Shown here piece after piece: positions 1-64,000 of a stretch of 64,000 nucleotides of DNA (position 1 is the first letter of the stretch; each line of letters opens with the position of its first letter). The stretch is taken from assembly GCA_951406725.2 (NCBI GenBank), contig OX597818.1:16740001-16804000 (forward strand). The letters run 5' to 3'. Position numbers and translations under genes: made by a program. The stretch comes from Octopus vulgaris (taxonomy: Eukaryota). Under the pieces are notes generated by a model. The model saw only the letters and a list, made by a program, of their open reading frames with translations, was not told the DNA's origin and made no database searches.

Positions 1-892
1 AGAAAAAGAGAGAGGCGGAAGTCACCAACGATAGTAGAACTGGAGTGCAAAGCGATGGAAGAGGTAATCCAACATATGACGAGAAATGGGGAAGATTCAC
101 CAGTAGGATCACCAGGAAAGAACTTACAAGTACAAAAACATTCAGACCCACAGACACTCAAACACACAGACATCCAACCGCACAGAAATATAGAGAAACA
201 GATACAAGATGTCTTAGAACCACAGAAACCTAAAAGCATAGACACACAGATGAAACATGCAGAATTACAGTTAAACAAACACACAGACACAATCACAGGA
301 CAGCCAAGAATTACAGAAATACAGAGAAAAAAAACACAAACATGCAAGTGACAAACAGAAGGTTTATAGTGAAAAATAGGACACGCAAAAGTTAAAAGAA
401 TTTCAAAATTGAAAGACATCATGAAAGAGTGAATCCACTGGGGCAGGAGGTGGATGTTGAACCTCGTGCCTCAGTGGTGAATTATGGAAAAGGAGAATTG
501 GTAAGTTGTTATTTCTCTTTAAAGACTATAAAAACTGAGAAAAACCTTTAGTTAAACTTTTTATTGGAGACAAAAAAAAAAAAGGAAAAGCAAGTAAATT
601 TTGTAACTATTGAATGAACAAGTGTTTAAAATTTTTTTTTAAATGTAAGGTGGAAAGGAAAAGGGAAGTCTCAGTTTTGCCTCTGAGCAGGGCTGGAAAT
701 TGTTATTTAAAATGTAGGTTTAAAAAGGAGGGAAAAAAAGGATTACGGTTTCATCTCAGAGCGGGACCGAGATGACTGTCTCATTTTCATTGTAATTTAA
801 TTCATTTTACATTCATTCTTTCAGGTATTTTTTGTTCCCACATGTCTGTGTATATCCCCTCTGTGTTTAGGCCTTGTGCCTGTAATAAAGAA
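1..892 (+). mobile_element. 3' part of a probable non-autonomous L1/Tx1-type LINE (low-complexity ORF1-like remnant plus 3' UTR)
   Basis: Purine-rich Q/K/T/H-rich ORF at 55-351. Ends in TCCCCTCTGTGTTTAGGCCTTGTGCCTGTAATAAAGAA, which resembles the L1/Tx1 tail at 45160-45211 and the SINE-B tail at 43080-43133. Confidence 0.45.
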
Positions 893-914
893 TGCAGCTA
901 GCAAGCCAAGCTAC

Positions 915-957
915 ACCAGACTGATAAAGAGCAATGACTCTGAAACTAGCCTCTGGT
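915..957 (+). ncRNA. Degenerate minimal type I hammerhead ribozyme motif
   Basis: ACCAGA-CTGATAA-AGAG caatga CTCT-GAAAC-TA-GCC-TCTGGT. 6-bp stem I and 4-bp stem II; two deviations from the canonical core (G8->A, U16.1->C). Confidence 0.6.
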
Positions 958-2669
958 TGCTGGTTTTGCTGGGTGGAGGTGCTTATCTACCCTGCTTGAA
1001 AACATAAGGATACATTATGCTTGTGTCACATGGCCAACTGGAAACGGTATTTACTGGGGCTAAATAGCAGTAGCATTCTTCCCTTTCCTGGAATTGCCAC
1101 ATTAAGTTGGCAACAAACCATCAATTTATCATGCTGCTTCTGCATAAGTCTCTCTTAGAGATTTAGAACTGCAATATTTCTAATTTTACATATATATATA
1201 TATATATTAGGATAATGTAATATGTATGTATTTGGTAACAGCAAAATCTAAAAATCTAATATATATTTCTGAGATGGCTGTTGATAGATTACAATTACAC
1301 AGTAATGACTGTAATAGAAAATTGAAATTAAAATGTGCAATCTTTTATTTCCATTCAGAGAAAAAGAAAAGGAATTTGAAATGAATTTCTAAAATTGTAT
1401 GTGGTGGGTGTGCATGGTTGTGGTGGAGAACAAGGCTAGAATTGTACAAATATACAGGATGAAGGGAAATTGAGAAGGATGCTGAGTCCTAGGAATTTGT
1501 TGTTAAGTGACTTGGATGGATGTCACTCGATGAATGCAAGGCCATTAAAGCCTCTGAAGTGTAATATATTTTAAAGCGAACAGGAAACAAGGGAAGTATA
1601 TGGGAATGGGTGAGGTGAAATATTATACGCATATACACACGCACACACACAGTGAGAGAGAAAAAGAGAATAATTGTTGATTTTTAAATGGGACATGATG
1701 AGGGAAAGAGAGAGAGTGGTGGTGGTGGTGGTGTTGGGGGTGGAAATAGTCAGATTAATAATTACATTGAGAATAAAAATAAAATACTTAGAATAAGTGG
1801 TTGAGTTAGAGATTTTTAAAGGGTTACAACTGTGATAGAAAAGATGTATGAGAATGTTGAAAGTGTAGCTATTCATGCCCTTATTGAAATATATTTGTGT
1901 GTGTGGGTACGGTTTGTTTAGACCCAGGTCAACAACTATAATGGAGAAAACTGGTGATCAAAGGCTATCTTGTCTTTTTATATATCAGGCATTGTATCAT
2001 TTAATCATGTATCTATAATTACAATGGTAAGGAGCTTTTTTTTGTTATTTCTAACAGGCTGAGCAGCCACATAAAGGCTCACTTGTTGGCTCATATGTGA
2101 CTCATTTATGTATAGAATCATCCTAATTTTATAAAGAGTAATACTCAATGGCTCTTGACTTTCTCATTCTACAATGTTAGTATTTGTTCTTTGTACAACA
2201 ATATTGATAAATAAAACAGTGTTGACAACTTGGTCTGCTTGCTATAAGAAAGATATTGAACTAAATAATACAAAATGTCCTCTTTACTCCGTATTATATG
2301 TAGTAACACTAGTGATTTGATTATGATGGCACTAACAGAGAGAGAAAGAGGCAGGTGAATGAATGGAAGGAACAAAATAGGATGGAACATGACAAATAGA
2401 TGGACAGACTTTGCATATAGAGTATTGAGGTGGTCAGTGAATTTTCTGTTTATTGAACCTACTTTCATTTGAACTTTTTATCTAAAGTTTCTTGTATAGA
2501 TTGCCTGCTCTTTAAGATGGAGGTGTGCTGGAACTTGTTTAAACATCCATGGGATTAAACAATTGAAAGTTCTCATTATTCCTAACCAGGAAGGTCAGCC
2601 ACTTGAAGATTTTTTGTTTGTGGGAGAATTTGAATTCAGAGCTATAAAGTCATATAGCACCTCTGTAAT

Positions 2670-2900
2670 ATCATTATCGCCATTATACATTGTCTTTCCA
2701 TGCTATCGTGGGTTGGATGGTTTAACAGGATCTGGCCAGTCAGAAGACTGCCAAACTCTGTCTACTTTGACATGGTTTCTACAGCTTGATGCTCTTCCTA
2801 ACACCAACCACTTTACAGATTATACTAGATGCTCTTTATGTGACACCAGCAACTCTGATGTCAACAAGTAACTTGCAAGACAAGACCCCTTAACTGCAGT
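2670..2900 (-). mobile_element. Decayed RTE LINE 3' end
   Basis: Similar to 34537-34700 (TTTCCATGCT..GGGTTGGA..GATGCTCTTCCTAACACCAACC). Confidence 0.65.
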
Positions 2901-3222
2901 ATTAAGGTAGGAGGCTTTGTTCCAGGGTATGAGAGATTTGAGCATGAATAAAGGCCTCAGAATATTGCTGATAACAAATGATGGGCTTTGACCCTTTTAA
3001 TCTGTTGGTCAGTATCTCAAAGACTTGGTTAGTTATAGTTCCTACTTTCTGGATCATGTGGTTTTCTCTACCATTGAGAGTGATTCTCTTATTGGCCCAC
3101 ACTGGCTTGGTTGATGTTGGGTAGGCTCAGTCAGTTCTGCTTGAGCACAATTAACTGGGCCTCTTCATTGGACGTAATTGTGATACAGAGGTAAGTAATT
3201 AATTGAAATGTTTGATTACTGT

Positions 3223-3619
3223 TACTCTTTTACTTGTTTCAGTCATTTGACTATGGCCATGCTGGATCACCACCTTTAGTCGAGCAAATTACCCCCAGGA
3301 CTTATTCTTTGTAAGCCTAGTACATATTCTGTCAGTCTTTTTTGTCTAACTGCTAAGTTATGGGGACGTAAACACACCACCATTGGTTGTCAAGCGATGT
3401 TGGGGGGAACAAACACAGACACACAAACACACACACATATATATATACATATATACGACAGGCTTTTTTCAGTTTCTGCCTACCAAATCCACTCACAAGG
3501 CTTTGGTCGGCCCAAGGCTATAATAGAAGACACTTGCCCAATGTGCCACGCAGTGGGACTGAACGCAGAACCATGTGGTTGGTAAGCAAGCTACTTACCA
3601 CACAGCCACTCCTACAGCC
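3223..3619 (-). mobile_element. SINE family A (tRNA-derived head, CORE-like body), full length
   Basis: Reverse complement of the 19585-19990 copy. A-box TGGCTGTGTGG, degenerate B-box, internal (TA/TG)n, tail GACTGAAACAAGTAAAAGAGT. Confidence 0.92.
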
Positions 3620-6600
3620 TTGTTCCTAGTTATTTAGTAATTTTGTCTCTCTTGTGTCCAAATTATCCATGAGATTTAGAGACTTAAAAAGCATGTAATT
3701 TTTCATTTGGAGATAATATGGGCTTTGTTGGAAAAGATTTATCTGCCATATTGTTTTGGTCAAAGTCTCAACAAAGAATCCCTTTGAGTGGCACTAATGT
3801 TATTTTATTCCTTTCTAATTAGTTGTGACATGTGGAAAACAGAAACTTTTGTATACATTTGATAAAGAATTTTCACAAAATTTACTTATATTTCATTGTA
3901 GTTCATACGAATTGTTTTAAATTTATGACTTGTTGAAGTTGAAAACAATTCTTTTACTGATATTTTTAGCTCTTTTTTTTTGCTCTTTTATGACATTTTA
4001 TTCTGTAAAGAGAAAAAAAAAATGAAAAAACAAACAATTGAATCTTTGTTATTGCTGGTTGTAGTGTTAGCTTTGTTAGTTTTATTTTCAGTCTTGTTTC
4101 TTGTTACATTCTTGGTTTTGTGGCTGAGTGGTTAAGAAGTTTGCTTTGCAGCCATGAGTTTCAGTTATGATCCCACTGCTTAACATTTTAGTCAAGTGCC
4201 TTTATTATAGCCTTAGAAAAATAAATAAGTAAATGAGTGGAAATTGTACTGGTGAGTGTGTTAAATTATAAGGCACTAAAAGGGAATGACTCTCCTCAGA
4301 CACAACTGTTCAGAAAGTTGTAAGGATTGTACCAATAATTGAAAAGTCCAACCTAGTCACATATTGCATCATGCTGGTACAGCTTGAGAATTACATTAAG
4401 GGTACATATGTTTGTCAGATACTCAGCTTCTTAGACTTAATGGGTCGGACATTTAGTTGGGACAGGGATGAGGTATTTGTGCCAAATGTTCATTGAATTT
4501 CACCTTTGATGGTCTGTCATTTTATCCAAAGAGCAGAATTCAAAGCTAAGTACAACAGACTTTATAAATTTATAATATATTGTACCACATATTGTCAGAT
4601 AATTCCTTTTCGATTATTTCCCACCAATTCCACTTTATATCTGAAAATGTAACCAGCAAAGTGTTGGGTATTGCTCAATGTAATGCAATTGTCATGGCAA
4701 CATTTATTTCTACTTGATATATCAGGTCCTTATACTCATATAAAAAAAAAGTTTGTCTCTTAGAGTAAATATGTAAACAATAATTGAGCATAAAGCTTTT
4801 TTTTTTTTTTTTTTTTTTTTAAATTTGTGTCAGTATTGATATCAGCTGATATCTCAACCAATGTTTGTTGTTCTATAAAACTTAATATTCTGTTGATAAG
4901 CCCAATATTGAGAGCCACTTATCAGAGGCATATTGGATGTCTGAAAGTAATGAAAGTATTTTTCACTGTCTCTGAAGCAAGTTTGGAACAGCGTAATTTT
5001 AGAAGGCCCTAACAGATAAGACCCTAATACTATAAATCTGTTTTTGGTATGCAAATGAATATTCCAAAGATATTTGTTTTTGTTTGTTATACACATCTGG
5101 CTCCATTGTTACTACCACTTGTAGGATGGTAATGGAAGTAGAATTGCTGTACACCAACTGGCTGCCCTGTCACATGGCACCTCATGTGTTAAACTGTTTG
5201 AATGCACAGTTTATTTATTATTCATTCACTATAGTCAAGGTCAATGCAGCCACTTGGGCTCTTGAGGTGACAACTCTTCACCTGCTCCAGTCCAAGGTGC
5301 AGCTATCCTTCCTCAACCTATTCACAAATGTTATCCTCTGAATATCGTACATCATCATGCATGGGCTCCCAGAGAACAAGTCTTGAAGTGATGCAATGAG
5401 AATAATGGATGTTGTGGCCAGCAACCTTTACTTAAATTTTTTTCTTTTTGTTAAATCTTTGTGGTCACCAAACGTAAACTGGTGTGGAGGCTAACATTAT
5501 TAATGTTTTCCACCCACAAGACATCCTCAGCTGTATGGAATATCCAGGTACAGTTCCTATTTAATGATTTCTTGTGAGCAGCAGTTAGTGCTCATATCTT
5601 TTCTTAAACAAAGATGTACTGTATTTTGAAAAAACTAGTGATGGTCTGCTTTGATAAAAATAGAAATCATTGAACAAAAGTTTGAAAATTTGGATGTTTG
5701 AATGTTATGTGATGTCACTTCTGATGTTTCATGAAAAGAGCTTCTCTAAAGATAAAAAAGATATTTAAGATAGCAATGAAGAAACCTACTTTCTCATTGT
5801 TATCCTAGATATTATCCATATTTGCATTGTATATCTACTGAAGACACCTTACACACACACGCACGCACACACACACACACACACACATTCATTCATTCAT
5901 TCATTCATTGCCTTTCATTTGTGTGTATGTGTATCTATGTGTGTGCACAAATGTGTATTGGTGTGTGTGTGTGTCACTGTTGAAGTTGTTTGTAAACTGT
6001 GAATAAGGTGCAAATTTCGAGTTCTTGTTGGTAACTTTTTTTTTTTTTTTTGTCCTTGTCTTCTAATAGTAATTACCCAACTTTCTAGGCTTTTCTCACA
6101 GCTATACTACGTTCAGAAATTATACTAGTATTTAAAAAAACTTCCATTCAATAAATGCTTTTACTTTACATATACATTAATAGCGAATTATAACTTCAAA
6201 GAAAAAGTGAGAGACTTTGCAAATGAAAGGGGAATACTCTGCAGTGAATGCAATGAATATTTAAATTTATGATGAATTGAATGCAGTGAATATTTAAATT
6301 TGTGAGAAATTGGAGTTAAAAAATTCAGTAAACTTGAGAAATTGAAATTATAGAAAATTTCTTAGAACATGAATTTATAAAAATATTTCCAGGCGATCAA
6401 CCCTTTAATAATTGCTTTCTTTTAGTACTTTTAGTAATTGTTACATACCTAATTAATAAGCAGCTTTCTCCATTATAGTATAGATGCTTGCTATGATGAT
6501 GATGATAATGGCATTGAATGGTGTGTGGTGGTGGTGGTGCTAAGAATGTTTCCCTTTAATTACACTTGGTTTGAGTCTCGTCTTTTTGGTTTTTCTCTCT

Positions 6601-7287
6601 TCTAATCTTTCTCTTTCCTCATCACCCTTCACGAAAAACCCACCACCACCACCACCAGAAAGATCTTAATCTGTTTTAATTCTTCATTGTGAAGCTTATC
6701 ATTAAGTAACGTTGCACCAGAAGCCAGTCAGGATGGTTAATGATGATGCAGCCATCAAACATTGCCATAGTGATTCACTAAACTGAAATTCATGAGATGC
6801 TCTTTCTTTTTTTTGCCATTGAGAGGATTTGAACTCAAACTAACAAGACAGTTGCCAGTTATACTCTGCCAACAACCCCACCTCACTTCTATGGTACCAA
6901 TATTACAGCTAGATCACCTGAGCTGCTGGAAGTTAAATACCTTCGTTATGGACACAACTGAATAACAGCAACAGGATGTGAATCAGCTGTCTTGTAGATA
7001 AAACAGCTTGGCACAGGTTGTGTTGTGTGCATGTGTTACTATTTGTGGTTGAGTGGTTAAGAATTTTGCTTTGTAATCTTGAGGTTCTGAGTTCCCTCTA
7101 CATGACATCTTGGATAAGTGCATTATCAAATGTGTTCTTTTTCAAAAATGTTGGTGTGGCTACTGCATCTAGCAAGTTGAGTAACCACATAGAAACTTCA
7201 CATCACATTCCTTTATCATATATTCATAAAGAGCACTGTTTATTATATTTCAGATGTTGCTGCTACACGCATGCACACACGTAAGCA

Positions 7288-7530
7288 GGCAGCATATTGG
7301 TAGAGTTGTTAGAGCACCATTTAGAATACCTTGCTGTATGTTCTGGCCCCCTACACTCTGAGTTTAAATCCCACAGTGGTTATCCTTGTGTTTCATTTTT
7401 CTGGGTTTGTTAAAATAAAGTACCAGTCTAGAATGGTGGAATTGTTAGAGTGCCAGACATGGTCCCTTGCAGTATTTCTTTGTTCTAATTCTTTGCATTC
7501 TGAGTTCAAGTTCTGCTATGGCCTACTTAT
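7288..7530 (+). mobile_element. Two tandem decayed SINE-B fragments
   Basis: TCTGAGTTTAAATCCC..TTTCAT..TAAAATAAAGTACCAGT, then a second head ending TCTGAGTTCAAG. Confidence 0.6.
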
Positions 7531-9099
7531 ATAGTAGACTTACTTCACCACCCAGTTTAATAGCACTACCTTGAGTGTCTTTAGTGGAGAAGTTCACTCT
7601 ATTGTAAGCCTTCAAGCCAGATATTCAAGTTGAAGGCACTTCCAATCTGCCTTCCACCTTGTGGAAACCCTGAAAAAGTGCCATGAGTACTGCCATCTCC
7701 CACTTTGACTAAATAAAGGCATCTACAAAAAGAACCTATAGGCTCATGAACATACCCAAACTTAGGTGTTTAGACTAAAAGTATAAGGCTCCTTTCTGAA
7801 CAGAATGCTAGTCCATCAAGGGTTAAACACCAGATTCCACTGGTATTCACTTTTAGCTGAGTGTACTGGAGTAATGTGGTTCCCTGCTTCCTCAGTAAGC
7901 AATATAAATGTTATAAAGTGGGTTCCTCCTATTGGTGTGATGTGTGACTGCTGGTGTACTGTAGTTGCTGTTTTTCACTAGTAGCTACAGTAGTTACTAG
8001 TCATTGGATACCGTTGTATCTCTTCGTGTCAGAATAGTAATACACTAACTTCTGTCTTACTATTGCTGATAGCTCCACAAGATACCGACTAGAACTGTAG
8101 ACTCTCAACTCTTTGACTCTCGACCCACACTTGACAACCGGCTACTGGTTTATTTAAAATGGCTGTCCCTACCATTTTTTGCTGGGAGGGGTTTATAGTT
8201 TTACCATACAACAATAAAAAAGAAATGTGTTCTCCTTTTAAAGATTGTGAGGAAGAATTTGGTTTCTGTTTCTGGCTAAGTGACTACATAGAGATGTCTG
8301 GTTGGCTTGACACTCTTCTGTCATAGTTTGATCAATTGAAAAGAACACAATATTTTTCTCAGGCAGTCTAAATACAATTAGTAGAGAACCTCAAGTTTGT
8401 TGAGGTTAGTTCCCATTGTAGAAAATATAAACATACAAATCTCTGTTTTTGTGTTGAAAATTATTTTTGTTGAACATTAATAAATTTGAGAAAAGACACA
8501 TAAAGATTGCTTTGAATTGGATGGGAAAACAAAACTAGTCTCCATAAAAACTTATTTTTAATTTACTATATGTAGATGTATTATTATTAAATTACAAGTG
8601 CTTGATGCTTGTCTATTGTCAAGTAGTTTTAAAGATGAGTATTATAAAATAGTCAAGTGTTTATATCACAACTACTTCCTTACTTGCTAAAATGTAGCTA
8701 AAGGAGATCTCTCATTCTATTAAACTAAGTTTTCCTGTTCTGGTTATAATGTTATAAGCTGCCCGATTACTTGGAATTATGTGTGTTAGGACAAATAGAA
8801 AAATATATAAACTTTCAGTATCAACAACAACAATGAGACCATCAATGGGGTCACTTGACTTGCTAGAAATAGCAGCTAAATCTTCCATTTGTCACACCCT
8901 CTAGGGCCTCCTTAGGATACAGTTGACTATGGAAAGCTTGTCTCCAAGGTGCAGACTAACTCCAAGCATTGAGAGCCAAAATAAGTATTGTAAAGCATTC
9001 TATCCAATATTCCAATGACTGCTTCTTCAGCACCTTAGTCACAGCTGAACATTTTGAAAAAGGAGGCGACACACATTGGATGTAGTTCTGCATGCACTC

Positions 9100-9503
9100 A
9101 TCATCATTTAACATCCATTTTTCCATGTTTGCTTGTGTCAAGCATAATTTGTTGAGGCATATTTTTCTCTGGCTGGAAGCCCTTCCTGTCACTAATACCC
9201 ACTTATTTCCAAGTGCAGTAGTATTTTTCCAGGTCCTGATATGTTTTCAGTGGAAGACTGGAAACGAACATCTTCACTTGTATGATGATGATGATACTCC
9301 TTTACAACCATAATATGATGTCTTGACAAGGGCACACACACATGCATGAGACAGGTTTCTTAAAGTTTCCATCTACCAAATCCACTCACAAAGCTGAAGT
9401 TATACAGTAGAAGACAATTCCCCAAGATGCTGCACAGTTGGACTGAACCCAAGGCCACATAGTTACTAAGCAAGCTTCTCAACCACACAACCAGATTTGT
9501 GCC
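9100..9503 (-). mobile_element. Chimeric SINE: SINE-A head/core plus RTE LINE tail
   Basis: Minus strand reads SINE-A head, (TG)n, then GGAAGGGCTTCCAGCC..CATGGAAAAATGGATGTTAAATGATGATG, as in the RTE tail at 53210-53347. Confidence 0.7.
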
Positions 9504-11724
9504 TATAATCTGGTGTGAGGAGGTGACCAAAAAGAATGGGCTGGTCATGCATTGAATGCCTTTGATCATGGATCTGATTCATCAGCATAGACTGAGGTCA
9601 AACAATAACAATGACAGATCTAAGAACTGCAAAATCTCAGCATTTAAATGTTGACCATATGTTAGTGACTGCATATTGGAGGCCAAAATCTCACTGAATC
9701 AACATCCTTTATACTTCAATATACACCATAACACAGTAGGTGTATGTGTGTTACAATGCCAATGTCCATTCTATATACTAAGATCTCTGTAGCATTGTTA
9801 TTTGTAGATTACAAAAGAAAAAGAAAAAAAGCTCTCAGAAGGATATAAGTTAAATCAGTTAACTCAAGCTATCATAGTGGAGCAGATGAAAGCTGATGGT
9901 ATGTCATGACTAATAACTGAGGAAGGCTACATTGGATAAATGGTTCATTAGATTCCATGCTTCTAGACCCTGTAGTATGATTAGTTAATAATTATGTTGT
10001 GGCTGGCTTGACTAATCCCAGATCAACTTCTATATCTTTGTGCAGACCTTCCTTTTCTGCAAGATGCTATCAAAGATGCAAGTATGTAGTGGTATGGCAT
10101 TGTAGTACATGTATGTGTTTGAGCGATGTGGTTCAGTGTAATACAGTAGGGCACAAATTGAAAATCTGCGTGGGATATGCATGTAAAAGTGTGTATGTGC
10201 AAGATACAACTCAGTAAGTGGTACAACAGGATATAGTAAGTACTTCCTCTTTGTGTGTGATGTAGTAGTCCTTTTGCCAAAAAGAATTTTGTGTGTGTGA
10301 CAGAGAGATGCTGAGATATGACTGGCCCTCCTCTGAATATTATGATTTCCTTCTTCAAGAGATACTATGAAATATCCTGTTAAAATATGTTTTTGCCTCA
10401 ACATAAGTTTCCTTATCGTGTTCTTGTATTCTTTTACTTATTTCAGTTGTTGGACTGTGGCCATACTGGTCCACCTGCTTTAAAGTTTATCGTTGACCAT
10501 ATTAAACCTTACCCCATCCAAGTACTCCAGTCTTTTTGTTACATTACTAAGTTACTAGACATAAAGTCTACAACATAAATGACACCAGCTTTTTGACTGG
10601 TGTAAACATAAAGATACCTGTATTCACATGTGCACACATGCTCTCTCACACACACACACTTGATGAACATTTTCCATTAGCATATTAGATTTGATGATCA
10701 CAGCAATGATATCGATATTAAATACATTATATCAGTGACTTGAAATGAAATTTATTTCATCAGCTTTTGCTTATTACTGACGTCATCTCTTGGAAATACT
10801 TCTTTCATTTAAAAGTATTGGTCTTACTGAGTTTTTGAGTTACCTTGTGTGTGTGTGTGTGTGTGTGTGTGTTTGTGTGTGTGCGTGTGCAGTAGCAGGA
10901 GAAAGAGAGATATGGATAGGTAGCTCAGTCTTCATATAGATATGCACATGGACTGATAGATAGACTGACAAATCAGAATTTAGATGTGCAGATAGGTAGA
11001 CCTATCAATTGACTAACTGATAGGTATAATGAGAAATTGAATGAGAGAGAGAGAGAGAGAGAGAGAGAAAGAAATAATGATTATGGGAAATAAGAGATAT
11101 GGCTGGCTCCTGAAGTCTCTTGTATCTCTGACCCAACCACACAGCTTTTTAAATTATTGTGAGATCACTGTTATTATCAGAACTGGTTAAATATCCAATT
11201 TTCTATGCAACCATCAGTTGGGTAGCTCCCTCTTTTCACATTCCTCCCCCAACTCTCTCTGTGTCTATGAAGAAAACTTACAGCCTCTTTCTTCATGGAA
11301 ACTTAGTCTTCTGTGGTGCAGTTCTATATTACCATCCATATCTTATTTCATATGGATTAGAGGAGGGGGTGGGCATTACTTAATCCACTTGTATCTGTTT
11401 GAATCCCCAGATTATTAGGAGATAAGAATCTTGGCTACGTGGTTTCATTTTTGAAGAAAACCAACGGCACATAACTTTATATAGTTAGTGGTCGGGGAGG
11501 AGGGATGATTAGAGGCGGAAGAGTTGAAGATGAGAGAAGCCTAACGTAGAACTAAATGTGTTTACTATGTTTTGGAATTCTGCTTTAATCCATACTTTCA
11601 ACCCAGATCTAGTAGCACAATTGTTGTTTAACCCCAGGTCAACCCTGGTTGTATAGACTTATGGTCATCCACGACTATCCTGTCTTTTCCTGAAGGGCTG
11701 CTTCATCCAATTTGTCATTCTATT

Positions 11725-11951
11725 TTAATTCTTTAGCATTTAAACCGGCCATATTGGGTCAAAATATTCCGTCCACTTTATGTTCAAACTAGCCAGATCT
11801 TACCTCTCACACTTAGCCTGTAATGGTATTCGAAAAATAAACAATCACATCATTGAAATTTCAAAGCTACAAGGTGATTCATGATGAATTTTTAAAAATG
11901 TGAATAAATAAGGTAACATTTGACAAAGTAATCTGAATGCTAAAGGGTTAA
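11725..11951. mobile_element. piggyBac-type MITE
   Basis: TTAA-ttCTTTAGCATT ... AATGCTAAAGGG-TTAA terminal inverted repeats with TTAA target duplication. Related copies at 34421-35168, 37100-37137, 39164 and 39557. Confidence 0.8.
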
Positions 11952-12326
11952 AGCAACAGAATGTGATATGAGGGAGATTTGGCTGCTAGTCCTTGCAGGC
12001 TATGCAATAATGTGGAAGTTTCTTCTTTAGCTCCATGGATAGGAATGTTGTCTTGTTTATTAAGCAACCTCATTAAGTCAGTAACATATTGGCCTACCTG
12101 CACATAGTTCAATAGTTCATATCTGCTTTGAAACATTTTGTTGTGTCTCTGGTCAAAATAATTTACACTCCATTACTTCACAGTTTACCAAGCTGTCAGG
12201 AATAGATATTAGGTCATCTGGCAAAGTTGTTGGCATCCTGTTAGAGGAGAGAAGAAATTTCTCTTATCTATTTCATAAACCAATACAAGTACTAGCTGTA
12301 AAAATCTCACAAGATCTTGGGTCGAG

Positions 12327-12360
<34 letters not shown>

Positions 12361-14223
12361 ATACATGCATACATATGTATTTCCTAAGCTTGTGTGAGTC
12401 TTTACTATATATTTAATGTATTTGACTTACAATTTTCATGCCACTACTCAGTTTTTTTACATTTCCTCTGGTAACAAATTTTCTTCCTTATTAAAAACAG
12501 TTAAAAAAAAAAAAAAAAATGGAAAATGGTTCCAGGACACGCATTTCATTGGATATCATTCCTCATATGTCACTACACATTAGTTTCATTGGAAAAATTC
12601 AGGTTAAGGGTGATAATTCATGCTGAAAAATATTCATGATGTTAAAATCATTAACTGTCAGAAGAGATTATTTTGAGAATATTGTCTTTTTTTCTTGGGA
12701 GGTAGGCTAATGAAGGGGAAATTGTTTGAATTTTACATTTTCAAGTCTCACACTTCAGACATAAATTTTGAGTTTCAACTTTCACAAATCCTGATTCCAA
12801 ATTTTAATTAAATATTCAACTAGAACTAAAATGTTACCAGTCCACAGATGTTTGAAAGGATTGAAGTTTGAATTTTTTCATGTGTAAATATAAAGAAATG
12901 GATTCTTTTGTGGCTAAGATATTGGCAATGTTAATAATTTGAATTTTACAGTTGCATAAAAATTACGTTTATTGTAACTGCTATATGATTTGCTTTTGCG
13001 GTAATATTCCCTTTAATTGAGGAATATTGTCTCCTCTTTCCTGAGTGATATAGAATGTCTTGTGCTAGATAAGATCACAAATTTCTAACTGTAATCAAAA
13101 GCACAACATTGCCAACTTCATTGAATGTAACCTCAGAATTTTTTTTTTTTAAAAGAAAATGCTTGTTGCTGCTATTAAATTGCCATATAGTACGACCCCC
13201 CCCCCAAACACATTTGATTAATTTTAAAACTCAATACACACTGCAGAGTCATTCACTCAGATATAGAAGCAAGAGCAATTTCACTTTGACCCCATAGCTA
13301 TGGAGTTGTGAAGTGAACTTAGCCATGAAGGTATACCTGTACATATAGATAGATAATATAGTATAAAATGTCATATTCTGTGTGACACTTTGAGCAGGTA
13401 TCCTTCACCAAAGTCTTAGACCTGCCAAAGCCTTGTGAGCAAAAGTTAGATAAAAATTTGAGGAAACCCTTTCAAGAAACCTTTGCTGTTGTTAGGTAGT
13501 AAAGCTAAATTTGTTGTTTCGCTTCATCACCCATACGTTTTGGTGCCTTGAGTGAAGATTGCTCTTCTGTAAGCATCTAGGTCAGGATCTGGCCCAAGGA
13601 CTTCATACCTGACTACCACCAGTTCCTTATCTGGACTAAATTGTAGATATAAACGTATCTACACACACACAGTATGTTAGTGGGGACTAACATAATTGAT
13701 GTAATGTGCCAAAAAGTTTTAATTATAATTTTTTAAAAAATCATTGTCTAATTCTGGTCAATAACTGCAAGGGAGACAAATCTGGATTCTAAATTACTTG
13801 GAATCAATTTAAATATAGACTCTAGGGAGGAGTAATTAATTTACTAACTGTTTTACTTTTCAGAAAGTTTAATGAAATATTCTGTATCCTATTTCTTGTG
13901 TTGGCTCACAATCCATTTCGTGGTCTTAGCATCAGTACACCACTCAGTTCATATCACCCTCCCTAAAGATTGGTGCCGCCCACTTTAGGAAGTTGATCAC
14001 ATGCCTTTCGTGTGTTTCAGTTTGATTTTTTAAACTTCCAGAATTTCAGCCTTATTGAAACTAAATATGTTAACATTCAGGTCTTATTCCTTGTTTTGGT
14101 GCATGTTGCTGGTGCAAGTATATATAACTAAAACTTAACAACTTTGTAGTATTAACTTTAGTTATAAATACTTGCTCTATGAAGGAAATGAAGAAAATGG
14201 AAATCTGCTAAGTAATATTTTCC

Positions 14224-14490
14224 TTAACCTTTTTACTGCAGAAATCAGATACATCCACTCAAAATTTCATTACCCTTAACTGCAAAAGGCAATTTTGTGT
14301 TCCGATCTATCTCTTGTTAAAGACTGCCATGTATGAAACTGTTTTTCTTTGAGAGACTTGACAAGTTTATTGGACACAACGTGACTTGCAGAAAATGCCA
14401 ATGCTTTTTTTCCTTTTTTTTTTTTTTGGTGGATATTTACTATCATCAGTGGAATAACCATTAAATTCAATTTTGCATTTAAAGGGTTAA
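14224..14490. mobile_element. Possible second piggyBac-type MITE
   Basis: Bounded by TTAACCTTTTTACTGCAGAA and TTTTGCATTTAAAGGGTTAA. Confidence 0.5.
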
Positions 14491-15454
14491 AAGGCAATAG
14501 TTCAAAACAAGATTTTAAACTTGTGACTACAAGATTGGTTATCTCAAATCATACCTTCATAACTAATGTGCTTACTTGTCAAATTATTCATGTACGTTTT
14601 GTGTGCATGCATGTGTATGTTGGTCTGTAGAAGTGTGTGTGTAGTTGTTGGCATATAGAAATGCATATATGTGTGTACATTGAAATGTTTGTATGTGTAT
14701 TTTGGAATAACGAAATGTGTAAGTGTGTGTATATGTTGGTATAAAGAACTGTGAATGTGTGTAGGTGTGGGTGGGTCATCTAGAAGTGTATATGTATCCA
14801 CATGCATTACTATATACTCCACTTCCACTCTTCCAACATGCATGTGTATGCTCTTCCAACATGCATGTGTATGCTAAGAGAATAAGAGTTGTTGGCCATA
14901 TGTTTACGTCAGTCTTTACTCCTTCAAATATCAATCTGGATAAAGGAAATGGTAAAATGATCTGGTTAGTTAATAGTTATAATGTACGCTGATAGATTGT
15001 AACTCTATTACAATATCATTTATTCTCGACAGTGGTGGTAGGGATGATAATGATAACGATGGTAATGATGGATTTATGTTTCTCATTGTGTCAACTATAC
15101 AACATAGCGGTGTACCTCTTTGTTGAAACTGTACACTGCACAACAGTCAGTCTTGAGATTACTCACCTCCAGATTATAAAGCCAGGTGAATAGATTGTTT
15201 TTCTGGCTTATTTTCCAGTCTCTGCATGAATCATTTTTACAAGTAGAGCTGTACTATGCTGCTTTGTACTGACTAGCTTCTTGTCTTCTTTTTATTTTCT
15301 CTTTTCCAATATTATCTATTTTTTCTTTTGTTGTTGTTGTTGTTGTTGTTGTTGTCCACCAGTGCAAATGTTTGACTTATGTTAATTATCTAGTTTATTT
15401 ATGGTACTAATGTCATTCAGTAGTAGCAACCTTGTATTTACTAAGAATAGCTGC

Positions 15455-15758
15455 TGAGTTCATATAATTTCTGTTGAGTTTAGCTTTGCTTTTCAATCTT
15501 CCAGGATTGATAAAATACCAGTTATATACTGGAGTGGATTTCACCAGCCCTCTCTTCACTCTCAAATTTACGGCCTTGATTCTTTGTTAGAAACATGATT
15601 TTTATTACCAGTAATGCTCTTCTCAAATCTCATGGATGTTAACTTTATTTTTTCATTCCTCTCGAGTCAATAAAATAAAGTATCAATCAAATACTGGAAA
15701 TGATTTAATCAACTACTTCCACCATCAAATTTGTGGCCTTGTTGCCTATGTTAAAATT
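15455..15758 (+). mobile_element. Two decayed SINE-B fragments
   Basis: CTGAGTTCATA..GCTTTCAATCTTCCAGGATTGATAAAATACCAGTT and TTTCATTCCTCTCGAGTCAATAAAATAAAGTATC. Confidence 0.6.
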
Positions 15759-15760
15759 AA

Positions 15761-16077
15761 TTACCCTGAGCATGTAAGTGAAAGCAGGGTATTGTTATTG
15801 CTCATCTTTGTCAGTGTGTTTGCAAAATTACTGGAAAACCGCTGGATGGATTTCCACCAAAATATGGCAGAATACTCATTGGGTGAGTGGCTCAAACTCA
15901 TTAAATTTTGGTTTGGTGAATCGAAATTTTTTCCATTACATACGCATAAACGATAAGCAGGGGAAATAACCGTTGATATAATTTTGTTGAAATATGAATT
16001 TGTCTGAGATTATTAAATTTTTTTTACCATTGTGTGCGTACAAGGTATACATCACCCCTTCGATGCCTTTTTTTTTT
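15761..16077 (+). mobile_element. Possible Helentron-associated (DINE-1/HINE-like) non-autonomous element
   Basis: Subterminal inverted repeat TACCCTG..CAGGGTA, GGATGGATTTCCACCAAAAT body motif, ends in a T-run. Confidence 0.4.
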
Positions 16078-16097
16078 CATCTTAATAATATTGCTGA

Positions 16098-16315
16098 AGG
16101 TGGTAAGCTGGCAGAATTGTTAGCACACCAGGCAAAATGATTTGCAATATTTCGTTTGTTGCTATGTTCTGAGTTCAAATTCCACTGAGGTCATCTTTGC
16201 CTTTCATCCTTTCAGTGTCAGTAAAATGAAAACCAGTTAGGCACTGGGTTCAATGTAGTCGACTGATCCACTCTCTCAATATTTCAGGTCTTGTGCCTTT
16301 AGTTGAAAGAATTAT
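16098..16315 (+). mobile_element. SINE family B
   Basis: GGTGGTAAGCTGGCAGAATTGTTAGC head, GTTCAAATTCC B-box, GCCTTTCATCCTTTC body, (ATT)-like end. Confidence 0.85.
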
Positions 16316-16641
16316 TAATATTGCTCTCCTCAACTGCAATGGAGTAGCAGAAATGGGAGATCTTTAGTGGATCTTGCAGTCTTTCTTTAACACTTGGCTC
16401 TCAAAACCAATTGATGTTTTTAAACTGAAGAAGACGAGATTGTTTTTGTGTAAGATTAAGAGAAAACAAAATTTAAACAGTATATTTGAATTTACAACTA
16501 ATGAGCTAGGAGTTCAATGCCTTATCTATTCATCCATCTTATCACCACATCAGACTGTAAAAATATGTGAGTTAACATTGCTAATATTCTGGCAGCATCA
16601 CAATCCAGGATGACATAATTTCTGGATATTCTTATTGAAAA

Positions 16642-16945
16642 TCATCACCTAATGTTTACTTTTCCATGCTTGCATAGGTCAGATGGGATTTGTTGAGGCA
16701 GATTTTGTATGGCAGGATGCCCTTCCTGTTGCCAACCATCATCTGTTTCTAGGCAAGGTCATATTTTTTCCATGGCTAGACATGTTTTTGCTTGTATGAA
16801 GGTAATACTTATTTTCAACCATCATGCAATGTCTAGACTAGGGTACACACACACAAACACAAAAAAAAATGGATTTCCTTCAGTTTCCTTTTACCAAATC
16901 TACTCACAAGGTTTTGGTCAGCTTGAAGCAAAAGACACTTGCCCC
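16642..16945 (-). mobile_element. Chimeric SINE (SINE-A core plus RTE tail), 5' truncated
   Basis: Same module order as 9100-9503; contains GGATGCCCTTCCTGTTGCCAACC. Confidence 0.7.
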
Positions 16946-18107
16946 TCAATAGAGATGTAAAGCTATAATGTTTGAAAAAAATCGCTTTTTTTTTTGTTTT
17001 TCTGGATGTGTAGAATTCAAATGTAGGATAAAACAAAAACAAAACAACTCTGCATTAAAACTTGTAGAGGATTTCTTAGAGTCTATGGCCATAAATCTAA
17101 TGTCTTGTGCCATTGTAGTGTATGATATTGGCTGTTAGATGAAACCTATTGTTCAAGTCTGAACACAGTATTATATATTACTGCAGTACATTTAGCATCC
17201 AGGAATAGGTTGCAGATCATCTGGAGAATGTTACCTGTCGTAGACTAGCTTCCTATCCAGGAAGTGGTTTTACCTATCATTCGCTTTGGTATGAAGCTAG
17301 AACTTAGCACCGCTTCTTTAAAAATACCCTCCCTACCTAGCATTTATGTTACATATACAATGTAATGCTATATGTGCCTTGGTTTTGTAAGGTGGTACCC
17401 TGTATTGTAACAACTAAATACAAGCATTCTCTGCTTTATGGAAGCCTCGCATTTCTGAAAATTTTGCCATAATGTAGAATTCTATAACATTTTATGAGTT
17501 TTCCTCTTGATTTACATCCATTGTCTTCAATATAACATAAATAGGTTTCATGCTATGGAATTCCACATTACTGCAAGATTTTTCAAGACTGCAACCATTT
17601 TCCCCTATGCAATGGGTGGGGCAGGGTATAATTCATGTATTGGTAGAATGTTGACATGGGATGTAGTGTATGACATTGTCAGGTCATGTCATAGCAAGAC
17701 ATTCTAACACTGATAAGAATTGCTACCAAAGGCGTTAGGGTTAGATTTGCTGTAAGCATGACATGACACACTGATAAGGGTCTCTACCAATGACATCAAG
17801 AGAGGAAATTCTATCTCTGCTGTGTTACTTGTTATACCCTCTAATTAATGTGTCAGCTCCCTCCCTCTCTCTCTTTACCAGTCTTACATGCATTAGCTTC
17901 ACACATCCACTCACAATCATTGGTAATGTGTGTGTGTGTGAAAGTGATTGTGTATTTGTGTGTGTGCATGCAACTCTGTGTTTGCCTGTATATGTGTTTG
18001 TATATCCATGTTTATATTTGTGCATATGTATACGGTATGTTTGTCTGAGTATTTGTGTGTGTATACTAGCATATATAGTATGTTTACATAGAAAAAATGT
18101 ATGTATG

Positions 18108-18159
<52 letters not shown>

Positions 18160-19446
18160 TTTATCTTCGTATGTATGTTAAAAAGCATTCAAACCATTAT
18201 CATGTCTTTTTGTATATCAGGGACTATATTGTCAAATGTATCCAGGAAGTTTAGTTGCTATTTCTAACAGTTCAGGAGATTGGCATCTACCCCTGCTAGT
18301 ATGCATTTCTGCAAATTGTTGTGTGTGTGTGTGTGTGTTTTACTGTTGTCAATGTGTTACTGTGTGTCAGTATATAAGTGTTACAGAGAGTCACTGGAGC
18401 AAGATTTGTCCCTTGGTTTTATCAAGTTTAGCTACCATATAGAAATACTAGAGTTTCTTACACATGCATGCACACATACGTGCACGAAACTATGATTTGA
18501 GTGAAAGTTGGCTGCTGTTTCTATTAGGTGTAAATGATCTGTTCCAGCAGCAAAAACAAAAGTACTTGCAATCTGTTGAAATATTTTTATAGTGTATGCA
18601 GCACATGATATCAAGTAATTTGATTGGTCACTAGGTTTATTTCCTTGAGTAGGGTCATTTCAACTTCTGTCTATGGTTTATTTAAAATAGGAAGGACAGC
18701 ACCCATGATCATTGCAAGATCTCCAAGACTGGAGGAGGGGAAAAGAGAGGAACAGTTTACAACTAATAGTTTGTTCCAGTAGAAATCAGTACATTTAGTT
18801 ATCAGAGGATTCATTGAATACTTCTAATTGATTAGTTTCTGCTAAAAACATTAAGCAGCATTCTGGATGTGTTACACCTGGCTATGAATTAAATCTGTTA
18901 ACCAAGAACAGGTGCAGCCTAGTAGTTTCTACAAAGTTTCCATCTAATTTCACTCACAATACTTAGCTTGACTTGAGGCTATGTTAAAAGACACCTGTCC
19001 AAAGTGTTGTATACTGTAATTAAACCTGAAATCATGTGATTGCAAAGTAAACATTTTAACCATATGATCATACCTTCACCTTTTCTGTGTTGTGCCCCTA
19101 AGCAAAGCAACCAAATCTACATGGTGCAGTTTCTCAAACTAACAACAAACTCCCATCTTACTTTACAGTGGAGTGCTTAGAGATAAGAATATTCTTCCTT
19201 TCACTGATTAAGATGTGCAAAAATATGAAGATATGCAAGGAATTCAAATCAAGAACTGGAGTAACAACAATAATATAGTATTAAAACGTGTTCTACAAGC
19301 ATGTCTTCATATATCATCATCATTTTAATGTTCACTGTTCTGTGCTTACATATGTCATACAGAATTATGGCAGGTTTTCTATAATTGGATGCCCCTCCTC
19401 TTGTCAACCCTCACCTGTTTCTGAGCAAAGTAATAATCCTCTAGGC

Positions 19447-20085
19447 CAGTGGTTCTCAGCTGGAGTTTGTATGGCCCTTGCGTGTCCATATATGGTTTTT
19501 CTATAAAACATTTGTGTGTAAAAAGCTGATTATATTTCTACAATACACAAAATATTTAAACATTTAAAAAACAAATTCCTGGTAGGCGTAGGAGTGGCTG
19601 TGTGGTAAGTAGCTTGCTTATGAACTACATGGTTCCGGGTTCAGTCCCACTGGGTGGCACCTTGGGCAAGTGTCTTCTACTATAGCCTTGGGCCGACCAA
19701 AGCCTTATGAGTGGATTTGGTAGATAGAAACTGAAAGAAGTCCGTCGTATATATGTATATATATGTATATTTATGTGTGTATATGTTTGTGTGTCTGTGT
19801 TTGTCGCCCCAGCATCACTTGACAACTGATGCTGGTGTGTTTACGTCCCCGTAACTTAGCAGTTCTGCAAAAGGGACCAATAGAATAAGTACTAGGCTTA
19901 CAAAGAATAAGTCCTGGGGTTGATTTGCTCAACTAAAGGCGGTGCTCCAGCATGGCTGCAGTCAAATGACTGAAACAAGTAAAAGAGTAATATTTAATCA
20001 TAAAACTATAATTGGAGTTTTTAGACATTGAATGGTGATGTGGGTCCCACCCCATAACTAAAATAGGAGCCAAAGGGATCCATAG
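19447..20085. mobile_element. hAT (Charlie-like) MITE remnant interrupted by SINE-A
   Basis: Starts CAGTGGTTCTCA, a typical hAT-Charlie terminus. AT-rich body continues after the SINE; no right TIR seen. Confidence 0.45.
19585..19990 (+). mobile_element. SINE family A, full length
   Basis: GGCGTAGGAGTGGCTGTGTGGTAAG head, GGTTCAGTCCC B-box, CACCTTGGGCAAGTGTCTT CORE-like motif, tail AAACAAGTAAAAGAGT. Confidence 0.95.
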
Positions 20086-20545
20086 TATATACAATACTGT
20101 TTGTATTTAATTGTGAGGCTGTTTTGTTTACAAGTTAGTGAACACATAAAACAGAGAGAAAATATGAACTCTCTCTCTCTTTCACACATACATACATGCA
20201 TGCCTCCTTGGTTTCTTGTATCAGCCTCACTTACAAGGTGTTGTTTGACTGCAGTTTTTGCTCAGAACTTTTGTCGACAAGGTTCATGTAGTGGGACTAA
20301 ACTTTAAATCACTAGGTTTTAAAGCAAACTTTTAGCTGCGCAACTTTAAATACACAAACACACACTGGGTGCCTTTTTTGGAGCACCAGCATGCAGTAGA
20401 GCTAGTACCCCGAAAAGGCATCCTGTACACGTGACTTACATTAGAAAGGTTATCTAATTATAGAAGCCATGCCAAAGCAGATACTGGAACACAATGTAGT
20501 CTTTGGACCCAGTATCATGTGTGGCCATTAAATTATATGTACATA

Positions 20546-20915
20546 GGCGCAGGAGTGGCTGTGTGGTAAGTAGCTTTGCATACCAACCACATGGTTCTGG
20601 GTTCAGCCTCACTGCATGGCACCTTGGGCAAGTGTCTTCTACTATAGCCTTGCGCCAACCAAAGCCTTCTAAGTGGATTTGGTGGATGGAAACTGAAAGA
20701 AGCCTGCTGAATGTGTGTGTGTGTGTGTGCGTCACCCCAACATCGGTTGACAACCAATGCTGGTGTGTTTATGTCACCGTAACTTAGTGGTTCAGCAAAG
20801 GAGACCAATAGTATAAGTACTAGGCTTACAAAGAATAAGTCCTGGGGTCGATTTGCTTAACTAAAGGCAGTGCTCCAGCATGGCCACCGTCAAATAGCTG
20901 AAACAAATAAAAGAA
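20546..20915 (+). mobile_element. SINE family A, full length
   Basis: Colinear with 19585-19990. Confidence 0.93.
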
Positions 20916-22184
20916 TATATAGACACACACAACACACTTATATATATAAAATAAATATAAATATATGACACTTGCCTAAGGTGCCACTCTGGATTTAGAA
21001 CCATAGCAAAATAACCTTTTTTAATTTCACTTGTGTGCAGTATACATATATAAAATTTATTAAGTGAGCAATGTGAAAGAGAGATAGTACTTTGCATGAT
21101 GTTGACAACATTGTTTGTGGAACAGTCTTTGAACTGCCTGTTTGACATAAATTCTTTCTTGTGGATGGGTAGGCTACTTACAAGGCCTTTTGGTGTTGAG
21201 AAAACTTGTTTTATTTTTTTTTTACCCCCTTGTCAAGGTTTCATTTGTCAGATAACAAAATATAAAAAATGCTTATGACACCAAGGAAATATTGATAAAA
21301 TTGGCAAAGGAAAAACAAGGTGACTCAAGTTAAGTGGTATAATCTCCAGGCTGTCAGTATATCTGAAGAGAAACTGACCTTTGAGAGCAAGGAAGAAAAA
21401 AATATATATATATTTAAAAAACAGTTGTGAAATACTTAATACTCCAGTAACAATCATCTGAGTGTCTCATCAGAGAATAACATGAAAAAAAAGTCTACCA
21501 TTATCATCATCATTTATGCTCTACATACTTTGGGCTGCTGGTATGGGTTTCACTCAATGAAAGATAGAGCTCCTCTCACTCCTATCTACTTTATATAGCA
21601 TTAAATCATTTTGGTAAATATTTCAATTCTGTCAGCACATTCTATTTTCATTGGAGGGAGAATGTATTTTCTCTTCAGATTTCTCATCAATCCTAAAGAA
21701 TTAGAGAACTCAACCAAATAAGAGCAGAATGATTTAAATACCATTTTTTTTTCTTCAGGCACTAGTTTCTCCTTTAAACACTAAATTAACAATAACTCAT
21801 TCTATTCTTTTATCTCCTTTGTCTAAAAAGTTTGGAAATACAATGAAGTGAGCCATCTAAATGCCTTTATTGTCATCATTGTTATTTTTTGGTATATTTT
21901 TCTATGCTGGCATGGTTTGTATAAGTTTTCAATCTTGGTCTTTTGTCAATTATTCGATATCACTAGGTTCTTACGTTTGCGTTCACTTCTTTGTCCTCCT
22001 TTTGCCATGTAATATATATTGTCACAGTGTGTTTCAAAATATGATTGAATTAGCTTTAATCAACTATTTCCACCTGTTGCCAATAATCCACCTTAGAGCA
22101 TTTCAAACTTTTCTTAACTTTTCTCTTTATGTGGATTGCAGCATGCTAAAAGAAATTAACTGACTGACTATCTAGCTCAAGTTT

Positions 22185-22808
22185 GTGCTGGCATGGCTAC
22201 GTGGTAAGACTTTTGCTTCCCAGCCACATGGTTCCAGGTTCAGTTTCTATGTGGCATCATTGACAAATGTCTTCTATTATAACCCCAGGCCTACCAAAGC
22301 CTTATGAGTGGATTTGATGAACAGAAACTGAAAGACTGAAAGAAGCACATTGTGTATGCATACATATGTGTGTGTGTGTGTGTGTGTGTTTATGTTTGTA
22401 CTCCACCACTGTTTGACAACTGGTGTTGGTTTGTTTATGTCTCCGTAACTTAGCAGTTACCTACAGAATAAGTATCCAACTTTAACAAATCAGTACCAGG
22501 GTTGACTCATTCAATTAAAGCCCTTCTAAGCAGTGCTGCAGCATTTGCTATAGTTCAATGATAGAAACATGTAAAAGATAAAAGGTGCGTTTGTGTGTGT
22601 CTTTATGTCTGTATTTGCCCCCCACCACCATTTGACAACTGTTGTTGGTGTTTTTCATCCTTGCAACTGAGCGGTTCGACAAAGAAGACTGATAGAATAA
22701 GTTCCAGGCTTAAAAAGGAATTAAGTACTGGGATAGATTAGTTCAACTAAAATTCTACAAGGTGGTTCCCCAGCATTGCTGCAATCTAATGACTGAAACA
22801 AATAAGAT
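22185..22808 (+). mobile_element. Older SINE-A copy followed by a duplicated 3' half
   Basis: Head to tail at 22185-22583; second tail module at 22586-22808. Confidence 0.8.
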
Positions 22809-22831
22809 ATATTTTAGATCTAAGGCTTATA

Positions 22832-23163
22832 TTCTTTTACTTGTTACAGTCATTTGACTGTAGCCGTGCTGGAGCACTGCCTTAAGGGGTTTTTTTAGTT
22901 GCAGAAATCGACCCAAGGACTTATTCTTTGTAAGCCTATTCTACAGGTTCTTTTGCTGGACTGCTAAGTTACAGGGATGTAAACACATCAACATTGGTTG
23001 TCAAGCAATGGTGGGTAGGGGACAGATGCAGATACAAAGACACACATACATACAATGGGCTTCTTTCAGTTTCCATCTACCAAATACATTCACAAGACTT
23101 TGGTCAGCCCGAGGCTATAGTAGAAGACACTTGCCCAAGGTGCCACATAGTGTGACTGAACTG
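22832..23163 (-). mobile_element. SINE-A, 5' truncated
   Basis: Reverse complement of the SINE-A tail and core. Confidence 0.88.
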
Positions 23164-25235
23164 GGATACCTTTTTTTGTAATATTATATTGGAGGGACAT
23201 CTTTTTTCTTTGAAGGCCATTATGATTATGTAAAAAAGCTGTGGTGTATTACAGCTGTTGTGTATTACCCTACATCATTGATGTAGGGTAAAATCAGGCT
23301 GGTTGAACTTACTTGTCTCCAAGCATCATACACAAGGGAATTTGAAGTTAGCTAGCGTTGTTAGCATGGTACTTGTTTAGAACTAGTTGAAGGGCCGTTT
23401 AAGAATCTATTTATTCTTCCATGGACATAACACAGTACAAGTAATGGGATATAGACCATGAACATTTCTCTAAGATAGTTGATACTATTTTCTAGCCCAG
23501 CTAGCTGAAGTTCTCATGTTCTGTGTGACTTCAATTAAGTAAATTCTTTAACAATTTGGCATCATTTGGAGGAAAGAAGTACGGGCAGTTTGGAGTGGTG
23601 GTGGAATAAATTGATTCTTTAAACTGAAATATTTAGAGATACTAGAATTGATAAAATAAAAACAAGCAAAATAAATATAAATATTTAAATTCCATAAAGT
23701 TGAAATTTCTTGAGAATGTTTTAATTAAATTTGTATTTTGCATGATTTCCTCTGCCTGCATTATATCATATTTCATAGATATAATACTTCATTATTCAGA
23801 AATGTTTTAAACCCAATCCTTTATGACTAGGATGGTTTTGTTGGCAGAAAGTATTTCCACAGCTGGAGGATGTTCTTTCTACAAAATACCAAGAGGTATA
23901 ATTTGAGTGGCACCTCTTTTTACCTGTGTAAACTTTGGGAAGTTAACTTGTCTTGCCCAGGATTCCAGTGTAGTGACTGAACAAGGGCCTGAACACAGGT
24001 GTAGTTAGTCAGTAGTTCACTACCTCAACATTTGTAATCATTGTGAGGTTGTATATGAAAAGAATATGTTATCATTGTTTTTTTTTTTGTTTTTTTCACC
24101 TCTGCTTTTCCCACACTGATATGAGTTATATGAGACTTCTTGAGGCAGTGTTCAATTGTGAGATGCCCTTCATGATGCCAACCCATATTTTCAAATATGG
24201 TACTTTATTCTACTTCTTTACATTTGGAACTCTCATGGACAAGCAAACATGCTCACACATATAAACACGAATAGTGTTTAAAATTTACAACATTAAACTA
24301 CATCAGGTGACAGGGCTCCAATCCTGGAGTTTTGAGGAGTGTGGAGTTGCTCCTTAATTACCATTACTCACAGGCCCATTCTGCCCCAAATGGTAGCACC
24401 TGTTAGGGTCCCATCTAGGGGCTAAATAGGTTTTCCATTGATAAAAGAGGCTCTTGTTACTTTTGACAAAGCTGTGGGGAAGGCAGCTCTTTGAAGCAGA
24501 AGATAGTCAGACATAAAACTTGCATTCAAAACAGTACCAGTCATTTGTAACCTACTGTATTAACAGAGAGTGTGAGAAGTATTGTACAAACTTTTGTCAC
24601 TTAAATTCAACAATGTACTGATGTCTCATTCTGAATGAGCGACAGCTGTTATCTGACAAGATGAATAGTTGATTATCAATTTGTGCATCTAATGTATGTA
24701 GACATGTATATGTGGGGGAGAAAAGTTTTGCTGACCCTCCCACTAAATCTTCTGTCAGCTACTTTATTCTGCTACTGCAGAACCTTATCATCATTCTACT
24801 AGCCGTACAATATGGCTCATTTCAATCCTTTATCTCATCTGTAAGACCCAAGAGCTTGAAATCTGTCCTTACCACTTATCTCCTCCTTTAGTATCTGTCT
24901 TTTCCATAGGGAGCTTCCGTTGTCAGCCCCACCATGGCAAACTTTACTACTCCCAGAACTCATCACATATAGTCATCACAACCATCTTTCATCTAGTTTA
25001 ATGTCCAGCCAGCTAGCCACTCTCTCATCTCACCTGTGTCCCACCTTCCTCATAGGTTTCCGCTATAGCATTAATATATCACACCTGACTCATTTCTCAC
25101 CAGTCCCCCACACTTCTTCCATATACAACACTTGTATTTGCTTGTCATACAGCACCACACTCCTTAGACATTACTTCATACAATCAGTATTTTGTTACAC
25201 ATACACACAAAGTTTTTGGTCAAAATATTTGTATG

Positions 25236-25273
<38 letters not shown>

Positions 25274-25518
25274 ACTACCTAAATAGCTCTTTTAACCATT
25301 CCTTTGTTATAAGGTTTCCGTCTCTTGTTATTGTATACTTACTTAGTTTCTAGCCTTCACTGATTTGTATCATCATCATCATGCATTTTTAATACATTTT
25401 CTTTCCACATCAGATTGAATTCCTCGCTTGTCAGGTCTTTGAACTTTAATATATCTGCATCATGATGACTAATCAGTCACTTCCACCATTACCATCGCCA
25501 CTGCCTTCATAATCATCA

Positions 25519-25519
<1 letters not shown>

Positions 25520-25567
<48 letters not shown>

Positions 25568-25693
25568 TTATTATTTTTATTATTATTTTTATTATTATTT
25601 ATATTATTATTTTTATTATTATTATTATTATTTTTATTTTTATTTTTATTATTTTTTTAATTATTATTTTTATTATAATTATTATTATTATTA

Positions 25694-25733
<40 letters not shown>
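25520..25733. repeat. Long imperfect (ATT)n microsatellite
   Basis: Read directly from the sequence. Confidence 0.95.
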
Positions 25734-25735
<2 letters not shown>

Positions 25736-26481
25736 GCAGTATTGTTAATCATGGTTGTCAGGATGTTACAGTTAAGGTGATACCTCCTCCTCCTCATTTT
25801 TTGCAGCGAATGCCATACTGATTGTGTTTGCTTACTAAAGCACAAGTCTGCTGCCTCACCATTCAATCAACCACTTTCCCTTCATCTCTTTCAGTACGCT
25901 GGACTCTGGGACCATTTAAGTTAGGCTGGAAGTATGCTACTGTCTCTTTATTAAATATTTCCTATTATTTACTTTCACATTTCTCATCCAAGCAGCAGAG
26001 TATTTCCTTGCCATTTTCCAATTAGAACTGGACTTCCCACTGCTAAACTTGACCAGTTTCTTTCTGTCACATCAGTCATTCTTGACCTTGTTCTTATTGT
26101 CATGCTTGAACTAGTTTTCATTGCTCTGCTTGACCTAGTTCTTGCTGGCTTACTTGACCTACTTCTTGTCATGCTCAACCTAGTTCTTGCCTTTGTTCTC
26201 TGCCTGGTTCTTTGTTACACTTCACCTACTTCTTCCACTTTTCTGGCAAAAGAAAGAAAGAAATCTCAGTTAATGTCCTGATGGAAAATTTGACTAGATG
26301 ATTCCTATTTCTTAGTTTCACCGAATGCTTTGGCGAGTTCTTTAAATTGTTGAGTTCTTATCTACTTCCCCATCACAACAACAAATCTTATTAAGATATA
26401 TAATTATCTCTTATGTAGAAATTATGTTGAAATTATCATATATGCACAAATTAAGATGTTTATGTAAGTAAGTATACAACC

Positions 26482-26698
26482 CTTTACTTGTTTCAATTAT
26501 TAGACTGAGGCCATGCTGGGGCACTGCCTTGAAGAATTTTAAACAAAAGAATTGATTCCAATATTTTTTTTGGAAGCCTGGTACTTATTCTGTTAGTCTC
26601 TTTTGCCAAACTTCTAAGTTACAAGGGCATGAATACACCAACACTAGTTGTCAAATGGTGGCGGGGGATAAACACATACAAAATGACACACCACGCAT

Positions 26699-26736
<38 letters not shown>

Positions 26737-26884
26737 CTTTCAGCTTCTGTCTACCAAATCCATTCATGAGGCTTTGGTCAGCCTGAGGCTATAGTAAAAG
26801 ACACTTGCACAAGGTGCCATGCAGTGGAACTGAACCTGGAACCATGTGGTTGGAAAGCAAACTTCTTACTACACAGGCACACCT
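26482..26884 (-). mobile_element. SINE-A, full length
   Basis: Reverse complement match with internal (CA)n. Confidence 0.88.
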
Positions 26885-26889
26885 ACAAT

Positions 26890-27270
26890 ATACATAAATT
26901 ATATTGAAACATGTTATTTATCCAATTTGCATAAATTATACTCAAATATGTAAATATTCAAACCACATAAATGATATTAAAAATTGTAAATATATGCATA
27001 AATTATATCAGAACATTTAATTATCCAATACTCATAAATGTTGGAATGTAAAAATATCCAGTACACATAAATTATATTGCAATATCATGCAAACACAAGA
27101 TACACATAAATTATATTGAAATATGCAATGTAAATATCCTAAATAAATTATATTGAAATAGCATATAAATATCTTAAAAGCATAAATTATTTTGAAATAT
27201 CATGTAAATATCTTAAGTTCATAAATTATATTGAATTAATGTCCTAAATACATAAATTATGTTGAACGAT
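26890..27270. repeat. Degenerate AT-rich minisatellite (unit about 35-38 bp)
   Basis: About ten recurrences of CATAAATTATATTGAAATAT..TAAATATC; related units at 29150-29480. Confidence 0.75.
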
Positions 27271-28559
27271 TATTTCTACATTGTCACATTCATGGGGATT
27301 CAAACCACAGCAGTACAGAAAAAAAGAACAAAGAGAAAACTGTACCTTAAAAGTGAAATTCTCTTGTGATTATTTCCATTATTGTGATTATTACACATAT
27401 GTGATCAAATTCCATCTTGGAATTCTGTGGCAGTCACACATTTTGTTTGTTTCCAAATCACCACTAGTCATCTTACTTGTTCTTTGTGGTTTTTGTCACT
27501 GTTTACAATTATCTTTAAAAAAAAAAATATCTTTTAATGTATCATATAGATGTAATTTTTGGCTCTGAATCCAAATTTGTTACTCATTTATTCCAGAAAA
27601 AAATTACAGTTGTTCAAAATTTTGATCATTTTCAGAATTTTCAGCCTATCAGAAAACAGCATGTTTGCTGCCTCTTCCATCATCAGGGGCGGTGGGGGTG
27701 GGGCATAGGCATGTTAAAGCATTGCTAGAAATAACAGTCAAAACATTAAAATATACACGGATGAAATTAACATTAAAACATTCGCGAGCAAATGAAATAT
27801 TTGAAACAGAGTGCAATACACTCTAGGATTTTATAAAATAAACCATCTAGCCCTGTGTCGTCACATGCACACATATACACACACATACACACATATACTC
27901 ACACAGAGTTGAAATGCTGTTTGTTTTTACTTTTCAGCTTTGAATGTTCACCATCCCACTTTCATTGCATGCGTGCACACACACACACAAACATTCACAT
28001 ACCTCCCTTTTACATACACATACACTCACAGTTGAAACACTCCCGCTACCAGTTTGCCATCACCTTTTCCTTCCTTATTCATCTATCACCCCTTCCTTTC
28101 TCATTCATATGTTGTAACAGAGAAAATCACAAGAGTATTATTGTTGTAGAAGATTATCTTTCTCATATTTCCTTCTCCTCCTTGGGCACATGTACAGTAT
28201 CTTTGGTTACTATAGAAACAGTGATGTGTAAAATAATCAAATTTTGCAAATTTTAAAGACTAATAGCTTCTTAATTATGGATTTATAGGTAAAATGAATT
28301 TCCTTTTCATAATTAGTATACAAAACTTAATCCATATACCAAATTTGAAACAATTGGAACAAAATTGTAAACAGTGATGAAAACCACAAAGATCCATCTT
28401 ATTTTGTATCATTATCATCATCATGGCTCAATAGCAAAGTTTGGAAGCTCTTGGGCTCACAACTGCAGACAACTCTAGCCAAGATGAACAAAAGAGGGAG
28501 CCTGCTGTTGAATCAGCTAGTTATTGCAACTAATTCTTCAAATCATATAGTTGTATGTG

Positions 28560-29000
28560 CAATGCCTACAGGTGCTAGTAACCCTGGATCTCCACTGCTT
28601 TTTGCATTACTTAATATGTTACTAGGTTGGCCTTGCTGTAGTCAGTTGGTAAGGCCATCAAGTATCTTCGGTCTTCTTCAGCTTCTTCCTTTCAGTTTCC
28701 CAATGATCAATAAGTGTTCAAGGCTTTATCTTATTTAAACCTTTGACTGTCCTAATCATTTTCATAAGTTTGTCCTAAATGTCTATGCTTATGTTCAGGC
28801 TTTTTTTTTGTTAACCCTTGTTTCATACATTCTGTATAATGTGATGCTTTTCCTTTGTAAGTCCCAAGTTACTCTGGTAGTTGCAAAAAATTGGGAATGT
28901 GTATCATATATCATAACAGGCAAAGGATTTACTGTCCAATGGATTTAGCCTGTTGCCTTCTTATATTAAGTTTTCTGGTGGTTTCTGCTTGTTGATTACG
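28560..29000 (-). pseudogene. Decayed LINE ORF C-terminal remnant (RTE-like)
   Basis: Minus-strand translation gives SLEHLLIIGKLKGRS*RRPKILDGL, resembling the G-K-x-E-G-K-R-x-R-G-R-P C-terminal motif of RTE-type ORFs. Confidence 0.45.
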
Positions 29001-29944
29001 TTAAAGTGAGAAATGAATACTTTTGTACAATGATTGCTTTAACCAAGGATTATATGGGGCTAAACAACTACTACTCAAGCATAGTAACTGATTGGAAAGA
29101 TTCGTAAAAGAATTACTGACAGTTGTCCTCATAAATATTTCATACAGACATATCAAAATATCATGGGTATATTACTCTCATAAACGTAATCAGAATATCA
29201 TAAGAATGTCTTAATCACACAAATCATAATTGAAATATGATATAAACTGCTAATAAACTCAATTACATTGAAATATCATGTAAATCTCTCTCTCCCTCTC
29301 ACCATAATTAAAATATGATACGAATATCAAGTACGCACAAATTATAATTGAACTGAATACTGCACTCATAGATCCTAACTGAAATATCATATAAATATTA
29401 CATGCACACACATACATTACAAATTATAATTTAAATATCATATGAATGTCATAGGCAACAAATTATAATTACAACCTGAATGTCGCACATGAGCACAGCT
29501 GTATAGTTAAGTTCACTTTGCAAAGTGGTGACTTGGCACAGATGTTAGAGTGCCAGTCAAAATGATTCATGGTATTTATTGTAGCACCCTGCATTCTGAG
29601 TTCAAATCCCACAGATGTCGACTTTACCATTCATCTTGTTGGCATCAATAAATTAGTGTAGATAGTGTTGATAGGATATCCATGTAGGATGAAGTGGTGG
29701 TAGAAGTGGAAGGCCGGGAGGGAGGGGATGAGGGGTATGTGGGTGGGGGTTGGGAGGGACAGGAGGTATGATGAGGGTGAGTTTTATATCAGTGTCCTTC
29801 TCCCAGTCTTTGCTCAATCAAAGCTAACTACAAGACAGTGAATTATTTAAATTCAGAGTTACCCTCTCCTAGATAGACTGCCTTCACCATGGCTTGGGTA
29901 AACAAAGGAGCTCCATCCACCTTTTATCTATTTATCCTACAAAA

Positions 29945-32070
29945 AAAAAAAAAAAGATGAGCGACCTGGTGCAGAATTATTAACAAATCCCAAAGATATT
30001 GTTGGGAGATGGAAAGAGCATTTTGATGAGTTGCTCAATAGACCCATTAAAGTTGACCTCTCTTTTCTTGATAATATACTTGAGAGACCAACAGAGGTTC
30101 CAAACCTGGCTGAAATAAAAGCAGCAATTAGGAAATTGAACAATAGAAAGGCCTCCTGTTGATGAACTAGGTGCAGAAATATATATGGTAGTGATCGTCT
30201 CTGTACAATGTTGACAGTTGTGATTCAGAGAGTTTGGCATAGTGAAGAGGTTCCTCCAGATTGGCGTGATACGACTATGGAGATACTATATAAATCAAAA
30301 GGTGGAAAGGATGTCTGTGATAATTATTGCAACATCTGCCTGTTAGCTGTTGCTAGAAAGGTCCTTTCTAGGGTAATGCTGGACAGATTGCTTCTATTTA
30401 TTGCAGAATCACAATGTGGGTTTAGGGATAGTAGGAGTACTATGGATATATTTTCAGCTAGACAGTTGCAAGAAAAGTGCATTGAACAGGATATGATAGA
30501 CTTATAGCAGGTTTTTATTGATCTGTTGAAAGCGTTTGATTCTGTCAATAGAGTTGCACTTTGGGAGATCCTGAAAAAACTAGGATGTCCTGAAAAATTT
30601 TTGAGAATGCTTAGATAGTTTCATGACAAGATGGAAGTGAGAGTTAATGTTAGAGGTACCTTATCAGATCCAATTTCTGTAGAAAATGGTGTAAAACAAG
30701 GTGATATTCGTGCTCCCACATTGTTTGCTATGTATTTTGCAATATAGTCTTTCAAATAACTTTTGAAGATTGCGCTGAAGGAGTTTATATAAGATAAAGG
30801 ACAACAGGAAAACTGTTCAATCTTAAAAGACTCTGTGCCAAAACAAAAGTTATGCATTCTCACCTTATTGAGTTTCTGTATGCAGATGATCTTTCCCAAA
30901 AAGATATGCAGCACATGCTGAAAGCAATTTCTGCAGCATGTGCATCATTGGGTCTAACAATCTGGAAAAAAAAAACTGTTATAATGTACCAGCCTGCTAC
31001 TGCCAAGATTTAGAATCTTTTATAACTGTGAATGGTCAAAGGTTGGAGACAGTGTTTAAATTTATTTATTTAGTAAGTACCTTGAGCACTACTGGTTTTG
31101 ATGATGAAATTTCATATAGAATCAGCAGGGTTAGTAGTGCTGTTGGTAGGCTTGATAGGCGTCTCGAAACGACATATCTTCACAAATTAAAGTTAAGATA
31201 TATAACACTTGCATCCTACCATCTTTACTATATGGGAGTGAGGCATGGTGTATTTACTATAGGCATGTAAGGCAACTGGAACGATACCATCAAAACTTTG
31301 GGGGATAAACTGGAAAATGGCCTTTAGTAATGTGGAGGCGCTTGAGAGGAGTGCAGAATCATGGACTCTATACTTCTACTGCCTAAGACGTTTGAGGTGA
31401 GGTGGGGGGGATCTGTTAGGGATGAGTGATAAGAGACTATCCAAGCAGCTATTGTATGGTGAGCTGGAAGATGGCAGGAGACTAGTGCATAAGCCTAAAC
31501 TGAGGTTTAGGGATTGCCTTAAAAATGCTCTAATACAGACAGGAATTGCAGTTGGTGATTGGGAGCGAGAGACACAAGACTAGGATGGATAGAGAAAGAC
31601 AGTGTATAGTGGTTGTTTGGGGATTGAGAGGGAGAATGTAAAGTACGAGAGAATTAGGAGGGGGTCTTAGAAAGAGGGAGCCTGTGGAGAGTGAGGGAGT
31701 GTTGCTTTTTGTGTGTGTGGTTTGTGGAAGGAAGTGTTTGAGTCATGCAGGCCTGTTCAGCCATCAAAAATTTCACAGGAATCCACCTATGATAAGCAGT
31801 GAGGTGGCTATTTCAATTCACAACAGAACATGTGTAAAATGTGGAAGCCTGTGCCTCTCAGCTGATCGTCTGAAAAGATATGTTAAGAGAGTACATACGG
31901 TGGCACCTGTTTCTCTTGCCAGCTGTGCAGTATGTAATGAAATGTGTGAAACTTTGGCTGTGCTTAAGCCATATAAGGGCATCACATGGATTCAATAATG
32001 AATCATTTCAACATTTCAGTAAGTCTTTTTGGCAATGACTTTTCTTGTGTAACAAGGGTGCAGCTATGAT
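29945..32070 (+). pseudogene. 5'-truncated RTE-clade LINE with disrupted reverse transcriptase and C-terminal C2H2 fingers
   Basis: Motifs WRD..ILYKSKG..CDNY..I.LL, ESQCGFR..RSTMD.IF..RQLQEKC.EQ, FIDL.KAFDSV.R..LW, GVKQG, LYADD, RL.KQLLYGEL, CxxC..H..H; many stops and frameshifts. Confidence 0.92.
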
Positions 32071-32135
32071 ATAGATGTATGTATATACATGTGTGTGTGT
32101 GTGTGTGTATGTGTGTGTATGTATTTTTTCTTTTT

Positions 32136-32510
32136 TCTTTTACTTGTTTCAGTCATTTGACTGCTGCCATGCTGGAGCACCACCTTTAGTCGAGTAAATC
32201 AACCCCAGGACTTGTTTGTTGGAAGCCTAGTACTTATTCTATCGGTTTCTTTTGCAAACCGCTAAGTTACGGGGACATAAACACACCACCATCGCTTGTC
32301 AAGTGATGTTTGGGGGGGGGGGGACAAACACACACACACACATATATACGATGGGCTTCTTTCAGTTTCCGACTACCAAATCCACTCCAAGGCTTTTGTT
32401 GGCCCGAGGATATAGTAGAAGACACTTGCCCAAGGTGTCACACAGTGGGACTGAACCTGGAACCATGTAGTTTGTAAGCAAGCTACTTACCATACAGCCA
32501 CTCCTACGCT
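32136..32510 (-). mobile_element. SINE-A, full length
   Basis: Reverse complement match to the family consensus. Confidence 0.93.
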
Positions 32511-33551
32511 TGATTAGTGATGTTTGTGTTAGAATTATTAGGCATATGATGATTCTAGCTTTTACTACACTCTATAACAGCCAAAAGTATAAACTGCCCA
32601 TGTCTCTCTTGTGAAGGAGTATCCATTTCCTGAATTGTTTGACATACTGCATATTGGCTTGTGTAGGTATTGGAAGACTCTAAAGTATAAAGCTTATATG
32701 TAAGTGTAGTAGATCTAAGCATAGGCCTACATGTGAGTGGGTGTTGTTAGTCTTATATGTAGGTGTGATGGGTTTTGATGCAATGGTTTTCAACTTCTTG
32801 TTTTTAGCAATAAAATTATTCTTGGGATTTAACTGCAACTGGAAGGGAGTCTGATTATGAGGGAGTTGCCATGACCAGCTAACCCGTGGAAAGATGATAG
32901 CAATTGGTTCCTACTAATGTTGTCAAAAATGGTATCATCATCATAATCCTTGTATAATGCCTGTTTCTTCTTAGCTTTTGATCTGTAATAGGAACAAGTA
33001 TATGAATTATTAGTAGGTAAAAGTCACTAAAAGTACATTAGAAATTGGTTTTACTTTCTTTTGATGGTTGCTTAAGTCTCTTTTCTCTCAGTTATTACCT
33101 AGATGAAACAGATTAAGAATATTTATTGTACCACAAGCATTATACGGAAGTTTCTCTTCTCACTTGGGTTTTGTTTGCATAGTGAATAAAATGAAAAATG
33201 AATAAATAAATAAATAAATCATTAAAAAAGAAAAAGTCAATTACACAGCACCAATGGTAAACTATTGGACTCCACCTCATCTCCCTTCCTGCTGCTCTCA
33301 CATAGATTGGTGTTTTGTTTCACTGCCACCACCTCCACCCTCAATATTTACAATCCTTCGACTGTAAACACCTCTGTTTACAATATTCTTGGCTTCAGTC
33401 TTTGGCTTCAGCATATGATGGAACATTCGTGATATTCCACAAGAAGGCGGGTGGCACAGTAAGAGCATTCAGTCACGTTCTAGCAGCAGTGCCTTCTGTT
33501 ATTTCTGATGATTTGTTGTTGTTGTTGTTGTTGTTGTTGTTATAATAATTC

Positions 33552-33592
<41 letters not shown>

Positions 33593-34420
33593 TGCCAGAA
33601 ATAATTCTTAATAGTATACAGCACCAAAGAAAGAAGACAACTGCAATATGCTGGAAGAAACACTATTGTTGTTCTTCTTGTTTCTTTGCTTTTTTTTCCC
33701 CTCCTTATTCTCTTACATCAGCAAGAGAAATGGTAAACATGTTAGTCTTTTGCTTCTCCTCTCTATCTCCTGCTTCTTCCTCCAACATTTACCTTCAACC
33801 AACCAACCCCCTTGTCTTTCTGCTAATGCGCTGTCTTGCCTGTTTATCAAATCAATAGCTTCAACAGCAATGATAAAATAAAAAATAATAAATGAAATAA
33901 AAATAAATTAAAAAAGAGAAGTGACAAAAATGTCTTTTCTTCTGGTGCATTCTGTCCATGTAACTCTGATTGTGTTGTATATTTTCCATATGTTTGAGCA
34001 GTACAACAGGGAAATGCCTGAAACAATGTTCACACTGGAATATGATAATTATTCCTTACATGTAATACAAGGACACAACAGCATTGTAAGAGAGGGCGGC
34101 AGTCACTTAAATCAATGTGTGTGTGTGTGTGTGTGCATGCACACGTGCATGTGTGCATGTGCATGAATTGGTAGAGTCCTTAGAATGTCAGACAGACTGC
34201 TTTACAGTATTCATTCCAATTCTCAGCGCTCTTAGTTCAAATACCACTGAGGTCTACTTAATCTGTAATCCCTTGGTGGTGGTGGTGATGGTAGATGATA
34301 AAGCACCACTCCTGTATTGGGATTGCTTGTTCTCTATCTCTCCTTTCCTTATTTTTCTGTTTTCCATGCTTAAAGAAATCAGCTGTGCTACAACTTATGA
34401 TCAGACCCGGATAAACCAGT

Positions 34421-35168
34421 TTAACCTTTTAGCATTCACATTATTTGTCAAATATAATGGTTATCTATTCACATTGTTTTGAATTAGTCATGCAGTATTC
34501 TGTATCTTTGAGATTTTGATGAGGTAACTGTCAATTCATCATCATCATCATCGTTTAGCGTCTGCTTTCCATGCTAGCATGGGTTGGACAGTTCGACTGG
34601 GGTCTGGGAAGCCAGAAGGCTGCACCAGGCCCAGTCTGATCTGGCAATGTTTTTACGGCTGGATGCCCTTCCTAACGCCAACCACTCTGTGAGTGTAGTG
34701 GGTGCTTTTACGTGCCACCGGCACAGGTGCCAGACGAGGCTGGCGAACGGCCATGATCAGGTGGTGCTTTTTACGTGCCACCGACACGAGGCCAGTCAGG
34801 GCGGCGCTGGCAACGGCTACGTTTGGATGGTTCTCTTACGTACCACCGGCACTGGTATCACAGCTGCAATTTCCATTGATGTTGATCGATTTTGATTTTG
34901 ATTTTGATTTTCACTTGCCTCAACAGGTCTTCATAAGTAGAGTTTTGTGTCCCAAGAAGGAAAGGTATGCATAAGTGGACTGGCTACATCCGAGGTAGAG
35001 GCCACGGGTTATGGTCTCACTTGTCCTGCCGGGTCTTCTCACACACAGCATACTTCTTAGAATTATATTGTAAGGTTGTTGTGAGAAGCCAGACCTGACC
35101 AGTTTGTGCATTAAAACAGATAGAATATTTGGGCTGGATATGACTGATTTAAATGTTTAAAGAGTTAA
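34421..35168. mobile_element. piggyBac-type MITE split by an RTE insertion
   Basis: TTAACCTTTTAGCATTC at 34421 and TTTAAAGAGTTAA ending at 35168. The two flanks join to give the reverse complement of 11725-11951. Confidence 0.75.
34537..35056 (-). mobile_element. RTE LINE 3' UTR, 5' truncated
   Basis: (ATG)n tail and GGATGCCCTTCCTAACGCCAACC motif; colinear with 52900-53347. Confidence 0.88.
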
Positions 35169-35509
35169 AGTACCCAAAGTAAGCTACATCCATGACAGCA
35201 CTATGGCTCCATCAGGTGTTCAAAAACCCAAAGCATGTCTGTGCAGTTGACAAATTCACTCTCAACCACATGGATTTAGCGTTCAGTTCCATTGTGTGGC
35301 ATCTTGGGTGTTTTCTGCAGTAACCATTGCCTGACCAATGGTTCTGAGTAGATTTGGTTGGTGGAAACCACCACGTTTTTGATCACAGATTTCATCAGTT
35401 TGGTTGTACTTGAAGGTAAACAACATGGTATGACCTATATGAACAGAGAGAAAATAGCCAGAGATGACAAGTGTTAGGTTGTAGTTTTATACAAATTTGT
35501 CTCCTAACT

Positions 35510-35583
<74 letters not shown>

Positions 35584-36341
35584 AAAGAAAATAAATTAGC
35601 AAAACATAGCTCTTTGGTTTGGAGCTGACAAAGATTGAAATAAGCCATAACACATGAGAACAAAATATCTATATGGGTGTGAAAGCACTCACAAACATAC
35701 TCATGTGACCAAAGTATTTTATTAAAAATATATTTGGCATGTATATTTAATCAATTTTTAAATTAAGTGCTACTAAATGCAGTAACACATGCACATAAAC
35801 TCATACACTCATACACACTCACATTTTTATAACAAGTAAGATATACCCGCTACATAGTGTAAATTATAATTATATTTATTTGGCTGAAGCCATATGCTGT
35901 TAGGCCTTATATTTACATGATGATTCAGACGGCTGCAAATGTGGCCGCTTGAATGATCATATAAACATGAAACTGAAGTAACAGCATGTGGCTTCAACCA
36001 AGATGTATGTATGTATGTATATATGTATGTATACACACATGTACACATGCCCAATCCCAATATAAAAACACTAAGCAATTTACTGAGGAGGTAAATAATT
36101 AGCTAATGAGACAACTTAGTACTGGCCTTCATCACTGACCTTATCTAATATGATATGTGCTTCTAATTAGCAATTCAACACTAAAATCTTTTTACCACTA
36201 CACTATTAACAATTCACATTAAGCTTTAGTTATAAGTTACACTTCCTGTGCCAAAAACAACAGAGAATATCAATTATGATGGACATAGACATTAAAAATT
36301 ATCTGGCATCATCATCATAATCACATATATATATTTTTTAA

Positions 36342-36556
36342 GGTAGGAAGCTGGCAGAATCAGCAACACACGAGACAAAAATCTTTAGTGGCATTTGGTC
36401 CACTTTATGTTCTGAGTTCAAATTCTGTCATGGTTGACTTTGCCTTTCATCATTTCGGGATTGATAAAATAAGAACTAGTCAAGAATTAGGATCAATGTA
36501 ATTGGCTAGCCCCCTCTCTTAAAGTTTCAGGCCCTGTGCCTGTAGTAGGAAGCGTT
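36342..36556 (+). mobile_element. SINE family B
   Basis: GCTGGCAGAAT head, TTCTGAGTTCAAATTC, TTTGCCTTTCATC body. Confidence 0.85.
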
Positions 36557-38608
36557 ATTATTATTGAGTTAGAGAGCTGCACACACTATCAAAGTGACAC
36601 TGAGCTACTAATATAAGAAGCCCAAATATACAAATATACCTGTCATAATTATCTGTTTGATAAGGGTACACCAATCACATGCATCATAACCATATGTGTG
36701 CAAGTAAACACTAGAAGAAAATGGAGTTAGTGACATTTAAAGAAAAAAATAATTAGGGTTAGGGTTAGTTAGAATTTTCTTCAGGTTGAGTAGCCCATCT
36801 CTCTCAAAAGGTCCCTGTCTAAGAGTTAAGGTTGATGAAACACCCATGTTTCCAGGGGTGAACTATTCAATCCCAGAAGAATCCCTCTCAAGACATGGCT
36901 GTGATACTCCTCTCAACTACACCTGCTCATGATCAGAGATACACAAATCTCTGGTATTGAGCAGAATATTTGCTGTAATCCATCTTTTATACCAAAACAA
37001 AATATGTTAACACTTCCAATCAATTAAGATCAGAAGCCTTAGAATCCACTGCCTAGTATTGCATCAGGGCATTTATTTGAATGCACAAGTAGAGTATTAG
37101 GGCCTGATATGGCTAGTTTAAATGCCAAAGGGTTAAACCTTTATTGGAGATACAAAACTCATGAATTAGTGACATAACCGCAGACTTAGAGAATAAGGCT
37201 TCACTCACCTGAAAAAAATTTTGGAATTACAAGATAAAGTACTATCAACTATCAGTGTATTGAATATGTACAGTTTACCAGTCTAAGCAGCAGACCCACC
37301 CACTGTAAGATTAACAAGTGTTTCACTAGTTTGCAGTGCTGAGATGAACTTTTCTTTTGGGTGCATCTTCAAATATGTAGATGGATCCTGCTATGTTGAT
37401 TTATCCTCTGTGAAGATAGAATCTTCAAAGTAGTACACCTTTTATTACAATGGCTTGGCAGGCTCACTTCAAGTTGACAAACAAGTTGTTTCTTCTGTAA
37501 CCATTCCCCTGCTCTTAATTTTTAATAATTAGCTTCATTACCTTGTAATTAATTTGTAATTCTTAAATAATTACCGAATGGATAGCTCTATAAACATTAC
37601 TTACTGATTGATGGATTTAATACTCTTGATATTGATGTAAAATGTTGATGATGATGGTGGTGGTTGTGGCAGTTGTAGGTCATGAATATTTATGATGTCA
37701 TCTGGTGTTTGATGTGCGTCAAGTACATCAGTTACCAGATGGCAATGTTGTGTGCTTTTATATAGTATTTAGCTGTGATTATTTCAAGTCTTTGCTTGTG
37801 GTAACAGTGAGTGAGAATATAAATAGTTGACTACCCAACACAGTGATTGAACCCAGAAGTGCATTTGATGTTGCAATTGCTTTTTTTTTAATCTTGAGGT
37901 TTTTTTTTTTCATTTTGAAATTTCACCAATAAAAAAACAATGCTTAAGCTTCACTGAATCTGCCATATAGGATATTATTTAACACAAGTCTTTCATTTTT
38001 TTCTGTAAAGCCCAACATACTGAGCTGATTTCATCACTGTTTCATGTCTTTATCTCCTCCTTTAGCTATTTTCCGTGAAGAACGTTACAACACTTTCTGC
38101 TCATTACATGTAGGTGTCAGCACAGTTACCTCTTCTTCATATGCCATTGACACCTTTAGTACCTAGCAAATCTCGCATCTCACCTGAACTCCATTTTTTC
38201 CATAGAGGTTATCATGATACAGCTAAAAGGTTATATTCACTAACTTTTTCTCCAGCCTCTACAGACCTTCCACAGCCACTGCTATCCCACTTCTACATCA
38301 TATCACACATAAACATACTTGACTACTATCCCTTCACAAAGAGAGTTAAAAAAAAAAACCTTTCTAAACTTCTTCTGTCCCTTTGATTCTCTAGTTGTCA
38401 TTACAATTACCCAAACCCAGACCTGAATATATCAGATGAAGGAATCAAAACTATCAACTAAGTCTACAGATCCACTAGGGATGATGTTATATTTGTAAAC
38501 TCGGTTGTACATGTTTGAGAATTAAAAACATTCTCTGTTGATTTTACAATAAAAAGACAAACTTTGTAAAAAAACAAAATTTCTTATACCTGTTTTATTT
38601 CATTTCAG

Positions 38609-38721
38609 ATTACAGTGAAGAGCAGAACATTTCTGCGAATCTGGGGCTGTTTGTTTTCCCTTGGGTTACATGTGAATAATGCTGTTTTTACTTTTGCTTT
38701 TGCCCTTCATAGAATCTAAAG
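38609..38721 (+). other. Candidate spliced exon (113-nt non-coding exon, or 9-nt microexon 38713-38721)
   Basis: Acceptor tgttttatttcatttcAG at 38608, second acceptor ttttgcttttgcccttcatAG at 38712, donor AAG|GTAAGC at 38721/38722. The long form has stops in all three frames. Confidence 0.4.
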
Positions 38722-39899
38722 GTAAGCTATTTCCATTTTTATTACATACTTCTATAAGTACCTGCTACTTTCCCCTAAAATTCTTGGCTGTGTACCTTCT
38801 CTTTCCTTATTTTTTCTTACTTTCAACTTCTATATTTCTCTACAGTTAACTACCTACTCTTATTTCCTCACTAATTACTAAGCTCACACGCTTCAAACTG
38901 TCAGTAATCATGCAAACCCCAGAAGTCCCTGACTTTCTAAGGTTTAAAACTCTATGAATACTGCCCCTTCTCCGTAAGCTAACAAGGGATTAAATGGCTG
39001 ATGTAGATAAGATATTGAGACAGTGGATTATGGACCCTGAAGTCTTGCAACAATTGAGTCAGACTCTTAAATATTTTGCGACTATATTTTTTATGGAATA
39101 CACTTCCATTTAATTTCAAAATAATTAACAAATTTGAGTTGTTCATTAAAAATGACTTCATTATTAACTCTTTAGCATTTAAACAGGCAATATATATTTT
39201 CTGCAGAGTCATAGATATTATCAAAAAGCTCTTGCATAAAATTGAAACCTCTTTTACTTCATTTTTATTTTTGAAATAATCTACAGTGTATGTGTGTAGG
39301 CATGTGTGTTGACTCCCTGCCACTAAGACTCCTATCTGGATTCCACATGGTGATGTATGGTAACTGAGCTTTTCACAGATCCAACCTGATTTGGCAAGCA
39401 ATCTCAAAGCTATAGTATTTCCCAAATATAGTATTCAGGCCTGCCCTAATGGGTACATCCTTGTATTTATCAACTACTGCTTGGTTGCCTTGTTTGTAAA
39501 TCCTGGGAAGAAAAGTTTTGGGGAATATATTCTGAAAGAATGTAGAAACCAGCTTTTTGACCCTTTAGTGTTCAGATTAATCTGTCAAATGTGATGCTAA
39601 TTTGTTCACGTTATTTTGAATTATTCAGGTTCAAGAAGGGTGTCCACAATATTTGCTTGTAACTTTGTTAATATTTTACATACAGATTTGAAATTTTGTC
39701 AGTGGGTTCAAGATAAGACACATTAATTTGAATTAATTAAAATACAAGTATAATTGGTACATGATTTTATTCTGTCTCTATGTTTCATTCAAACATTTTC
39801 ATTGAAAATAAAGTACAAAACTCTTACTAGTCAATATACCATTGGCTATGTACTATTATACAATTTAATGGATACATTTACGTAACAGAATGCATCTAA

Positions 39900-41105
39900 T
39901 AAAAACAAAAACAACTCATTAACAGGTGAGGCAAAAGTGAATACAGGTGTGTAGCATACTGAAAATTAATGTATTTGTCACTTTCACTTATTATTTATAA
40001 TAAAATGAAAGAAATATATGACAGTATTACTATCAAACAACAAAATATAGTTATGTCATATTTCTATCATGAAACCTTTACACTAGGGTAAAACGAACAC
40101 ATATATGAGGTCTCAACCTGATATCCTTTTGCAGTGAACACAGCCTGCAAACTTATTTCCCTTCATTCATTTTTTCCACCTAATGGAGGTTAATATTTTC
40201 TCTGACACCCACCTCAGTTAATTTTGCTTTCCTCCCAGTTCTGCACTTTCTGGAAGAAAAGCCCTCACATAACTGAGATGTGATGTCAACCTGAAATTTC
40301 AAATGGTTGTCGTCCTTTGGTGGCAGAGGTACTTTGTGGCTTTTTACATAAACAATATATCAAGTAACTATAGTTAGACATAATGCTGGAGGTATATGGA
40401 TCACCATACTTCATATCAGGATTCCAGTAGTTCCACAGTTGAGGAAACTGCTTGATGCCAAACATGATGTTTATAGTAAAAAAAGCTTGCATTTCCGCAG
40501 TATCAGTTGGCTGCCATAGTAGACCAGGTCTCCCATGAATAGGATTATGCATTGAGGATATTTCTTTCCTCCATGACATTTTCAAAAATCCTTTTCGGTA
40601 AAAATAACTAGTCCAGTGGTTGAGCATTGAGAGGTAGACTGTACTGTGGACTAGTCTTTTCTGTGAAATCAGGAATTATGGTTGATGTAGTAATCTTCAA
40701 CCATGTTGCCATAATGTTTGCAATATCATTTTCATCATTTTCATTATCAAAATCTTTCTTGTCTGACAAAGATTCATAAACATCAATATGACTCGTCCAA
40801 AGACAAATCACTGGTTTTGTTTATATTTCGTACATCATCAAGAGTAAAACCTTCAAAGTCAGAATCGCTACTTGCTAACGCCATATCGTTAAAAACTAAG
40901 ATATACAACTTCTCTTCAAATGTTGAAAAAAACCAAGAAGCCTCAAAAATTTCACAGTATTTTTATTTGAATAAAGGCAGGAAAGGCTTTCTCACATTAT
41001 CTCAAAGCTACGAAAATTCAATAATGGGATTTGTTTACTTTTTTAGTGATTTCGTAGAGGAATCAGATACGGCCGGATTTGGCCAGTTCAAACAAAGGGG
41101 GTTAA
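39900..41105 (-). mobile_element. Decayed, internally deleted piggyBac transposon
   Basis: Terminus TTAA-CCCCC at 41105. ATG at 40884 gives MALASSDSDFEGFTLDD. PGBD motif WQPTDTAEMQAFFTINIMFGIKQFPQLWNYW..IMS; Cys-rich remnant near 40100-40160. Distal end uncertain (possible termini at 39557 or 39164). Confidence 0.82.
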
Positions 41106-41716
41106 TTTTTGGCTGGTCTAAATACTAAAGGTCATTTCTTACAAACTAGATCTCGAGCAACTTTCTGCAGCTAGGAAGAGGTATTAGTTAGTTGTCTTAG
41201 GTCTTCTTGCCATTGAATCCATCTTTTTTTTTTTACAATAAAGATAGTAATGTTGGGAAATGCACTGCCTCTACAAAACTTCAATGCACAAATATTGTTC
41301 TTGCAATGTACATTTTAGATCTCTATAAGTTTGCCAGAGATGGACAGTCTGGTAACAGGAGAAGGTCTGAATGTGCTGGTAGCTGCTCTTAAGAGACTAC
41401 GGAGTGACCAAAGCAAACCTTTCTAAGAATTGCACAGTTTACCCCAACTAGGGAAAGGCCTAGAAAATGTGGCCTAAAAATCATCCATTCATCTCAGTTC
41501 CTACACAGGAAACTGCACCTGTTGAGGCATTCCACAAAGTAATTAGAAAAATGTGTGTACATGTCATTATCATCATTGTTTAATGTCTGCCTTCCATGCT
41601 ATCTTTCAAAGCAATTGCTTACCACACCTCTTTGTCTTATTCATATCTCTTTTTCTTTCTCTCTCCCTCCCCACTCTCTCTGGTGATAAATTTGTCATGA
41701 TTATATTAAGTCAGTG

Positions 41717-42398
41717 TATTGGTAGAATTGATTATGTTGAACAAATGCCATGTAGCATTTATTTTAGATCTTTGCACTCTGAGTTCAAATCCCACTGAAG
41801 TCAGCCTTGCCTTTCATCCTTCCAGGGTCAATGAAATTAAGACTCAGTTGAGTATTGATGTTGATTTAATTCACCAACCTTCCCTCCCTTCAAATCAGTG
41901 GTTTTGTATCAATGCTAGAAATACTCTTACAATTAAACCAACCCAATAGGTTGCCTTAATTGACTGTAATCCCTGCATCACAAACTGTGCTAGAAAAAAA
42001 TTTATGTTAGAAATCCTAATTTTAATTATTGACCTCATTGAAGTTCTGTGTTCAAATTTTGGCCTTTCATCTTTTCAGGGTCAATAAAATTAAGTATCAA
42101 TCACATAGTAGGGACAATATAATCGACTATTTTTTACTACCACATTTCAGGCCATGTAACTTTTGTAGAAAGGATTATTATTATTATGGTGGCAAGCTGG
42201 CAGAATTGTTAGCACACTGGGTGAAATATTCAGTGGTATTTTGACTGCTGCGTTCTGAGTTTAAATTCTGCCAAGGTCAACTTTACTTTTCATCCTTTCG
42301 GAGGTCGATAAAATAAGTACCAGTTAAACGCTGGGGTCAATGTAATCAACTCATCCCCTCCCGCCAAATTTCTGCCCTTGTGGCAAAATTTGAAACCA
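41717..42398 (+). mobile_element. Tandem cluster of three SINE-B copies
   Basis: Copies at about 41717-41930, 42040-42180 and 42187-42398, the last two joined by (ATT)n. Confidence 0.8.
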
Positions 42399-42399
42399 A

Positions 42400-45211
42400 C
42401 CTGTAGACAGGGACCCGGTCACTGAAAGTTAAGTGCATCCTTTCTGGCACACAAAGATTACAGGGACCAGACTAGTGAACTAGTTAAGAAGCAGTTGACA
42501 GGAGCAATTGTCAACAACTGGTGGTAGGCTTCCCTGAAGAGGGCAATTAGAGCAAAATTAATAGCATTTAGCAAAGTTAGCAATAGAAAGGAATAGATTA
42601 GAGGGTGAACTAATTAGCAAATTCAAAGGTTAAAAAGGGCATTATGACCGATGTGTTAGCGGCAAGAATGACCCTTGACCATTTCTTCAAAATAAAACAT
42701 GAAGATTGTATTGTCAAAGCTAAGGCCCATGCGCTTAAACCAGAAGGAACTAAAGCTGGGCCCGAATGAGGGAGACATGACATAAAATGGTATGGGCGTA
42801 TGCTATGCAGCTTCAAGCAGATGTGTGCGGCTTTTCAGCAGCACTTCACACAGCTGTTTGGAGAGGGCAATTGGTCAATGATGGTACTGGACTTCAGACT
42901 TTAAGGCGGCGAGCTGGCAGAAACGTTAGCATACCGGGTGAAATGCGTAGCCGTATTTCATCTGCCGTTACGTTCTGAGTTCAAATTCCGCCACGGTTGA
43001 CTTTTCCTTTCATCCTTTCGGGGTCGATAAATAAGTACCAGTTACGCATTGGGGTCGATGAAATTGACTTAATCCGTTTGTCTGTCCTTGTTTGTCCCCT
43101 CTGTGTTTAGCCCCTAGTGGGTAGTAAAGAAATAGGTACTGGACTTCAGTTCGTACCTAGATGGCTTACTGCAGCTCATGGCAGCTGACACAAGGTTATG
43201 TGAAAAGTCAATAGCAGCTACTGAAATTTGGGAGGCGATGAGTGATTGCACAAGTTGCAGATCACCTGGTTTAGTTGGTCTGTCCTATGAATCCTATTTA
43301 TTCATGCCAGATTTGTTTGGCGACCTCTTGGCAAATGTCTACTACAACTGGCAACAGAATGGGAGAATTCCTAGTGCTGTTAGCAGAGGTGTGGTGACAC
43401 TGTTGAGAAAGGATGCCGACAATGTACTAGAGAATTTTTGGCCCATAACTCTGCTAATCACAGAGTTTAAAATTTTGGCTAAGGTGTTAGTGAAAAGGCT
43501 GATGGAGCTGTTTGGCATTGTACGCTCAGTCTGTCAGAGCTGCCCGCTGTTGCCTCTTTTGTACATATTGGTACTCAAACCACTGCTTCAGAAGTTGGAA
43601 CAGATAAGGGGCATCCCTTTTGAACTGGGACAAGGAAGGGCAGTATCAACATATATGGACGATGTCACCATCATGGTGTTGGACACCTCTGAAGTGGAGA
43701 TGGTTGGCACCATCTTAAAGGAATACAAGTTGGTTGCAGGGGCTAAAATCAATGCTGAAAAATGAGTGGGTTTGTAGTTGGGCTTCTGGAGAGGTAGGAC
43801 GATACCAATGGATGGTGACCAGTTAAACTACTCGAGGAACTGGGATGAGGTAGCCAACAGAGTGGCCAGTCTTACCCAAAAATGGGCTGAGAGGAAGCTG
43901 TCCCTGAAAGGTCAAGCAGTGGTGGCAAATGCTTACGTTGCCTCCATAATCATTTACCACTTGATTGTCGTGCCTTGTCCTGGTTACTGCTTAACCAGGT
44001 TGGAGTGTCTCTTATTTAAATTTTTGTGGAAGGGACGCGTTCAGGCAAGCAGTCAGCCTATTAGCATCCTCTGAGTGACGGATTAGATATGCTGTGGCTC
44101 CTAATGCACAGACACGCTCTTAGGTTATATCACCTGCAATGATTTCTGGATGGTGAACGTGTGTGGGTTTCGTTTGTGAGGCTCGTCTTTCTGCAGCTCA
44201 TCTCCTTGATGGAGCTGCAGTCCTGGGTGAAGAAGAAAACCAAGACTGGGTGCCTGGTGCCTAGAATATTGTCAGGCACCCACAACTCTCTACCTGTCAA
44301 GCAATAGGTTTGGTCGATGTTCTGCTTTAGAAATTTATAGAGAATTAGTGGCGGGAAAGTGCGACAGTGTTCTTGGAGAGACTCTGGGTGCTGACAAGAA
44401 CAAACTGGCTTGTCTGTTCCAGAGGACTTACCGGTTCAGAGCTATCATGAATAATTTCCAGATGCCCTTGGCCTGGCAGTGCTAGGTGGGGGTGCTACCC
44501 ATTCGAGATAAACTCTACAGGCATAGATGTGCTGTCAGACGGGCTTTTCACAGGTGTGCACAGTGACGAAACCATTCTGTATGCCCTTGTTCAATGTCCA
44601 GACATTGCTGACTTGTGGGGTTATGTTGAATAGCTGCTGTCAGGTATGGGACAGATCTGTCTGTTGGCGAAGTCTGTGATGATTGCACTGCTGCCCTCTT
44701 TCAATCAAGCAGACAAGGCAGTTTTCCTTTTCTTGGTGACTGTGACAAGGCTGAAAGGCATGACGGATACGTTCCTCTTTGGTAGAGCTCTCATTGACTT
44801 CTTCAAGTTTCACTTGAAAAGGAAATTGAGAGTGGAGAGGGAAACACTGTCCTCGAGTGAGTTTATTGAAAGCTGAGTGAAAGTTGCTAAAATGGCAAGA
44901 GTGGATAGTACCTCTCTGTGAGTTGGAGAGAGCACTTGCTCCTGGGGTTTCAGGGAAATCTCGGACAGTGGGGTTCCTTAATTATCCCTAGGGGCCTTCT
45001 TGTATCAGGAGGGCCACATCTCTATGATCTTCCCTGCCACTTTTTTTTTTTAAACCCTTTGTACGCTATGCATATATCCCTTTTTCAGTGTATACCATGT
45101 ATACTTTCTTTCATTTTTTTTTTATCATTTCATAATATGTAAACCCCCACACTTTATATCTGTCTTTGTATTGTCCCCCTCATTTTTCGTACTTGTGGCA
45201 AATAAATGAAA
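42400..45211 (+). pseudogene. 5'-truncated, internally deleted L1/Tx1-clade LINE ORF2 with 3' UTR
   Basis: GPGH*KLSASFL, SPGL.GL.YE, NFWPITLL..EFKILAKVL, QSCPLLPLLY, YMDDVT, LSLKGQAVVAN, and a C-terminal ETILYALVQC zinc-knuckle remnant. Tail AATAAATGAAATCATCATC. Confidence 0.92.
42905..43134 (+). mobile_element. Young SINE-B inserted in the L1/Tx1 copy with a 15-bp TSD
   Basis: GGTACTGGACTTCAG at 42883-42897 and 43135-43149; CpGs largely intact. Confidence 0.95.
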
Positions 45212-45231
45212 TCATCATCATTATTATTTTG

Positions 45232-45605
45232 GCTGCAAGTTAGCAGAATTGTTAGCATGCTGGACAAAATGCTAAGCAGCATTTATTTCAGCTTCACATT
45301 CTGCCATGGTCAGCTTTGCCTTACATCCTTTGGAGGTTGATAAAATATGTACCAGTTCAACACTGGAGATGATGTAATCGACCCCTTCCCCATTTCAGTC
45401 TATAATAGAAAACATAATTATCATTATTCAGGCATTTTACTAGCAGACTCATTAGAACAGTGGGGAAAATGCTACATTCTTTATATTCTGTGTTCGAAGT
45501 ACCATTCAGTTACCATGGTGCTGAAATAAAGTTCCACTAAAAGTACAAGAGACGATGTAATTGACTGATCCTCTTCTGCTGGCCTTGTGCCAAATCAAAA
45601 AAACC
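45232..45605 (+). mobile_element. Two decayed SINE-B copies after the LINE tail
   Basis: GCAGAATTGTTAGC head and TTTGCCTTACATCCTTTGGAGGTTGATAAAATATGTACCAGT body; second copy from about 45432. Confidence 0.7.
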
Positions 45606-46979
45606 ATAGCTATTATTATCATCATCATCATGCTTCTTTCTGGAAGCAAATAAACAAGAATTTTTCTGAATTCTTTCCTTCTTCCTCTCTTTTTTTTTTT
45701 TTCTGTTACAATAATCTATATAATACTCAAAAGTGCTGATGCCTTTTGCAAATTAGAATGGAATCAGTACTTGATTTTCTTGTGTGTGTACTTGACATTG
45801 TATCTGGTAGTTTTGTTTTGTTTTGTTTTGTTTTCTCTTGTTTCTGTTTGATATCTACTTAAACATGGCGTCTGCTCTCTTACGTCTTCCCAATCCTTCA
45901 TATTTACTGCTGTTGTATACATCTATCTACATGGCTGCTCTTTACCCCCACTGAAACAAATCAATATAACTAGCTAAACCATAATTTTCCACCACATCTT
46001 TTTCTCGCCATCCTTTTCTTTTTCTCTCTCTCCTTCTCCCCATTCTTTGCAGCTCCACCTCCTCCCATCTCTCCCTACTCCTCTCCCTTTAAATATACAC
46101 CATTTTCTATGCCTCTAATACATTCTGCTTCCAAAGTGCTGCCTATCTACCTACGTAACACCTACCCACCATGCTACCTACCTTTTTTTAATTTTTTTTT
46201 TTCCTGTCTTCTTCAACTGTCTGTTCTATTAGCTGTAATCCATCCAACCAACCAACCATTTACTCTTGCACCTATCTGGAAAGATAGAATGGATGGATCA
46301 ATCAACCAACTAGTCAATCAATCAATACACTTTCACACACACACACACACACACACTCACACACATATAGATGCATGTGTGTGTACAGAGAGAGAGAGTC
46401 ATATAGACTCAAGATATTCAAATACAATATTAAAGAGAGATGTTGTGAGGAAGAGGAGGAGGTTGAAGGAAGCTTTGTTGGGTAGTTGTAACACTATTAC
46501 TATTGACTCAGAGTGTATGTTTCGGTGAAGAATTAGTCTAGCTAGTAGTGGCTCAGGATTCTGCAGTGGATTAATAAACACTGGCCCCATATTACCCCCA
46601 TACATCATTTGATCTACTGTGCAATGATTCTCTACTTCATCTCTTATTTACACTTTCCTGTCTGTTTATTAAAGGTTGTTTTGAGGACTTTTTTTTTGTT
46701 TGTTTGTTTAAATCTTTATTTACACTGGTTTTTGTTTTAATTGAAAACTGCTAAAATGTCATTGCAGTTAACATGTAAATTCTGTATTCTAGTATGTTTG
46801 TAGGAGACAAAAACGATTCTATTCTATGCTTATGTATCCTTCCTTCCTTATCATATGTGCATGTGATTGGCTGGGTAAGTGTTGGGAAAGGGTGATTAGC
46901 AGTGTATTCATTGTAGGTTCTTTCAATACACAAACATATAGACACATGCACACTCATTTAATGAATACACATACTTTCT

Positions 46980-47033
<54 letters not shown>

Positions 47034-47374
47034 CTAATACATGTACACAGTGAATTTAATATTTCTACTTGTTATTTTCAAATCAAATATAAATTCTATT
47101 TTCCTAATTTTACACCATCCACACTGCCACACTTCAAAGCTTTATAAATGTTTCTATTATATATACTTCTGCATGGCTGCAATGAAAACACAGACTTCAT
47201 AATTGGTGAATTAGTTCTTCGCATTTTTGCCCTATTAATCTAAGCTGAAATTAATCTTTTAGTTCCTCTTTAGAGTTGTCTGTTACTTGGAATTTTTACA
47301 TCATGAGTGTATGTGATATATATTTTACATGGTATAAATTACTCCATATTGGTTGATGGCAAATATAGAAATAG

Positions 47375-47419
<45 letters not shown>

Positions 47420-47422
<3 letters not shown>

Positions 47423-48255
47423 GGTGAATAAACTGTTGTCTAAATTACACAATAATGAAAATAACACTGACATCTCATTTGAACAGATATATTTACCAAA
47501 ATTACATAAAAAAATATCTTGAAATACTAAAGAGTAAATTTGTTCAATAAAATCACCATTCGCATCAACCACAGCCTCCAGATGACTTTGGAATTTCCTG
47601 CAACTCTTCTGGATGGTCTCTTTGGTGAATGCTGCCATAATCCTTGCCTTCAGTTCATCTTTAGTGTTACAAGGAGTTTTGTTGGTCTCTCATTCAACTG
47701 TGCCCCACACATAATAATCAAGGGGGTTGCAGTGTAGGGAGTTAGGTGGCCAGATTTAAGGGGTGATGTGGTCGCAGAAATTGTCTGACAGCTATGACTT
47801 GGTTCTCCTGCTTCTGTGGCATAGTGCAGAGACCTGTCACCATACACAGGGTCTTCCAGCAGCCACCCTACTTCCTCAAGGCACTTGATGTAGGCCTCCA
47901 TGTTGATTGTGAGGCCATGTGGGAAGATGAATAGAGACATAATATCGCCATTACAAGTGATTGCTCGAAATACCACGATGTTGACTGGATGTTTGAGTTT
48001 TATCACTCTCAGTACATGTTCTCAGATTGATACCCAAACACTCTGAAATACTCATATTGGAGCTTCCGGTATGAATACTAAGTACTACAGCATGTCATTT
48101 CCAAATTTCTGGTAGAGTGAATTGCATCATGGTGCTGTTTTTCTCACAGATGGTGCCCAACTGACACTACTATATTGTGCAGATAACAGAATCAGACAAT
48201 GCACATGTGCAAAATAAAAAATATAAAATGGCAACAATTTACACATCACACCCTA
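47420..48255 (-). mobile_element. Internally deleted Tc1/mariner element (maT/DD37D-like)
   Basis: Imperfect TIRs (CAGGGTG..TAAAC/TTGTTG) flanked by TA. Motifs HP..IVVF.AI..G, IWPPNSLHCNPLDYYVWG and C.KFQSHLEAVVDANGDFIE. Confidence 0.88.
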
Positions 48256-48267
48256 TATATATGTGTA

Positions 48268-48320
<53 letters not shown>

Positions 48321-48620
48321 CACGTGATCGACTAGGCTATCAGATGTTGCTACATATCGCTGGTCACAATGCGCTTTGCATTGTTTTAGCCTTCAAATGA
48401 CGCCACCCGTCTGGCTAAGCGAGCAGGCCAACAGAAGAAAGAGTGAGAGAAAGTTGTGGCAAAAGAGTACTGCAGGGATTGCCACCACTCCTTGCCAGAT
48501 CCTCGTGAAACTATGGGTGTTTTCATTCAATAAACACTCACAACGCCCCGTCTGGGAATCAAAACCGCGATCCTACAAGCGTGAGTCTGCTGCCCTAACC
48601 ACTGGCTCATTGTGCCTCCA
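48321..48620 (-). mobile_element. SINE family D with tRNA-like head
   Basis: Minus strand GGAGGCACAATGAGCCAGTGGTTAGGGCAGCAGACTCACG..GGTTTTGATTCCCAG (A- and B-box-like); flanked by microsatellites. Confidence 0.75.
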
Positions 48621-48745
48621 CACACACACACACACATATATTTAGCTGAAGGAATCGAGTGACTCAAGGATTGAGAGTTTTGTGCAGCTAATGCATGAAA
48701 CTGTGTGTATGGGTGTGTGTGTATGTATATATATATATATATATA

Positions 48746-49142
48746 CTAGCAGTATCGCCCGGTGTTGCTCGGGTTTGTAAGGGAAATAACTATAAAGCAT
48801 TTTTAGAGAATTATAGCCAAAAAATAGCAAAAAAAATGCATTAAAAATGGAAAAAAATTATGGTAAATTTTTTTAAAGATCGTTGACTCATCATAGACAT
48901 TTTTAGAGAGTTACTTCCCTTATATAATAGCGAAAAAATGCATTAAAATGAAAAAAAATGATGGTAAATTTTTTTTTAAATCGTAGACTCATCGTAGACA
49001 TGCGCTAATACCCAGAAGGGCTCGATATGAATCACGACTATAAGATACCCAGTTTTGGTTAAACTGCACCGCAAAATGTGGGAGTAGTTAGGAATCTAAA
49101 TCGTAGGAGACAGACACACAACCTTACTTTTATATATAAAGA
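48746..49142 (-). mobile_element. Non-autonomous Helitron, copy 1
   Basis: 5' TCTTTATATATAAAAG; 3' hairpin CCCGAGCAACACCGGG followed by CTAG; inserted between A and T. Confidence 0.9.
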
Positions 49143-49144
49143 TA

Positions 49145-49650
49145 CTAGCAGTATCGCCCGGCGTTGCTCGGGTTTGTAAGGGAAATAACTATATAAGCAT
49201 TTTTAGAGAGTTACTTCCCTTATAAATTCGGGCTTTCTTAGCCATTTTTGTTTTGGTGTCTTCAAGCCATGAAGTCGTTGTTCTAAAAGAACGCTGGTTT
49301 CCTTCACAATGCATTACGACGTTGATTTCTTTACACTCCCTTCCCCACAGCTTCACGAGGGAGGGAAGGGGGAGAAGCAAACAGGTGCAGCTGTGAGCGT
49401 GGACGCCAACTCCGCCGCTATCGACACACGATGCATTTTATGCATTAAAATGGAATAAAAAATGATGTTAAATTATTTTTAAAATCGTAGACTCATCGTT
49501 GACGCGCGCTAATAGTCAGACGGGCTCGATATGAATCACGACTATAAGATACCCGAATTTGGTTAAACTGTACCGCAAAATGTGGGAGGAGTTAGGAATC
49601 TAAATCGAAGGGGACAGACACTCACACAACTAGAGTTTTATATATATAGA
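49145..49650 (-). mobile_element. Non-autonomous Helitron, copy 2
   Basis: 5' TCTATATATATAAAA; 3' CCCGAGCAACGCCGGGCGATACTGCTAG; carries an extra internal segment at about 49225-49435. Confidence 0.9.
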
Positions 49651-49656
49651 TATATA

Positions 49657-49858
49657 GTTAATCCAAACATGAAAACACAAAGAGAAAACACAACAATGCG
49701 AGGACATGGAACAAATATAGTATTATTGGATGCTCAGGAAGGAAGGGAAGAAGGAGGGTTTAACGTTTCGAACGGAGCTCTTCGTCAGAAACATAGGAGA
49801 ACGAAAGATCCAGAGAAGGGAAGACAGAGGAAAAAAATCTCCAACGGTACACATGCGA
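49657..49858 (-). mobile_element. Short hammerhead-bearing module (solo Penelope pLTR or retrozyme-like) in (TA)n
   Basis: About 200 bp of unique sequence bounded by TA repeats, containing the ribozyme at 49758-49792. Confidence 0.6.
49758..49792 (-). ncRNA. Minimal type I hammerhead ribozyme
   Basis: GTTT-CTGACGA-A-GAGC tcc GTTC-GAAAC-GTT-AAAC. Intact core, palindromic ACGT stem III, GUU cleavage triplet. Confidence 0.8.
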
Positions 49859-49869
49859 TTATATATATA

Positions 49870-50090
49870 ATTGGCTGTCAAGTGGTGTTGGGGGACAAAC
49901 ACACAAATAAATGTGTGTGTACACACCAACTCACAAACACAGCATGTTTCAGCTTCCACTTCTCAAGTTCATTCACAAAGTGTTGATACGCCTGGGCCAG
50001 TAATAGAAGTCACTTGCCTGAGGTACTAAACAGTGAGACTGAACCCAGAACCATGTGGTTAGGAAGCAAACTTCTTACCACACAGCTACA
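49870..50090 (-). mobile_element. SINE-A, 3' truncated and diverged
   Basis: GAACCCAGAACCATGTGGTT..CTTACCACACAGC head on the minus strand. Confidence 0.75.
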
Positions 50091-50479
50091 TACATATGCA
50101 TGCACTCTCTCTTTTTCACTCACTCATTCGCTTGGTGGGTGTGTGTGCATATTTGTTTCATGTTTGCAAGCTAACTGTCGTGGCTATTATTAGGAGAACT
50201 AAAGTATTACCCATCATGTGATGGATAACTTTGGCAGTATAACTTCAGCTACCATGAGTAATATCAGGAAATATGGCATACATACAATGTAGTTCAACTT
50301 TCATCATATTTCTTGATACTTAAATAAAATTGATGCAATGAATACTACTTTTCAAAAGAAAAAAATGTTTATTACTTTAGAATTAAATAAAACAATATTC
50401 AAAAAATGTAAGAAAAATTACTCTCCAAACTGATTTTTAAAAATTTTGGAAGTTCATACACCCACATGTTCTCTCACTT

Positions 50480-50511
<32 letters not shown>

Positions 50512-50784
50512 GTATACACACACTTTCCACCTCTTGTCTATGATTCTTCCTATCTTACTCTGTGTGTTTGTGTGCATGTGTTTCTTTGTAGTGCTGAGAA
50601 TTTGTTTACTCATTGCCTGCCACCAAACCTAATATCTGCACTCATTTTGCATTTCTTGTGTTGACTCTTTCTGTATCTCTACTTTCTCCCCACTCTTTCT
50701 ACATCATGTGAAGCATGGCTAGCAGTCAATCAACCAACCAACGAGCCAACATTGATATTGGCCAATATTCTAACAGAGATTAAG

Positions 50785-50997
50785 GCAGTGAGCTGGCGGA
50801 ATTGCTATCATCCAGGCAAAATGCTTAGTTGCATTTCTCTTGACTTTGTTCTGAGTTCAAATTCCACTGAGGTCGACTTCACCTTTTGTTTTTTTAGGTT
50901 TGATAAAATGAGTTCTAGTTGAGTACTGGGGTCTATCTAATCGAATTACTTCCTCCTCCCAAATTGCTGGTCTTGTGCCAAAATTTGAAACCAATAT
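50785..50997 (+). mobile_element. SINE family B
   Basis: GGCAGTGAGCTGGCGGAATTG head; tail CTTGTGCCAAAATTTGAAACC. Confidence 0.85.
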
Positions 50998-51824
50998 TAT
51001 AACAGAGATTATAATTGTTAGGGTTAAGCTTACTGTTTGTAGTGTAATATATACACTTCTTTGTCATCACCACAACTATTATTATCATATATCTGTTTTC
51101 TATGTTGGCATGAGTTGAATGACTATATACAGAAGCCCATATACACTCTTCTAAATTCATTGAAAACATATGCACATGTATAAAAGAAATCTATGCTCCT
51201 CCTCCAAAATTTGGTCCTGCGCTTTATGATTACAATATTTTATATTTATTTTATTTTCAACTTAAAGATTCACAAAGCATAATCGCATTGACAAAGTATG
51301 GCTCTTCTGATGCTACATTCACATGCACATAAAAACATTTCTGGTTAATTTCCCAACTAAGTCTACTTCTTTTGTACATCATTTTACAGTCTGTACAGCA
51401 TTTCAAGCTTATAAATTTTGTCGAGCTACCCTTCCTTCTCTTACACACACACACACACATGCACATATCTGAAGCCTCCCTTCCCACTTGCTACATTTTT
51501 CTACTTATTCATGTTTACATGTGTTTCGCTTTTTTTTTTGTCTTGGGGTGTTATTTTCAATTCTAAATAATAACTCCATTGTCACATCCACACACACACA
51601 CACACACGCATGTATAATACACCCACTTGCATCATTTCCCATCGGGTTCATCATATTTCTGCTTGGTTCTTGCCAGCCTGTCTGTTTTATATTGTAAGTG
51701 TTCACTTCATTATAACTAACTTTCCATAAATCTAACACACCCATATAGAAAGAAATAATTTTGCAATTGCATTCACACACATATGTGTTGTGTGTGTGTA
51801 TGTATGTACATATATACATATATA

Positions 51825-51987
51825 GGTGCAGGAGTGGCTGTGTAGTAAGTAGCTTGCTTACCAACCACATGGTTCCGGGTTCAGTTGCACTCTGTGGCAG
51901 CTTGGGCAAGTGTCTTCTACTATAGCCTCAAGCCGAGCAAAGCCTTGTGAGTGGATTTGGTAGATAGAAACTGAAAGAAACCTATCG

Positions 51988-52022
<35 letters not shown>

Positions 52023-52408
52023 ATGTATCAAATGAAATAAATGAAAAACAGGACGCAAAGGATTTTGCGGTACATATGTTTCGGGTTTATAGAACAACTT
52101 ATTGTTACATCAATGCATAGTTGATATAATAGATATAATAGGTAGATCAAAAACCTTCTTCAGCCGCGTACAATTGCTACACCAAAGACTTGTATGTATG
52201 TATATGTTTGTGTGTCTGTGTTTGTCCCCCCCAACATCACTTGACAACTGATGCTGGTGTGTTTACATCCCCGTAACTTAGCGGTTCGGCAAGAGAGACC
52301 AATAGAATAAGTACTAGGCTTACCAAGAATAAGTCCTGGGTCAACTTGCTCAACTAAAGGCAGTGCTCCAGCATGGCTGCAGTCAAATGACTGAAACAAA
52401 TAAATGAA
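51825..52408 (+). mobile_element. SINE-A with an insert of about 165 bp in its internal microsatellite
   Basis: Head 51825-51990, insert 52028-52191, tail 52200-52408. Confidence 0.9.
52067..52167 (-). ncRNA. Type I hammerhead ribozyme with a large stem II loop
   Basis: GCGG-CTGAAGA-AGGTTT..(about 65 nt)..AAACCC-GAAAC-ATAT-GTA-CCGC. Perfect stem I, palindromic ACATATGT stem III, GUA triplet. Confidence 0.8.
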
Positions 52409-52428
52409 TATATATTTATATATACATA

Positions 52429-52747
52429 TTGGGTCATTCTATAAATAATGCAGTTTTTTTTCAATTGCATGAACTCAAATTCGGATGGGGACAGGATAGA
52501 CTATCTGCATCAACTTGCTATAAAAGCAGATAGTAATTTTACCTTATCCTTATTCTTAGTGCAAGTTTTGAAGAGTGCAGTTCAATTTTAAGTTAGTTTT
52601 TCAAAGCTATAATAGAAGTGACAAAGAAGTATTTTTGGTATATTTTGCTTTATGAGTTCGATAAAGGCAACAACGCAATGGAAAGTGTGAGGAATATTAA
52701 TGAAGTATTTTGGGATCAGACAATAAGCGTAAGCCAGTGTCAATGGA
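52429..52747 (+). mobile_element. mariner 5' end (TIR plus N-terminal HTH remnant)
   Basis: TA-TTGGGTCATTCTATAAATAATG terminus. YILLYEFDKGNNAMESVRNINEVFWDQTISVSQCQW matches the mariner N-terminal HTH pattern. Confidence 0.8.
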
Positions 52748-53347
52748 CTAGGAGAGCTGTTTGAAAAAGTGCCACTCCCAAACAGTGGAAGGAATCTTGG
52801 GTAGAGGGAGACCCAGGAAGACATGGGATGAGGTGGTGAAGCATGACCTTCGAATGTTGGGTCCCACAGAGGCAATGACAAAAGACTGAGACCTCTGGAG
52901 GTATGCTGTGACTGAGACAGCAAATAAAGTGAGTTCACAGCTGTAAGTACACACCAGCATCGCATAACCAGCCCACCCAAAAGTACCTTGGATTGTAGGG
53001 TGACATGCCATGCTTGAGGAGACCTATTGTGTCAAGTACATCAAAATCAAATCAAATCAAATTACAATCAAATGGAAATTGTAGTTGTGACCCCCATGCC
53101 AGTGGCATGCAAAAAGCACCATCTGATCATGGCTGATGCCAGCTCCCTTGGCCCCTGTGCTGGTGGCGCGTAAAAAGCAACCACTACACTCTCAGAGTGG
53201 TTTGCGTTAGGAAGGGCATCCAGCTGTAGAAACACTGCCAGATCAGATTGGGGTCTGGTGCAGCCCCTGGCTTCCCAGGCCCCAGTTGAACCATCCAATC
53301 CATGCCGGCATGGAAAACGGACGTTAAACGATGATGATGATGATGAT
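52748..53347 (+). mobile_element. 5'-truncated RTE LINE (ORF end plus 3' UTR)
   Basis: VEGILGRGRPRKTWDEVVKHDLRMLG.TEAMTKD*DLWRYAV, then a 3' UTR ending in (ATG)n. Confidence 0.9.
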
Positions 53348-53348
53348 A

Positions 53349-53402
<54 letters not shown>

Positions 53403-53452
53403 TACATACGTATGTGTATACATGTGTACACTTGTGTATATGCTTTTGCATA

Positions 53453-53502
<50 letters not shown>

Positions 53503-53706
53503 TATGTGTGTGTATTTACATTTTCTGTGATTATTTGGTAAACGGTGCCGAATTTTACACTTCTATAAATAATGATAATAATTATGATAATAATAATAAT
53601 GATATTTGTAAGCTTATAGCTTATAAGTGATCAGTGTCCATTGACTAAGATAAATAGTCTAATATTGGGGCATATAAACCCTCTACGGAAAAAAAGCAGC
53701 ATTTGT

Positions 53707-53778
53707 TGTATGCATGGGACTCAAACCCACAAGTCTATATTGTTGCGACACGCATACTGACCATTATGATAACATACA
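53707..53778 (-). other. tRNA-like pseudogene or SINE head
   Basis: Acceptor-like TGTATG/CATACA, A-box-like TATCATAATGG, T-arm GTGGG-TTTGAGT-CCCAT; anticodon arm poorly paired. Confidence 0.5.
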
Positions 53779-54707
53779 CCCTTATATATGTATATAATAC
53801 ATATATATATATATATTTGTATACGTGTATGTGTGTGTGTAGGTATATATGTATATGTACACATGTATGTTTATGTATTCTACTAGACCACACTTGTGTG
53901 TGTTTGTGTATATTTATATATTTGTACATATGTAAAGGTGATAGGAAGAGCATCCTACAGTAGAAAGCTTACCTCAATGAATTCTATTCAACCCATGGAA
54001 GTATGGAAAAGTGGATTTTAAAACAATGTTAATGATGTATATATGGTATATGTATGAATGTATGCATGTGTGTGTGTACACACACACACATGCATATATG
54101 TATTTATGTATTATATAGAAATTCTTAAATAATATAAAATTTTTAAATAATAAAAAATATATTGTTTTATTTATTCTGTTTGAACTACCAAAACCTATAT
54201 GTTTGTGTTGTGTATATATGAATTTTTTTGTCTGTTTATATGCACATGTGTAGTTGTCTGTATATGTATGTAGACGTGTTTATGTGTGTATAGATATAAG
54301 ATTATTTCAATTTGCTAATCGGATTAGTTCTCATGTCTCTTCAAATGTGATGAAATGCTTTGCAGCTGTGACAGAATTAGCAGATTTAGAACAATGCACA
54401 CTGTTTTGCAATAAGTTGTAATACTAACTACCATGATATAGACGAGAAGAATATGTAGAAATATGAAAAAAAAAACCAAATCATGAAAAAAAATTAGCAA
54501 GAGCTGAAGTGAGAGTGATAAAATCTGTGTAATTGGACACCAGAATTTTCTGTGGTGGTGGTCTTTACATGGCATTTCAGAGTAAATTGCGTTGAAGTTC
54601 CTTCACATTTTTTTTTTGTAAATTAAAGATATTTCTGGTTTTTCTGCTTCTTGCTCTGGTTTTGTGTTTTCAAATGTTTTTGTTTATTTCCAAACTGGAA
54701 TATGCAT

Positions 54708-54904
<197 letters not shown>

Positions 54905-55191
54905 GTTTATTTAAGTGAATGTATTATTGAAGTGTGCTGTATCTTAAGTTCATTGTGGTCCATTAGGTGACCTTCTGATGTTTCAAAGTCCTCCATTTGG
55001 TAGAGAGAACTTTCTCCCAAAGTTCCTATAACTCTAAACAATATGGAAATGGAGAATGGCAGAGAATTAGTTGTGCAGTTTCGTTATTTTTTCACCCTCT
55101 CCACTTAGGAAATAAATAATTTTTTATGTTCTTCCTCTCCAAATGACATAGGAAATTAAAAAGCTTTGTATTTTAATGTGTATATACATTA

Positions 55192-55230
<39 letters not shown>

Positions 55231-55233
<3 letters not shown>

Positions 55234-55413
55234 TCTTTTACTCTTTTATCTGTTTCAGTCATTTGACTGCGGCCATGCTGGAGCACCGCCTTTAGTCGAG
55301 TAAATCGACCCCGGGACTTATTCTTTGTAAGCCCCAGTCTCTAAGTGACGGAGATGTAAACACACCAGCATCAGTTGTCAAGCAATGCTAGGGAGACAAA
55401 CACAGACACACAA

Positions 55414-55466
<53 letters not shown>

Positions 55467-55645
55467 CATATATACACATATATACGGCAGGCTTCTTTCA
55501 GTTTCCATCTACCAAATCCACTCACAAGGCATTGGTCAGCCCGAGGCTATAGCAGAAGACACTTGCTCAAGATGCCACGCAGTGGGACTGAACCCGGAAC
55601 CATGTGGTTGGTTAGCAAGCTACTTACCACACAGCCACTCTTGCG

Positions 55646-55647
<2 letters not shown>
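55231..55647 (-). mobile_element. SINE-A in (TA)n, with a small internal deletion
   Basis: Reverse complement match to the family consensus. Confidence 0.93.
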
Positions 55648-55695
<48 letters not shown>

Positions 55696-56945
55696 AATGG
55701 GTGTGTGTGTGTGTTAAGAGTTTATGCATCACAAAGCATTGATTAATTGATTAAAAACTTGTATTTGTACACACAACTTATAACACCTAAGATAAATGTA
55801 AATTTCAGTTTTTAAAGTCTTTGAAAATTATAACATATAAATACACTTTGTTATTCTCTTCACATACAATGTGTGGGTTTGTAATCTACGAACTACAAAG
55901 TTTGGGTTAGAAACCTATCTATGTACAAAAATATGTAGGAAACCTAAGATAAATGTAAACTGCAGTTTTTAGAGTATTTGCTTTGAAAATTTAAGCAGAT
56001 ATAAAGACACCTTGTTATTCTCTTCACACACACACACACACACACTGTGTGTGTGTGTGTGTTTCGTACTTTGCAAGTTCATTCAGGTGAGAAACTTCGG
56101 ATAGATACACAATGAATCATTGCTTTCAAACAAGCAAATAAGCCCTTCACAATGTATTGATTACATGTTTGTTTGTATGTATGTGCATGAGTGTGTGTTT
56201 GTACAAACACACATGCATGCATACACAATATTCAATTCATGAATAGTTTGCCTGTTATTAGCATTGAGAGAAATAGGAAGAGATAGAGTAAATCATAGTG
56301 AAATTCTGAGGTGTGGAAGGAAGGAGAGTAGAACAAGATAGGAGCAGAGATTAGTAGGGAAAATTTGGGAAGTGGGTGTTACTCTCACTACTATAACCTC
56401 CGGAGATCACTCCACTCCCTCTTTCACTTGCTGGCTGCACTCCTGGGCTAATATGATCCAACTGACATGATGTCTTTCAATAAACCCTATTTCAGCATGT
56501 AACTGATACTTAGATGCGCCTTACTAACCACCATCAACCTCCACCGCTACTAATTCCTGCCTCTCCACCATATTGCTACAACAGTTACAACCACAATCAC
56601 CAACACTACCTATCATTTGTATCACTGCCAATATCACCAGCGCCACCTCTATTTCTGTCATCATCATCTCCTCCACTTCCTCCTCCTCCTCTCTACAACC
56701 TCTACTCATACCATTCAGTATTTAGGATGTTGTTTCATTGCAAGTTTTCTTCCAACCCAAAACTGTGAAAAATAAAATATCTAAAATAAACAATAACAAA
56801 AATACTTAAATACCACAAAGTTTTAAAAAAAAATTTTATGTAGGATTGTTTTGTTCATTTATTTGTTTCCTTATTTCTTCATTCATTTTCTTTCGAATTC
56901 ATTTTCTCTCTCAGCCTCTTTCTTTTTTAAGATTAATGATATATA

Positions 56946-57346
56946 GGCGTCGGAGTGGCTGTGTGGTAAGCAGCTTGCTTACCAACCACATGGTCCTGGG
57001 TTCAGTCCCACTGCATGGCAGCTTGGGCAAGTGTCTTCTATAGTCTTGGGCCGACCAAAGCTTTGTGAGTGGATTTGGTAGACGGGAATTGAAAGAAGCC
57101 CATTGTATATATGTATATATATATTTATGAGTGTGTGTATATATTTGTGTGTCTGTGTTTGTCCCCCCAACATTGCTTGACAACCGATGCTGGTGTGTTT
57201 ATGCCCCCGTAACTTAGCGGTTCGGTAAAAGAGACGGATAGAATAAGTACAAGGCTTGCAAGGAATAAGTCCTGGGGTTGATTTGTTCAACTAAAGGCGG
57301 TGCTCCAGCATGGCCACAGTCAAATGACTGAAACAAGTAAAAGAGT
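56946..57346 (+). mobile_element. SINE-A, full length
   Basis: Colinear with 19585-19990. Confidence 0.95.
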
Positions 57347-57414
57347 ATAGTAATGATGAAGTACTGAGATTTATGGAATCAGCTGTAACTCTTCACCAAA
57401 ATATATAACCCTAT

Positions 57415-57737
57415 GCATCATCATTGTTGTACAATCTACTTTTCCATGTTTGAATGGGTCACACAAAATTTGTTGAGATAAATTTGCTATGAATGGATGC
57501 CCCTCTTATCATTACCCTTCAACTACTATTGCATCATGTCACAACAAGGCTGGTGGGGCACACACACACACAGTATTTATGGCAGGCTGTTTTCAATTTC
57601 TATCTACCAAATCTACTCTGAATCTTTAAATGGCTTGGGACTATAGTTGGCAACACTTGCCAAGGTGAGTTGCAGTGGGACTGAACTCAAAAACCTGATT
57701 GAAAAGTAAATTTCTTAACTGCACAACCATGCTATGC
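57415..57737 (-). mobile_element. Chimeric SINE (SINE-A head plus RTE tail), decayed
   Basis: Same module order as 9100-9503. Confidence 0.6.
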
Positions 57738-57761
57738 TTATGTCAGAAATGATTACTATTA

Positions 57762-57975
57762 AGGTGACAGGCTTGGCACAATTGTTACCGCATTGGACAA
57801 AATACTTAGTAGAATTTTTTCTAGCACTTTATGTTCCAAGTTCAAATCGTGTCAAGGTGAATTTAGCCTTTCATCCCTTCTAGGGGTCAATAAAATAAGT
57901 ACTAGTTGAGCACTGGATTGATATAATTGACTTTCCTTTCTCCTCCCCTGAAAGTTGTTAGCCTTATGTCAAAAT
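57762..57975 (+). mobile_element. SINE family B
   Basis: GCCTTTCATCCCTTCTAGGGGTCAATAAAATAAGTACTAGTTGAGCACTGG. Confidence 0.8.
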
Positions 57976-57991
57976 TATTATTACTATTGAA

Positions 57992-58315
57992 GGCACGTGG
58001 CTTAGTGGGTAGAGTATTCAGCTTATGATCATAAGGTTGTGAGTTCAATTCCTGGCGACATGTTGTGTCCTTGAGCAAGACATATTATTTCACATTGCTC
58101 CAGTGCACTCAGCTGGCAAAAATGAGTTGTACTTGTATTTCAAAGGGCCAGCCTTGTAATACTCTATGTCATGCTGAATCTCCCTGAGAACTATGTTAAG
58201 GGTACGCATGCTTTGTGGAGTGCACAGCCACTTGCATGTTAATTTCACAAGCTGGCTGTTCCATTGATTGGATCAACTGGAACCCTCATTGTTGTAACTG
58301 ACGGAGTGCTAGTTG
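57992..58315 (+). mobile_element. SINE family C (tRNA head plus CORE-like domain)
   Basis: A-box TGGCTTAGTGG, B-box GAGTTCAATTCC, TGTGTCCTTGAGCAAGACA core. Related fragments at about 4340-4440 and 7800-7880. Confidence 0.85.
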
Positions 58316-58421
58316 TTACTACTACTACTACTACTACTAGACATGAAATACTGCTAAGTAATTTGCCCCGCATGCTAATGATTCTGCTGCTGCTGCTACT
58401 ACTACTACTACTACTAGCAGC

Positions 58422-58617
58422 AGCAGAATCATTAGCATGCGGGGCAAATTACTTAGCAGTATTTCATGTCTTTATGTTCTGAATTCAAATTCCGCTGAGG
58501 TTGACATTGCTTTTCATCTTTTCAGGGTCAATGTACTAAGTATCAGTTGAGTACTGAGGTTGATGTAATCGACTATCCCCCTTCCCCAAATTTCAGGCCT
58601 TGTGCTTAAAGGATTAT
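58422..58617 (+). mobile_element. SINE family B
   Basis: GCAGAATCATTAGCATGC..TTCTGAATTCAAATTCCGCTGAGGTTGAC..TTTCAGGCCTTGTGC. Confidence 0.8.
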
Positions 58618-60556
58618 TATAATCATTATTATTAAGAGGGTTATGATGGAAATGTTAGTCATCATTTGTGTGCCTGATTAAAGGCCATGATCCGATGTAT
58701 TTATTTATGTCACTTTATGTTCTGGTTTTTCAAAGGATACTGATCTTGAACCTGTATTTTATCTGAATTTCAATAAGTAGTAATGCTGATAATAATAACA
58801 ATTATAAAGTGAGCTCCAGAGAAACTGACCTTGACTTTCTTCAAAATGTGTGGGTCTCCATGTTCAGAAATCCTCATTAATATTTAATTTTCAGTCCTGT
58901 TTCAGACACCCTGAATGTCCTTATGAGCAAAGTAGGCAATCTGGTATCAATATCCACTTGCATGATAAATGATGAATATCTCAACCTCCCAGTTCACTCT
59001 CAATATCATAGATGACCACATATGAACATAGACACAGTCGGACCCAAATTCACTGATCCCTGACATAATGAAATGTAAACAGTCAATGTGAAAGACACCA
59101 GCTGATCAAATTGATGATTGTTCATACCCCAACCTTGTAGAGAAACAAAGTAGCAGGTTGAGTATAGTGTCATATTACTTGCATATAGCAGTCATGAATG
59201 AAAGGAAATTCAGTATCTTTCTGGAGAACATTTTATACCTTACATTGTTTCAGTTTACCTTGCTGTCATAAATGGACACCAGATATTCTAAAAATGTTAC
59301 TTGCAATAGACTGGCAGCCTGTCCAGGCAGTGGCAGTGGTGATTCATTTACTTTATTCCTTATAACTGGCAGGAACTGTGAGAGCTGGAGTTCGCTACAG
59401 CAACAAACTGCGCCTTTTGCATATTCACATGGCCCAGAGTTTGTCTGTCTTGTTGTACATAATGCTGACGATAGCCAAATGGCATGAAATGCATTCACTA
59501 TTTCAGCAGAAGGTGTCGTGAAATGACTGTTGGTGTTTTGATACTTATTGCCAAAAATGAGAATCTTCTGAATGGCAAATTGCAATGCAAATAGCTTTTT
59601 TACTGGTCAAATGTATTTGAACTGATTTATTTAGTATTTGTGTTTTACTGTATGGTTGGTCTACTTGTTTTACTGTATGTGTTGGTCTACTTGTGGTATG
59701 AAGTGCTCAGTTTGTGTTATTTGTTGGGGTTTGTTGTAAGGCGATTGGGATCCCAAGCTATCATCACAGCATAATTCATGATGATCTAATATATTCTTTT
59801 CTTTTTTATACATTAAATGCTTTTATATTTGTGTGGATCAAATGAGGTACCTGGTAGTACTCTAAGTGTATTTGTCATTTTACTTTCTTAACTATGTCTT
59901 GACATGTGAACTGTGATTATTGTAGGGGTATAGTAGGTTAGTTAGTTCACACAGTTTGGTATTCACTAGTTTTAAAGTGTAGTAGTTGTGTTAATGGTTA
60001 GTCTTTGTTTTTAAATTGTGTTAAGGTGTTTGAAGTGTTACTGTAGGTAAGCTAATGGTTAGTTTCAGTATTTAAGATACCATGAGCTTAGCCTCCATCC
60101 AAATATAACCTACCATTTGTGTCACAGCTATTGTTATAGTCATTTAAAAAGTGAGAAGAGCTGAAGCATGTAGAATTGAATAGAATACTGGTTCCACTGA
60201 CATATGAAAACTCATTACTGAAATTCTTATTGCTGTTTCCACATAGCCACTTAATCCTCTTCATATAACACAGACTTAGACTTTTTACTATATGCTGCTT
60301 TTTTACTTTTTTATGTTTTATATTTTTCATTCTATTTTGTATAAAAATTTTTAGTGCTACATGAAACAAAAGATACTTTAAAAAAAAAAGCATGCACTTT
60401 CTCTACTCCTCCTTCCCCTCATGCACACAGTCACTCTACCCCCACCCTTCTTTCATCTCCTGCACATACAAACACACACACCCACATACAGTTCTATATT
60501 TAAGAGATGAGGAATTATGTACATTATTTACATATATTTGTCCTCATCTTGTTGTT

Positions 60557-60602
60557 AACACAATGTTTTGGCTGATATACCCTCCAGCCTTCACCAGGTG
60601 TC
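60557..60602 (-). ncRNA. Inverted, decayed hammerhead motif in the inverted pLTR
   Basis: Minus strand GACAC-CTGGTGA-A-GGCTG..CAGCC-AAAAC-ATT-GTGTT; core positions A6 and G12 mutated. Confidence 0.55.
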
Positions 60603-60723
60603 TTGGGGAAATTTTGAACCTGGGTTCTCATTCCTATGGTATTTTTCAATGTTATTATTTATTATTATTATTATTATTCAAGTCATTGCCTGGAATTGAA
60701 CTGGGGGTTAGTAGCCTGTTCAC

Positions 60724-61207
60724 AGCCTGTCCACCCTATGTGAAAGGCCTCTCCGAAAAGATACAAAAGATATGCGGCCCATATGACATCAGGACAGTAT
60801 TCAAGAGCAGTACAACACTTTGCAAATATCACCTTCGAGTAAAACCACCAGTAGAAGAGAATATGACCAAAAACTGCTTGTATGCCATCCCATGCAGCTG
60901 TGGTGGGTTATACAAAGGCACAACATGCCACCTCCTCAAAATAAGGGTAGACAAACATCGCAAAGCTGTGATACAGGGAGATATTGATAAATCGGGTATA
61001 GCTGATCATGTATGGAAAAATGGAAACCACCTCCCCCTGTGGGATGAAGTTAAAATAATAGACAAAGAACACCACTGGAAAATACGAAAACTAAAAGAAG
61101 CAGTACATATGCTAGGACACAATAACCTCCTAAGCAGACTGAATGCAGATATGAGTAGCATATGGGAACTGGTATTAAGGAAGGATAGGAAAATATTAGA
61201 TTTATAA
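60724..61207 (+). pseudogene. Penelope GIY-YIG endonuclease domain fragment
   Basis: PYVKGLSEKIQKI..YDIRTVFK..TL, NCLYAIPCSCGGLYKGTT..LKIRV.KH, SGIADHVW..NH..WDEVKII.KE..W..RKLKEA. The upstream part of ORF 60392 is read-through of non-coding DNA. Confidence 0.9.
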
Positions 61208-61236
61208 GCCCTAAAGTTCACTCCATAATTGCCCAT

Positions 61237-61305
61237 GGGCCTATGGTGTAGTGGTTGAGAGTGCAGGCTACTAACCCCAAGATTCCGAGTTTGATTCCAG
61301 GCAGT
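61237..61305 (+). promoter_or_regulatory. tRNA-like Pol III internal promoter within the pLTR
   Basis: A-box TGGTGTAGTGG (61244-61254) and B-box GAGTTTGATTCC (61287-61298); the inverted copy reads GTTCAATTCC. Confidence 0.6.
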
Positions 61306-61398
61306 TCCCTGAATAATAATAATGATGATGATGATGGTGGTAGTAGCGGTGGTGACAAATACCTTAGGAATGAGAACCCAGGTTCGAAATTTCCCCAA

Positions 61399-61444
61399 GG
61401 CACCTGATGAAGGCTAGAGGGTATATCAGCCGAAACATTGTGTT
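61399..61444 (+). ncRNA. Minimal type I hammerhead ribozyme in the Penelope pLTR
   Basis: GGCAC-CTGATGA-A-GGCT..AGCC-GAAAC-ATT-GTGTT; stem III reads ACAT where ACGT is expected. Confidence 0.72.
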
Positions 61445-62646
61445 AACAACAAGATGAGGACAAATATCCGTCAAATGTAAATGATGTATATAATAAACAC
61501 ACACACTCTCTCTGCCTTACTAGCAAACACATTTTCACACACACACACACATTTTCACACACACACACACACACTAACAAAATCACGTTTTCACACGCAC
61601 TAACAAACATATTTTCACACGTACAACACACACACAAACACATTTTCATATTCTAACAAGCACATTTTGACACATACACACCGTCCCTTCCTCCCTCCCC
61701 TCATTTCCTAAGCCACAAATTAATCAACAGAATAACTTGACATTCAAGAAGTAAATAAACAAAAATGACCAAAATAATAACAAAGAATTCATTTGTAAGA
61801 GAAAATATAAAAAAAAAGAGCAAAAAAACAAAAACAAAAAAAAACTCCTTTTACAGTTTTTTTTTAATTATTATTTTGTTTGGGGACAGGAAAAAAATGC
61901 ATGTTTTTATTTAACCAATGAAAATAGAAACTTATATATTTATCATGAAGACAGCAAAAGCTGTTGATAGAATGAAAATAATTAAGTGCTATGAGAAATA
62001 TTATTTCTTTAGAACAACAGAGAACCTCAGGAACCAGAGACTGTTTTCCTTTTCTTTTTTGTAGTTAAAGCCCTTTTTTTTATCAATATGAAATTATCAA
62101 TATGTAAGTCCATTTGTCTAAATCTTCCACCCACCTACTTGTCACCCTTCTCAGTCAGTCTCTGGTTAAGTCTTAATTATGATGGTACAACAGAATCATC
62201 AGTCTATGAAATATTCATAATTTTCTTTCCTAATATATGTCTGGCACTCAGAATAAGCCAGACTGTCTGTGAGGTGTGTGATAGGGTGGTGCTGACAGTG
62301 GGGACAGTAGTAGCTGCATAGCTGGTGGTGGGTCTATTAAAATCAGTTATATTCATGGTAACTGTAGAGGGAAGATTGAATGATGAACTGTAGAAAACAT
62401 ATATCTTAATTAGCTACATGGGAGAGGTAGGTTAGTGAGAGAAGAATCAAAATAAGAAAATGTTTTTATAAAAAAAGAAAAAGATTGGACCAGAACAGAG
62501 AGGTAAAAATGATTTCACCAGCTAACTGCTTGCCAAACACATTGTAATTAAGTTCTTGTTATGAAGGCAGTGAATTGCATGGAATAGTAGACCACCAGAC
62601 TATACTTATGTACTTATGTTAAGAATTCTCCATCAAGGTGGTTGCA

Positions 62647-62686
<40 letters not shown>

Positions 62687-62711
62687 TCATCATCATCATC
62701 ATCATTGCTAT

Positions 62712-63300
62712 AGCAAGCTGGTTGAATCATTAGCATACTGGACAAAATGCTTAGCAGTCTTTCTTCATCTTTACATTCTGAATTCAAATACTGCTGAGGT
62801 TGACTTTGTTTTTCAGCCTTCTGGGGTTGAGAAAATAAGTACCAGTTAAGCACAGAGGCCAATATGATCAACTTTCCATCACTTCAAAAATTGCTGGCTT
62901 TGTGCTGAAATAAGAAAGGATTATTATTATTGGAAGGGAGTACCATTAATTGTCTATCTTCTAAATTTGTGTCCTACCAAGATTAACTTTGCCTTCATCA
63001 TTCTGGGATTGATAAAATGCAGTACCAGTAGTTGATTTAATCTACAAAATTTCTGCTCTTATGTTTATAGTAGAAAGGACAACTACTACAACAAAGGCAA
63101 GGAATTAGCAGAATTGATACTGCATCAGGCAAATATGCTTTCCATTATTTCATTGACTCTTTACTGTCTGAGTTCAAATCCTGCTGAGGTCAAATTTGAC
63201 TTTCATCTTGCAATATAATAAATATCAGTTGAGTACCGGTAGTGATATAATCAACTGTCCTTCCTCAAAATTTTGACCTTCTTCCTATGTTAGAAATCAT
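62712..63300 (+). mobile_element. Tandem cluster of three SINE-B copies
   Basis: Copies at about 62712-62925, 62975-63080 and 63096-63300, preceded and separated by (ACT)n/(ATC)n/(ATT)n. Confidence 0.8.
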
Positions 63301-64000
63301 TATTATTGTTCTTTCGTTAAGAAAAACGAATGAATTCAGGAAACTAAATGTATCACTGTATTTCGTTTACAGCTTCTTGGGTTTGGTTTCCAATTTTCAT
63401 TTTTGTAGCTTCATTAATAAATGTACCAGTAATATACTGTGGCACACATGATTTTCAAGTTTATCATTTAGATTTTCACCCACAGAAATTGGCCTAATGC
63501 CCATATTTTTTTGTTCTTTGGTCCCCCCACCTCTCTTTTTCTAACCAGACTGTGTAGATAATGAGGTGTCTCACTTATTGATTGCAGTCTAATTTTCTTA
63601 TTTCACCATCTTGTTCTTGCATAGGATACGATGTTCTAAGATTTACTACTTTAACATGCAATCTCTGTTTTAAAGCTAGCAAAAGATTTGCCGACTGCAT
63701 CGACTTCTTGATTGGTTTATGTATTCAAATTGAAACAAACTGAAATCTAGTAGCATCTCCCACTACACTTCACTAGCTTCAGCTGTTCAATTCATCATCA
63801 TCATTATCAGCATTTTTTTTTTTAACAACCATGGTTTGGATGTGTCTGCCACATAGTATGTAGCTATGCATCTCAATATTTTGAACTCAAGCATGCTGAA
63901 AGTTAACACCACTCACTTCTCAGATCTTCTTTCCTGTTCTGCTGCTCTCAGTACATTTTTTTCGCCCAGCACTCATTGTCATTCATTTATATTATACCAA

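What the first reader, a model, noticed from the sequence alone, without database searches (positions are those of the whole stretch)
52028..52191. Hammerhead module with a stem II loop of about 65 nt nested antisense inside a SINE
Seen: an insert in the SINE-A internal (TA)n that is largely a ribozyme: GCGG/CCGC stem I, CUGAAGA, GGUUU/AAACC stem II enclosing an AT-rich loop, GAAAC-AUAU-GUA. The large loop is atypical of minimal hammerheads. Inference: a very small mobile ribozyme unit, with the loop as possible cargo or a variable region.
Basis: partly seen in the sequence, partly recalled or inferred. Interest (0 to 1): 0.75.

Follow-up and report, generated by a model that had tools for sequence, protein, structure and literature searches.

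The report
Penelope retroelement tip with oversized hammerhead
This stretch is the broken-off tail end of a common jumping gene (a Penelope-like retroelement) that landed backwards inside another repeat; it carries that element's usual, predicted self-cutting RNA, whose second arm is several times longer than in the published relatives compared here, and cutting is untested.

Summary
The hammerhead is real: minus strand 52167-52067, with the predicted cut at 52071/52070. It is not a tiny mobile ribozyme of its own. The 166-nt insert is the 5'-truncated 3' tip of a Hydra-clade Penelope-like element (PLE). It sits in the SINE's (TA)n between 15-nt direct repeats and is absent from 5 of 5 other SINE copies aligned. 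Relatives end at one of two 3' points, start at variable points, often come as inverted pairs, and run back into an RT + GIY-YIG ORF (15 of 20 ORF-picked loci; one pLTR-ORF-pLTR locus). The family has 2,840 exact core matches in the genome (control 0). The 'loop' is 62 nt here, inflated by a 9-nt duplication. It is predicted to fold as an interrupted long helix II, with two compensatory changes. Published Hydra hammerheads have 3-10-nt loops, so this is a size variant; spike-moss PLEs offer a 29-35-nt precedent. The scan noted oversized PLE hammerheads before, in another genome. The single copy is predicted to misfold, and cleavage is untested. Verdict: new variant of a known kind, modest interest.

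The parts
51825..52011 (+). Host SINE, 5' part and start of its internal (TA)n. tRNA-type A/B-box-like head (label recalled); the B-box-like stretch differs from the other five copies.
   Evidence: (families D17, D8)
52012..52026 (+). Left copy of a 15-nt direct repeat (target-site-duplication-like; low complexity, overlaps the element's own TA-rich end)
   Evidence: identical to 52193-52207
52027..52192 (-). 5'-truncated 3' tip (pLTR end, short no-tail class) of a Hydra-clade Penelope-like element
52067..52167 (-). Type I hammerhead motif: 4-bp stem I, CUGAAGA core, A.C at 10.1/11.1, GAAAC, 2-bp stem III with palindromic ACAUAUGU; predicted cut 52071/52070
52084..52155 (-). Enlarged domain II: proximal helix GGUUU/AAACC enclosing 62 nt, predicted to continue as an interrupted helix
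52105..52129 (-). Inner 9-bp hairpin of domain II (predicted; its 5' arm is deleted in the 51-nt subfamily)
52124..52141 (-). 9-nt tandem duplication private to this copy among 39 aligned rows
52054..52069 (-). Competing hairpin (CGCAAA/UUUGCG) that would sequester the 3' strand of stem I
52193..52207 (+). Right copy of the 15-nt direct repeat
52208..52405 (+). Host SINE, 3' part
   Evidence: (family D18)

Best explanation
The insert is the 5'-truncated 3' end of a Hydra-clade Penelope-like retrotransposon sitting in the (TA)n of a SINE, and its hammerhead is that element's terminal-repeat ribozyme, which likely cuts the tandem precursor RNA only as a dimer or with protein help. Shown: family membership, linkage to an RT + GIY-YIG ORF, two 3' end classes, variable 5' ends, inverted pairs, and a hammerhead in both terminal repeats of a full-layout locus. 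Inferred: the GIY-YIG nicked the SINE's TA tract; reverse transcription began about 44 nt downstream of the cut site on uncut (or re-ligated) RNA and stopped after 166 nt. In the parent, the upstream-repeat cut would fall about 190 nt before the ORF's open frame and could set the RNA's 5' end. The enlarged domain II is likely a tolerated peripheral helix extension. This copy is likely inert: it is single, antisense to the SINE, and predicted to misfold.
For: Family: 40 of 1074 candidates scored, 87-100% identical; 2,840 exact 16-mer matches, control 0; 224 for the focal subfamily's 18-mer. Ends: in 30 loci, 5' starts range over reference positions 405-915 (focal 911) and 3' ends fall in a short class or an about 80-nt tail class (12 of 30 by script; 13 by eye). 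Pairs: 24 divergent inverted pairs within 5 kb among the first 100 matches. Linkage: L069 runs ORF end > 3' UTR > module (85% to focal) on one strand. 15 of 20 loci picked by the endonuclease end carry the module downstream on the same strand. 6 of 11 loci picked by paired hammerhead 16-mers hold the ORF. L189 is inverted copy + hammerhead + ORF + UTR + hammerhead, 4,684 nt apart. The tail continues into the 5' UTR and ORF start. ORF motifs fit Hydra: DKT, CxCX5C, CxxC, CxH, no CCHH (definition PMC8557442 section 11). A palindromic stem III, 4-5 bp helix I and long helix II are described for PLE hammerheads (PMC4209133). Optional tails, protein-assisted cleavage and uncut RNA as insertion template are reported for another PLE (PMC11167929 passages).
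Against: No intact full-length ORF of the focal subfamily was found. Its link to the ORF is a chain through longer, 72-92% identical relatives, not one copy nearly identical to the focal one. 5 of 20 ORF loci lacked a downstream module in the fetched stretch, and 5 of 11 hammerhead-pair loci lacked the ORF (3 were too short to hold one). No RT tree was built and Pfam gives no RT or GIY-YIG hit on these ORF pieces, so the clade rests on motifs. No cleavage or expression data. The hammerhead fold costs about 8 kcal/mol against the predicted minimum, and stem I has probability near 0 in three copies tested.
Confidence: 0.93

Rival explanations
1. An independent, very small mobile ribozyme unit (retrozyme-like) that moves as a unit of about 166 nt and carries the loop as cargo.
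For: The insert is short, has a 15-nt flanking direct repeat and has many genomic relatives. One other copy, L002, starts within a base or two of the same point. Animal retrozymes are reported to derive from PLE terminal repeats (bioRxiv 10.64898/2026.07.22.740005; abstract, introduction and part of methods read).
Against: Most relatives extend further upstream by variable lengths. The insert's ends do not coincide with the cut site. Among the first 100 listed matches, the only same-strand neighbours within 5 kb are 4,684 nt apart and flank an ORF. Domain II is homologous across subfamilies rather than exchanged.
Confidence: 0.03
2. A composite SINE-plus-hammerhead element that propagates as one unit.
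For: Family copies sit inside this SINE's central (TA)n in 2 of 30 loci (L001, L020) and in L145.
Against: These insertions differ in length and junctions, and L020 lies in the opposite orientation. 5 of 5 other SINE copies aligned from the window lack it. The (TA)n preference of Hydra PLEs explains the recurrence (PMC8557442).
Confidence: 0.02
3. The parent is the young Neptune-type PLE whose ORF lies upstream of the module in L145.
For: L145 has a 717-aa RT + GIY-YIG-type open frame 2.6 kb upstream of the module on the same strand.
Against: 0 of 20 other loci of that family carry the module; they end in a different 3' sequence. L145 is a nested insertion.
Confidence: 0.01
4. Within the PLE reading: the enlarged domain II is a selected functional module (protein-binding or switch element) rather than a tolerated extension.
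For: It is kept at 36-74 nt in all 83 anchored copies, including near-identical young copies. Compensatory changes U-A to C-G (6 rows) and G-C to A-U (4 rows); 11 double-change cells against 5.9 shuffled, 5 of 500. A second Hydra-type family has a 57-nt domain II of similar predicted shape. A competing 3' hairpin also covaries (2 of 500).
Against: The double changes amount to about two lineage events, and the shuffle ignores relatedness. The inner hairpin shows almost only wobble changes and loses one arm in the most recently active subfamily. Domain II is less conserved (82%) than the flanks (86%, 91%). The focal domain folds no better than shuffles (z -0.28). A third Hydra-type family has an 8-nt domain II.
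Confidence: 0.25

Closest known systems
Hydra-clade Penelope-like elements and their hammerheads (Craig et al. 2021, PMC8557442; passages, section 11 and supplementary files S1/S2 tables seen)
   Same: C-terminal GIY-YIG without CCHH; DKT, CxCX5C, CxxC and CxH motifs; (TA)n targets; inverted truncated copies; optional tail; type I hammerhead at the 3' end, mostly with an extra or mismatched base before stem II and a short self-complementary stem III.
   Different: The 26 Hydra rows of File S2 have loop 2 of 3-10 nt; here 72 nt lie between positions 10.1 and 11.1 (34-72 in the family). The unit is about 4.7 kb or more with a 2-3 kb microsatellite-rich 3' UTR, against generally under 3 kb. The hammerhead sequence differs from that of Hydra-1_Obim, so this is another family.
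Minimal dimer-type hammerheads of metazoan PLEs (Cervera and de la Pena 2014, PMC4209133; parts 1-2 of 4 read)
   Same: 4-5 bp helix I without a defined loop 1; long helix II; palindromic 15.2-16.2 region; mostly solitary truncated copies; pairs on opposite strands 100-700 bp apart.
   Different: Helix II there is 6-8 bp and G10.1-C11.1 is called highly conserved. Here domain II is a long interrupted helix, and 10.1/11.1 is A.C in 62 of 83 copies, A.A in 7 and G-C in 7.
PLE-X1 hammerheads of spike mosses (File S2 of PMC8557442)
   Same: PLE terminal hammerheads with a long loop 2 (35 and 29 nt), marked as deviating from the canonical structure.
   Different: Plant, endonuclease-less, rDNA-targeting elements of another clade; shorter domain II.
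Animal non-LTR retrozymes (bioRxiv 10.64898/2026.07.22.740005, part 1 of 5 read; PMC7229834, search listing only)
   Same: Non-coding repeat with a type I hammerhead related to PLE terminal repeats.
   Different: Retrozymes are head-to-tail tandem units; none was seen among the first 100 matches, and this sequence is contiguous with a coding PLE.

Membership tests
Type I hammerhead ribozyme | Core CUGANGA ... GAAA ... UH in order, with helices I, II, III | tested here: met
   CUGAAGA in 80 of 83 anchored copies (the anchors favour intact cores)
Type I hammerhead ribozyme | G10.1-C11.1 pair | tested here: not met
   A.C here and in 62 of 83 copies, G-C in 7. An unpaired or mismatched position before stem II is common in the published Hydra rows.
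Type I hammerhead ribozyme | Helices supported by covariation | tested here: inconclusive
   Helices I and III are nearly invariant; helix II has U-A to C-G in 6 rows and its extension G-C to A-U in 4 rows of 39; few independent events
Type I hammerhead ribozyme | Match to an Rfam hammerhead model | tested here: not met
Type I hammerhead ribozyme | Site-specific self-cleavage | not testable with these tools
   No assay; the monomer is predicted to misfold
Penelope-like element (EN+) | RT plus GIY-YIG ORF upstream on the same strand | tested here: met
   15 of 20; 6 of 11; Pfam itself gave no hit
Penelope-like element (EN+) | Pseudo-LTRs with hammerhead, inverted 5'-truncated copies, optional tail | tested here: met
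   L189; 24 inverted pairs in 100 matches; tail in 12 of 30
Hydra clade | DKT in place of DKG; CxCX5C linker; CxxC and CxH; no CCHH | tested here: met
   PADKTGNW in L185 and L180 (DKI in L170, L183, L188); CNCISASEC, CQLC, CIH; definition
Hydra clade | RWK motif at the N-terminus | tested here: inconclusive
   RRIRWAA seen: RW kept, K not
Hydra clade | Insertion into (TA)n | tested here: met
Hydra clade | RT phylogeny with reference Hydra sequences | not tested
   Reference proteins were not available as tool sequences
Non-LTR retrozyme | Head-to-tail tandem units each with a hammerhead | tested here: not met
   (first 100 of 2,840 matches, one contig only)
Non-LTR retrozyme | Abundant circular RNA of unit length | not testable with these tools
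   No raw RNA reads were offered
Neptune PLE (family of L145) | ORF followed by this 3' end | tested here: not met
   0 of 20 loci

The most novel reading that the evidence does not exclude
Hydra-clade PLEs of this genome carry a class of hammerhead whose helix II has grown into a 50-70 nt structured domain, in at least two families, that Rfam models miss. Together with a hairpin that hides stem I, this domain would act as a switch: the RNA stays uncut while it serves as template, and is cut only when the element's protein or a second copy refolds it. That would give a direct handle on why PLEs keep slow hammerheads.
Probability: 0.2. Interest if true: 0.6.

Novelty: new variant of a known kind. 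Interest (0 to 1): 0.3.

Why it matters
The locus itself is ordinary: a dead PLE fragment in a TA tract. The modest point of interest is that a recently active PLE family with thousands of copies keeps an intact hammerhead core across a domain II far longer than in the published Hydra-clade set, and Rfam misses it, so PLE ribozyme counts in such genomes are probably too low. The near-identical young copies, and one locus with both terminal repeats, give natural constructs for the open question of what PLE hammerheads do and whether they need a dimer or protein.

Tried and rejected
Neptune parent: suggested by L145, L138 and L077 and rejected by 0 of 20 loci. The L138 juxtaposition was not tested further; its intervening sequence was not found upstream in other copies. 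One upstream search included microsatellite and returned mostly noise; it was repeated with a cleaner query. RNAalifold on 39 rows did not return the hammerhead, only local competing hairpins. Free folding of the focal 111 nt gave z 0.55. Rfam gave nothing relevant. Pfam does not recognise the Hydra ORF pieces (one sub-threshold Desmo_N hit ignored). ARAGORN found no tRNA in the window. No ORF piece of the parent lies in the window. Expression: no RNA holder listed; contigs of four runs cover the module at far lower summed depth than the SINE and show no ends; this is not evidence either way. Literature: six searches found no paper describing this family or a 50-70 nt domain II in animal PLE hammerheads. 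Lunse et al. 2017 (PMC5785218), the most relevant paper, is not held and may contain such variants, as may the supplements of PMC4209133, which I did not open. Rows dropped: 39 of 81 distinct hammerhead rows were hand-picked for diversity for alignment A2; copies with more than 2-3 changes in the anchors were never collected.

Full report
Observation. The predicted cut is between 52071 and 52070. A relaxed descriptor finds only this site in 64 kb, and 1 of 200 shuffles gives a hit. Rfam does not detect it. The stretch 52027-52192 interrupts the central (TA)n of a SINE and is missing from the five other SINE copies aligned. It is flanked by an identical 15-mer, which looks like a target-site duplication, although the sequence is low in complexity. 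The genome is 2.8 Gb in 227 contigs; that it is octopus-like is my inference from recalled repeat families and from notes, not a tool result.

It belongs to a large family. A search of the own genome gave 1074 candidates, of which 40 were scored at 87-100% identity. The 16-mer across the 3' core and cut site occurs 2,840 times exactly, against 0 for the control. An 18-mer of the focal subfamily occurs 224 times. In the 30 loci fetched, 3' ends fall into two classes: a short one like the focal copy, and one with an about 80-nt tail (12 of 30 by script; 13 by eye). 5' ends are scattered over about 500 nt of reference. Candidates fall from 1074 at the tip to 129 about 300 nt upstream and 27 about 850 nt upstream; part of this drop reflects subfamily divergence upstream. 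Among the first 100 listed matches there are 24 divergent inverted pairs within 5 kb, and one same-strand pair, 4,684 nt apart. These are the marks described for Penelope-like elements (PMC8557442 passages; PMC4209133).

Finding the parent. A first lead, a Neptune-type ORF next to the module in L145, failed: 0 of 20 other loci of that family carry the module. Walking further upstream through T-rich and TG/TA-rich UTR led to a different ORF. In L069 the ORF end, the UTR and a module 85% identical to the focal one lie in order on one strand, interrupted only by two later insertions. Of 20 loci picked by the endonuclease end, 15 carry the module downstream on the same strand. For one of the five misses (L169), a focal-type module lies 8.7 kb downstream, outside the fetched stretch. 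Of 11 loci picked only by paired hammerhead matches, 6 hold the ORF. L189 shows the full layout: inverted copy, hammerhead, tail and 5' UTR, ORF (one frameshift), 2-kb UTR, hammerhead. The tail runs on into the ORF start in L180, L183 and L189. The protein has DKT, CxCX5C, CxxC and CxH and lacks CCHH, the features that define the Hydra clade, which also targets (TA)n. No tree was built, and Pfam does not see these ORFs.

How this copy likely arose (inferred). The endonuclease nicked the SINE's TA tract. Reverse transcription started at the short end point, about 44 nt past the hammerhead cut site, and stopped after 166 nt, at a 3-4 nt ATA(C) match to the target. Because the copy spans the cut site, its template was uncut or re-ligated there. 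This agrees with the Anolis Poseidon element, where uncut RNA is the main insertion template, two start sites define the optional tail, and the hammerhead cleaves only with protein (PMC11167929 passages). Two other insertions into the same SINE site (L020 in the opposite orientation; L145) have other lengths and junctions, so they are independent events.

The ribozyme. Stem III is 2 bp with the palindrome ACAUAUGU, and two copies are predicted to pair over 8 bp (-9.0 kcal/mol). This is the dimer-type design of metazoan PLE hammerheads, whose activity is low in vitro (PMC4209133; review PMC6765202 passages). In 83 anchored copies CUGAAGA is kept in 80, and 10.1/11.1 is A.C in 62, A.A in 7 and G-C in 7; the anchors favour intact cores. 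On 39 hand-picked rows, core columns are 99% conserved, stem I 98%, domain II interior 82%, and the flanks 86% and 91%. As single RNAs, the focal copy, a majority-type copy and a young copy all fold away from the hammerhead: stem I probability is near 0, and the focal hammerhead fold is -16.4 against -24.4 kcal/mol. A hairpin over the 3' strand of stem I is partly responsible and shows some covariation (5 double-change cells, 2 of 500 shuffles for the score).

The large 'loop'. Between A9 and G12 lie 74 nt here, 65-66 in 53 of 83 copies, 60-61 in 16, 51 in 9, and 36-69 in the rest. The focal excess is a private 9-nt duplication. Most rows fold as a long interrupted hairpin, with z-scores from +0.9 to -3.9 and -0.28 for the focal copy. 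Compensatory changes are U-A to C-G in six rows and G-C to A-U in four. They give 11 double-change cells against 5.9 in shuffles (5 of 500), but they are about two lineage events and the test ignores relatedness. The inner hairpin has almost only wobble changes and loses one arm in the 51-nt subfamily, whose copies are nearly identical to one another and so the most recently active. A second Hydra-type family has a 57-nt domain II of similar predicted shape, a further repeat has 55 nt, and a third Hydra-type family has 8 nt. Domain II is therefore a variable peripheral extension, not cargo; whether it has a job is open.

Comparison with what is known. It works like, and by motif is, a Hydra-clade PLE terminal hammerhead. 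The 26 published Hydra rows have loop 2 of 3-10 nt, and two spike-moss PLEs have 29 and 35 nt (File S2 of PMC8557442). Six searches found no description of this family or of so long a domain II in animal PLEs. Lunse et al. 2017 could not be read, and the supplements of PMC4209133 were not opened. An earlier, unchecked note of this scan reports oversized hammerheads in Penelope-type elements of another octopus-like genome (e1-8673761); a sequence look-up found no look-alike.

Verdict. Observation confirmed, interpretation partly supported. A truncated PLE tip with a size-variant hammerhead: new variant of a known kind, interest 0.3.

Noticed in passing
window 60365-61207 (+), with inverted repeat 60527-60648 / 61353-61474: Open frame ending in a Penelope/Poseidon-like GIY-YIG stretch (motif recalled; Pfam gave no hit), with an inverted partial copy (I15): probably another truncated PLE.
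   Followed up: partly
window 43136-43765 (+): Degenerate reverse-transcriptase remnant (RVT_1, E 1.8e-6, just below the cut-off).
   Followed up: partly
L145 4330-6480 (-) and L149-L168: Young Neptune-type PLE family (627 candidates, 97-98% identical). Its 3' end holds a hammerhead-like stretch with UUGAUAA or UUGACAA in place of CUGANGA; not analysed.
   Followed up: partly
L170 (two copies), L173, L146 (oriented coordinates): Second Hydra-type family whose hammerhead has a G-C at 10.1/11.1 and a 57-nt domain II predicted as a long interrupted hairpin.
   Followed up: partly
L182 about 167-260 (+) and L176: Another hammerhead with the same ACAUAUGU stem III palindrome, an 11-bp stem II and a 33-nt pyrimidine-rich loop; parent not sought.
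   Followed up: no
L146 (oriented 7883-9874), L188, L065: Third Hydra-type family with long open frames and a short hammerhead (8-nt domain II).
   Followed up: partly
L189 4040-6564 and related ORFs: The parent ORF has long Asn/Ser/Thr-rich low-complexity linkers of variable length between thumb and endonuclease, and a 2-3 kb 3' UTR full of TG/TA and T-rich tracts that attracts further insertions.
   Followed up: partly
L025 / L029 (C27, 3.7 kb apart), L142 / L143 (C9, 16 kb apart), L196 (8.1 kb spacing): Local segmental duplications that contain a family copy, so some matches are not independent insertions.
   Followed up: no
window 50845-51005 and about 14 more places (D11-D16): A second abundant SINE-like repeat family, separate from the host SINE.
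   Followed up: no
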